A stretch of DNA of 63,629 bases, filler included, from Ionaspis alba (GCA_964255285.1; 2 parts of 2 records of this genome joined end to end with filler, not necessarily neighbours in it), one strand, 5' to 3'; numbered from the whole stretch's first letter, positions 1-63,629 are shown. Numbers and translations: made by a program. Notes: generated by a model not told the origin, from the sequence alone.

Positions 1-114
1 AGTTGCTAATACTTTCCTTTCCCATGCGAACCAAGAATCATCCTCTTCATCTTCGCTCCCAGCCTTCAGGCCTGTCCCGCCCTTCGCAAGCCTCTCACTT
101 CGTTCCGTTACTCA

Positions 115-1245
115 TCAGTCATCCTTGTGACATGCGGCTATCGGACCGAGATAGTGCGTGTGACTCTTGCCACGATTCATGCCTTGCCCACTGTTCCCAG
201 CCTCGTTGTACTCCCCAGTTACTACGACTATATCGGCCGGAGATGAAATATCCGGATCCTTCACAGTGTGGCCGCTGATCCAGTACTCCGGCGAGGTGTG
301 CACATATGAGTGTCCGATGACAGGGGGGAGTCTCGGAACTGGATCATTCCCTGCCGTGATCCGATACGACTGTTTGGATTGGGTCGACAGGAAGTGTGCG
401 AGGTTGGAGTTGCCAATACGAGGTGAGCCGAAGGTGTACTGTTTTAGAAATAATGTCAGTCAATCTGTGGAAAAGGGGGACGAGAACGTGAAGACGAGGA
501 CTTGGGTATGGATAACAACGTACGAGCTCTACCACCTCCTCCAGGTGTGGGTTCTTCATCCGCAGCTCTCCGGCCGCCAAGGTCGCAATCGCCGCCCCGA
601 GCGAGTGACCCGTGACTATTACACGGTACTCCGGATACTGTTCGGTCGCATGAATGATGTCCCTGATCAGGACGTCGCGGATCTCCGTCCAGGCATTCCA
701 GAAGCCCTTGTGCACACTGCACTTATAGCACCAGCTGGTCGCTTTCATAGTCGCCTGCAGGTCGGTCTTCCAGTTCGTCCGCGATTCTGAACCCCTAATG
801 GCCGCGACGATGAGCCCATTCTTCTTGTCTATGGCCAAGTACCCCGTATCATCGGTGATTGGAGTGTTTTGAAACTCCCTGCTCTTTGTGAGCATACGAG
901 CAAGATACACAGGTTGTCCAGTCAAACTTACCAGGTCGTCGTCGCGTTGGCGGCTTCCACCAGGGGGCAATTGCCGGATTCACATTTAACGGCCGTGTCC
1001 GGGGAGTCGTTGTTTCGATTACAGTACGCGGCCGCTGCGTACTGGGACATGAAGCGAAAACGGTCGAAGAGGGCTTGAGAGATGCCCTCTGTGGCCGTAT
1101 TAGCCTGGTCGGGCTTGCACGACTTGATGTGCGTAAGGTCGTGGTCGCATTCCCGGCGTTTGATAGACACTGGTAGGGGTGAGGAGCCCACCAGTGTGAG
1201 GAGGAAAGGCGAAAGGAAAAGGAGACGGAGGATGAAAGAAGGCAT
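115..1245 (-). CDS. Secreted class-3 triacylglycerol lipase (spliced)
   Basis: Signal peptide MPSFILRLLFLSPFLLTLVGS plus KRR propeptide site; SQYAAAAYC; AIRGS; GHSLG nucleophile elbow; YTFGSPRIGN; NDPVP Asp; C-terminal SHTHY His. Two canonical GT-AG introns. Confidence 0.93.
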
Positions 1246-1734
1246 TTTCAGAAAGGGTTCTTCGGGAGTGCAGGAAACGGAAACGGAAACGGGGAATGGG
1301 GTTGATCAATGCCGTAATCAATTAATGAAAATGTGTGCTGCAATGAGCAGAGAAGTTCTCTCTGGGCTTCGGATCAGACTTCTCATATTTAGTGACCGCC
1401 ATAAGCATTATTTACAGTTTTGACTGAATGGCAAGCTTTTCTCCCAACAGGCTGCTTCCAATTTTGAAACCATGGTTCCTGCCATGCTCGGTTCTGAACA
1501 TTCAACAAAGATCAGAGCTTGAAAGCTACATGTATATCACTAGCTTCAACATATGAAACAGTGCGAATCGAACAAAAATCAACTTCTGAGAGAGGACAAC
1601 ATGTTCAGGAAAAGTTGTGATGCCTGTAATATCGCTAGTGCCGCATATCTCGCCTAGATCCTCTCGCCGGAGTATCCCGCCAGCGTCTCGTTCTCGCCCC
1701 GCTATCGACTTCCACCCCACTCTACCCCACGCAA

Positions 1735-2580
1735 ATGTCCCACGAACCTTCACTCCCAACAACCAGAACATTCCTGACTTCTCTTGTTGATTCACTCTCC
1801 CATTATCCTCTAGCATCCACTTCTTCCAACGGGCTCGTCTCCAACCCTCTTGCTACAGCATCGCCAGCATTGAAGTCCCTCTTCCTGACACTTCACGTCC
1901 TCTTTCCAAACGAGCTTCTCCCTGCACTCGATGTCCTAGATCGAGGGCTCGTGACGCGCTTTATAGTAGACTACAACTCGGAAACACGCCTTGAGGGTAC
2001 TGAGCAGCCCACTGAGGGACAGGGGCACCAAGAAGATGAAGAAACAGGGACCGGAGAGCCGCATGCAGGTGCCGCAGACGATGCTACCACTAGATTGAGA
2101 ATAGAGCCGCAGGACAGAGTCTACTACGTGCGATCTTCGCAGCCGGTACGCGGCTCACGTTACAGCAACTTTGGCCACGAGAGCGGCGGGGCTGGAGACG
2201 GAGAGAGCGGTAGAGCAGGCGGCGGAATTGGTCTTGGTGGAACAAGCTACGAAGTGCGCCTCACGGCCTGGAATTGCAGCTGCCCGGCCTTTGCTTTCTC
2301 GGCTTTCGGTGGGACTGCAGTCGACTCGGAAGACCAGGAACAAGGACCTGTGAACGACGGGGAGATGGAGGACGAGCAGGGGCAGGGTGATGATTGGATG
2401 GATGACAGCGAATTGGAGTGGCGTTTCGGAGGCGTGATGCGTGGGAAGACGGTACTGGTCTGCAAGCATTTGCTTGCTTGTGTTCTGGTGGAGAGGTGGG
2501 GAGCGTTGGAGAAGCATGTCGAGGTTAGGACGGTGGGAAAGGCCGAGATGGCAGGTTGGGCGGCTGGCTGGGGTGGATGA
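1735..2580 (+). CDS. SWIM zinc-finger protein, Sws1/Shu2/ZSWIM7-like
   Basis: Single 281-aa ORF with WNCSCPAF...VCKHLLAC (CxC...CxH SWIM signature) and N-terminal TLHVLFPNELLPALDVLD. Confidence 0.75.
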   Translation: MSHEPSLPTTRTFLTSLVDSLSHYPLASTSSNGLVSNPLATASPALKSLFLTLHVLFPNELLPALDVLDRGLVTRFIVDYNSETRLEGTEQPTEGQGHQEDEETGTGEPHAGAADDATTRLRIEPQDRVYYVRSSQPVRGSRYSNFGHESGGAGDGESGRAGGGIGLGGTSYEVRLTAWNCSCPAFAFSAFGGTAVDSEDQEQGPVNDGEMEDEQGQGDDWMDDSELEWRFGGVMRGKTVLVCKHLLACVLVERWGALEKHVEVRTVGKAEMAGWAAGWGG

Positions 2581-2970
2581 AGAGGAGAACAAGAGGGCCA
2601 GCGGGCAAAGACAGTGGGAAATGTTCTGAGACCGTGAGAGAGATATTTGATCGTGAGTTCTTCCTCTTGCTTGGCACTATGAGATGCCGTCCTGACGAGT
2701 AAGTCCGAGCACGCGTCTTAGATCCTGACGGAAAGCTGGGTTGGTCTGGTGAGGAAAATGTCAAGGTAGAGTTCTGAACACGGCATATATGGACAAAGAG
2801 AGTAGCACTTCAGAATTAGCTTCTGCGATGGCAGACCTCGCGTCTAAATACTCCCAATGTCGCTGGACGCTGTGCAGCCCTCTATGGTACACCACATGCG
2901 TACGCCGACACCGCCACTTAGGTCTAAAGTACCCTATACAGATTCCCAGGTCCCAGCTTTTTGGTATCTA

Positions 2971-4158
2971 TCACTTCTTCTTCCCTGACTCCTTCGACTT
3001 TTCTTTCCCCGTCGGCTCAGCACCTTCTTTACTTTCCTTGCCTTCCCCGTTCGTAGCTCCGTTCACCTTCTTACCGTCCTTATCTTCCTTTTCCTCCTCC
3101 TTTTTGGCGTCCTTCTCTTCTTGCGCTTGCCGATTCTGAATTTTATTCTCTATCAGGTCATGGAATGCGGTGATGGCTCTTATCAAACTGCTCAGGTAGA
3201 TAGTCATCAGCTGATCGTTGGTCTTGACGCTCATCGCTCGTGCTAGCTCGCTGTTCTCGGTCTGCGACTTGTCTGTGCCGTTGATTTGTGGGGTTGCTTT
3301 GGGAGTCGAGAGATTCGGTAATAAATTGAAAACGTCTTGTAGATTGCCCATGATCGCGTGGTTGACAGGGAGCTCTCCGTCGAGCACTTTTTGCAGATAT
3401 TGCCCGATGTCCCGCAGCCGTAGATGAAGGCCTTGAAGCGATTGAAGTTGTGATGTTATTCGCGTTGAGAGTGTGCCAACTGCAACATCGCGAATGTCTC
3501 GTAATAGATGTTCCACTCCAATTTCCTCCGCTTCCTCCGCTTCGATGACCGATGGCGTATGGACGAAAGTCTTGGTCGTTGTTGTCCCGTCCTGTAAAAG
3601 CGTCAGCCCCTGCCATGATAGCTAATTGGTCGGAGAACATACGTCCTTGATCTCCTCCACTGCAAAGTATGCGTCTGTTGGGACGCCAACTTCCTTCGGC
3701 TGTACATCGATAATGACCAGGAGCGGATTCGGGGTGTATCTTTTGAAAAGCTCGTTGATCTGCAAATCGGACGCTCTCAATTTTGGTCCAGAGTGGTACC
3801 ATCCTATCAGCTTTTCCCGTGCGTTGACCTTCTTGAACATATCGTTCATGGATTCGACATAATTGTGATCCAAAAACCATACTGATGTGTCCTTGTCATC
3901 TTCCTCGAAGGGGACTATTCAAGAGATCCCATGAGCATGGTTCAAAGGAGATAGCCTTGGACTCTTTTACTCACCAGCAAAGCTGTTCGATACTCGTACG
4001 TTCTTGCCATCATTCTGGCCCAGTAGCACACCTACCACCCGCTTCCTTGAGCCTTGTGGCTGTCGACCGAAATGGTCTGCTGCGGAAAGAAGAACTAGTG
4101 GTGCTACAGAGACGTTCCGCGTGACAAGAGATAAGGTCTCTGCTGTCGTAGCAGGCAT
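2971..4158 (-). CDS. RPN8: 26S proteasome lid subunit Rpn8 (MPN domain), 2 introns
   Basis: [78 protein letters not shown]; Lys/Glu-rich tail. Confidence 0.97.
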
Positions 4159-4410
4159 GGTAATGGAGGAGAGACCTAAGGAGTGGTGCGATATCTAGNN
4201 NNNNNNNNNNNNNNNNNNNNNNNNNNNNNNNNNNNNNNNNNNNNNNNNNNNNNNNNNNNNNNNNNNNNNNNNNNNNNNNNNNNNNNNNNNNNNNNNNNAT
4301 ACGCGGCGTGATCGGGTCAACGGCGAGCTCTGGACCTTGGCGGATCAAAGCTTCGGATTTCACAGGTCCTCGGTAGAGTAGCGTTGTTTTCCCGGACTTC
4401 ACTTCCCCCC

Positions 4411-4416
4411 AGCTCC
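4411..4416 (-). promoter_or_regulatory. GGAGCT element in RPN8/ADK1 divergent promoter (putative Rpn4-type proteasome element)
   Basis: AGCTCC on + strand; the same GGAGCTG occurs upstream of PUP3 (48344). A 6-mer can occur by chance. Confidence 0.3.
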
Positions 4417-4521
4417 TACAAAGGTCTTGGGGCCACCACCTTCTGCTCGCAATCACTCTTTCAGACTTTCGGTAGCTTCACAAACACTCTCTACTCTTTA
4501 TATTGCATTTCATCTATTACA

Positions 4522-5539
<1,018 letters not shown>

Positions 5540-5989
5540 GCTTCACAGATCGATTCCTCGACATGTGGCGAGCGAAGTGAGACAGCGTCTAAAGTTCTGT
5601 TGGAATGGCCTGGGAATCATCAGTCGGGGACTAGATATTTTCCTGCACGATTGAGGAGGTAACGGGACGATTATGATGGGTCACTGTGCGGAAAAGCTAT
5701 TCTTTGTGCTTGGCCGAGAGGTGAGCATGTACTCGTACTTTTGTATATAATCCCACTTTCACACGCAACCTGGTGTATGATAATGGATGCATAGACTCGA
5801 GTCTTGCTTATCAATTACCATTAATCGCACGCAAACAAAATGTTAGAGAGCTGAACTCTTAGAGTATGGTAACGTGTGATTATACCATCCTCGGCTAAGT
5901 ACAGGCTTTGATCAGTATAATCGGCTCCGCCCATTTGTCCAATTCCATCTTCGGTGTCGCTTCCTATATACAACATCCATCCACTTCTT

Positions 5990-7464
5990 CTACAAATCCA
6001 AAGGATACTCCGTGCTCTCAATCTTCTCAGGATACTTCAAGCCACCCTGCCGTCTGACCTCATCCATCGTCTCCATAACAACAATACTTTCCGCCCAGGT
6101 CATACCCTCACTCTCTTGCTTCCCGTCCCGCAGACATCTCGCTACCTCGTCGGCTTCCCAGAACATACCATGCCCGTTTGGGATCTCGACATCCACCTCA
6201 TGAACTTTGGGTTGCCCTTCCCCTTTCTTGCCAACACCGATGACACGGTAGTGCGTTGGCCGAAATGCAGGGTGATCCACCTGGATTTCACCCGTGCTGC
6301 CTTGAATACGGATCGCTGGGCCTGAGCTGCCGTGTCTATTTGGATACCTCAGTCAGCAAAATCTGCCTCATTCAACTCAACTTGGAATCTTGGCCATTGA
6401 CCGCTTGAAAGCTGATTTCCCTGAGCTAGAGACTTACCCATCGACATCTGTACCCACGCGCAAGTTTGTCAGCGCTATACCCTGCGATTCATGTTGTTCG
6501 CCACCCGGACCATTGGGGAAGGTAAGAATAATGGACGTCATCTCATCGCAGCCGGTTTGAGGATACTTTGATATTAACGCCAAGACTTTCGGGGGTTTAC
6601 GTTGAGCCGCGGGCAACGTGTGGTAAAGGCATTGGAAAACCCAAGTCAGGGAGTAGATGCCCACTACCCATCTCAGATGTCAGCAAAAGCGTCCAAGCAC
6701 CTTTCAGGTCTGGAAAACACATTGGACAAATCGTACAGTCAAGTAACGCTCCGCCTGCCAAGTCCATATTGAACATTCGGTGCTCGGGGCCCCACGGCCC
6801 ATCAATGGTTTCATTGAAACTCAGATCCGCCTGGACGCGGTGGACAGCACCAATCTCTCCGTTCTCGATCATTTTCCTAACCGAGATGCTCAATGGGAAG
6901 TAGCGCGTCCAGACCGCTTCCATCAGAAATAGCTTCTTCGACTTGGCCGTCTCAATCAATATCTTCGTCTGCGCCGCGTTGACCGTGAAGGCCTTCTCAC
7001 ACAGAACATTTTTCCCAGCTTCGAGACAGAGCATTGTGTTCTGGAAGTGGTGCGAGTGGGGCGTTGCGACGTAAATAACGTCGACATTTGGATCTGCGAC
7101 CAGCTCCTTGTAGGATCCATAGGCTTTTGCGGAGGAGGGGCATTTACAGTCGTCAAGGAATTTCTGAGCGCGATCGGCAGAGGAGGAGGAGGCGGCTGCC
7201 ACGACGGTGTGTTTAACATCGGAGACATTTCGGGTGGAGGGGTCGACGAGGAGGTCTTTGGTAAATGCTGGTTGGGGACTCGGTGTCAATTGAGCTCAAG
7301 CCTCAATACTAGAGACTCACTTGATGCAATCCATCCAGTCGCTATACAGTTGTTAGTTCCTTCCTGATCTGAAGACTACCTTCGCATGAGGAAGAGCGAT
7401 TTGATAGAACAAGGATGAAACACATACCTAAAATGCCCCAGCGGACTGTATGTGGTGTAGACAT
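5990..7464 (-). CDS. Gfo/Idh/MocA oxidoreductase (dimeric dihydrodiol / D-xylose dehydrogenase-like), 4 introns
   Basis: RWGILATGWIA, VDVIYVATPHSHH, VLCEKAFT, LMEAVWTRYFP, GGALLDLGIY, GMFWEADE. Confidence 0.92.
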
Positions 7465-8133
7465 TTCTCTGCTGTTCATAAAACAGTTCTATGAGTTACA
7501 GCTCAAAACAACGAAAACCTCTGGGAAGGAGTAAGATGATCTTGCTGCTCTGGGGAATAACATACGTCGACTATAAAACCGTCGTGACTCGGATTTTTTG
7601 GCGGGGAACAATGTGGGGCATTCCCAACTCTCAGCGACGTCAACCGGGTCAACATTAATCGAGTCCCAAGTCGTCACACGAGGCGCATAAACAGAAATCG
7701 TTGCCGAGCATAATTGGCATAACAAATACCTTGAAAATCCCCGGTGGGCCTCCAGCTAGGGACACGGCTGGAGTGGATAAGAAACCACCCCGCTAAAAAG
7801 TCCCCGGCCTCTTACCCGTCGTGCTAAAAATGCACGGCAACGAATTCTGTCCATGCGCCTCGAACTTCGGGAAAGCACGTTTGTCTTTTCATGTACCCCA
7901 GGAAACCAGGACGCACCAACCCCCTAAACTCCGCTGACTGCTCAACTTTAGGGGCTCCTCTTACGGGTCGTGCCGCTAAAACGCTAGGATTTTATGCGCG
8001 CCAAACTGTTTGCCCGTGCTTGCGGCTTGCAGGTGGCACAGTAGCTACAAGGCAAGCTCGTGTTACATCCGAGCCCCGGCATATCAGACGTTTCTGCACA
8101 CGGAGAATCGTCAACGTTGCTGCATGCATGCAC

Positions 8134-8343
8134 GACTAATATCACTACTGAGACAACTCAAGGGCTTTGTCAATTTCAATTGATGCGCNNNNNNNNNNNN
8201 NNNNNNNNNNNNNNNNNNNNNNNNNNNNNNNNNNNNNNNNNNNNNNNNNNNNNNNNNNNNNNNNNNNNNNNNNNNNNNNNNNNNNNNNGACTAATATCAC
8301 TACTGAGACAACTCAAGGGCTTTGTCAATTTCAATTGATGCGC
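8134..8343. repeat. Exact 55-nt direct duplication either side of a 100-N gap (assembly artefact)
   Basis: 8134-8188 equals 8289-8343. The same pattern occurs at 11325-11379/11480-11534, 20790-20844/20945-20999, 38628-38682/38783-38837 and 53542-53596/53697-53751. Confidence 0.9.
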
Positions 8344-9000
8344 TATTTCCCCAGACGGAATATTAATGCTGGAGCATGGCATGCCCAGAAGTTCGATGGT
8401 GCGGCCAGACCGGAAGCGAAGTCTAGAACGGGAATGCGGACATGTTTTGCATGCTGCCAGTCCTTGATATTGTGAATGAACATGAACGTCGCCACAGTGT
8501 TTGGTGGAGCTTGCCCCTCGCTGTTACTTGTTCTGTTGAGTGAGCGAACCGAGAGCGTCACAATCAAACGAGATAGTCCCTCGTCCCTTCCTATCGGGAC
8601 AATATTTCCATTCATGTTTGCCTTGTCAAGATGCCCGGCTTCTATTGCTGCTACGTTCATGTCTGTGCCAAATCGAGCCAGAAGATCGAGTAATGATCCC
8701 GTTGTCTTTATATGTCTGTCAATGCTCGTCTTTCTGTCCAATGATTTCAATTCTCGCCAGAAATTGCATCTTCCGGAGGATTCCCCGAATATGGGAACAT
8801 ACATGGCAGTGCTTAACTTCATCACAATGAGTTATTAGATATCGGGTATCGCATATCGCTTACTCGGGCTCATGCCCAGCAGAACCTAGAGGGGCAAAGC
8901 TTAATGCACCGTTGAGCAACGATTTAGGTTTTAGATATATAAAGGCAGAAATGGCCGGTGTCCCCATCGAATTTCTCCCGGAATTCTGGCAGCAAAGAGC

Positions 9001-11014
9001 ATGGACAAACTATTTTCATCCGTTCACGTCAGTATGGCAGACTCGATGCTCGCAGTGACCTGTCTGGTATGGTGTGAGAAAGCCAGAATCAAGGGGTCTA
9101 GTTGACGGTGTTTTGCAGCTCCTGATATTCGTCTTGGCCAGGCTTGTGTACCTTTACGCATTTCATCCTCTGGCTGGCTTTCCTGGCCCACTCCTTGGCC
9201 CAGCTACAAATGTAAGATTTCTATACCGTATAGTTCAGCTTGTTGTGTCTGACAGTGATGCATAGGGATGGTGGTACTACACTTTGCTTCGTGGACGAGG
9301 TCCATGGGACAATCAGGAGTGGCATAAGAAATACGGTCAGGCTCCGTGCTACTTTTTGCAACTGCTCCATCATGCTCACTCAAATTGTGTTACATAGGCC
9401 ATATCGTGCGCATTGCACCAAATCACCTTAGCTTTGCTGATCACAGCGCTCAAAAAGTGATCTATGGTTTCGGGACCAAATCCGTGCCGTCCATGGAGAA
9501 GGACCCTATATTCTCTACCCCAGAGGTTGATCATTCTATGAACATCCTCAACGAGATTGATAAAGAAGAGCATGCACGCATGCGTCGTATGCTCAGTCAT
9601 GCCTTCAGCAACGGCAACCTCCTTGAGAATGAGGATGTCTTGATTCGCCGCATCAATGACTTCTTAACAACCATTGGGAGTGTCACGTTCGAGGACGGGA
9701 AGAGAGGCATCAATATAGTTCGCGAGTTCAATTATGTCACGTTCAACATCATGGGTGTGTAGAGTCACCATAAGTCCATTGATTGTCAATCCAACTTTCA
9801 AGCAAAAGAATCCGGCTAACCTTTTTCCATGTGTACAGGGGAGATGTCCTTCGGTGAATCTTTTGAGCCAAGACTGGCAGAACAGCCAGGTCAGTGGTTG
9901 TACCTAAGTACTTCGAAATCTATTTGCTGACCATATTCAGAACACCGCTATCACTGGGCGGACGTGATCGTCAGATCGACCTACATGAACGATGTCATGC
10001 GTGCTGTAACGGTCATTCCGGGTCTATTCTCATTCCTAGAATGGTACATTCCCACGCACAGCAAGAAGACGTTGTACAGACATGCAGAATATGCCACTGA
10101 GCATACACAAGCGTAAGCATGACCTTTCTGGAGCCTGCTCCTTGGACATAATAGAGATAACGTGCCACACAGTCGGCTCAAGATAACCACAACGCGCAAA
10201 GATTTCATGTCCTACATTATGAACGCCAAAGGTCCTGCTGCAACTCCCAAGGAAATTGCCTCCCACTACAATGTCATGATGATGGCTGGTGCTGTCACGA
10301 CCGCCACCTTCCTATCTGCGGTGCTCTATTACCTCTGCGACAACACCGCGGCGCTTGGCAAACTACAATCCGAGATCCGGACCACGTTCTCGAGCCTTGA
10401 AGATATTACGTCCAGAGCCCTCGTCGAATGCAAATACCTAAACGCCGTTATCGAGGAAGGTTTGCGTATCTATCCGCCCGCTGGAGCAGCTCATCTGTCG
10501 AGGATAGTGCCGAAGGGTGGGGCGGAGATTGCCGGGCGGTGGATTCCGGGCGGAGTATGCTGATGTCTTCCTAAATTGTTTACTGCAACGACACTGATCC
10601 ATTTATCTTTCAGACCCGTGTATCCGTTCACCCATGGTCCATCATTCGCGATCCAAACAACTTCCACGACCCTGCGGCCTTCGTCCCCGAACGCTGGCTA
10701 CCGGCCGAAAAGGCTGGGCAAAGGGGCGACAGGTTGGAGACGAGTCTGCCGTTCTCGTACGGGCCGAGAGGGTGCTTGGGTAAGAAGTTAGTTTGCCACG
10801 TGGATTTCACAATGTAGACTTAGCGGCTGACTCGTCGTACGAATCTAGTCTAGCGTACCTCGAGATGAGAATGGTGCTCGCACGGATGTTCTGGAAGTAC
10901 GATATCGTGTGGTTCAATGGTGACGAGATTGACTGGGAGAGGGATAGTTCGGGGTATACTTTATGGGAAAAGCCAAACCTTAGGGTTTTGTTCCGGGAGA
11001 GGGACTTCGCTTAA
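9001..11014 (+). CDS. Cytochrome P450 monooxygenase (CYP65-like), about 8 introns
   Basis: N-terminal TM plus FHPLAGFPGP, VRIAPNHLSF, I-helix AGAVTTAT, K-helix EEGLR, PERW, heme motif PFSYGPRGCLG; a spliced frame could be followed to TAA at 11014. Confidence 0.93.
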
Positions 11015-11621
11015 AGGGAGGACGTGACTCGTGCATGAGTGGGTTGCTTCTTGCGATTGCTGCGTAAACGGTTGCTTTGCTTTACAGTATATCTACCCAT
11101 AGAGTCTATGGCTTTGGAGCTTCACATGGTACCGCAAGATCGGATTCGTTCAATGAAATTTGCTCCTAGATACAAAATAGAACGTTTAGGTGTAATCACA
11201 TCTTCGAGTCACCTCATTGCATGTTTGAAAAGAGTTTTTCATTTCACTAAAGCGGTTCTAGAGAAGACCGACACAATGGACAAGATATGGACAGCGAACT
11301 AGATGGGTAGACATCTGAAGACGGCCTTGTCTAATGCCCGCAAGACGCGCCATGCATGCATAGAAATGAGAGATGAGATNNNNNNNNNNNNNNNNNNNNN
11401 NNNNNNNNNNNNNNNNNNNNNNNNNNNNNNNNNNNNNNNNNNNNNNNNNNNNNNNNNNNNNNNNNNNNNNNNNNNNNNNCCTTGTCTAATGCCCGCAAGA
11501 CGCGCCATGCATGCATAGAAATGAGAGATGAGATGAATCTAGAAGGGGCCATACGCGGAGCGCGAATGTAAAAGGCAAGGATTCAAAGGGAATCGAGCAT
11601 AGTCACTCGCATCAGAGCAAT

Positions 11622-13962
11622 TCAGCCAAGACTGTCTCGCTTGAGCTTTGCAGGTGAAGGATTATTTGCCGCTGCCTGCTTGTTGGTCAGCTATATTTGT
11701 AGACAAAGCGCGTATAGAGAGTACTCACCTCAGCTTTTCGTTTCCCTAGCACCGAGTCCGGTGTTCCAGTCCTCAGCGGCGTGTTACCGCCGTCATTTTT
11801 GAGCTCAGAATAGCAACTAGCATGGTAGACCCGATTTCCGATTTTCCGAGCATCCATCCAGACAAAGTCCTGCAGTTCATCGTTCCATGAGGGTTGGAAT
11901 TTTTCCTGACATATAGGGCAGGGTAGACTAGCTAGAGGGTCTTCACTAGGGGCAGGAATGACATGGGTCTTGGGATCATTCTTGGCTGCAGCTGCAGCTG
12001 CTAAGGCCTTTTTATCCGTCGCACCACTTGAGGAACCATCAATGCCCTCCTCAGCGTTCTCTCGAGACCTGATCCATTCCTGTACGACTCATGTCAGATT
12101 GATCGCACCGAGTTGATGGGATGAGAAATACTGACCATCTCGTCCACATACCAGCTCCGACTCTGACCTCGCTTTGCAGAGTCCGCAAGTCGTTGGTTCG
12201 TCCGGAAATGCCAGTCAAGGTGACGTGCCTTCCTCGTCTTACCGTCCTCCGTAGCGAAGAATCGCTTGCCGCAAGTGGAACATTGATTTGGCCGGGCTTC
12301 ATAAAGCTTCGATATCAGGTGGCGTCTGGGTCTGTTACGTGGTGAGCATCCAGCGACTAAATACCGTTCTTGGAACTTACATCTTTAGAGAGGCAGAATT
12401 CAAAGTGACGTCGTTCTGATTTGATAACGTGGGTCGTTGCACCAGATTGGCAAGCTGTAATGGTGGAGTATTGACCATGTGCTGTGGAGCCGGTACATAT
12501 GGTAATGAAGGATGGGGAGAGCCTGAGTACCCATTCATGGGTGAGTTCCCTGAGGGTAATAGCATTCCAGCAGCTCGTAAAGAGGCGATGAGCGGATTTT
12601 CGGTTGATGCAGTAGCTGGTGTTGAGGAAATGGTAGGTTGGGAGATGGGTATCAAAGGTGATTGTGGCGGGAGCGGTGGGATTGATGATGGGACTGGTGC
12701 TGCCTGTTGACTTCTTGCTGCTGAAGCCAGTAGATCCGCCAGAGTAGTCGCAGAAGGAATAGCAGGTACGCTAGGCTGTTGTTGATATGTGACCTGTACT
12801 GGTGGTGCGACTGTAATCATTGGTGGTGCAGGTGGCGGCGCAGACGTTAAGGGTGGATTTTTCAGTTGGCTGACTTGATCATGCACGGCCTGAAGCTGAC
12901 CTGGTAGCAATTGTTGCGTTTTCAGAGCAACTTGTAGCTGAAGTAGCGCTGTCAATCGTGTCTGAATACTTTCGTCGTAGGGATTGTTCGCAAATTCGCT
13001 TCTTTCCTTGTAGATGAGGTTCTCAACATCTTTATGGAGATACTCGGGGTTCGGTAAGTACTGAGGCTGGTTCGAGTAGGTGTTTGGCAATTGTACTGGC
13101 GGCGAGTATTGAGCTGGTGGAGCTGGTAATGGAACGTGGCCGTTGTATGGAGGATATGGAGACTGCAACTTAGGATTGATTAGACAGACACAGGAAGAAG
13201 CACCAAAAGTACATACCTGGCCGTTGCTATTCACGCTCTGTTGTTGTACGTAGCCTTGCGGGACAGGAGGAGGATAGCGGACAACAGTTTGAGGGGGAGT
13301 GGGTGTGTTGCGGTATGGTGCGGCAGGTGTGGTGGATGGAGCTCTTCGCCGCAGTAGCTCATGCTGGCTTCGTCTCTGCTGCTCCTGTTGCTGTACGGCC
13401 AAAGTTCTAGCCTGGATGAGTGCAGTCTCGATCTTCTTGGTTACGTCGGTACCGAAGACAGGTCTGGGGTCAATGGAACCTGGAACCGGACTTTTCCAGG
13501 TTCTCAGCATCTCGTCCAGCTTCTTCCTGGTCTGCGGTTCTACCAGCGTGTAGGCATTCATAAATATACCGTAAAGACGACTGCCAAGGAACAACGTATA
13601 CGGAGTTCCAATGTTCTTGGCAATGGAGTCCACGACGTACAAGGCAGGTAGCTTACGCAAGGGAGGTGCCTGGGTATGGTCAGCGATGTATTGCTCTCAT
13701 GTACAGTCGCAAAGGATCTAGTTGGAGAGCTTGTCGGAATTTCTAAGGTCTAGCATGGTTAGAGCGAATGACTTACGTTACGAATGTGCTCGCCGATGAC
13801 CTTAGATATTGCTTCAGCATGCTCGATGTTTTCCTTAGCTATGACTGTTAAGTTGTTGATGGCGTATCTGTCGTTGGTAGTCAAAAATTCAAGAGAGGAT
13901 TTGTAGTCCTCGGCTACCTCTTCGGATGTGACCAGCACTTCGTGAGATTGTCCAGAAGACAT
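11622..13962 (-). CDS. PCF11: mRNA cleavage/polyadenylation factor Pcf11 (CID plus zinc finger)
   Basis: DYKSSLEFLTTNDRYAINNLTVIAKEN, KLPALYVVDSIAKNIGTPY, C-terminal CPICQEKF...YHASC. Confidence 0.92.
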
Positions 13963-14693
13963 CGTCGAAGAATGCGTCGTAGACTAAGATAAAAGGAAGG
14001 CCGATGTTTCCAGAAGAAGATCAGGCTGTGCCAGCTAGAGGTAGTGCTTTCGATGTTCTCTTGCACGATCTCTGGGATATGAGATGTATCTTGCAAAACA
14101 AGTATCAGACAGACTCTTTTTAAGAGTGGTTTGAATGACTGCTAGCTAATAGAATGAGAGACCATTTCTGATTATTTCTGCTCAACACCACAGCTCTCCC
14201 ACAGTAACAACAGCCGCTCGCCCTCCGCCTCCTCTCACCAAGCTGACAATAAGACCTCTCAATGTTGCCAACCAGAGGGATTCTGAATGAACACCTCGCA
14301 ATGAGGGATTTCAATAGTAAAATGAGCTGAGTCACTGACTCTTTGGGACAGATTAGAGGATTGATGAATGGACTAAAGTTGTTCTATTGCTCACGAGAAA
14401 TAGGTTCAAAGATTAGAAGTAGATGATTTCGACTAGGGAGTCGTAAGGCCACGCCACTAGTAAAGTTTTTAGCGCCGGAAACCACTAAGCGCAGCAATTT
14501 TGGCTTGGCATTTCATCACCTCCATGCGCCTCATTGTTCTTTCGTCTCAGATACCAACTTCGACCAGCTTGACAGCTTCCTTCACCACCCTACAATCCTA
14601 AAGATCAGATAGTTTCCCTAGCCTTTGCACGCAACAGTTGATAGTCTCGACGTCGTTCAACGACCTCACCACCAGCCATTACACCCACACAAC

Positions 14694-15098
14694 ATGAAGC
14701 TCTATCTCCTTACTATCTGCCTTGCGCTCTTCCTGGTGGCAGTGACGGCGGTTGCACCTCCGCAGAAGCAGGTCATTATCACCTATGCCAAAGACACACC
14801 AGATTCGGTTCTCGATGATGCGAAGAAAGTAATAAAGGAAGCGGTACGTCTGGCCCACCATGCTCTCATCATCTGAAGCTAACAACATTCCGCTAGGGTG
14901 GGAAAATTACACATGAATATGGTCAGTCCAATTTTTCAACTGTAGAGTCGATGGGACTGATATTTTGCAGAACTAATACGAGGATTCGCCGCCAAAGCCT
15001 CCGCAAAGGCCCTCGAAAAGGTCAATACGTTGTCGGCAACATTTCGCCCAACTGTAGAGGAAGACCAGGTCGTAACTGCTTGGGAATCTCCTTCATAG
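14694..15098 (+). CDS. Secreted peptidase-inhibitor I9 (subtilisin propeptide-like) protein, 2 introns
   Basis: Signal peptide, then VIITYAKDTPDSVLDDAKKVIKEAGGKITHEYELIRGFAA...VEEDQVV. Confidence 0.85.
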
Positions 15099-15735
15099 TG
15101 CCGAATTACCGGTTGACTGTGTTTCTATGGTATGGCAGAAGCAATCAAGGAGTTTCACAAACGCACATACTGGGTATGACAAGGAGTTGGATGAGATCGA
15201 AAGAACGATGAAGATCATCAGGCATGGATTAGGCGCTGGACTCATCATCAGGATAGGCTATACGTGCTCTGTACACATTCTCGGATCCTTATGACTGAAT
15301 GCGACCTACTTGATGCTTAACGAGTTTTTAGAGTGTAAGAGTATTTGTCATTGCACTTTTCATCGTCAGGTTGCGTGTGCAAGTAATTTGCGGATAATAA
15401 TCAAGGTGCATATATAACTGCGGTGGATGTAGCAGTTTCCCAGCGTTGTATGAAGTGGAAATGCCCGAAAGGCCTCAGCCGGCTAGATCAAAACCACATA
15501 TTCTTTGTTCCGATAAAGAGATTCTATAAATATAATCAACCACAATGACCTTAGAATAATCGGCCTTTGTTCGGGCCGCTGGCGAACAAGCATCTTATCG
15601 AGGTGCAGCAAGTATGCAATTGTACATAATCGGTTCCGTGCCTACTTTTTGGGTGGCATACTGCCATACAGTTCTTACTTCGCTGAACGCTTCCCCTCGC
15701 CATACGCTGAAAACTTATCACCCTCTACAGTCACT

Positions 15736-18700
15736 ATGGCAGGCAAAACCGACCAAATAGCTGCAGGTGCAGCTCTTCTTGAATGGGTAGGTACCTAGAC
15801 TCGATGCTTCTATGCGTGCGACGCGTCGGAGCAAGTGCAAAAGTACCATTGCTGACCATGATATAGATAAACAGTCTCCCCATATCTGGGCGAGCAGAGT
15901 CTTTGAGCGATCTCAATGATGGACATAAAATATGGGCCGTTCTCCGTAAGTTCCGCATCACAATGTTTATGGTGGGGTGGATTTGATACTGACTTCGAGC
16001 ATATAGGTGGCATCGATCCAGTATATTTTGCTACCGATCTCCCGGAAGGTCCGAGCTCGTCAGGAAGGTGGTTAGCACGATGGCAGAATTGTGAGTATAC
16101 AGGCCGAGACTTATTAGGGCATTACACTGACTCGCACCAGTGAAACAGATTAGCAGAACTCTTTTGGCCTATATGACGGATCACTGCGGTGATGCGTTAC
16201 CTAGGGGCCCAGGTTCGGGAGACTTGAAGCTCATAGCTATGGATGGTCAAGCTGCCGAGACCATCAAGGCAGGCCTCCGCAACAGAGGGAGGGATGCAGC
16301 GCGACAGTATACTGACTATACCATACAGCTACTTAAGCTCGTACTAGTGGCCGCGATTAACTCCCCGAAAGCTGCAGAATTTATCCAGACAATGCCCACA
16401 CTGAGTACTGCAACGCAAAGCTCTCTTAAGGACCTGATAGAAGAGGTAATGCACACGGAAATTCGAACTACCAAGTCATCAGCTGACGGAAAACAGCTTC
16501 AATCGTCGCTCCCAGCCTCCGATGGGGATACATCTCGGACCAAAGTGTCCAAATCTCCATTGAAGTCCTCAATGGACCCAGAGTTACTTTTTGAGGAACG
16601 CTTTGGCAAAGTCATGGCTGATAACGACAAACTGACTAAGGAGAGGGGAGACTTACAGAAGGATCTCCAAGATCTCCACAACAGGCTCGCTCGATTGCAA
16701 GAGAATAATGTAAGTGTTACTCACAACATCCACTACGGCTTTGCTAATTCTCCATAGGAAGTCTTACAAGAACGATTGACAGAGGCAGAAGATCGGGCAC
16801 AACAGAAAGTGGCCTCTCAAGGGCAAGCTTACGTCAAGCAACTCGAGTCTAGAGTGTCAGTGCCATATCCTTTATCCTCATTATCGCTGCTAATGATTTC
16901 ACAGACAACAACAAGAAGACCTCATTGCTAATCAAGAGGGCCAAATATCTGGCTATAAGGCTAACGTGGAAAGTCTGCGAATGTCTGTAAGTACAAACTA
17001 TTGTGCGACCAGATTAACAGGACATATATCGCTAACAATGATTAGGCCGATAAGCATCGCAGAGCACATGAGAAGTCCCAATCGCTACAGGACGAACTCG
17101 ACGAGATCAAGACAGAAAGAGACAGCCTTGCCAGGAAAGCTAATACTATTGACAAGTATAAGCAGAAATTGCAAGCCACTCAGAATCTGGAAAAGGAAAA
17201 CCAACTTGTTCGTGGCGAGCTTGATGAGACTCGACAGCTCCTGAAAGACGCCCAACAAGCGAAACAGCGAGTTGCTGGGCTCGAGAAGACTATTGAGGAA
17301 TACAAACGTATCCTTCCCAAGATAGAAGAAGACCGACATGACGCGCAGATGATGAAAAAGCAGCTCGAATTCGACAATTCTGCTTTGGCCAAGCGATGTG
17401 AACAGGCCAAGGAGATCCATTCACGGGATCAAGAAAAAATTGCAGATTTGTTGGAGAAGAACCGATTCCTGGAATCTCCTTCGAACAGAGCATCTCGTGC
17501 TGGCGATGGACTGCAGAATGAGCTCGACGGAACTCAAGACCATGATACCAAGATGCAAGTCGCTATTATGACTCTCAAGTGGACTCGATTAACGCTTATG
17601 GGCAGAAACCGAGATCTGACTGGCAAGATCAAGCAGCTTGTGAAAACCTCAGAGGAGTCGGAAGCCAAAAGTGTCATGCTACAGCATCAGCTCGATGATG
17701 CAGTTCGAATGCACGCAGCTCTTGAGAAGAAATATCAGGATGTCTACCAGGATAGGATAGTGCTCGAGTCCGCCGTGACAGCAGTCAAAGGGAATCCATC
17801 TTTAGAGGAGTCAGATCCTCAATCGTTCCTTGATCGTTCTCTTACTCATCACTTCAGCAGAACCGAAATCTACCTAAACATGCGCGAGCAGATCGAGGAG
17901 GCCCAAGGAAGAACAAGAGAGCTTGAGGCTGAGAACAAAGCTCTCAAGAAACAGCTCGGGGACGTGCAGACCGATGGTGGGACGTCTCACGATTCTTTCA
18001 CCGCCCTCTATTCTGACAGGTCTCAAGCATCTACCCAAGATAATGACAAACTAGACGCGCTTGAACGTCTCAGGAAGGTGACATCTTCCGAGCTGAGCCT
18101 AATGCGGAAGAAGAACCACGTGCTTACAAAGAAGCTTCAGACCCTCGAGGCAGATCTTCAGACGCACAGACTTCTGCTCCAAAAAACCTTCGAAGAGCAG
18201 AAACCAGCCGAGATAGATCTGACGAAGAAAGAGCTGAATGATACCCTGGTTCAAATCAGCCGCGCAGCACTCGGGCGCGTATCGAGTCAAGATGTGATAG
18301 CCAATGAGACGCTTGATAGACATATCGGCGATCTCGCAGATATTATCAAGGAGGGCAGAGGGCGAGTGGCAAAGAAAACAGAGGTACAGCAGAACATTCA
18401 GCATAATCCCACGGAAGCTGCCCCTCAAATCACCGATCCCCGGACTCAGCCAACTCGTAATCGTCTCTCGAGATTCATTCGATCTGCTGACTTGAAGTAG
18501 CATATCGAAAAACAGGATCTGGAGATTCAGGAATTGCGAGAACGCCTGCAACAAGCAGAAGTCGAACGGCCTTCAGAGTTCCAGGGCCAAGTGAGTGTCG
18601 GAAATGCTGTTCTTGCTTGCACATTTCTGATGGGATGCAGTCTATCCTCGAACAAGAGCTCGAGAATGTCAAGCGCGAGAACAAGCTTATGGCCACTGCT

Positions 18701-18829
18701 TTTCATAGTCTTTCGAGTCGACTGCAGATGAACAGCGTGACTCTACAGAGAAGAACTGAAAACCCTGTGAGCTTCTTGAACAGACAGAGACAGAAGGTCA
18801 ATCAGGCGACGGCAGTGAGACAAAGGTGA
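15736..18829 (+). CDS. hookA: Hook-family dynein/early-endosome adaptor, about 13 introns
   Basis: N-terminal ALLEWINSL...LSDLNDG Hook/CH domain, long coiled coil, C-terminal ENKLMATAFHSL...SFLNRQRQ motif. Confidence 0.85.
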
Positions 18830-19104
18830 GTAATCTCTTACCAGCGACTTGGTCCAAGCACTCCGGAAGTCTTGCATATTGATTGTATGGAATGTGATGT
18901 ATAAATGGAGTCTTTCGGCGTTCGGAATGAATTTTGGATAGCTCTATACCCCTGGATGGTTTGGGAAGGATTTTTTACAGGTTCATCTCACGAACGAATA
19001 TTGCGAGTCTTATAGTCAGACATAGTTTGCGATGCTGCAGCCCGCAATGCGTTCGCCTATACTCCGACATTCGCTTTGACTATTTATTTAGCGACGTCCA
19101 ATCC

Positions 19105-20520
19105 TCACACCCACTCTACCGGTTTTCGCAAAACTCCTAATAACCTCTCCTCTTTGCCTCCCGGCTCTGGTTCGTGCATATAGACCCACCTTGCAGTCAA
19201 TGGCAGGCTCATCAGAATACTCTCCACTCTCGCGCCTGGTGTATTCAAGCCAAAACTCGTCCCCCGATCATGCACGAGGTTGAACTCCACATATCTCCCC
19301 CTTCGCAGCTGCTGCCACTGCTTCTCCTGATCCCCGTACATCATGTCCTTCCTCTTCTGAATAATCGGCAGGTACGACGGTAGGAACGCCTCCAAGCAAT
19401 GCTTCACAAACGAAAACAACTCCTCCTGATCCTTCTCATCCTCGTCTAAATCATCAAAGAATATCCCCCCAACACCTCTCGATTCCTGCCGATGCGGAAT
19501 ATGAAAATAAGTATCACACCACGCCTTGAACCTCGGATAATATCCTTTATCGTGCCGATCACACGCCTCCTTGATCGTCCGATGGAAATGAATTGCATCC
19601 TCCTCAAAGAGATAACTCGGCGTCAAATCCGTCCCGCCCCCAAACCACCACGCATTCTGCCGACCCTTCTCATCCATCGTCTCAAAGTACCGATAATTCA
19701 AATGCACCGTCGGCGCCATGGGATTATGCGGATGCAGTACCAGACTCAACCCCGCCGCAAAAAACCCCAGGCTCTCCACGCTCGGATCCAGCGCCTTATG
19801 ATTCACGCGCATTTTCTCAATCGCCGGCCGCGGCAAGGTCCCGTACACGATACTCGTGTTCACCCCAGCCTTTTCGAAGACTTTTCCGTCTTGCAGCACG
19901 CAGGATATGCCTCCACCCCCAGTGGGACGCGACCAGGTATCTTTGCGGAATTTGGCGCCCTTGTCGACGTCCTCGAGCGCGGACACGATTAGCGCTTGTT
20001 GCTCTTTGATGAAAGATTCCATGCGTAACCGCATGGGTGAGTCTGCAGTTATGCCGCTTTCACGCTTGCGCCGGGAATCGATGTCGGCGATTGAGGGAGC
20101 TTCGGTCTTTTCGGGGGGCGGGTTGGAGAAGAAGTTGGGGTCCACGTCGGAGGTGAGCTGATGTTTTTGGTATGTCAGTTAAGTATCAAGGAGGTCAGGG
20201 GCCAGGGGCCAGAAGGCTATTTGAGATTGATGGGGGTAATTGAGAGGCGGATTTACCATGTTATAGATTAAGACGCCGAGGAAAACCATGCCAAATGCTA
20301 TGCGAGTTTTCGGCGCAAAGGCTTTACTTTTTGGTTGTGGTTGAGAGAGGTGTTTTTGAATTGTGGAGGTGGGGACTTCGGGGAGGTCATCCTGTGGTCC
20401 CCGGCGCCGAACTGTGGCATGGCGGACTTGAGGTTGGTATCTGAGAGGAAAGAGGTGCTTTCGACATATTCTGAGAGGGTGGGGACCTGCTTTAAGCAAG
20501 CGCTGCATCGATGCTGCCAT
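19105..20520 (-). CDS. HEM13: Coproporphyrinogen III oxidase with N-terminal presequence and TM; intron 20158-20256
   Basis: GGGGISCVLQDGKVFEKAGVN, HPHNPMAPTVHLNYRYFE, WWFGGGTDLTP, RGVGGIFFDD, QLRRGRYVEFNL; the upstream exon joins in frame. Confidence 0.96.
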
Positions 20521-21326
20521 TGGTCACAAGTTTGAGAAATGTTCGGAATGAATGTTAACGATCCATGAGTATTGCGTAAAGACGAGAGTAGAGCTAGTTC
20601 TTTCTGCTTGTTGTAGTAAGAAATATATGTTCCTAACCAATGGTAAGCACGTGGTGGAAGGCCGTCACGATGTCATGAGAAATATTGCAGGGATGTGATG
20701 ATGATAGTTTCTCCGAGATCCGATCGAAGTTTAGAACAAAGCGCAGTCACATGATGACTTTCTCAGGCAAATGCATCATCAGGAAATGAGAGTGTGGCAT
20801 TGTCTGACTCAAAGAATGACAAAGTAACTCTGTAGCTCGTCATCNNNNNNNNNNNNNNNNNNNNNNNNNNNNNNNNNNNNNNNNNNNNNNNNNNNNNNNN
20901 NNNNNNNNNNNNNNNNNNNNNNNNNNNNNNNNNNNNNNNNNNNNGAGTGTGGCATTGTCTGACTCAAAGAATGACAAAGTAACTCTGTAGCTCGTCATCC
21001 ACGATCTCATTTACATCCTGTGTGTGTGACTCTACCCAGCTGATAGCACTGATTCCCATCAATACACAGTCCCTCTGTGTCGGAGCCGTCAGAAGCTGCA
21101 TTTCATCCCACTCTCGCACCTTCATACACCGCCCAGTGTTTGAGATCTCGTGCCAAGACCAGACTTACAACATCCCCCCGCTGCCTAATCAGTACCCATC
21201 ACTCATCAACCTTCACCTTCTTCAACCACGATCACCACTCGACAGCCTGCAGCTAATCCTTCACCACCATCAGCTTCATCAATACCTAGTAATACATCCA
21301 AGTCCTTCATTATCAACACTTCCACC

Positions 21327-21851
21327 ATGCGTTCCAAGTTCAAGGACGAGCATCCCTTCGAGAAGCGCAAGGCAGAGGCGGAGCGCATCCGACAGAAGTA
21401 TGCCGACCGTATTCCAGTGAGTAATTCCTCATCTCCCAAGCTCATCGCTGTCCTTCATCAGAGTCATCAAATCCAGAGCTCCTGCTAAGACTACAATCTG
21501 CTAGGTCATCTGCGAGAAGGTCGAGAAATCAGATATCGCGACCATCGACAAGAAGAAGTATCTGGTTCCTGCAGACTTGACAGTCGGCCAGTTCGTCTAC
21601 GTGATCCGAAAGCGCATCAAGCTATCGCCTGAGAAGGCGATCTTCATCTTCGTAGATGAAGTCCTGCCTCCGACCGCAGCGCTCATGAGCTCTATCTATG
21701 ACGAGCATCAGGATCTGGACGGATTCTTGTACATCACGTAAGCTACTCGTTCCACAGAACTTGGTCATAAGTGTTGCAGAAGCTAAAGCGATTGTACTAC
21801 AGGTACTCCGGCGAAAACACTTTCGGCGACCTCTTCGAGGAAGTATGCTAG
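21327..21851 (+). CDS. ATG8: Autophagy ubiquitin-like protein Atg8, 2 introns
   Basis: [41 protein letters not shown]...YSGENTFG, followed by a DLFEEVC tail. Confidence 0.98.
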
Positions 21852-22566
21852 ATCGATTCTTCCTCCCCCTTCACGACACGTACGCTACTACGCGATGATG
21901 GAAGGACCTTCTGGGCGTCTGGGAGATGGGGCTATTTGTTTCTTTGGCATGCCGCATGTTATTGCTACGAGGCGGATCGAGAGGAAGGCCTCTAGAGTGG
22001 CCAAAAACGACATGTATAGCAGGCAATACGGCCGGCTAGCATGCTGGTCAATAATCTTTGGCAGGCTCGACGAAGTAATAGTGGATCTGTACTGCGTGGT
22101 TCAGATTAGGATACATCCACTAGACTGATTTGGTCAAGACCTTTTTCACCTCTCTCGTTGCATTGGATGCCCACCTTCCTGGGCTTGCATGTTGCGATCT
22201 GGCTCAGAGTAATTTCTCCTTGCTAGAGCAGCCAGTATAATTGTATTTTGGTTTGCTCCCCCGGTTTCCAATCCATTGTACTATCGGATCCTCTGACTTT
22301 TCTCACCCACGGCTGCCTTCCCATGCCGTCCTCGTATATCAGATCCCTTCTCTGCCCCTTCCCTCGTAAAGATGTCTCCGTTGCCCTCAGTGAAAGCTTT
22401 GAGCCATAACGGAGCGAGCTTTGTTCCCGCGAAGATCGGCCTTATCCCACGCTACCTATAGGCTCGAATCTAGCTCCTCTTCCAGTCCGGATGCAGCGGC
22501 CGCTCCTCTCGTTCCTAAGTTTCGAACATTGGCGATTGGCCCTGTTCCTTCCTACCCGCTCCAGAT

Positions 22567-22921
22567 TTATCGAGCGTTTTCTTTGTCCATCTCGATAGGT
22601 GTCTTGCTGTCCGGAACCTCAATCGGATCGACCTTTGGCCTGGGTTCTAGTCCTATGTGCCTGTAGAGATCAGTCGGACAGTCTTAGTCTCCTGCCTGTC
22701 CATCATATCTCTATCCGACCAGCTCCAGTTTCTTCTCCCGGTCTCTTCCTCAGGTTCAACGACCCAGTTTGGCCCTTCGCTTCTACGTATAACTCACATC
22801 TTCAGTTTTTTGATGGTATCTTCCATGCTTAACCCCTGTTCCCGCTCCTCACGTCGTATGCGCACAGCGGCTGCGGAGACGCCGATTGTGAAGGCAAAGA
22901 GGGGATCAAGCCATCTAGTGG
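22567..22921 (-). CDS. NCE101: Non-classical export protein 1-like small membrane protein (start probably inside N gap)
   Basis: RWLDPLFAFTIGVSAAAVRIRREERE resembles the fungal Nce101 core; a GTGAGT...CTACAG intron leads to a short last exon ending TAA at 22567. Confidence 0.65.
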
Positions 22922-23102
22922 NNNNNNNNNNNNNNNNNNNNNNNNNNNNNNNNNNNNNNNNNNNNNNNNNNNNNNNNNNNNNNNNNNNNNNNNNNNNNNN
23001 NNNNNNNNNNNNNNNNNNNNNTACCAGAAGCACAGATTTTGATATGGTCGTTACCACGTTATTCACCCCATACTTCCCACATACATCCTGACCTAGCCCC
23101 TA

Positions 23103-24168
23103 TCACGGCGAATACCTCGTCATGCCCTCCCCTCCCCTCTTAACCTCATACCTCAGCACCTCCAAGCTCTTCACGAAGTAATTTTCCAAACCCATCTCAT
23201 TTTTCAAGAACGCGCCCGTCTTCTCCAATCGCTTGACGTCCCGCCCCATAATCCATTCCGGGTTCTCTTCCCCGTTATTGGCGCCCTCGATCCGCCGCCT
23301 GATCACATCTACCATCGTGCTGTCCAGGTCGCGATAGAAGTCTGCGATGGCGCGGGCGTCGGCTTCGCTTTCTTCGCCGGTGTTGTGTGAGTTGAGGTTT
23401 CCGGCTAGCTTGATGAGGAGCTCGAAGGCGAGCGGGGCGCCTTGGCTGAGGGTTGAGAGATGCGTGATGGAGGGGATGAGAGTCGTAAGGGTTGTAGTAA
23501 CGGTGTGGGTTGGGATATGAGTGGGGAGAGAGTCGGCGAGGCGGTGCAGGTCGTAGTTGAGCATTGTCATCTTGCGATCGAGCTGGGATGAAAAGGTAGA
23601 GGCTGCAATAGGGGAGCGGGACATGGTGCTTGCAAGGCGGGGCGTCAGGTCTGAGGAAAATTGTTAGTTCGGGAGATCAGGATGTATCAGGATCGGAGTG
23701 AGGGCCCTTACCCGGACGGAGACCGCGTTTGTCGATCCAGGCGTGCATGTCCGCGCGCTCGTCTTCGAGTGTTTGGACTTGCATGTGGGCTTCGTCGAGA
23801 TCGGACTTCAGGAGCTCAATCTGTTCGAGATATGGCTTCAATGCTTCGTTGAAGGCTCGAGTCAATGGATCTGGCGCTGGCGCCATGTGCGCAGGCGCTG
23901 TGTGCATAGTAGCATCGCTGGCGGCATTAGGTAGCCGAGGTGGTGAGGGGAAATGATGCTGATCATGAGCTGGAGCCGACCGACGATACGACTGAAGCAT
24001 ATCCTGAGAATTGTGGTTGCTAGAGAACTGCGAGTCTTTGAAAGGAGCAGGCTGAGTGTTTTCAGCGTAGGAGGTCTGGGGACGGAAGGCAGGCATTTGG
24101 TTTGATTGTTCGAAGTCGCGCTCGCCTTTGGAACTTCGGTCTCTCGAAAGTCTTCGCAACCAGGACAT
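23103..24168 (-). CDS. Hypothetical protein with central coiled coil; intron 23651-23711
   Basis: Two ORFs join via a GTAAGG...CTAAC...TCAG intron; PDPLTRAFNEALKPY, HAWIDKRGLRPD, LNYDLHRL. Confidence 0.75.
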
Positions 24169-24873
24169 CGTCTGTGGATGATATGGTCTACACCGCGGAG
24201 AGTGTAGGCCGTCTGACACTTAATTGTAGGCTGAGTGGTGAGGTTGGGTGGATGAAAAGTGGCTAGTTTGTCGCGAAAGAGGTTGGGGAAACCCTAACTG
24301 ACGCGAAATCTATATCCCTGTCAATGCGCATCTTTGCCCCCATTTTGGCAAATGAGCTCTCGTGATGACCCGATAACATGGAAGAACGCCGTACAACAGC
24401 TGCCGCTGATTTGACCCTACCGTTAGGTTTCAATGCGGACGTTGACACGTTGTTCCACATGAAGTGAGAGCTGGAGCGGGAGAGCTCGCCGTTGGCCGGA
24501 GGACGGCGGATTCGAGGCGGGGTGGCTAGAACATCAAGGACGGCGGCAATCGTTCCGACATCTACGGCTAATTGTCTAATTCACCAATTGGACACAATGA
24601 GTCCTCACGGAGCAGCCGATTCTCACTCTCTGAGTTTGTAGCGAAATACCTACAATGTTTTGGAGCTCTGACGGTCCTCGCGTGGTTCTGCCCCAATCTA
24701 GATCTCGAACCCTGCATGTAAGCCAAGCTTCAACGACATTGTTTAGTGCCCGCCGCTAGTGATCNNNNNNNNNNNNNNNNNNNNNNNNNNNNNNNNNNNN
24801 NNNNNNNNNNNNNNNNNNNNNNNNNNNNNNNNNNNNNNNNNNNNNNNNNNNNNNNNNNNNNNNNTTCGCGGCC

Positions 24874-26115
24874 ATGGCTCCTGCCGTGGTTGAAGTAGTT
24901 GCTCGTTCTGCGGCCAAAGACTTCAAGAAAGAATCAGCAGCCGCTCGCCTCCTAGGATCAGGTAATTGCGTCGAATCGTAGTACACAAGCAAAGCTAATA
25001 CAGCTAGGCTCTGCTGGTATTGCTGAGCTCGCCATCTTTCACCCAGTACACACCCCAAAGCGTGTTTCCCGAAGCTCGATCTGACCGTTGATGAACAGGT
25101 CGACACGATAGCCAAGCGATTAATGAGCAACCAAGGCAAAGTACTGGACATCAATCGATATAAAGCTGCTATAACTAAACTTGAGATAAGATCACATCCG
25201 CGTCCAAGCTCAACAACGTTATCTTCAAGCAGTATGCTGGTGACGGGGTGTTACGCAAGTTTACCTCACTTTTCCCTGGACTCGGTTATGCCGCAGGATA
25301 CAAGGTTGGACTTGGCCTCTCAGTCGGCGACGGGGAGATGATGCTAAATAGTTGAAGGTTCTACAACGGATATACAAATATGGTGGGCAACCTTTCGTCC
25401 GAGATTATCTAGCCAAACACCACGGCGATAAGTTCGACAATGCCTTTGGCAAAGGCACCGGGAAGGCGATAATGCACGCAACAGCAGGAAGGCATGCAAT
25501 GACAACTCGAAGCTTCGATATTGGCTGCTGACGTGGTGTTCTAGCCTCATCGGCATTGGCGAGATTATCCTATTGCCCTTAGACGTTCTCAAGATCAAGA
25601 TGCAGACGAATCCAGAATCTTTCCGAGGCCGAGGCGTATTTCGAATAGTAGCGGATGAGGGTATGGGACTATACCGCGGAGCTGGCTGGACGGCGGCGAG
25701 GAACGCACCGGGGTCGTTTGCGGTAAGTCTCCCTACGTGTCAATTGGCTATCGTGAACGGATACTAAGATCCATTTCAGCTCTTCGGTGGCTCGGCTTTC
25801 GCCAAAGAAAAGATCTTCAAGCTCACAGACTACAACGCCGCCTCCTGGTCACAAAATTTCGTCGCCTCCGTTGCTGGTGCCTCAGCATCTCTCATCGTCT
25901 CCGCTCCTCTTGATGTCATCAAGACTCGGATACAGAATCGGAATTTCGAGAATCCTGAGAGTGGTTTCCGAATCGTGAGCAGTATGATGAAAAATGAGGG
26001 CATCACGAGCTTCTTCAAGGGCCTGACACCGAAGCTATTGATGACAGGACCGAAACTAGTGTTCAGCTTCTGGCTGGCGCAAACTCTAATTCCTGCTTTC
26101 AACAAAGTTGTCTAG
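24874..26115 (+). CDS. GGC1: Mitochondrial GTP/GDP carrier, 6 introns
   Basis: ARLLGSGSAGIAELAIFHPVDTIAKRLMSN, SLFPGLGYAAGYKVLQRIYKYGGQP, LPLDVLKIKMQTNP, APLDVIKTRIQ, FFKGLTPKLLMTGPKL. Confidence 0.96.
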
Positions 26116-26534
26116 ACGCATTTGTTCCGCAGGGACTGCTACAATTTGTTCTTGAGCTTTCTGAAAGATTTATATCCCTTCTTCCGGAAGGGTTTCCTTG
26201 TAATTACGGCATGTACAGCCAGAGCGGATCTTTGGCGCCACTCCACTTCACTGTCAATATTTCATGTACAGATAGATACATGTAGAACTGATTAGACAAC
26301 ATCAGCGCAGTTTCACCGCCGATTATGATACCGTACAGTAGATGGAACACCTGAAAGATAATTCGCATACAATAGTGAAATTGTGCTGACAAAGTCGCGA
26401 TGACTACGTCTAACCCGACATTCATACATAAATCGTCGTTCCATTGCGGTCTGTCTCGATACACACATTTCAATTTTCTACCCCAACGCCATGTTGCTAT
26501 GCCCCGTGTCCAATTTCCATCGCTGATGATACAC

Positions 26535-28148
26535 TTAGAGCTCAATAGCATACCTCTTCCGCACCCTCTCACCAAAATAATAGAACAAGACTGGACTAGG
26601 AGACAAAGCGAGGTTCAAGAACGCAAAAACCGAAATGCCCCAGCCATATCCCAGCTTCTCGAACAGCGTCGGCGCACCAAGTGGCACCACGCCTCCGATC
26701 AAGCTACGGAAGACAGCTCCGGCTGCGATGGCAGACGCGGCATACTGCTCGAAAGAATCAATGTAGTAGTTCTGTACCGTGTTGAAAATAAGGATTTGAC
26801 CCAGGCCATAGAAGACCATGCTTAGGATAGTAGGAAACCAGTGTACATGAAATTGTACAGTCCAAGCGAACCAAAAGAGGGAGAGAGGCACAATGACGGC
26901 GCCGATGTTGGCAAGCGGGAGGCGAAACTCCGGTTTGGCGACGCCGTTATTGCGCGCCGTCAGCTTGTTGTACACGGTGTCGATTTTCGGGACCAGGAAC
27001 CAGACAGCTATGAAAAACCCCAGACCGGGACCAAGGTACAGGAGGCCGACCATTGTGGTTGAGTAGCCGTAACCTATACCCCAGATGTCTTGGAAATTGG
27101 TATAGATGGAATATGTCGTGCCGAACAGGACAGCCTGGTAAGCTGCCATCGTCAAAACAATAGGCTGCGTGAATAGAATGCGTATGGGTCGCTGCATGGA
27201 GATCCATAGCTTAGTCTTCAGTGGCCGATCGTCTTCACCAGCAAAACGATACTTCTGCGAATCGGGAGTGTCATCTTCGTAGTGTGCTTTTCGTGCGGCA
27301 AGGATGGTTGGTCCGTAGGATTCCTGTAGAAAGAGAAAGCCCAAGACTGTGTTGGTGGTGCAGACTATTGTTAGGATCCAGAAAATCCAGCGCCAGTCTA
27401 GGGTCTGCACGATGATGCCGCCGAAGAGAGGACCGAGTGTGGGACCTAGTAGAGGGCCCAGCAGATACCAGCCGTAGACTGCAGCACGCTGGTCGGGTGG
27501 GAACATGTCGCTGATTGTGCCTCCACCATTGGCTATACCAACACCTAGAGAGTCGTTAATTGAGGACCGTGAAGGACTCCAGGGATTACGTACTGCCGAA
27601 GAACCCGGATATCGTCCGTACAGCAATGAGGGTCTCCACATTGGGACTAAGCGCTGTAGGAACCTGCAGAAGAGAAAAGACAGCAAAACAGACGAGGTAC
27701 AGCTTTCGCCTCCCGAAAGTCTCTGATAGTGGCGCGAGAATCAAAGGACCAACGCCAAGGAAAACCACAAAGCCAGTCGTAGCACCGACCACTGCATTTG
27801 GTGTCGAGTCCAGACAGTCTGCTATTTGTTGGATACCAGGCGTAAACATGGAGCTTGCCAGTGGACTGAGAACTAAAGCGGCCCATTGTATGAGCAACGA
27901 ATCGCGATAATTGTGCTGTTAGTCGACTTACGGGACATCAAAGCTATAACCGCTATATTGCTTAGCTTCCTCGACCTCGTCCAATTCCTTGGATTCTCTG
28001 GGTCATTGTCCTCAAAGTCGAGCAACTACTCGACAATATCAGACCCGGTAGATTATTCATATCTAGTGGCAGAACACACTTTCCTCGGCTCGTCACTACG
28101 AGACCGCGGCTGCAATAAGGGCGAGCGTTCATTCGATCCATCCGTCAT
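26535..28148 (-). CDS. MFS drug:H+ antiporter (DHA1-like), 3 introns
   Basis: DPENPRNW, APLSETFGRRKLY, GGTISDMF, GPLLGPTLGPLFGG, KPEFRLP, AASAIAA; start abuts an N gap so may be further upstream. Confidence 0.9.
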
Positions 28149-29579
28149 CNNNNNNNNNNNNNNNNNNNNNNNNNNNNNNNNNNNNNNNNNNNNNNNNNNN
28201 NNNNNNNNNNNNNNNNNNNNNNNNNNNNNNNNNNNNNNNNNNNNNNNNNATTCCATTCAAAGCAATGATCCAAAGCCGATGGAAGCAGGGATCGAGTTGG
28301 GAAGCATCAATCAAGGATAAAGGACATAAGACATATAACTTGTTACCGCGATAGCATATTTTCTAAAGTGGACGCCAACTGCGACTGTCCACTTATGATC
28401 CCGAGCACAGGGTTTTGATCTGGTCTCTTGGAGAACAATCCGCTCTCTATCATTTGAATAGCTGTTTCAAGGTAGTCCAAAACCACAGATCAAGTACAGG
28501 CTGTATGTCAAAGATCTAAGCACTCGATGGAATATAGCTTGCCGATTGCCTTGGCACACTGATCGAAGCGAGGGCTGAAAATAGCAGGGCGCTTACTGGA
28601 GCCCGTAGTGGTCTTAGCAGGGCTTTCCGTTCCACTCATCGACGACCTTGTAGGCTTAGTGCCGGGCAGTTGAGCGGGCGGAGCCATTCGCGGGATTCAG
28701 CCATCTGGATCACTCTATTAAAAACCAACAGCTTGGCAAACACAACGTCGAACATAACTGGCTGACGGACAACGGATTTGAATCATTTCCTTCCTAGCAG
28801 AAGCAACGTTGACGAGAAACAACTGCAGCTGTGCCATTTTCCTCCGACATGAAACAGGATACTCGATCACTCGTATGTGCATATCCGAGTTGCACAGATA
28901 TCGAAGATTGAAGAGAAGGGTGTCTGGTGAGAGACGGGATGGAGCAGAACCAAAAATACATCGATGCTTAATGTTAAGGGGAACAGACTTTAGAACACAC
29001 GGATACACTATTCGAAAGCATCCGTGGGACTCCACGTTTACCCATGTGTTTACTGTTAGGCATGGGAGTCTACGTCTACTTCGCAATGCTCGGATGTCCG
29101 TCAAGCGCTGCAAGAATTAGGATATGCGTGCCAAAAGCCTCCAGCAATGAAGACCTAATCCCTAGAAGTCGTAATTAGGGACAAATCCTAGGGCGGGATG
29201 ATATTTAGCCGTGCTTTTTTTTGCATGCCCACGTTTTACCCCTTCCTCCCCTCCTCACCCTATACTCCCTTCTCCGCTCTCCGAACGGCCCCGACCTTTC
29301 TGTCACACAGGCCATTTACTGTTACGTTCTCTACGAGCTTTCCTTCCTCAACAGATCATTCGCAGCATCATGTCGGACTAGGTGTTACCATGATCAGCTC
29401 CATTGCGCCAATTTCTCACTCTTCATTCCGGCACGATCCACTCCGCAGGCTCGCCTCTGGCTGACGGCTTTCGCGCTAGCATCTCACCTGGGATTACCTC
29501 CCCCATACTCCGACTCACAGATTTTCAACATACCATCTGTGGACTCGATCGTTTCCTGGGCGCCTTGCAACATGCGATC

Positions 29580-31772
29580 ATGTGTATATCTAGTATAGAC
29601 AGAGCGACGGCCAATCGTCCTTGGGCCTCGATATTCTTTCTTCTCTTTATTTCCCATGGCTGGGTCTCTCTTGCTGAGACTATTATACCCGCGCCCATTG
29701 TGGTGCCCGCAAGTCAATATTTGTAAGTCTCCACCGTGCACGGTTCATCCAAGGCAGCTAGCTGATGTTGATTGCTGTGCAGCGAAGGCAATGACGGGCC
29801 ATGGTCGTCTTTTACACTTCGGATAGGAGAACCTCCACAGCTCGCTCGTGTCTTTGCATCCACCGCGAGTCCTGACATCTGGACTGTCCTGAATTCTGCC
29901 TGCCCGAGCACGACCTCGACTTCCTGCAATGACACTAGAGGAGGTACCTTCAACAATGCCAGTTCTACGACGTGGAAAGACCGGGGCATCTACGATTTGG
30001 GTCTCGAGTATAACCTCAACTATTCGGGCAACGCCGAGTATGGATTGGATACTGTTGGACTTGGCCTGAACGAAGCCGCCGGGCCTACACTTGACAATCA
30101 GGTCGTCGCCGCATTTGTTACTGAATCATTCCAGCTTGGACTTTTGGGTTTGAACGTTCAGCCGACGAATTTCAGCACGTTCAACGATCCTATACCGAGT
30201 TTCTTCACAACATTGAAAACTAAGAATCTGATTCCGAGCTTGAGTTGGGCATACACTGCAGGGAACGATTACAGTAAGATGAGCTTCTTGCCAGAAGCTG
30301 GATTGACATGTGCTGATGATGGCTAGGTCTCAAAAAAGTTCTAGGAAGTCTTGTCTTCGGAGGCTACGATGCATCACGTTTCATACCCAATTCTATAAGC
30401 TTTCCTTTCGCGCCTGATTCACAACGAGACCTTGTGGTGGCAATTCAATCAATTTACTCAACGGAACAGAACGGCAAGACGACATACCTCCTCTCATCTG
30501 GCATCCTAGCATTTGTCGACTCGACTATTCCATATATTTACTTACCAGTAGACGCATGCAAGCAATTCGAAAATACATTCGGTTTAACCTATGATGATCA
30601 GAGCCAGCTATACTTGATAAGCGATGCTCAGCACAATGGGTTGCTATCACGCAACGCCAGTGTCACCTTCACCCTCGGCAACTCACTGAATGGAGGCGAC
30701 ACCGTCTCCATCGTCCTCCCATACGCCGCATTCGACCGAACAGCAAAATCACCCCTCGTCAACGGATCCAGCAGATATTTCCCACTAAAGCGCGGCCACA
30801 ACGACACTGAATACACCCTCGGCCGGACCTTCCTCCAAGAAGCTTACTTGATTGCCGACTACGAACGCAGCAACTTCTCCATCTCCCAATGCATCTTCAC
30901 CGACGGCGCCAAACCCGACATCCAAGTAATCCACGACCTGAACTACGTCGCCCCGCCCTCCAACTCCAGCACCAACCCAGACGGCACTCCCATCAACAAA
31001 TCCAGCTCCAGCTCTCTCTCCACCGGCGCCATAGCCGCCATCGTCGTCGTCGCCATCCTCCTCCTCCTCCTAGCAATCCTCCTCTACCTCGCCCGCCGCT
31101 TCCGCAAATGGCCCTTCCACAAGCGCATCCCCACTCCCAAGGGCGCCGAACTCGACGGCGACGCCGTCGGCCACGAAGCAGATAGCCAAATGATGCAAAC
31201 CAAGTTCCCGCTCGGCGCCCACGAAGCAGACAGCAAGTCCGCCTTCGACGCCGAGCTCGAAGCCGAGCGCCTTGCCACTAAGAACGAGTTGCCTGGTCCG
31301 CCGATACCGGGCCATGCGCTGCATAGCTCGCATCGAGAGCTCCATGGCAGTGAGGCGGCGAATGAGGTCGAGGGGAGTGGCGTTTATGCGGAGTTGGTGG
31401 GGAGTTCGGTCCCCGATGGGTATTATGGTAATTCGCGCGCTGCGATGTCGAGGGAGGATTCGCAGACGACGACGCGGAGTACGAGCTTGCGGGATGAGCC
31501 TGTCAAACGAGGCAGTGCGGCGGGAGTCAGGTCGCCGCTGAGTGCGGGGACCAATTCCCCTGTTTCGGCTGCTACGCCGGTCAGTAGGGATGCGAGTCGG
31601 GTGAGGGGTGGGACGGTGACGACGAGTCCATTGAGTGAAGGTGGACGGGGCAGTGGAGGTGAAACGTTTCTTTTGAGCCCGATTAGTCCGGGGAGTGATT
31701 CTAGGGAGGCCTCCAGGACGAGACAGTTCTCGGGGAGTAGACATGATGGCAGGGGGGTGAGTCCTGTTGCGG
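29580..31772 (+). CDS. Single-pass membrane aspartic-protease-fold protein, probably non-catalytic (3' end cut by contig linker)
   Basis: Signal-like N-terminus, EGNDGPWSSF, RVFASTA in place of DTG, GSLVFGGYD, AFVDST, TLGRTFLQEAY; TM GAIAAIVVVAILLLLLAILLYLA followed by RRFRK. Confidence 0.88.
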
Positions 31773-31872
31773 NNNNNNNNNNNNNNNNNNNNNNNNNNNN
31801 NNNNNNNNNNNNNNNNTTAATTAATTAANNNNNNNNNNNNNNNNNNNNNNNNNNNNNNNNNNNNNNNNNNNN
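31773..31872. other. Artificial contig-joining linker (44 N + TTAATTAATTAA + 44 N)
   Basis: Six-frame stop 12-mer centred in 100 positions; both flanking ORFs end in it. Confidence 0.93.
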
Positions 31873-32326
31873 CCCTTCCTCCACCCTCACCTCCCCTCTC
31901 CTTCCCACTTTTCCATCCCCTAACAACCTCCCCAGCAGCTCGCCTCAAGTCACCTCTGCGCAATCCTCGAAAAACACCCGCTCGTTCCACACGCTCAACA
32001 CTCTTCCCCTCAACCACCCTTAACGACTCCAGAAACTCAAGCTCCTGTGCCACGGTAACTCTTGCTGCGGCCACAGGTCTGTAAGCAGAGATATGGGCCT
32101 TGTAGTCTGCGATGTAGGCGGCTGTGAGCTGGGAGAAAGGAGGACGTTGAGGAAGTGGAGGACGTGGGGAGTGAGTTGGGCATGGGAACGGGAAGGAGGA
32201 AGAGAGGGAAGGGGATAAAGAGGTGAAGGGAAGGTGGTAAGGGATGGAAGCGAGAATGGAGATGGTATCGTGGATTGTGAGGGTGGAGTCGAAGTCGAGG
32301 AGGAGGTGGGTGATGCGGGGTGGCAT
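31873..32326 (-). CDS. HAD-superfamily protein (Cto1/YCR015C-like), 3' partial
   Basis: LLLDFDSTLTIHDTI (DxDxT motif I), FLESLRVVEGKSVERV; truncated at the linker. Confidence 0.75.
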
Positions 32327-32728
32327 TTTTTCAGAGGAGAAGGCTGTGGAAAGAGTGGGAAGAACACTAAAGGTGCAACGATCTGATGGATATCACTTGA
32401 ACATGGAGAACAGCGTAGATGAAGTCGATTTAGATACTATTGTATATTGTAGTATAGATGGTATCAACATGATATGCAGAAAAGAGCACTGGGATATACA
32501 CAATCCTCCCCATGACACCTTATCTCTTCGTAGCACACTAGAACAGACCGTTATCGCCATCTGAATATTCCGCCATAACAACCGAAACGCTGCTGTAAAT
32601 GCATCGCGAAAGCCCCATCCAAAAAGGCCCAGCCAGTCTATATAGCATTTCCGCCCACCCCACTCCAACAATGCAACCCAAATCATTAACCGCCCTCCAA
32701 ACTCCCAATTGCAATCAAAAACCCCCCA

Positions 32729-34619
32729 TCAACAAAGAAACTTATACCACTTCTTCCACCTCGGCCAAGCCGCCTGCTCCGCCCTCTCCTCCGCCAACAA
32801 CTCGGCAAGATTCAACTCCCTCATCCCCGTCTGCAAATCCATCTCACTCGTCCTCGCAATCTTCGTCTTCTTCCAAATCTTATAGGGGACATAGAACGCT
32901 AGAATAATCGGCGCAGTGAGATAGGCCTCGAAGAAATTCATCGTGTTCTCGGTCGGAGTATTCTTCTCCCAGTCCACGGGTGCAAAGCCTGTCCAGAACT
33001 GGGCCGCGAGCACCAGCACGTTGAAGCCGAAGCCGATCCAGGAGCCGATGACACCGGGTTGGGAGCGGAAAGCCAGTTCGTCGAGGGTGCGGCCCTGGAG
33101 TTTCCAGGCTTTGCGGAAGCGGATGTGAGAGAGGCAGATGGAGCCCCAGGTGAAGATGGAGCTGAGACCGCTGAGGGCGAGCATCCAGGTGAAAGCGTCG
33201 TCCTGCCTGGGAGAAGCGGCGAGGTAGGCGAGCAGACCGAGACTGGAAGCGAAGAGGATGGCGACGAGTGGGCGGCCACGCTTATCGACGTAGGCGAGGA
33301 TCTTGGGGGCTTGGTTTTGCTCGGCGAGAGCGGCGAGGGTGCGGGAGGAGCCGTAGATGGAGGAGTTGCCGACGGAGAGGACGGCGATCATGATGACGAC
33401 GTTCATGATGGAGTCGAGGCCTTTGATGCCGGCGTTGGAGATGGCGATGACGAAGGGGGAGGCGTGCGCGTCGGTTGCGTGGGCGCCGATTAGGCGCTTG
33501 TCGCTGTAGGGCACCAGGAGGCCGATGAGGACCAGGGAGACGATGTAGAAGAGGCAGATTCGCCAGAAGACTTGCTTCACGGCTGTGGGGAGGGATTTGC
33601 GCGGGTTGACGGTCTCGGCTGCGGCGAGCCCCACGAGTTCGGTTCCGCTGAAGGCGAAGGCCGCGGTGACGAAGACGGAACAGAGGCCTTTGAAGCCGTT
33701 GTTGAAGGCGCCGGGGTCGAACCAGTACTTGCCGCCGATGTAGCTGCCGTTGGGGCCGCCTCCGATGTCGAGGATGACTCCGAGGATGCTATTTAGAATT
33801 GTCAGTATTCGCTATCAACAGCATAATCGGAAAGATGACTCACATGAAGCCAATGACCGCAATGACCTTAATAATGGCAAAGATAAACTCCGCCTCTGCA
33901 TATCCCTTGACACCAAACAAATTGATAGACACAATGACCGTCAAGAAGATTGTTACCCAAACCGCGTTCGAAACCGGCGAGCCCCAATAATCAATCGTGA
34001 TCGAGGCAGCCACAATCTCCAAAGGAAGAACAACAAGCCACTGCAAGGCATAATTCCAGCCCATTGCAAAACCCCAGGCCGGATCCAGGAACCGCGTCGA
34101 ATACGCGGAGAAAGACCCCGCCACAGGAAACGCAACAGCCATCTCCCCCAAAGCATGTACGGTACAATACAGCATGACACCGACGAGCGAAAACGCGATA
34201 AGGAGAGCAGCCGGGCCTCCATTCGACAAGGCCTTTCCGGACCCGACAAACAATCCCGTGCCTAAAAAGCCACACCAAACATCAGCATATCCACTCGCCC
34301 GAGCTCTCCTGCGCTGCACCGTACCTATCGATCCTCCGATGGCAATCATCTGCAGATGCCTCCCCTTTAACTTCCTCGACAGCCCCGTATCCGCCGTCGC
34401 CTGGTTCGCCGCCTCCACGTCGAACACCTTCCCATCGGCGCCAACGACACCCTTGCCTGTGATCAGACGCGCAGGGTCTCGCCGGAAGCCGTCCATGGTC
34501 CTCTCGAAGAAATTGCCCTTCGGGCTCTCCTCCTCGGCCTTCAAGTTCCAGGAGGACTCGAGGCGGGGGAAGGAGGCGCTTCGAGAGGAGCCGCGGGAGG
34601 AGGTGCGGCCTTTCTCCAT
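32729..34619 (-). CDS. GAP1: General amino-acid permease (APC/YAT family), 2 introns
   Basis: [60 protein letters not shown], C-terminal FLC. Orthology to GAP1 versus a paralogue is not proven. Confidence 0.9.
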
Positions 34620-34722
34620 TTTTGTAGAATATATATGTGCGTGTGGTTTTGAGATTGTGGGGAGTAGATTGGGTCGGTATATGTCCCGGTAGGTGTCAAG
34701 CTGTAGAGGATGGATAGCGGTA

Positions 34723-35488
34723 CGATAGATATGTATATACAAATGTCTTGCTCCAATCAAATTGGCCCGTAATAGTCCACGAGAGGTTTGAGAATTCGGC
34801 TTCGAAAATCCAGCCTATCCGTGGTCCAGAAGCAGCACAATGGAGACGAGAAGGCAGGATGGCAAGAGGAAGGGCGCGCCCTGTATTTATCCTCGAATCT
34901 CGTACCCCATCCGAGCAGAGCTTCCGCGATCGCAAAGTAGTGGAGCCTCTCCGTCCCTCGTTATCTCTCACGGCTTACACCCAAATCTTGGACTATCGCA
35001 GTGAGTGGGGCGAAGATTCTCCCCTATCCATGGTGCAGACGTCAAAAGAAGCAGTCTCGCGGACTCAGAACCATGGTACCTTTCCAGAACTTCAAAATCG
35101 TGCGATGGGGAGTTGTCGCAGTGGCATGAGTTGGAGAGTCGGGCGGACTTGTGTTGGAAGTACATTGTTGTATCAGCCCCGGGCCTGATAACAAGGTCTC
35201 CTTCCTCGGTTCTTTTTCCGGTCAAGGATGACTGTGCCACGTAGATCCCGCTCTGGCCAATCCTCCGATAAGTGTCACACATCCAAAGTTCCGGATCTAC
35301 CCTGGGAAATACTCGTGCTTGGTTGATTAGGGCGGCTTGGTCGATATCATGTTTCGAGGGTCTTGTGGTGAAGAATACGTATTGTGGAATGCACGACTGT
35401 GGTTGTTGCGCATGATAGGCGCATATCCTACAAGTGCGGTACCATGGAGCTTGAATTGGGGGACCTCTTGATAGAGTGATCCTTATCG
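34723..35488. promoter_or_regulatory. Cluster of HGATAR (GATA) sites upstream of the amino-acid permease
   Basis: Sites at 34723, 34961, 34993, 35186, 35266, 35413, 35469 and 35483. Confidence 0.4.
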
Positions 35489-36206
35489 TCACTAGGACGC
35501 CATTTGAGAGATGTGGAGCCCCTACAAAATCCTTTCATTGAGTGAAAGCGAGGTTATGCGGCGTTTCAGCTTCACTTCTATCTTTCAAGTCAAGGAATGC
35601 ATAAAGGTATAATCACGGAATCAACCAGCTAGCACTCTCGTTCGGGTCAATGACTATGTTCTTTCGATGTCCATACCTACGTCGTCGACTCCACAGGACA
35701 TTTAGACTGGAACTCTCTGGTTTACCCCTACGTCGAGCTCATGTTTCTCTAGAGATACCCTCCTATTCTTTGCTGGATTGATCGGCACGTCGCGTCATAC
35801 TCCCCAAGCAGTACCTTAGAGTTTCTGTGACGGTGTCTTAGAGGGAACGTGAAGAACGGAGGGATTACCTCAATAGCGACCGCGACTACCTGGTGTTGGA
35901 TTCGAACAACAGAGTTGGCCGCCAGCATGAGTATCGTCTCGGAACCGAGAGCTGCTGCAATAAGTTGCGACCTTGGATGGATAATGCTTGAGAAGACCAA
36001 ACAAGACGAAGAGAGTGCAAACATAGTCGATGGACCAGCAATTAGTGGATTTATACATACTCGTTCCATTGACTATCGACAAGAGTGAAGACGACAATAT
36101 CCACAACCCAAGAGTTAATCGATAACGAAGGTATTACACCAATATCTCCAATCTGCTGCTGGTCTCTTTCCCCGACTGCAAGCCTCGCCACTTTATGTCC
36201 ATCGCC

Positions 36207-37015
36207 TTACAGAATAGCAAGAGCCGCAATAGCCATCCCCGCCGCCCCCACTCCATGGGATTTGTAGTTGGCAGCCGCAGCGCTAGAAACAGCAGCAGCA
36301 GATGCTGTTGTAGAGCCGGAGGATGGCATCGTTGTTGATCCTGTGGGAATATCTGTTAGTGGCTAGCTTCAGGAACGATGATCTAGAAATATGGATTGCT
36401 ACTCACCAGAGGCAGCCATAGCCGTCGTAGACCCAGTCATTGTTCCCGAAGTCATAGTCATAGTATTCGTCGCCGCTGCACCCGTAGCAGTGCTAGACGG
36501 AGACGTCGATGTCGGACCAGCAGAAGACGCACATGTCGCTTGTGTGGGGAGAGTGACACCGGCACTTTACGGAGGGAACAGTGTCAGCTACTGCGCAGAA
36601 ATGCATCCTGAAGGTTACGAGCAGGGGGGAACTAGAGAGCTTACATTTGACAGAGCGATTGCGCAAATTGAACAGTTGCTAAATACCGTCAGTGCAATCT
36701 TTCCCCGTGAACGAGAGTATGGCCGTCGCACAATCTTGGTCTGCCTTCGAGCACCCTTTAGAAACGCAGCAGGAGAGTCCTGCGATCCAGTCTTTGCTCT
36801 TGCATATACAGGCGAAATCAACAGTGTTGCAGCCCGTGGTGCCGAGGGAGTTGCCGACGCAGGCTCTCTGTTCCTACTATTAGCACGTTTCCGGCCAATC
36901 CCACGGTCACGGAGGATGAAGAAGCACGCACAGCGCATTCCGGCAGTTTGGATAGATCCTGGGAGGCTGAGAGCGCGGCGAAGCCGGCGAGGAGAGCAAT
37001 TATGAAAGACTTCAT
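36207..37015 (-). CDS. GPI-anchored CFEM-domain cell-surface protein, 4 introns
   Basis: Signal peptide; LPECA-RAC-GC-DFACIC-CCV-GC-FAQSLC Cys spacing; Ser/Thr stalk; hydrophobic C-terminus. Confidence 0.9.
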
Positions 37016-37724
37016 GATGAGGAGTGGGTGTAAGGGACGAGGTGGAATTGTAGATTATTCCTTGGAACGCTTATTATGTATGTAGACAGAGTCCCGGAGA
37101 CAAATCGACACCGACCACGAGGATGCCACCGACGAGGACGGCCGCGTCGTCGCAAAAGCCTCCGCCTCACGATTAATCAATGTAATTAAGGACAAGCTTC
37201 AAGTGCTAGTCGTCAGCAGCGCGGACCCTAAATCGGTTTAGGAACGATTTGACGATTCAAGATCGCCGAGTGTTTGAGCCCTGCAGATGAAGATGCGCAT
37301 GCGGGGAGGATGCTATTATGACACTATTGAGATACAACGAGAATTGACTTTGATACAAGGAGCCAACTCTCTCACTTTCGAGAAATGTAGAAACCGTTAG
37401 AATCGGTGACAAGGGTGTACTGTAGCACAGTAACGGCCCCGGGGGTGAAATCCTTCTGCCCGCTATGCCGCTTGAGGGCCCGAGGCTGAGGCGGATGTCG
37501 TTCCACCCCCTGTGCAACACGCCTTCAAATAATTATTGAACGTTAGACCGTAAACCGCTTCATGTACAGCAATGCTTAATATCTTAAACCTATCACCAAT
37601 ACTTACGGACTTAATAACGAGAAACTGTAGTTCTACTGCCATGGACCTTTGACCAGTATTCCTGTGTCGTTAAAGCATCTCGACATAGAACGATCCCTAT
37701 ACTATCAGAGCACAAGCCGCCACG

Positions 37725-40000
37725 ATGGGTCTCGGAGTACTGGATGTTGCGAACCACGAGCATGTACCTGGTATGTCGTCCGAGCTCGAGCTCGAGCTCT
37801 CCCATAGCAGGATACTGATGTTATCCAGGTACATCTTTCGTGCTCGACGACGCCAGCCGGCCCGCCACCTCTACGAATATCGACAGTCGACTTAAGTACG
37901 ATCGCTCAGGTCCCGAACCAATCATTCTTGTACCCCAGCCCAGCGATGATCCCAACGATCCTCTCGTAAGAAGCTTATCCCTCAGACATGTCGAGATACT
38001 CGCTAATGAATTATAGAATTGGCCACTATGGAAGCGCGATGTCATGCTCTGCATCCTTTCCTTCATCTCCGTCATTGCATCTACCCTCAGTCCTCTGCTC
38101 GCAGCCAATACCCTCACCCTCGCCCTTTACTTCCAGCGAGATTTCACACAGATGGCGCTTCTGACCGGATATCATCTGTGCGGAGTGGGTGTGGCTGGAG
38201 TCATATTCGTCGCATCAGCGAGAGTCTGGGGGAAACGACATCTGTATATACTGGGGACGATACTCATCATTGTCGGTAGTGCATGGGGAGGAGCCAGCGG
38301 ACGCAATTACCAGAGTCTCTTGTGGGCCAGGGTTATTCAGGGCGTAGGACTGGCCCCGTTCGAGGCTTTGGTCAATGCCAGCGTTGGAGACCTCTATTTC
38401 GTTCATGTAGGTTTTTGGACCTCCTAAGACCGACTATCTCAAAACTCGTGTCTGACCTTGTATCCCAGGAACGAGGCAAGCGCATGGCTCTATCAAACAT
38501 GGCCCTCTTCGGAGGTGCCTTCTTCACCCCCATTCTCGTCGGCAAAATCACCCACACAATAGGCTGGCAATGGTCCTTCTACTTCATTGCTATCTTTGCC
38601 GGTGTCGCTCTTCCTCTCATAATCTTCTTCGTCCCCGAAACCGCCTTCAGACGCCCCGACCACTTCAATACCGACACAACTGNNNNNNNNNNNNNNNNNN
38701 NNNNNNNNNNNNNNNNNNNNNNNNNNNNNNNNNNNNNNNNNNNNNNNNNNNNNNNNNNNNNNNNNNNNNNNNNNNNNNNNNNTTCGTCCCCGAAACCGCC
38801 TTCAGACGCCCCGACCACTTCAATACCGACACAACTGGGGAGAGAGACTTCTCTCAAAAGACACATCTCGATCCCGCATACGAACTGTCGAATACGACAC
38901 CGCCTCGGAACGGGACTCCGAGCGGTAGTGGACCGACGTCGTTTGAGAAGCCTCATGGCGATGTCGAAGGACACCAACTGACCTCTCAAGGACCGATTCC
39001 GCAGAAAGCCAGCTTCGCAAAGAGTCTGCTGCCTTTCAATGGGCGCAAGTCGGATGAGAACTTGTTCAAGCTGATCTTGAGGCCTTTTCCGCTCTTCTTC
39101 CATCCGGCAATCTTGTGGGGCTGTCTCATCCAAGGCACGCTTATTGGGTGGACGGTTATGATAGGTAAGATACCTGATTGAGAGTTCCGGTAGAAGTAGA
39201 GTCCTGTAGTATGCTAACCCGGTGAACCAGGTGTCGTACTCGCAGTCATCTTCCTTGGCCCACCCCTCTTCTTCGACGAAGTAGCCACGGGCTATATGTA
39301 AATCTTCTTCCACCGCAGCTCTTCCGGTAGCATGCTCACCAACTGTCAGGTACACAGGGGCATTCCTCGGTGCCGTCCTCGGCTTCGTCGTCTCCGGGCT
39401 TCTATCCGACTGGTCGACGAAGCTCATGATCCGCCGCAACAAAGGTGTCTATGAGCCCGAATTCCGCATCGTGCTCGTCATCGCCCAGCTTGTCGTCGGC
39501 TGCATCGGGCTCTATGGCTTTGGTATCACAGGCGCTGATGTAGCGAGATATGGTCCATTCCTTCCTGATTTCTTCTTCGGGCTGGAAGTTATGGGTATGG
39601 TGTTGGGAGCTGTGGCTAGTGCCCTGTATATTGTGGATGCTCACCGTAAGGACAAGTTTGAACATGGCTTTGGACCCTTCCATGCTGACAAGTAGCAGGG
39701 GAACTTGCGGTCGAGGCTTTCACGTGCATGCTGATTTTCAAGAATATCTTTAGCTTTGGCTTGACTTGGAGTGCATACAATTGGCTGCTAAGGGACGGCA
39801 TCGTGAAGATCTTCCTCATCATTGGGAGTATTCAGGTGGTGGTTTGTTTATTGAGCATTCCCATGTGTAAGTTCCCTCAACCAGCTTCTCTTGTGAGGAA
39901 GCGGGAGGCTGACAATGCTGTTTGATTAGATATTTTTGGAAAGAAAAACAGATCATTTATGCGCAAGCACGATATCCTTAAAATGACGAGGCTTGACTGA
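37725..40000 (+). CDS. MFS transporter (HOL1-like), multi-intron, spans a false gap
   Basis: MGLGVL..HVPGT, LVPQPSDDPNDPLNW, VWGKRHLY, VGDLYFVHERG, GVYEPEFR; removing the gap and one 55-nt copy restores the frame. Confidence 0.9.
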
Positions 40001-41258
40001 GTTGTGGTGCTTGGACTTATCTGCCACGGTGTTTTTTTTTCCAGCTTTGCCATGGGAAGGGTAATTCCGTTTGTCTTCTTGAGTATTGACTTTAGCGGCG
40101 GCGCTCATTGTTGTGAATAATTGGATAATTTATCGTTTCAGGTCATACCATCTAATTGACCTCTAATGGTATGTGCATGGTATTAAGGCCTCCGAGTTGT
40201 AGGGCGGTCGCTGTGTGAGCTTTATGAGAGGTTGAGTTTTACGAACATCATTGAGTTGTTCAGAGACATGTGTTCAACAAGATAAGAAGTTCCTTCCATC
40301 AAAGCATCCATGAGCTGCCACTTGTTTGCCTGTTCGCCTATCCCATACAGCAGCTTACCAGGTATGTTGTGTCATGCTGCTAGGGAGCGTCTACGGGCAA
40401 GTAGATGTAGAGAGGGAATTGCAGAAGGTGCAAGTGTACGTGCCTAGGAGCTAGGATGGCTAGAAGCAGATATTGACGAAAGGCTCGAGTTATATAGCAT
40501 CGGTAAGACATTGCTCTGAGAAGGAGACATGTCCTCCGTTTACTGGGTAGGGCTCGAGGAATGAGAGAAATCTTACTGAACCAATCATGACGATGCATGT
40601 CGTTATCTTCTCAAATCTATTGTTTGTGGTAGCCTATGAAGACTCGAACTGAAGACTTGAGTACAAAAGCAGGTTTGAGGATGAGCTGATGGCATCGGGG
40701 TGTCAAGCGAATTTAGCTCAGGACGGTGAGGGGAAATGTCAAATGCACGAGGGAGGGTGGGATCATTCGTAAGGCACATAGAGACCATGATAGGCTGGGC
40801 AGAAATATCAAGAGTAGAGACCGATGTTTGATTTGCACTAGAGACAGATCCTCGCGAGAAGACGAAATATCCTAGTGCAGACACACGCTCCTTCAAAGAA
40901 GAACCTTTGCAGTCCAGCCGATTGAGCTGACCATACACTCCATCGGCTTCTACAGTGCGCGCAACCATGAGAAAAACAACATAGCTAGAATCCAGAGTAA
41001 CATAAGGAGAAGTGACAAAAACAAGGTTCGCAAGCATTTCAAAAGAGAACATGACGATCGTGTTTGTGTGCGCGTGCTTGGATTGTCCACTGCTTAGATA
41101 TCGCTAATGAGCTTGCATGACCGTCAAAGTTTCCATTCTGCCATCTTGCCCTCCACAACAAATCTCATCCCAGCCACATTCAGATGCCCTTGATATAACC
41201 ACGCCAGTTGAAAGGACTATCCAGTTGTTCATATGCGAATGTGGCAGTCGCTTGACAT

Positions 41259-42584
41259 CTAAGAGTCGTGAGCAGGGGCGGCAGCAGGCGCTTCTGCGGG
41301 AGTCTCGCTAGCAGCAGCAGGCGCGTCAGACTTTGGCTCAGCAGCCGGCTTGTCCGCTTCCTTTGAAGCCTCCCCAGATGGAGCGGCTTCCGCCTCACCG
41401 CCATCCGATGAGGTCCAGAGGGTGAGATTGTCGCGGAGAAGCTGCATGATCAAAGTGCTGTCGCGGTAAGACTCCTCAGACAACGAGTCAAGCTCAGCGA
41501 TCGCGTCATCGAAGGCTTGCTTGGCGAGATGGCAAGCACGATCGGGTGAGTTCAAGATCTCGTAGTAGAAGACGGAGAAGTTGAGCGCGAGTCCAAGGCG
41601 GATGGGATGCGTCGGTGTCAGCTCGGTCTGAGCAACATCGGTGGCATTCTGTTGCGAAAGTTAGACACAACGCGTGGCGTATATGGTGACATGCCATTTC
41701 ATACCTTGTAGGCCTCGTGGGCAGCAGTGGCAGCGACCTTGCGCTTCTCACCCGATGCAAATTCGGCGAGATAACGATGGTAGTCACCCTTCCTTTAAGG
41801 TCCACCCCATTAGTATCTAGCAATGATGGCACGACTGTAGAAGAAGGCATACATCTTGTGGTAGAAAACCTTCGACTCTCCAGATTCTGCCTTAGGGATA
41901 AGATGCTCATCTAGAACGTCCAAAACATCCTGGCAGACCTTTTCTAGCTCGGTTTCGATCTTTTGGCGGTAGTCGCGGATGGTCCCAACATGTTTGTCTG
42001 TGCCCTTCGATTCCTCTTTCTGCTCGATCGACGAGATAATGCGCCAGGAAGCACGTCTAGTTCCGACCACATTCTTGTAGGCAACGGAGAGAAGGTTTCG
42101 CTCGTCGACTGTGAGTTCACCACCGATCTAGTGAAATCGTTAGACTTCCGGTTGCGATCATAGATATCGACGAGCGGTGAAGTGTTGATGTTTACCTTCG
42201 CGACTTCCTAGACATATTATCAGTACAGAGTACGTTTGCCAATCCAGAGTATACTGACCTTCATGTACGTAACCATCTCTGGCAGGAGATTGTGATTAGC
42301 ACATTGTACTTCTCTTGACGCTCTTCAGGCCTTACCATCATAGCGCTCGGCTTGCTCACAGAGCCTCGCCAGGAAGGTCTTGCTGCACAGTTATTCAATA
42401 CCATGGGCATCTTCTGGATGATACCGAATATCTTACCTCTCACGCTGGATGACGAGGACGATAAGTCAGCTATGTTGCTCAGTGCAGAATCATGGTGTGT
42501 TTTAGGAGTCAGGTGAGCGATAAACACGCCAGCCATCTCCGAAAGGGGAGGCTCAGAATCGAGAGAACTCACCTCTGACGCCAT
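41259..42584 (-). CDS. 14-3-3 protein (Bmh/Rad24 family) with 5' micro-exons
   Basis: [80 protein letters not shown]. Confidence 0.97.
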
Positions 42585-43623
42585 TTCAAATCGCTGGAGT
42601 GAAGTTGCGGTGGAAAGGAGAATTCAAGAGTCTAGAGTGGGAAATTGCAGAGGCTCTTGTGGTTGATATCGATGATAGAGAGAGGTTGCGAGTGGGATCT
42701 GCTACTCAACTGAGAGGCTTAGGACCCGTTAGGGCTTAGCGGCTTCCATGTAGCGAAATTGACATGCGCCAGCCCCTCCCCAGCATTGCCTCGACCACGT
42801 AGCAGGATTGATACCTATCACATCCACTGAGGAGGTTGAATGTTGCTTGTCTCTCCGAACATGTCTATCGTTTCGCGTTGTATGATCCCAACAGTGACAC
42901 ACTTACGTATGTTCTACCGTTCTGTTGGACAGCAGCGACTTTGCTTCATGCTGTAATATACTTCACCTGCAGTAGTGAAGCCAGTACTGGGAACTGTACA
43001 GCCAGTTCCATTTGCTTTCCGGATTGATAGGTGTTCCCTACTGCTCGGAAGACCACAACAGCTACGATGTTAACATATAAGTTTCTGTACACTGCTTTCT
43101 GGACTGGCATAGGTCATAGACGGTGAGACAGATTCAACGCAGTACAACAGAGACGATCACGGATAGGCAAATAGTCCAGGCAACAACCGACTGCATACAC
43201 ATTCTATCTCACTCTCATCTCCAGACGCGTTCGGTTGCTTCAACATAGAGGATTCTCACTCCAGTAATATCAAACCTCTTTGGCTGGTGCTCACTTCGAG
43301 AATAATGCAGACTGTTCCATTGACGTAGTCCTCGATCGGAATTCTGTTGAGTGAAGATCATCATTCAAAGGTGCAGGCATATTAACGGTATTGGTAAGGC
43401 GCTGCTATCGAGGAACATGCTCAATAGTCAAATAGATAATATAACCTGCTAATTCTCCGATTTCTTTATCATAAACCGTAAACCTCTTCCACGATCTAGT
43501 GCGATGGAAGACAACGCTTGAGGGTACTTTAAAACTCCCTTCAGCCCAGAAGCTTTTCTGACAGAGCGCGTTGTTGGCCCACATCTGAAGAATAACTGCG
43601 GAGAAATATTAAGAGCACCGCAG

Positions 43624-43646
43624 GAGGCTCAGCGAGTGGCAGCCAC
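43624..43646 (+). promoter_or_regulatory. Putative Crz1/CDRE sites upstream of Ca2+-ATPase
   Basis: GAGGCTCA (fits GNGGCKCA) at 43624-43631 and inverted GTGGC-A-GCCAC at 43636-43646, about 240 nt before the ATG. Confidence 0.35.
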
Positions 43647-43873
43647 GAGTATCGGGAGCTAAGATAAAGTTTGTCCATGCACGATGACTACACACCCGCA
43701 ATCTCAGGGAAATAATTTATTGAGGCCACGTTGTGATAGACTTACCACTCGAGCATTAGTCAACAGCACCTTCTTTATCTTGTTGTCCTTTCATTCGATT
43801 ATTGGAAGATCTACAATTTTAGAATCATTGAGCGCGGTGTTCTTTGATGTCTTCCGTCTGACCAGTCGTCAAA

Positions 43874-46800
43874 ATGGAAGCTGCATATCTATCTTCGACT
43901 GAGGAAGTCTTGAGCCATTTTCGAGTCACCGAGGAAAAGGGACTATCAGATCAGCAAGTCAAGGATTCTCTGGCCAAGTATGGACGCAACGGTACCAGCA
44001 TTTTCTATGTCGATACATGGGTGATCGGAAAGCTGACCTTCTTCTAGTTCTACCAGAAGATCCTCCGACACCGTTATGGCAGCTTGTGCTGGAGCAATTC
44101 AAAGATCAACTTGTGATAATCCTGCTTGGGTCGGCGGCAATTTCTTTTGTCCTCGCACTTTTCGAGGATGGCGAAGGATGGACCGCATTCGTAGACCCTT
44201 TAGTCGTGAGTGATAAATGAACAGGCTTGCGCATATCAGGATCTAACAGCTACCCTTCAGATCTTGACCATCCTTATATTGAACGCCATCGTGGGAGTCT
44301 CTCAGGAGAGTAGTGCTGAGAAGGCTATCGCAGCACTACAGGAATACTCTGCCAATGAAGCAAAGGTTCTTCGGGATGGAGCTCTGAGGAAGGGCAAGGC
44401 AGACGATCTCGTTCCTGGAGATATTATATCTGTGGCTGTTGGGGACAGAATACCTGCTGATTGCAGAGTTCTGAGCATACAAAGCAATAGCTTCCGAGTG
44501 GATCAAGCAATATTAACGGGAGAGAGTGAGAGCGTTGGAAAGGACACCATGGCAATCACGGACTCCAGAGCTGTCAAGCAGGATCAAATCAATATGTTGT
44601 TCTCTGGTACTACTGTCGTCACTGGACACGCGACTGCCATAGTAGTCTTGACGGGAGGATCAACAGCCATCGGAGACATTCATGAAAGCATAACGTCCCA
44701 GATATCCGACCCTACTCCACTCAAACAAAAACTCAATGACTTCGGAGATATGCTTGCGAAAGTAATCACTGTTATCTGTGTGCTTGTCTGGCTCATCAAC
44801 ATCCAGCACTTCAACGATCCATCCCATGGAAGCTGGGCAAAAGGCGCAATCTATTACCTCAAGGTACACAAATCCTTCTCTGACCATTCGAACTTACTAA
44901 CAGCGCCATAGATTGCAGTATCTCTTGGGGTTGCAGCAATCCCAGAAGGACTTGCTGTGGTAATAACAACATGTCTTGCACTCGGCACACGAAAGATGGC
45001 AGCAAAGAACGCTGTCGTCCGCAGCCTACCTTCAGTCGAGACTTTGGGCAGCTGCAGTGTCATCTGTTCCGACAAGACAGGTACTTTGACAACGAATCAG
45101 ATGAGCGTCAATAAGATTGTGTTTCTGAACGATTCCGGAACGGGTCTGCAAGAGATTGATGTTGAGGGCACAACTTTTGCACCGGAGGGAAGACTGTTGT
45201 CGAACGGGAAACCAATGACAAACCCTGCAGAACGTTCTTCGACTATCTTGAAGATTGCCGAAGTCTCTGCACTATGCAATGAGTCTAAGCTAGCACACGA
45301 CCCAAAGAATGGTACCTATAGCAGTGTTGGCGAGCCGACCGAGGGTGCCCTTCGCGTCTTGACAGAGAAAATTGGAGTCCCGAATTCAGCAATCAATGAG
45401 AAACGGCAAGCTCTTTCGGTCGACGACAGACTCCATTACGCCAGCAAGTATTATGAGGATAACAATGTCGTCCAGGCCACCTACGAATTTTCACGGGATC
45501 GCAAGAGCATGTCTGTTCTTGTTGGCCGAGGGAAAGCACAGAGACTACTTGTCAAAGGTGCTCCTGAGTCGATCCTCGATCGCTGCTCTCATGCGATAAT
45601 CGGTTCTGATGGCAGAAAGGTTCCCATGAACCAGAAAATCGTCAGCCTCATCTCCGAGGAGCTTGTACTTTACGGCAACCGAGGACTACGCATCATTGCA
45701 ATCGCAAGCGTTGACGAGGTGCCGTCAAAAAGTCAATTGACATCGGCCAAGTCCACCCGCGAATATGCACAACTAGAACAAGGAATGACACTAATTGGGC
45801 TTGTTGCCATGCTGGACCCTCCACGTCCTGAAGTCGCACAGTCAGTTCGACAATGCAAAGAAGCTGGAATCCGAGTTGTGGTCATCACTGGCGACAACCA
45901 GAATACAGCCGAGTCTATTTGTCGACAAATTGGTGTCTTCGACGAACATGAAAACCTCAAAGGCAAGAGTTACACCGGAAGGGAGTTTGATGAGCTGAGT
46001 GACAGCCAAAAGCTGCATGTTGCCAAGACAGCTTCTTTGTTCTCAAGGACAGAACCCAAACACAAGTCCCAGCTTGTCGACTTACTGCAGTCGGCAGGCG
46101 AAGTCGTTGCCATGACCGGCGACGGCGTCAACGATGCTCCGGCTCTCAAAAAAGCTGACATTGGCGTCGCCATGGGCTCAGGAACGGACGTGGCCAAACT
46201 CGCAGCGGACATGGTGCTTGCTGACGACAATTTCGCAACTATTGAAGTAGCTATTGAAGAAGGTCGTTCGATATATAACAATACCCAGCAGTTTATCCGC
46301 TATCTGATCTCTTCGAACATTGGAGAAGTAGTTTCGATCTTCTTGACTGCTGCTTTGGGAATGCCAGAAGCTTTGATCCCAGTCCAATTGCTGTGGGTCA
46401 ATTTGGTAACCGACGGGCTTCCAGCAACAGCGCTGTCATTCAATCCACCAGACCACGATGTTATGAGGAGACTTCCAAGGAAGCGAGATGAAGCTCTTGT
46501 CACTGGATGGCTCTTCTTCAGGTATATGGTCATTGGGGTGTATGTTGGTGCAGCCACTGTGTTTGGCTATGCTTGGTGGTTCATGTTCAACCCTGAAGGA
46601 CCACAAATTACTTTCTGGCAACTGGTAGGCTTTTTCCAAGAACTTCGATTGACTTTATGCTAATGTTTTACAGTCTCATTTCCACCGATGCTCTTCTCAA
46701 TTCCCTGAAATTGGCTGTGAGATGTTTGTGAATGATGGTGCTAAAGCCGCTTCCACTGTCTCGCTTTCCATGTAAGTCCCACCCCATCGAGTTATGCATA

Positions 46801-47182
46801 TAAGATGCTAATTCTTTATGCTAGTCTTGTGGTTATTGAGATGCTCAACGCAATGAATGCGCTCTCCTCGAGCGAATCACTCCTAACTCTGCCACTGTGG
46901 GACAACATGATACTCGTGTATGCCATCAGCTTATCTATGGTCTTACACTTCGCTCTACTTTACACTCCGTTCTTGCAAGGGCTATTCTCAATCGTGGCAA
47001 TGAATTGGAACGAATGGAGAGCGATTCTACTAATCAGCATTCCCGTCATGTTAGTCCTCTAAACAACCACCAATGTAAACACTACTGACAAAATCTCTAG
47101 CTTCATCGACGAAATACTCAAGTTCTTTGAGAGAGAGATCTACCTCCCGAAACCGCTCGAGGTCAGGCCGAAGAAAGAATAG
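43874..47182 (+). CDS. SERCA-type (P2A) ER Ca2+-ATPase, 6 introns
   Basis: [68 protein letters not shown]. Confidence 0.97.
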
Positions 47183-47408
47183 ATCTCATCATGATACCCA
47201 TCCAATAGAAGTCCTCATCACTATACAGGATAGATACTTAGAAGTCCTATGACGACTTGTAACATAGTAAAAAGAATCAAATGCATGGTAGAATACCATT
47301 TCTGCTCATTGTAGGACCATATTTTGAACGAAGCAAGTTATTTCCATTCTACAGGCATTTGAACCAGGGATCTCATGCATTCGCCGAACGCCAGCTCCCT
47401 ATGCTGCT

Positions 47409-48202
47409 CTAATCCTGTCTACCCTTCAGTAACCGTTTGGTGACTTTATCCTTCTCAATAATATAGACGTGTGCTCCCCAGCCTGATAAGGCATCCCGGT
47501 CCACTGCGTTCAGCAGGGCCTGCGATATCGTCTCGAACAGATCGTCCGGCTCCTGCAGTACCAGCAGGATTAGCACCTTCTCTGGTATTTCTGACCAGCC
47601 TCAGAAAGAGTTACTTACCAAGTCTGGTTCCCATAGACCTTCACAAGTCCCAAAAAGCTGATCACTCGCCGTCCCACTGACAATGAAGTCCTTGGCAAAA
47701 TCAATACATCCAATACTATCAAACCCGCATATGAACGGCTTTCCCGTTGTCCGATTGATGCCCGCAATTACAGGACTGACAAAGTAGGGCCCAAACCGCT
47801 TCTCGTACAGACTGCTCGACACCAGATTCGCCATCGTCTGCGGCGAGATATTGCGCTCTTCTCGGAGTCGGTACATATTCACTTTGTAGCGGAAGAGATC
47901 TGAGACGGTTGATACATCGGTGGCGAGACCTGTTAAGCCTAGATAGACGTCGCCGTAGGTGAAGATTTTAGGGAAGTTGTTCGAGACTGTTAGAGATTGA
48001 AGGCCGAGGCGCAAGTCGCAGGCTATGGCGACACAGTCTTTGCCTACCATGGCTACGCAGGCACCGCCATCTAGATGGAGGGTTGTCATCAGTGGACTGT
48101 CGGATATCGAAGACACGAGAATCTGTACTTATGGAGAAAGGGCTTGACTGCAAATCTTGATTAGCTGGAGCGCATTTGAATGTCGTCTGAAGTGCTTACC
48201 AT
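47409..48202 (-). CDS. PUP3: 20S proteasome beta-3 subunit, 3 introns
   Basis: [62 protein letters not shown] stop. Confidence 0.97.
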
Positions 48203-48343
48203 GGTGAACCAGATTACAGCTTGACCCGAATGTTTGTTATCTGATTCCCGAATTTTGAGGCTGTGGAGTTCGGAGAAATCTGTCGCAAGATACTAGAACT
48301 CGTAGGTTGACGAGGTGTACGAATACGCGTGAGAAGAGCTTGG

Positions 48344-48350
48344 GGAGCTG
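48344..48350 (+). promoter_or_regulatory. GGAGCTG element in the PUP3/UBX4 divergent promoter
   Basis: Shared with the RPN8 promoter. Confidence 0.3.
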
Positions 48351-48621
48351 CCTTGCAGGGGTCTGGACTGCGGGAGGATCCCAAACGGTCTCAGAACGGC
48401 GTCATGTCAACATGCGATGTGCCTTTACCATACAGCTGATCACGTTGCGATTTGTTGAGCAAACTTAATCGACATATATTTGTAATCCGCAGTTGTGGCC
48501 ATGGGATTTCTATTGCTTTCCATCCTCCACCAAAATTGAGCTTTCGAGGCCCTCAATTCAACGCATCAGCATTCAGAAACTTTTCACAACACCGCGCACC
48601 TTCCTCTCCTACTCACGCAAC

Positions 48622-50255
48622 ATGGCTTCCCACGTTGTAGTGATCGACGCTACAGCTCGTCGAGCTGTCATCAAGACTACTCCTAGCAAACACCTCAGCG
48701 ATGTCCTCCAAGAAGCGTGTACCAAGCTCGGGCTCGATGGGAGTCAGTATGGGTTGAAGTAGGTATACAGCCCACTTCTCCATTCAAAATGAATAGAGCT
48801 TTGTCTCATGCATGAGTCTAGTAGTCCTGTGGCTGATCCGTACTTTACAGAAACAACAACAAGCAAGTTGACCTTTCTCGGACCATCAGATTGAGCGGTC
48901 TCTCTTCTGGTGCGAAACTCGAACTTATCTATCTCTCCCGTTCTGTATCCGTCGTATCAGTAGCGCTCGCGCTCCCGGAATCAGAGGGCGTACCAAATAA
49001 CCGGTTGACGGAAAAGTTCTCGAGCACAACAACGTTATGGCTTATACTACGAAAGTTCGAGTCAGGAGGAGGTGCTTCGAGGAACTTCACCGCTCGTGGT
49101 GTGCCGAAGTTGTCAGAGGGAGGATCAGGAGCCGGACGATTATACTATGAGACTCCTGTTCTGATGATGATGGGCAGGGAGCTCTCGTCCTTCACTGATC
49201 TTCAGAAAACACTGGGACAGCTAGGCTTCAACGGCGGGAGCACACTCATACGGTTGAGCTTCAGGGTATCAGATACACCACTAGAAGAAGCCGTTGAGCA
49301 AATTGGACAATACTTTAAGTCTGTCGATGCCGAGACAGCAGCACGGGAGACACCAGAGGCAGAGAGCTCCATAGCGCCTCAAAACGCCACAGAACAACCT
49401 CGACCCAGCATAACGAAGGATATCGATCAGCTCGAAGCACCTACGGAAGCGAAAGAGACCCCACAGAGAGATGCAACGATGACAGAAGAATCTGATCCCC
49501 CTTTCAATGATGAGAACCTGCCACTCCAAACACAATCTCCGACCTCATCTAACTCTGCTTTCCAATCCACAACAACCCTTGGCCCTAACTCCCGCCCCAT
49601 TTCCGTCTTCGCCGCACCAACATCCACAACCCCTCGCGCCGCCCTCCAAGCCCATAATCCTAAAGACTACGAAGTTACCATCGACCACGCCAAGCTCCAC
49701 CAATCGCGGCTCTCTCTTACCGGACGAAACAAACGTCTCCCAACAGACGCCGAGATTGCAGCAGAGGAAGAAGCACAAGCACAGAAGGTGGCCGAGATAA
49801 AAGAAGTCGAGATCAAAATCCGCTTCCCAGATCAGACGCAGGTGGTCAGCTCATTTACAACCGAGGATACGGGCGATACACTCTATGCATTTGTGAGGGA
49901 AATTATGGAGAGAGAGGATGCGCCGTTTATGCTCAGGTTTAATGGATCGAAGGGGCCGGTGACCGTACCCAGAGATGGTGGCGTCAGACTGATCAGGAAG
50001 TTGGGAATGTCAGGGAGGGTATTAGTAACTTTCATCTGGGATGAGGGTGCTGGGATTGAGGTGCGGGCAGGACCGGTGCTGAAGGAGGCGTTCAGGCAGC
50101 AGGCGAAGACATTAGAGGTCAAGGAAGTGCAGCATGTGGAGGTGGAAGATGAGGCTGTTGCAGCTGGGAAGGGGAAGGAGGTCGAACGAGATAGAGGAAA
50201 GGAGAAAGGAAAGGGAGGGGTGCCGAAGTGGTTGAAGCTGCCGGGGAAGAAGTAG
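48622..50255 (+). CDS. UBX4: UBX-domain Cdc48 cofactor (Ubx4/TUG/ASPL-like), 1 intron
   Basis: N-terminal UBL (LSDVLQEAC...DLSRTIRLSGLSSGAKLEL), UBX IKIRFPD, C-terminal PKWLKL. Confidence 0.88.
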
Positions 50256-50543
50256 AGCTACGAAAGTGATGATTTATGCGGGCATAAAGATATGGCGGAC
50301 TAGTTGGACATAGAGCTCTTCGAGATCCTAAACTTTTACAATCTGCTTCAGGTTCTCGACTGCTAGAACGAATTGACCCTTGATGACGGTGCGCGGCTGT
50401 AGTAGCCATATTCGAAGTGAAAGCTTGATTGCTAAGGTCCTCCTGAGTCTGGATGTCTGCTATTGCGAATAGTCCAACAGTACCTCCACACGCCTACACA
50501 TAGCAACAGCTCCTGCATGCCTTCCCTTTCGCCATTCCCCAGC

Positions 50544-51186
50544 TTAGTGACCAGCTCTCCTCGACTCGGCAATCACTCTTTGTAGCTCATCAACCTTTCG
50601 CTTTGCACGTCCGAAAGTACCGAGCTGTAAATGACAAGGTCAGTAATGTCCTTCTCTCATAATTCCAAGGGCTTTTGGACGGCCGTAGCGCAGATATTCG
50701 GATTATGTCAAGAATAGTCATAGGGATGGACACATACCCTCTTCTTCGCCAACTTCCTCGCGCGCTTGTCCTTGCTGTTACGTAGGAGTTCGATGACACG
50801 GCGTTCGTATGGTGCGAGTCTGTAAGAAGAACGATACTGTCAGCTTCACGTTCTCTGGATCAAAGATCCCCATGATCATATGCAAAGATTCTTCCGGATG
50901 AACCAGGACTTGTGGAAATCTAGCCCATTGCCCATCTCTTGTCTGGACGAAACCCAAGTAGATCACACATACCCAGCAACCTCCTTAACAATCTCCCTCA
51001 CAAATGCAGTACGCTTACTCAGATGTCCTTTGGTGCGCGATATTCTAGGCTTCACCTCACGAGCTGTGGTTTTCTATCCCAATCATCTACGGTCAGCGGG
51101 CAATCCTTTCGCACCAATCACATGGTCGAAGAACTTACGTGGCCGCGGTTCAGCCCGATGGCGATTCCACTGCGTTCTTTTGCCAT
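50544..51186 (-). CDS. RPL36: 60S ribosomal protein L36 (eL36), 3 introns
   Basis: [62 protein letters not shown]. Confidence 0.98.
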
Positions 51187-51303
51187 GGTCGATTGTTGGT
51201 GGTCGCTGTCAGTATCTCCGTTTTTCGAGCGAAGTTGAGGTTTCGAGGTGCGGTTAGCGTGGGATTAGGTAAGTGCGGGAAGCGAGATAGCTTGGCATTT
51301 ACG

Positions 51304-51325
51304 AAACCCTAAATCGGCCGAGGGT
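51304..51325. promoter_or_regulatory. CCCTAA/Tbf1-like element upstream of RPL36
   Basis: AAACCCTAAATCGGCCGAGGGT with inverted ACCCT/AGGGT arms, about 120 nt upstream of the ATG. Confidence 0.45.
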
Positions 51326-51749
51326 AGTGTTGGAATCCTAGGTCATTTTTCAATTAAATAGGGTGCTAGCAATGCTAATAATACTCATCATACTACTGGG
51401 TTCAATATCTACTGGCAGTCCACAATTTTGTTCTCAAAAGGCGTTTGATGGCTCGTTTAGTACCCTATCGGCGAGTTCGAGCATCAGAGCGACACGATTT
51501 CTTGTCGCCTTTCATCATCGATCATTCGAATCATAGCAAGATGATATTCAGAGCTAGATATTGAGACACTAATCCGTCTTGCAAGCTCAAGAATATTGGA
51601 CTACAGCTAGAATGATAAGTGCGTAGGTCTGTTCATCAGGGAGCAATGGTTTGTGTAGCAATGTTGTGCAGAAACCCTCTGTCCTTCTTGGCGGACAGCT
51701 CCACCATATCAGTTCTATCTTCAAGTACAGAGCCACGAGACACACACGA

Positions 51750-52364
51750 TCACTAAGTAATGGTCAGCTAGATTTACAGATCTCTTGGGGCTGACAAACG
51801 GGAGGTTTCGACAGAGCCTCGAGATCTCGTTGCCGTCCAACAACAACCACAGAGAGCTCCTGGTTGGCGTTGAGATAAGCCTTTTCCAGCTTGATGGCAT
51901 GGATGAGAATCTTTTCTTCAATCGCAGCTTTCCTCTTGACCAAGACACTGAGTCTCTCAAGATGCTCTTTTGTGATCTTGGATCTGCATGGCATCAGATC
52001 TTCGAGTCCTCATCCAGAATATGCTATAAGCTCTCTTGAAACTGACTTGAATCGAATTCCAAAAGTCTCCATAATATCACTCTCCATTTTCGAGGCACTT
52101 TTCACAAAATTGTCGTGGATATCCTTTCTTCGTGCCTCGCGACGTTTTCTGGACTGGACGAATCAATGATCTGGCTTTAAAATTACCTTCGTCTGTAATA
52201 CTAACAGACTTCATCATGCTCTGAGCCAGACGCGCGATCTCTTCAACAGTGGAATCATGCGAATCCGAATTATCGCCTGACTGCTCGACGTTGCTGGAAT
52301 GGTTCGTCTTGCCGACCATTTCAGCTACACCGGCTGCCTTTGCTTTAGTCCGTGATGGTGCCAT
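51750..52364 (-). CDS. Small coiled-coil hypothetical protein (about 150 aa), 2-3 introns
   Basis: GT-AG introns 52205-52154 and 52046-51984 join three frames into one helical protein. The end is TGA at 51750 if the last intron is spliced, or 51764 if not. Confidence 0.65.
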
Positions 52365-52759
52365 GACATCCACACCAGATCGGTCCAAAGTATTTTGAAT
52401 TTTGATTAATTTTGATTGAAATCGATATGGCCAAGCTGCATGAAGTCAAGGAGATGATGATCACTCAGAACGCTACTCCTGCTCAGAAAGTATTCCGTAT
52501 CATGATCGGCTTGAACATATCTTTATGTTGAGTACTATTAGTGCGATATTTTCAAGCGTGCTGATCATCTGTGCTGCGTGCCTCGAGATGTGATAGCAGG
52601 AATTGGATATTGTGTATGGTTCTGCTACATCGAAAGCTCGCTACTTTGCCAAGACAGCTTCCCCACGCTAAGATAGCCGAGGATTCTGAAATTTGCCCTG
52701 AAATTTGCATCATTCCTCGGCCATCGTTTCGTACTCATTCGCTCTTGCTGAGCTCGACC

Positions 52760-54029
52760 ATGGGTCTTGGAGCTCCGCGCAAGTTTGTATAGTTCTCTAG
52801 CACGTCTTTTCGTAGGACTAATCACGTTTTCAGGCGGATAAAACTGTCCCACGATCCAAACAACACTACCTGGACTCGCTCAACCACAAACTATGGACAT
52901 AAAATGCTGTTGTCCCAAGGATGGACTCCAGGATCTCTCTTAGGAGCTGTTGACGCTCCTCATGCCCATCTCCATTCCGATGCCAATGCCTCCCACATTC
53001 GAGTCGCGCTCAAGGATGATAACCTTGGATTAGGTGCGAAGAAGGGAAGTGGGCAGGCGGCTGGTGAATGTACAGGACTGGATGCTTTTCAGGGTCTACT
53101 TGGGAGATTGAATGGGAAGAGTGAAGAGATACTAGAGAAGGAGCAAAGATCTCGTGACAACCTGAAGAGAGCATTATATACTGAGCGAAGGTGGGGTGCT
53201 CTGCATTTCGTAAGCGGGGGAGTGCTTGTTGGGGACAAGATTCAAGCACTGGCCGAAGGTGAAAGAGCAAGACTAGCTGGGAAACTGAAGCCATTAAGCT
53301 CAGCGGGACCATCTAAGGCTGATGAAACCATGGAGCTCAAGTCGAAGCGTCAGAAGAAATCATCTCATCATCCGGTGCCGGTAGTTGGGCTGCAGGCAGC
53401 CGCACAAAACGCTACAGTGGACAAGGAACCCAACGAAAACGAAGCCAACATAGATACCCCGACTCATGAAACGACTACATCAAGTACGCCTAGAGATGAG
53501 GATTCCGAAAGGAGCGGTGCTGATGAAACAAAACCAAAAGCACAAAGAAGGGCAGAAAAGCGCCAGAGGAAGCTAGATAGAAGGAAAAGAAGAGTGNNNN
53601 NNNNNNNNNNNNNNNNNNNNNNNNNNNNNNNNNNNNNNNNNNNNNNNNNNNNNNNNNNNNNNNNNNNNNNNNNNNNNNNNNNNNNNNNNNNNNNNNACAA
53701 AGAAGGGCAGAAAAGCGCCAGAGGAAGCTAGATAGAAGGAAAAGAAGAGTGGCCAAGAAGGCTGCACAATCGTTATCTACACCTACGATGTTGGTTTCAG
53801 ACTCCCAGCTTGATGATCGAATACAGAAGCCCCCGGTAATGGAAGTCCCGTCACTCGCTCCTCCTTCCGCCATTGCAGTAAGTGGCCGCCATGCTGTCAG
53901 ACAGCGCTTCATCAGACAAAAACAAATGGCAGTGATGGATCCGAAAGCTCTGAATGAAGTAAGACACTCTCTTTGTGGCCTCCAACCGAGCGCTAATCTC
54001 TGCTATAGATCTTAATGATCAAAGCATAG
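52760..54029 (+). CDS. PXR1: G-patch protein Pxr1/PinX1, 2 introns, spans a false gap
   Basis: MGLGAPRK...DPNNTTW, YGHKMLLSQGWTPG, KDDNLGLGA, GLDAFQGLLGRLNG, RQRFIRQKQMAVMDPKALNEI. Confidence 0.95.
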
Positions 54030-55282
54030 TGTGGTTATCAGCCAAATCTTCATGGCTACAATAGATGGAAGAGGGCTTTTCCAGCCGACTTTGAGTACGT
54101 ACTGCGAGCTTGAATATCGATAACAATTTCAAAGACGCGATGACTCCAGTGCAAGGTCACTTCGGCCTGTGATTAGTCTATAATGACGTCTGTGACTATG
54201 TATATATAGCTAAAATCTGCCGCTCACACCTCTGTCAGGCTCTGAAGCCTGGGCTCTTCAATATATCTTCCTTAGAGATAGCTCTGGCCTATTCGATGTG
54301 AAGATATTCGTTCACGATCTCGGAGCCTGCTCCGTCTTGGCACTTCGAAGTCTGCGATCCATGCTAGGAGACACCGTTCGCGTGTGGAGGGGTAGAAGCA
54401 TCCCCAATCGTTCGATCAGATTCCATTGTGCCGCTTCGACAAGCCATAGGGCAACCACTAACAACATAAGTGCAAGCACGCCTTTCGCCTCGACACTGTG
54501 GCTCTTTCAATCATCGACGCCCGAATCAACAAAGCATCAATGTAAGGCGTATTTCGGAATAGTCCGGTGAAGTCCTCAACGGTCCTGAATTACCCGAGTG
54601 CTGCCGAAGCAGATGGGAAGAGCAAAAGATGGAATGCCAAGCATAGATGGCCTGATAAGCAGATTTGATCATCGCCGATGCATGAAGGGATTCCCCAGTT
54701 TGATCTACAGGTGGTAGTGCGAGCCACGGAGAAGCCAAACGCTGTTGTATTTCTTTGATGCACATACAAACGAAATGATTGGATTTCCTTAAAGGGAGGA
54801 TAAATAAAGAACCCTCGCCAAGGCGCTTAGAGCTTCCCCGCAATGCTAGCGTGGAAGCTCTGTAACGAAACGTCAGCTCTAATTGACCCTTGCTTTGCCT
54901 TCCAGAGACGATCCATCAGGAGTAACGTGCTTGCCCGTCATCCACCCCTCGACACGCTCCACTCCCTTTTCACCTCGCCCTCACCATAAACAATACGTCT
55001 TGTAATCTTGCTCCTACCATCATTCCAACATTTAAACCTCAATCCCATTGCGACTTGACCACCACCTTCAGCCGAGTGCGACGCTGACAATCCCAACGGC
55101 CCGATAAGACAAGCGACCCAAATATTTGTTGAGGCTTCCAACCGTCTCGTACTTGAGACGTGTCGTACAAGAGGACGGTCGACCAAGCCGATTCATCATC
55201 GACTCGTTCTTTGGCTTCGATCAAACTGACTTGCTTTCATCACCACCTTTCCCTTTCACAATCGTCAAATAACACCTCCGCC

Positions 55283-56050
55283 ATGTCCAACGAGAACTCT
55301 CCCCCTCCCACCCCCTCATCCCCAACAGCTCGTCGAGCTTCCTTCGCACCTGGTCAGAAACTCTCCGAGCTCTTCGGTCGCTCACCAGGTAGCAGCGGCA
55401 TCCCGAGCTATCCAGGCCCGATCGCTGCAGCCGCCGCCAACGCTCAAGCTCACCAGCGCCGACGGATGTCCATCTCGACCCTCGGGCTATCAGGCTCCCC
55501 CACCCAAACCTCACCTTTCGGTAGTCTCCGCGGCAGACAAGAGAGCTGCTCCAGCACTACCTCAGGCTCACCCGGCGCAGACGAAAGCGCCATCGAAGAA
55601 GGCGACGCCGGCCCCAACAGTTCCCCCACCACACCCTTCGCACGACGGATGAGCTTCGGTGCTCGGGCATTGCGAGATGCGAGAGGAGGAGCGGGAAACC
55701 TCAATGGTAGATCTTCCAAAACCTCGGGTTCTTCCCCAAGTGTCAAAGGGCGAGGAGGAGGTTTGTCCTCAAGCCCTGAGAGCGAGTCGCTGTCGCCTTT
55801 GACGAAGATTTCTGACATTTTGGTGCGACGAACAGGTGAAGGCTTCAATTTCGGTGAGCAGCTTAGGTCCAGAGCTCAGAGGTCGTCGTCGATTACTTCG
55901 GCTCTGAATCCGCCGTCTGCGGTCCCGAGTGACCATCAGCGCCATAGTGTGGCCGTTATGGAGCCTCCGGTCAAGCAGCCTCCGAAGTCACCGAGGGCTC
56001 CGGATCACTTCCAAGAGCGGATTTTGAAGGGTGACTTCTACATGGATTAG
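55283..56050 (+). CDS. Ser/Pro-rich disordered protein with C-terminal PDHFQERILKGDFYMD
   Basis: ATG in CCGCCATG context; several RRxS sites; optional in-frame intron(s) ending at 55835. Confidence 0.8.
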   Translation: MSNENSPPPTPSSPTARRASFAPGQKLSELFGRSPGSSGIPSYPGPIAAAAANAQAHQRRRMSISTLGLSGSPTQTSPFGSLRGRQESCSSTTSGSPGADESAIEEGDAGPNSSPTTPFARRMSFGARALRDARGGAGNLNGRSSKTSGSSPSVKGRGGGLSSSPESESLSPLTKISDILVRRTGEGFNFGEQLRSRAQRSSSITSALNPPSAVPSDHQRHSVAVMEPPVKQPPKSPRAPDHFQERILKGDFYMD

Positions 56051-56910
56051 GTGAAGCGGATGTCGAGTATGTGATAATGGATCCATGAGAAACGTGTTTG
56101 TCATGAAAGTTGGAATGATCCATCCTGTCTCGAAATTGCGGAATTGTACTCGGATATGTCGCTTCAGCTGGCTTATACATCACTCCTTGCCTCAAGCCAC
56201 GGTGATCAAAGTTGCATCTTTATGTCGATCTGTCCAGATTGCAACGGGGCCAACCTGCCCTTTCTGCACAACTATACTACCATATCTTGGTACGGTCCGA
56301 GGACCACATATCTCCGACACACTGGCTGATGACCAACGACTTATCTGCTCAGTACTGCTGGCCAGTGGCAAAGCAAGGACTACAACAGAGGGTTTTGTCA
56401 CTGGTATATCGATACGATCATGACTGGCAGGTCCGGTGGTCAGGTTGGAAGGGTCCCGATGGATTGTCCCCTTTTTCTATTCGTGCTTTGTATTTTGTGA
56501 ATTATGGACTTGATGGATTGTTTGGGCACTTTAAATAAGATGTTTTCTTGCCTGTGCTATCTGCCTCCCGTTCATGCTTCAAGCGAGCAAATTTGTATTA
56601 TGAGATGATGACCGATGAAGCGAATTCTTCTTGTTACCTGCAGCAGGAAAATTAAGCAATTATTTCACAACCATCCAACTGTTCCACTGAAAGCAAGTCG
56701 TGACCTGTAGTCACAAGCTCCTAGCAAAATCATCAATCATTTCGCATCTGAACACATGGTCTACAAGTCACGTATGGGAATTACCTTCGCAGCCACACCA
56801 ACCCACTCTCAAAGTCCTCATTTCTTCAATCATCACCAGCTAAAGTACTACCCAGACCCAGCCTCCAACTTCACAAACGCCCATCTACCTCCACCAAAGC
56901 AACAACCCCC

Positions 56911-57186
56911 CTACTCAACCCACCACCAATCATCCCTCTCGAAGACCACAAAAGCCGCAATCCCCCACACATCCCTCTCCTTCGCTGGATCCACGAACGG
57001 GAAATCCTGACTCCGATCCCCGCGCTCCATCCGCCCCAAGATGCAATCAATGCACCAGCCCTTGTTCCAGAGCAGAATCCACAAAGTCTGGTGGCAGTGG
57101 GGATCCGCGCAGGGCTCGAAGAAGCCGATGAGCTCCGGGTCGACGTGCCAGCATTTGACGAATTGGTTGTGGTATTCTTGGCACAT
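56911..57186 (-). CDS. Small intronless Cys/His (putative Zn-binding) protein, array copy 1
   Basis: MC-x9-C-x-H-x11-C-x4-C-x13-CxxC, 91 aa, Trp-rich C-terminus. Confidence 0.7.
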   Translation of the reverse strand: MCQEYHNQFVKCWHVDPELIGFFEPCADPHCHQTLWILLWNKGWCIDCILGRMERGDRSQDFPFVDPAKERDVWGIAAFVVFERDDWWWVE

Positions 57187-58370
57187 GGGTGCTGGAGGAT
57201 AGGCTGCCGGTGGGTTGTGCCGATGGGTGCTGCTGTCCGTCAACTATGCTGTTCCGCTCCACGAAATTTCCACAGCCGCGTACCTTGAGCTCCTCGTCAA
57301 TGAAGAAGCGGATGCAGTCGTTGGAGAATCAGAAGATACAGTAAGGGGATCAGGGAGAAATATAAGAGGTCAGTAGAAGCTCTGGTCGGAATCGAAATCC
57401 CATATTTCTGAACCTTCTTTGCAAATATGGTACATTGTCTAACTAGCATTGTCTCTGAATCACCTATGTACAATCTATACCATAGACTCCCAAGCTAACA
57501 GAGGAGGAATTACGCAGATCACAGCCACTGTGGAGACCTCAGGCACGTCGAAAAACTCAGAGCCTGTACCCTTATTCAAAAGTGGCTGAACCTTTCCCCA
57601 AATTGGGGAGGCATATGCTCGATTCTCAAAATCAGACATGCGATATCCGCGCGCCTCGGCTCACAGCCACGTATCGCAGCGTTGTCATTCGTCATAAATG
57701 GTTGCACTAGCGCGTTGGAAACGTGGTTCGCCACGAGCTCGATGCCCCGGAACGGTATAGAGCTTTTTATTTTCAATATTGTTGGAGCAGAGTGGAGGCA
57801 TTGTCCATGCCTGCCGCCTAGTCTCGCTGCGAGATTTTGAGGATGTTCGTGAGAGGTAAGAGGGCGGAGGCGGAAGGCGAGACTCTGGAGTGCGCTCTTT
57901 CTGCGGTGTGCTTGCAAGTATGGGCGGTGTTGCACTAGCTTTGAAGGAAGTACTGTCCTAGTGCATACTATACGTTCTATGCTCGATTGGAGAAGTCACC
58001 TACCAGGAGACCCCTCGTCGGTTCTACTCACTTCCATTTCTGCATCGTCTCCTGATGCTGATGGCTTCAATTCTTCGCAGGCTGCTAGAAGCTCCTTGTC
58101 GGTGCTGTCCCATTTTAAGTAGTTGAATATTTCTGCTATCTTTCGCAGAGTCTCATTCCACGCCTCCTACATGTGTATGCCCAGCAAAATCAGCAGTGCC
58201 TCCACCCCACAGTACGACTTTCTCCTACGCTCCTGTTCAAGCAGATCCAAATGCCAGATTCCACAGCTCATATAACACAACTACCTCATCGGCCGGACCA
58301 TACCTGAAATGCTCCCTACGCTCTTCTCCTCATCTGGTCCAGTTGAAAAGAACTTTCGAGTACATATCAC

Positions 58371-58633
58371 TCAGTCCGCACTCTCCCTGTCCCCTAACAC
58401 CAGTCTCCACGCTCGCCCTTCCTTTCTCTTATCTTCTGGCCTGTTCCCCGCTTTTCTGCTCCTCTGTCGCGGTCGCCTGCGCCAGGCCTTCACAAGGAGT
58501 ACCCAAGGCTGGGGAACCGAGACTACGGCATAGGCATTCTCACAGTCCACCACGCCTTTGCATCGCTCGGTGCGTTGTGCGTAGTTCAATCCGTGTCTAC
58601 AACCGCCCATCCACTCGCTGGGCGAGTACACAC
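58371..58633 (-). pseudogene. Degenerate array copy 2
   Basis: GTG TGT ACT CGC CC(-1 nt) AGC GAG TGG ATG GGC GGT TGT AGA CAC... reads VC-x9-CRH-x10-C-x5-C-x12-W; start lost, frameshift, CxxC eroded. Confidence 0.55.
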
Positions 58634-59346
58634 TTTGATGGCGAGACTGAAATGCGTGGCTGAGAGCATCAAGGGCATGAACTCATTGGAGGGGGAATAC
58701 AGTAACCTTGTGGTAGATGGTCTGACGAGCAAGACTTTGGTATTGGTATGCTGGGTGTTCTCAGGAACAAGGAATTCTGGCCAATGGAATGCGTACAAAG
58801 AGGTATTTCTCGGAAAGGTTTGATAATACCGTGCTAGGTGTTTTTGTATGTGTCTATCTCGGAACAGCTGTCAGGGGTTTTGTCAGTCAAGTTCACTGGT
58901 GCGTTCTTGCTCCCTGAAGCTACGTCGAGCTATCGATCCTGCTGCTTGTGAAGTAAGCCAAGGAGAATTAGTGAAGTCCAGAAGCGGTGATTCACATTGC
59001 ACTGGTTAGATGCAGTTACCAAAATTCACTCTTCGTCTGCAACATTCACAACAAGAGCCAAGCAGTATGTTGGCGGTTTTGCAGATAGACTTTCAATATC
59101 TATGGGTTGGCAAGAGAGATAGAGAAGGCGACCGAATCTTCGTTTGAGATTTTGTGTCCTTGTTGCAAAGTCACGGAAGGAATACAAGATCGGTTCTGAA
59201 TATATGTGAGTGCAAAGGGGGAAATATTGACACCACAAGCGCAATATCAACACCCTTCCTGACCAACCGCCAGGTCTTCAAGCTCGACTTGCGCAACCAA
59301 TATCGCGCCTTGTCCCTCCGCATGTGGCTCTCGTTGTCTCTAGCTC

Positions 59347-59583
59347 CTAGGTGGAGGCACATGGCTTGTAGTCCTCAGCTCCTCCCTTATCTGGCTCCGC
59401 CGGCTGCGACGCTGGCCTCGATACTGGCTTCGACGCATCGTGGCATTCTTGACCGAGCCTGCTCTTTTCCTTATGCCTCAGCATGTATGGTATGCAGTTT
59501 CCCTCGTTCTTGCAAACCTCTGGCTCTTATATCCTGAGATGCTCGCCGCAAACGACGTATAGGTCATAATGTATCACGCACAT
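59347..59583 (-). pseudogene. Pseudogenised array copy 3
   Basis: MCVIHYDLYVVCGEHLRI*EPEVCKNEGNCIPYMLRHKEKSRLGQEC; in-frame TAA at 59529-59527; TATATAAG about 135 nt upstream. Confidence 0.7.
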
Positions 59584-60602
59584 CTTACTTGTTGGTTGAC
59601 TTTAATTGCTGGAATGGATTGTTGTGCTGTGGTATCAAGATCTGGGAGATAGGTAGGATCTTGTGAGAGGTGAGTGTATGAGACTGCGAAAAGGCGTAGA
59701 TGTGCGAAGGATGGGCTTATATAGCCGTCTTTGAAGGTTGGTTTGGTCATTGAAGAAGAATAAGAGTTAGTGAAGTTGGGTAGGAGCATTCACAGGTCTT
59801 CACACTCGATAGCATGCAACTTGTCAGCTCGCGGCTCACGGCCAGTTTTGTTCACGGTCATTGTGATGAAGGTGTAAAGATATTCGACTCGTAGTAGACG
59901 TACTGTATCGGACACGGAAATACAGCTGTTGTGTAATCTTATACGTTCCGTGCAGAACTCATGCAGAATTCGTATAGATACAACAAACGCAATAGACAGC
60001 ACAGATCCTGCTATTTCGCGGCACGCTCATGCCAAAACCATCCTCACTCCCACTCCTATTTCATAGTAAGCTCACTTCGCACGCCCAAATCGCTAGCGTG
60101 CTCATGTCACTCCGATATCACCCACTCTCGCTTCAAGGAGGTCTTGTGTTGCTTCTATTTCCGATCTCCTCATTTGGCCGGCTCGGCTGCTTTCTCTTTT
60201 GCCGCTTTCTCCTCTGCTGTCTTCTTCTTTGCCGCTATTGCGAAGATAACGACTGCAAAAAAGGCGTGCATAGGAAGAGAAAGTGAGACAGGCAGCGGGG
60301 AATGAGGGTTTACATAGACATATTTTTGGAAGGAGTGAGAGCGATATGAAGGGAAAGATAAGTCCTTGAGTATAGAATAGAGCATTCACACCTGCTAGCA
60401 CTTCTTCTTTGTGACCTGGATGAGTGAACGGAAGCTGGATTTGAACCAGAGGGATGCTTGATATCTGTCACTGTTTTCTGATGATTCCTCTCAAATACCT
60501 AGCCTGGTCTGGTGGAATGCTATCGATCAAGTCCAGAATGAATCTTCGCACCAATAGAAACCGGCCCTTCCTCCACTAGAACGGTCGAGAACCCCACGTA
60601 CG

Positions 60603-60956
60603 CTACCTCTCCCTCCAAACATCTTGTATGTAGGCCGGCTGCTCTGTCCGGTCACCCGGCAAAGGCGTCAAGCAGGCTAAATCGATCGTCGAATAGGCGG
60701 CCATGCTGTCTGTGATCTCTTTCTCTCTCCGCTTGAGGTCACCGATTTTCTCCTTTAGTCCCTCCTTTACTTCCTGGCACTTCCTCTCAAAAGTCTCCCT
60801 CTGCGGCTTTGTGCTCAGACACTGCTGACACTCTAAGGGACCTTGTACTGATACCTGGATTGGTTGGCAGTGCTTGGGGCTTTTGCAGTGCTGTGGGCTT
60901 TGGACAAGAATGTGACTGTGACAGTTGTGGCAAATATTGTAGGGTAAGTAGCACAT
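60603..60956 (-). CDS. Small intronless Cys/His protein with coiled-coil tail, array copy 4
   Basis: MC-x9-C-x2-H-x8-C-x5-C-x12-CxxC, then a KCQEVKEGLKEKIGDLKRREKE helix; 117 aa; GCCATG context. Confidence 0.75.
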   Translation of the reverse strand: MCYLPYNICHNCHSHILVQSPQHCKSPKHCQPIQVSVQGPLECQQCLSTKPQRETFERKCQEVKEGLKEKIGDLKRREKEITDSMAAYSTIDLACLTPLPGDRTEQPAYIQDVWRER

Positions 60957-61671
60957 GGCTGGGATGAGTAGTTCAAAGAGCAGGCTGGCGAGAAATGGAG
61001 TGGCGCTTGATGGAGGTGAACGTGGTGTTGTACTCACGATTGAGTTCGAGTCGAATGGCGAGCTGTGAATTTGGCCAAAATATGTTTTGACCGACTTAGA
61101 GTTTGAGGAAGAGAAGTGTTTGAGCAAGGAACCTGAAGTTGTCATGCAGGTCAGATATGATCGAGCTTTTGGCACATCTTCTTGGGACTCCGATAGTTGT
61201 TTGCTACAGGAGAAGCTGCCAGAACTGGCTCAGAAGCAAACAACGGTAATACTGTAGGGCCTGTAGAGAGGTTGCTAGATAAGATGCTAGGAAAAGATTC
61301 AGATAGGCTCACCAGTCACATTTCTTGCGGTATGCTGAGCTAGCGCATACCATGTGAACCACTTGTGAATATAGATATATTGTGTTGAGGCAACAAGGTT
61401 AGAGAGAGCGTAGGAGTACTTGATCTCCATTTGCTGTTAAAAAACCCCAGACTCGAGCTCGAGGGTCGAAAGAATGGTTTTCTAGACATCAAAGACACTC
61501 AGGTTCCTTGTCAATCTGTTGTGATACGTATGGAATCGAAGATGATGGACATGACGTGTGACCGACAGAATGCAGAGACGTAGAGATCCTGCGAAATCCT
61601 GCATACAAGAATCCAGAACCCGCCAGCAGCTGCACGTCCAGACAGTTTGCCAGAGCCGGCTGGTAGCTGAC

Positions 61672-62331
61672 CTATAAACTCGCCTCCATGAATCCAATCT
61701 GACGGAGCTCCATGGTGTAATGAACAAACATTTTGCAAAACATGAGAGCTAAACCTAAGTAACTAAACAACCAGACAACGAGCATAAGCTCCTGAACAGT
61801 GGCGGACAATCGACGGTGGCGGATCGCTCCTGGGTGAGGTTGTGGTAAGGCGGTTCTGTGTCTAGCGGAAGAGCGAGCATGTTGAGTTGAAGTTGCCAAG
61901 CCAAGAGACTCGATCTCGTCCTTCCATCGGACTCTCTTCTTCTTTTTACTGACGTGTCTCTGGTCACTCCCTGTATCGTTCTCTTCAAGGCTTGTGTAAG
62001 ATTGGCTGCGTCCGCTACTGGTTCTCTGAGACCGTAGAGATGCGAAACGTCCGCGAGGGTAGGACATAGAGGTAATTTCCCGAAGTATCTCTTGCCTTCG
62101 AGCGGTAGCCTTTGCTATGCAGCTTTCGCACCAGGCAGGGCCGTCTTGCAGGAAAGGCGAGATGTCGAAATCGACGGCCAGGCCGCATATTCTTCCTTCT
62201 TCATCTTGATATTTGCAGGTCTCCCTGACCATTACACTAGGTTCCGGCTGGAGCCCACCAGTAGTATGCATGTACCGAAGGTAAGCTGATCGATAATAGT
62301 TTCGGAGTACGCTCTGCAGGACCAGCTGCAT
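61672..62331 (-). CDS. Orphan with second half of the Cys motif, basic NLS-like patch and C-terminal TM (array copy 5?)
   Basis: TCK...IC...AWCESC, KKKKRVRW, LMLVVWLFSYLGLALMF; start codon uncertain. Confidence 0.5.
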   Translation of the reverse strand: MQLVLQSVLRNYYRSAYLRYMHTTGGLQPEPSVMVRETCKYQDEEGRICGLAVDFDISPFLQDGPAWCESCIAKATARRQEILREITSMSYPRGRFASLRSQRTSSGRSQSYTSLEENDTGSDQRHVSKKKKRVRWKDEIESLGLATSTQHARSSARHRTALPQPHPGAIRHRRLSATVQELMLVVWLFSYLGLALMFCKMFVHYTMELRQIGFMEASL

Positions 62332-63629
62332 GACGTTTAGATGTGTGGATACTTGGTATAGAGGCAAGGCTGCGTTGAGTGCCACCACCGTGGCATAGAG
62401 GGGGGAATTCTGGCAGGAGATGGAAGAGTGGTAGGAAACTACAGGAAGTTCGTACTTGTTCGTTCTTTTGGGCCGAATATAAAGACTCGAGAGACTGAAG
62501 CAGTAAGCAGGAGAAAGCTTGAAAGAATTGTGAATCACAGAATGAAATAGATGAAGAGTTAGACCCATGCTAACATGTTGAAAAGCCATATTCATCCTCT
62601 AGAGTATGGGCTAATATAGACAGTGTTGGCAGAGAGCTTTGATAAACTGTCCAAGGCTTCGAGGGTGCTGGCTGAATTTCTGCAAAGGCTTCATAACATG
62701 CATCTTGTATTCTTGACCGCGTCAAACGCGCGAAGATCAGTAAAATCTTGTGAAATTCAACAGTAAATCATAGAGATCGGACTCCCTATAGCAGCGATCG
62801 TGAAGTAGAGCAGTCTCCTTGGAACGCATGTTTCTCTGGTGCTTCGCAATCACTCAGGGGCCTCTATGCCATATCGCAGCTGCTGAGCTACCAACAAGCT
62901 CACACATAGTGTAGAAAGACCCAGGCAAAACCTTGATGATAGAATCTATAGTGTCTGTTGCTTGAGGTTGTCTCCAAAGATTGTTACCCCGGACCGCTAA
63001 AGCCGGGAACAGGCGGCCCCCCATCATGATTGGCCGATGTGCTCCGTCCGCACAGCAGCTGCTCATGGGATGCTGTACCTTCTTCAATCAGCAAGGGGAT
63101 CGGCAACGTTGGTTCGCCCGCCTCTTGCAAAGCTTCGGACATATCGTCGAGTTGAGTTGCTTTCCGGGCAACGGACACTAAAGATTAGACACAGATGCAA
63201 TATCTCGTAAGGGCGGGGAAGAGGCACTCATCAACTTTTGCTTCATAGTACCATCGGACATGCCTAGTCATGATGCACTACATGGATCTGCGCTGCGGGG
63301 AGCATGTCTCACGGGATCTCTGGAGCTTGCACCATTATGTTGAGAGAAAATATTAAAGTTATGGAGACATATTGATCGAGTCTGCACTTTTTCTCTTGCC
63401 ATTGCTTGTGCCTTGCTATGTCAAAGTCCAAAGATGGTCGCTTTCCTCTTCATATTTCTATTTATCGCTGCTACTAGTGCACAGCTACCAGCAGTTTCTC
63501 TCATAAACTCCCTAGTTGCTCAGCTCGGACCCGCCACGCACAAGCTAGGCGCCATCACTCCCGAGTTGATACACACTTTGGTTGAGCCAGTCACTGTGCA
63601 AATTGAAAGAAATTCTTATGTATATCGTG

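Follow-up and report, generated by a model that had tools for sequence, protein, structure and literature searches.

A tandem array of small Cys/His-motif genes: a candidate zinc-binding family with open and disabled copies

Introduction

Do five tiny loci on the same strand belong to one gene family, and what might their proteins do? The first-pass annotation had described them as co-oriented copies with an MC motif, four of them with the full ligand spacing, and had read the array as a fast-diverged family under birth and death. Some hypothetical proteins of Pezizomycotina may also start with MC...CxH. A full-text literature search found no paper on such a family.

Results

The window, the whole stretch of 63.6 kb of DNA that was analysed, was searched in six frames for the pattern MC-x9-C-x1/2-H-x8/11-C-x4/5-C. 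Exactly three matches were found, all on the minus strand and within 3.8 kb, with ATG codons at 57186, 59583 and 60956 (copies 1, 3 and 4). The pattern was defined post hoc, with the copies already seen. The comparison with shuffled controls that the first-pass annotation had proposed spoke for the motif. For MC-x9-C-x1/2-H, the shuffle mean was 0.07 and none of 300 second-order Markov shuffles reached the real count of three. The full five-ligand pattern with its methionine had no match in 300 such shuffles. A loosened motif, with 189 spacing combinations and stops allowed, gave three real matches, whereas 400 shuffles averaged 0.0125 and only 5 of them had at least one match.

Further elements recur among the copies. 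The spacing C-x12/13-C-x2-C has four matches in the window, two of which are copies 1 and 4, and the two matches of GDR-x5..20-DVW are the same copies. GDR[STE][QES] occurs four times in the six frames of the window, three times within copies 1, 2 and 4. The family start, M-C with C-x9-C-x1/2-H-x8/11-C-x4/5(6)-C, is present in copies 1, 3 and 4. A terminal C-x11/13-C-x2-C together with a C-terminal GDR...DVW is seen in copies 1 and 4 only; copy 3 has neither and copy 2 has GDRES. Seven ligand positions are conserved in the MC module. The claim that four copies share the full spacing had to be reduced to two, as C-x12/13-C-x2-C lies in an open frame only in the copies starting at 57186 and 60956. 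Among the five co-oriented loci, the MC motif stood for the three minus-strand copies with ATG; the kinship of the fifth did not.

Copy 1 (56911..57186, minus strand) is an intact open reading frame of 91 amino acids (P0001), delimited by translation and motif matches. It reads MC-x9-C-W-H-x11-C-x4-C-x13-C-x2-C, followed by GDRSQ...DVW and a Trp-rich end. An allele from an independent ENA assembly (P0004; 91 amino acids, 99% identical, two substitutions) is also intact.

Copy 2 (58371..58633, minus strand) was recognised by translation and a half-motif scan and is probably a relic with a frameshift of 1 nt. Translation from GTG 58633 (GTG-TGT, V-C) ends after 15 codons; C-R-H-x11-C-x5-C ... 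GDRES is encoded one base out of register, in the frame that begins at 58631. The copy has no ATG and no CxxC, and it fits the family pattern only across the frameshift and with a GTG start. The half motif with NTG-TGY 33±1 nt upstream is found three times in the window (copies 1, 2 and 4), where 200 shuffles gave 0.005 on average. In Smith-Waterman comparisons, the overall similarity of copy 2 to the other copies was not significant.

Copy 3 (59347..59583, minus strand) is read as a pseudogene on the basis of an in-frame stop and a gapless alignment to copy 4. It starts with MC-x9-C-GE-H-x8-C-x5-C and has a TAA at codon 19 (59529-59527). Copy 4 has CAA (Gln) at this position, and the alignment runs without a gap across the stop. 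Beyond the fifth ligand, copy 3 has C-x16-C and no CxxC. A possible core promoter element, TATATAAG (59716..59723, minus strand), is located 140 nt upstream of its ATG.

Copy 4 (60603..60956, minus strand), again defined by translation and motif matches, is an intact open reading frame of 117 amino acids (P0002). Its motif is MC-x9-C-HS-H-x8-C-x6-C-x11-C-x2-C, after which come a long helix and GDRTE...DVW. The frame is open upstream to 61229 and comprises 208 codons from stop to stop.

Copy 5 (61672..62232, minus strand) is a doubtful member, delimited by reading of the sequence. It has M-x4-C-x9-C-x17-C-x2-C, followed by KKKKR and, at the C-terminus, a hydrophobic segment, in an open reading frame that extends upstream to 62595 (307 amino acids; 308 codons from stop to stop). 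Against the family profiles it scored as noise, with E between 3.6 and 180 and a rank between 15 and 493 among about 1600 ORF pieces, and its Smith-Waterman scores were reached by 225, 478 and 291 of 1000 shuffles. BLASTP shows likeness in one short stretch only, GP-x2-C-x2-C-[IL] (E 0.11 and 0.38). A kinship is not demonstrable; copy 5 could be either a diverged member of the family or an unrelated gene beside it.

Several features described in the first-pass annotation were found again. The tails differ as stated, being Trp-rich in copy 1 and a long, confidently predicted helix (50-88) in copy 4, whereas copy 5 has KKKKR and ends in a hydrophobic stretch. Introns are absent from the coding frames. 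Signal peptides are not apparent, as copies 1, 3 and 4 read without an N-terminal hydrophobic stretch.

The kinship among the copies differs in strength. Copies 3 and 4 share 10 of 35 residues without gaps (BLASTP E 5e-5), with a Smith-Waterman z of 5.7 and a score that none of 1000 shuffles reached. The common Y6, P, CK and C-x-P positions noticed in the first reading are thus real. A profile of copies 3 and 4 ranked copy 1 at 1082 of 1610 scored ORF pieces, and the Smith-Waterman scores of copy 1 against copies 3 and 4 were reached by 65 and 93 of 1000 shuffles. Copy 1 is tied to them by the pattern only, which counts against the explanation preferred below. At the DNA level, a word-7 blastn self-comparison revealed no likeness between copies (best E 1.3, no match pairing two copies). 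The start codon and the ligand positions have therefore outlived saturating divergence. Neutral DNA could not have kept the ligand pattern in this way, which argues for a protein-level constraint on the MC module.

The codon-usage signal was weak. Scores of all copies lay near zero, between -0.04 and +0.02 bits per codon, versus 0.04-0.22 for 12 genes of the window that served as training set, each left out in turn. These near-zero scores count against the explanation preferred below. Copies 1 and 2 each lie under a plus-strand open reading frame of 178 codons; at copy 1, the plus strand outscores the copy with 0.134 versus 0.006 bits per codon. The plus-strand frames have no Pfam match, which leaves no known gene in competition with the copies.

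Searches for relatives led back to the array. When copies 1, 4 and 5 served as queries in word-based protein searches, only open reading frames of the window itself (P0005, P0007) and the 99% allele P0004 were retrieved. A profile of copies 1, 3 and 4 had three matches with E <=0.001 among 1.84 billion representatives, including P0005 and P0004. The third, P0008, a protein of 797 amino acids that contains an internally repeated stretch, was rejected as spurious. The profile search proposed in the first-pass annotation, run on protein collections, recovered array frames and the allele and no wider relatives, which weighs against the preferred explanation. In a leave-one-out test, the profile was too weak to recover even copy 1, and a wider family may have escaped it.

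Scans of JGI metagenomes yielded 70 candidates for copy 4, all of which failed. For copy 1, 2 of 44 passed; these were dismissed, as their contigs of 200 and 245 kb were taken as bacterial and only the word LLWNKGWC was common. Membership in a Pfam-A family was accepted at a score at or above the gathering cut-off of the family, which no family reached; the families covered include RING, PHD, B-box, CHORD, CHCH, zinc ribbons and metallothioneins. Copy 1 had no Pfam family at E up to 1, and copies 4, 5 and 2B had sub-threshold, non-zinc matches only (MerR-DNA-bind 0.14, DUF1924 0.46, DUF465 0.015, DDE_5 0.016). NCBIfam and PDB sequence searches gave no significant match.

Structures of the two intact copies were predicted with AlphaFold2 without alignment. 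Copy 4 had a mean pLDDT of 58.5, with block means of 75-94 in helix 50-88 and values below 50 in the Cys domain. For copy 1, the mean was 50.8 and the Cys module again stayed below 50; the model places a beta-hairpin over the two-knuckle stretch at low confidence. A missing confident fold of the Cys module counts against the preferred explanation.

Discussion

The locus holds a family of small genes in a tandem layout, and some of its members carry disabling lesions. The explanation that we favour, at somewhat better than even probability, is a lineage-restricted family of small, candidate zinc-binding proteins in an array that evolves by birth and death. The lengths of the open frames of copies 4 and 5 and the intact second allele of copy 1 also speak for it. 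The proposal of a fast-diverged birth-and-death family was borne out by the tandem co-oriented paralogues and by lesions in two of the four copies that had been considered full. The lack of introns had suggested retro-duplication. Local tandem duplication is favoured instead, because the 3′ flanks that were read have no poly(A) tracts and the array is laid out head to tail with a spacing of 0.95-1.45 kb. Birth and death would have followed. Copy 3 would have been lost through a nonsense change (TAA where copy 4 has CAA), and copy 2 would be an older relic, with its frameshift and without ATG and CxxC. Copies 1 and 4 are intact and probably functional. The candidate roles in the first-pass annotation, namely allorecognition, meiotic drive, antidote or E3 adaptor, find no support in the results.

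The conserved Cys/His spacing suggests zinc binding, and the proteins may act as a scaffold with variable tails. The family would consist of intracellular proteins of about 90-120 amino acids with no apparent signal peptide. The N-terminal module spans about 48 residues from Met-Cys, holds the seven conserved Cys/His positions and is a putative zinc-binding knot. Its C-x4/6-C and C-x2-C pairs may be the paired knuckles of a site like that of zinc ribbons, and C2, C12 and the histidine could be part of a second site. The variable linker and the short C-terminal GDR...DVW motif may direct each paralogue to its own partner or location. Two tetrahedral sites need eight ligands. The module has seven, one short, which counts against a two-site zinc reading.

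The whole array may instead be a graveyard, the rest of a once-functional family that is dead or dying, with copies 1 and 4 merely not yet interrupted. At least two of the four motif-bearing copies are visibly disabled, intact copies do not outscore dead ones in codon usage, and no annotated homologue was found in large protein collections. Yet copies 1 and 4 keep all ligands, the ATG and GDR...DVW despite no remaining DNA likeness, and the independent allele of copy 1 is intact as well. We regard a graveyard as rather unlikely. That the loci are chance frames with a chance Cys pattern, or the antisense shadow of plus-strand genes, we hold for very improbable. The shuffle controls speak against chance, the likeness of copies 3 and 4 is at z 5.7, a second common motif (GDR...) is present, and the plus-strand frames have no family match, although these 178-codon frames do cover copies 1 and 2, the better codon score over copy 1 belongs to the plus frame and the motif was defined post hoc.

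The cysteines could also serve disulfide or redox chemistry instead of zinc binding, for example in a Mia40-type substrate of the intermembrane space that uses C-x9-C. An exact C-x9-C is found in each of copies 1, 3 and 4, in small proteins without a presequence. Against this speak the single C-x9-C per protein, where a twin pair would be expected, the conserved histidine among the ligands, and a Pfam search in which no CHCH-type family was matched with E <=1. CxxC and C-x4/6-C knuckles, as present here, are typical of zinc sites. We regard a redox function as improbable. More speculative, and quite doubtful, is an extension of the zinc-binding reading: the MC module would be an undescribed zinc-binding fold, with Cys2 exposed or metal-bound after removal of the initiator Met, in a large unannotated Pezizomycotina family of tiny genes. 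A fast array turnover would then be driven by genetic conflict or self/non-self recognition (drive-antidote, allorecognition), and specificity would lie in the variable tails.

For the favoured family of candidate zinc-binding proteins, expression of copies 1 and 4 would mean that the array exemplifies, in compact form, a small Cys/His module without an assigned family; the array proteins have no significant match in Pfam, NCBIfam or the PDB. With intact genes next to a recently killed copy and an old relic, the locus would be handy for studying the birth, divergence beyond recognition and death of tiny fungal genes. It would also bear on how many such genes are missed by annotation pipelines. 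Lineage-specific clusters of small genes are common in filamentous fungi, and for this reason the finding is of modest interest for now.

Known Cys-rich systems resemble the MC module in parts. RING and PHD domains have eight ligands in the consensus C-x2-C ... C-x1-3-H-x2-3-C-x2-C ... C-x2-C. The C-x9-C-x1/2-H ... C-x2-C of the copies is like a part of the RING spacing, but it lacks the initial C-x2-C and, at the centre, H-x2/3-C-x2-C, and no such Pfam family was matched with E <=1; membership was rejected. Twin Cx9C (CHCH) proteins such as Cox17 and Cmc1 are Mia40 substrates with two C-x9-C motifs in a helix-loop-helix. The likeness lies in the small size, the lack of a presequence and the exact C-x9-C. 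Copies 1, 3 and 4 each have one C-x9-C, not two, in addition to a histidine and CxxC, and no Pfam match, and were not assigned to this class. CHORD of RAR1 (PDB 2xcm_E) was the top PDB match of the family profile, by a P-x-x-C-K-x-x-x-C stretch (E 0.074, 16.6 bits, 25 of 52 profile positions). Both are rich in Cys and His; Pfam CHORD was not matched, and the likeness was treated as compositional, with no significant match across the domain of about 60 residues.

Zinc ribbons and treble clefs are generic classes defined by spacing rules. The MC module likewise has two Cys knuckles (C-x4/6-C and C-x2-C) 11-13 residues apart. It differs by the extra N-terminal C-x9-C-x1/2-H from residue 2 and has no Pfam, NCBIfam or PDB match. 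In the ESM Atlas, unnamed clusters of hypothetical proteins from Ascomycota (82-113 amino acids), none of which were recovered by profile or word searches of protein collections, are like the copies in size, taxon and language-model features. Copy 1 scored 0.88 with 179-189 of 256 features shared and the module of copy 4 scored 0.80, in a comparison by features without alignment or E-value in which scores below 0.9 serve as leads only.

Loci and reading frames

In a six-frame regular-expression scan of the 63.6 kb window, the pattern MC-x9-C-x1/2-H has exactly three matches, which all lie on the minus strand (57186, 59583 and 60956). The five-ligand pattern MC-x9-C-x1/2-H-x8/11-C-x4/5-C matches only at these three positions. 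The first-pass annotation had described a family of five minus-strand loci, here copies 1 to 5, four of them with a full spacing that includes a further C-x12/13-C-x2-C element. Translation yields two intact frames: copy 1 (ATG 57186) encodes 91 aa and copy 4 (ATG 60956) 117 aa, with the frame of copy 4 open upstream to 61229. Copy 2 (GTG 58633) is closed after 15 codons and copy 3 (ATG 59583) has a TAA at codon 19. Among the motif copies, C-x12/13-C-x2-C occurs only in copies 1 and 4, and four complete copies are therefore not present. The observation was real but overstated: the window holds a tandem family of three to four members, possibly five, with two intact and two dead genes, and it is assigned to no known family.

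The first-pass annotation had proposed a shuffled control for the motif, and the real count of three exceeds that of every one of 300 shuffles of the window under a second-order Markov model. The mean for MC-x9-C-x1/2-H was 0.07 and no shuffle reached three; the five-ligand form including the methionine did not occur. As the pattern was composed after the copies had been seen, a loose form was also run (x8-10, x1-3, x5-11, x4-6, stops allowed). It gave three real matches versus a mean of 0.0125, with a single match in 5 of 400 shuffles. The clustering of the three matches on one strand within 3.8 kb comes in addition to these statistics.

Relatedness of the copies

Nucleotide similarity between the units was not found in a word-7 blastn self-comparison (best E 1.3, no match pairing two copies). 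At the protein level, copies 3 and 4 are the only significantly alike pair, with 10/35 identities in an ungapped BLASTP alignment across the stop (E 5e-5) and a Smith-Waterman z of 5.7, a score reached by none of 1000 shuffles. Copy 1 is marginal against copies 3 and 4 (65/1000 and 93/1000 shuffles). Leave-one-out profiles were run against 1963 six-frame ORF pieces: a profile of copies 1 and 3 had copy 4 as the top non-training piece (E 0.11); a profile of copies 3 and 4 ranked copy 1 1082nd. Three features place copy 1 in the family: its ligand pattern, a terminal CxxC at the distance of copy 4 and a further motif in colinear position, GDR-x5..20-DVW, whose two occurrences in six frames of the window lie in copies 1 and 4.

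The spacings x1 and x11 are common to the neighbours copies 1 and 2, and x2 and x8 to copies 3 and 4. This would divide the array into two pairs of neighbours, with a live and a dead copy in each. We infer this pairing from the spacings; in Smith-Waterman shuffles, copy 2 had no significant overall similarity to another copy.

Copy 5 lies inside a 307-aa minus-strand ORF (within 61672-62595). Its 308 codons from stop to stop suggest a real gene. The motif is M-x4-C-x9-C-x17-C-x2-C. Copies 4 and 1 resemble it over a short GP-x2-C-x2-C-[IL] stretch (BLASTP E 0.11 and 0.38), which makes it a possible family member; profile and shuffle tests of this kinship were at noise level.

Disabled copies

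The disabling lesions are directly visible. Copy 3 aligns codon for codon with copy 4, and its TAA (59529-59527) is CAA in copy 4. The CxxC is lost. Another 59 open codons follow the TAA in this frame, suggesting that the loss was fairly recent. In copy 2, the frame that begins at 58631 encodes C-R-H-x11-C-x5-C. Between GTG-TGT and the first Cys codon of this stretch the distance is 32 nt in place of 33, which indicates one missing base and a change of ATG to GTG. The half motif with NTG-TGY 33±1 nt upstream is present three times in the window (copies 1, 4 and 2), whereas 200 shuffles averaged 0.005. The same frame of copy 2 ends in GDRES; three of the four GDR[STE][QES] occurrences in six frames of the window belong to copies 1, 2 and 4. 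The ORF of this frame, 58374-58631 (-), has a sub-threshold Pfam match to the DDE_5 transposase (E 0.016, 15.2 bits, cut-off 27), which is probably compositional because of an Arg-rich stretch.

Gene status of the intact copies

Copies 1 and 4 have kept the start codon, every ligand and two separate motifs, while DNA similarity between the units is gone. An independent ENA assembly encodes a copy 1 allele (P0004) of the same length with two substitutions. Codon usage counts against gene status: it is near 0 bits per codon in every copy versus 0.04-0.22 in 12 known genes of the window. In the copy 1 region, the opposite strand even scores higher (plus frame 0.134 versus 0.006).

Stop-free plus-strand frames of 178 codons lie opposite copies 1 and 2 (56752-57288 and 58127-58663), neither with a Pfam match. 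On the 5′ side of copy 4 (61037-60959, minus), a GTGAGT is located 81 nt upstream of the ATG and a CAG ends 2 nt before it. Copy 1 (57283-57192, minus) has a GTACGC 97 nt upstream and a CAG ending 5 nt before the ATG. These stretches may be short 5′-UTR introns common to both intact copies.

Genomic setting

The window is eukaryotic, fungal-type scaffold sequence with 100-N gaps. The final gap ends at 53696, so the array stretch lies on a single uninterrupted contig. Split genes of the ordinary kind encode a coproporphyrinogen oxidase, an MFS transporter, an amino-acid permease, a P-type ATPase, a UBX protein and a G-patch protein. Two long frames of the permease (32729-34814, minus), 32729-33811 and 33840-34814, correspond to successive parts of PF00324, as would be expected if a short intron separated them.

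From about 56.1 to 63.4 kb, no ORF on either strand has a Pfam match. Just upstream of the array, a Ser/Pro-rich 296-aa ORF (55160-56050, plus), also without a Pfam match, is probably a gene for a disordered protein. Between copies 3 and 4, a short ORF (60170-60280, minus) ends in a hydrophobic stretch and then a Lys/Glu/Ala-rich tail; no Pfam family matches it, and it could be a further tiny gene or nothing. An ORF running past the window end (63413-63629, plus) has a hydrophobic, signal-peptide-like N-terminus; the 65 residues compared with Pfam gave no match.

Putative function and comparison with known proteins

The best explanation is a tandem head-to-tail family of small proteins with an N-terminal Cys/His module of about 48 residues and a variable tail. 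The proteins would act as small intracellular zinc-binding scaffolds. We infer zinc binding and an adaptor role from the Cys/His spacing and general knowledge of zinc knuckles. Roles in drive or allorecognition or as an E3 adaptor, and an origin by retro-duplication, all suggested in the first-pass annotation, find no support in the results on the window. For the present the family is of modest interest; proof of expression, of metal binding or of a wider family would raise it.

AlphaFold2, run without alignments on copies 1 and 4, modelled the Cys module with low confidence in both proteins; the sole confident element was a long helix (copy 4, residues 50-88).

Pfam and NCBIfam contained no family match for the copies, PDB sequences no relative of copies 1 and 4, and JGI metagenomes no real relative. 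In protein collections, the sole matches were ORFs of the window itself, the 99% identical copy 1 allele and one repeat protein, which was rejected as spurious. These negatives do not prove orphan status, since the leave-one-out profile misses even copy 1. The top PDB match of the family profile was the RAR1 CHORD domain (E 0.074), a partial resemblance over 25 of 52 profile positions that is regarded as compositional. In the ESM Atlas, the clusters nearest to copy 1 by features are unnamed and consist of small hypothetical proteins from Ascomycota (0.88, 179-189 of 256 features), and the copy 4 module reaches 0.80 to similar clusters, resemblances that serve as leads only.
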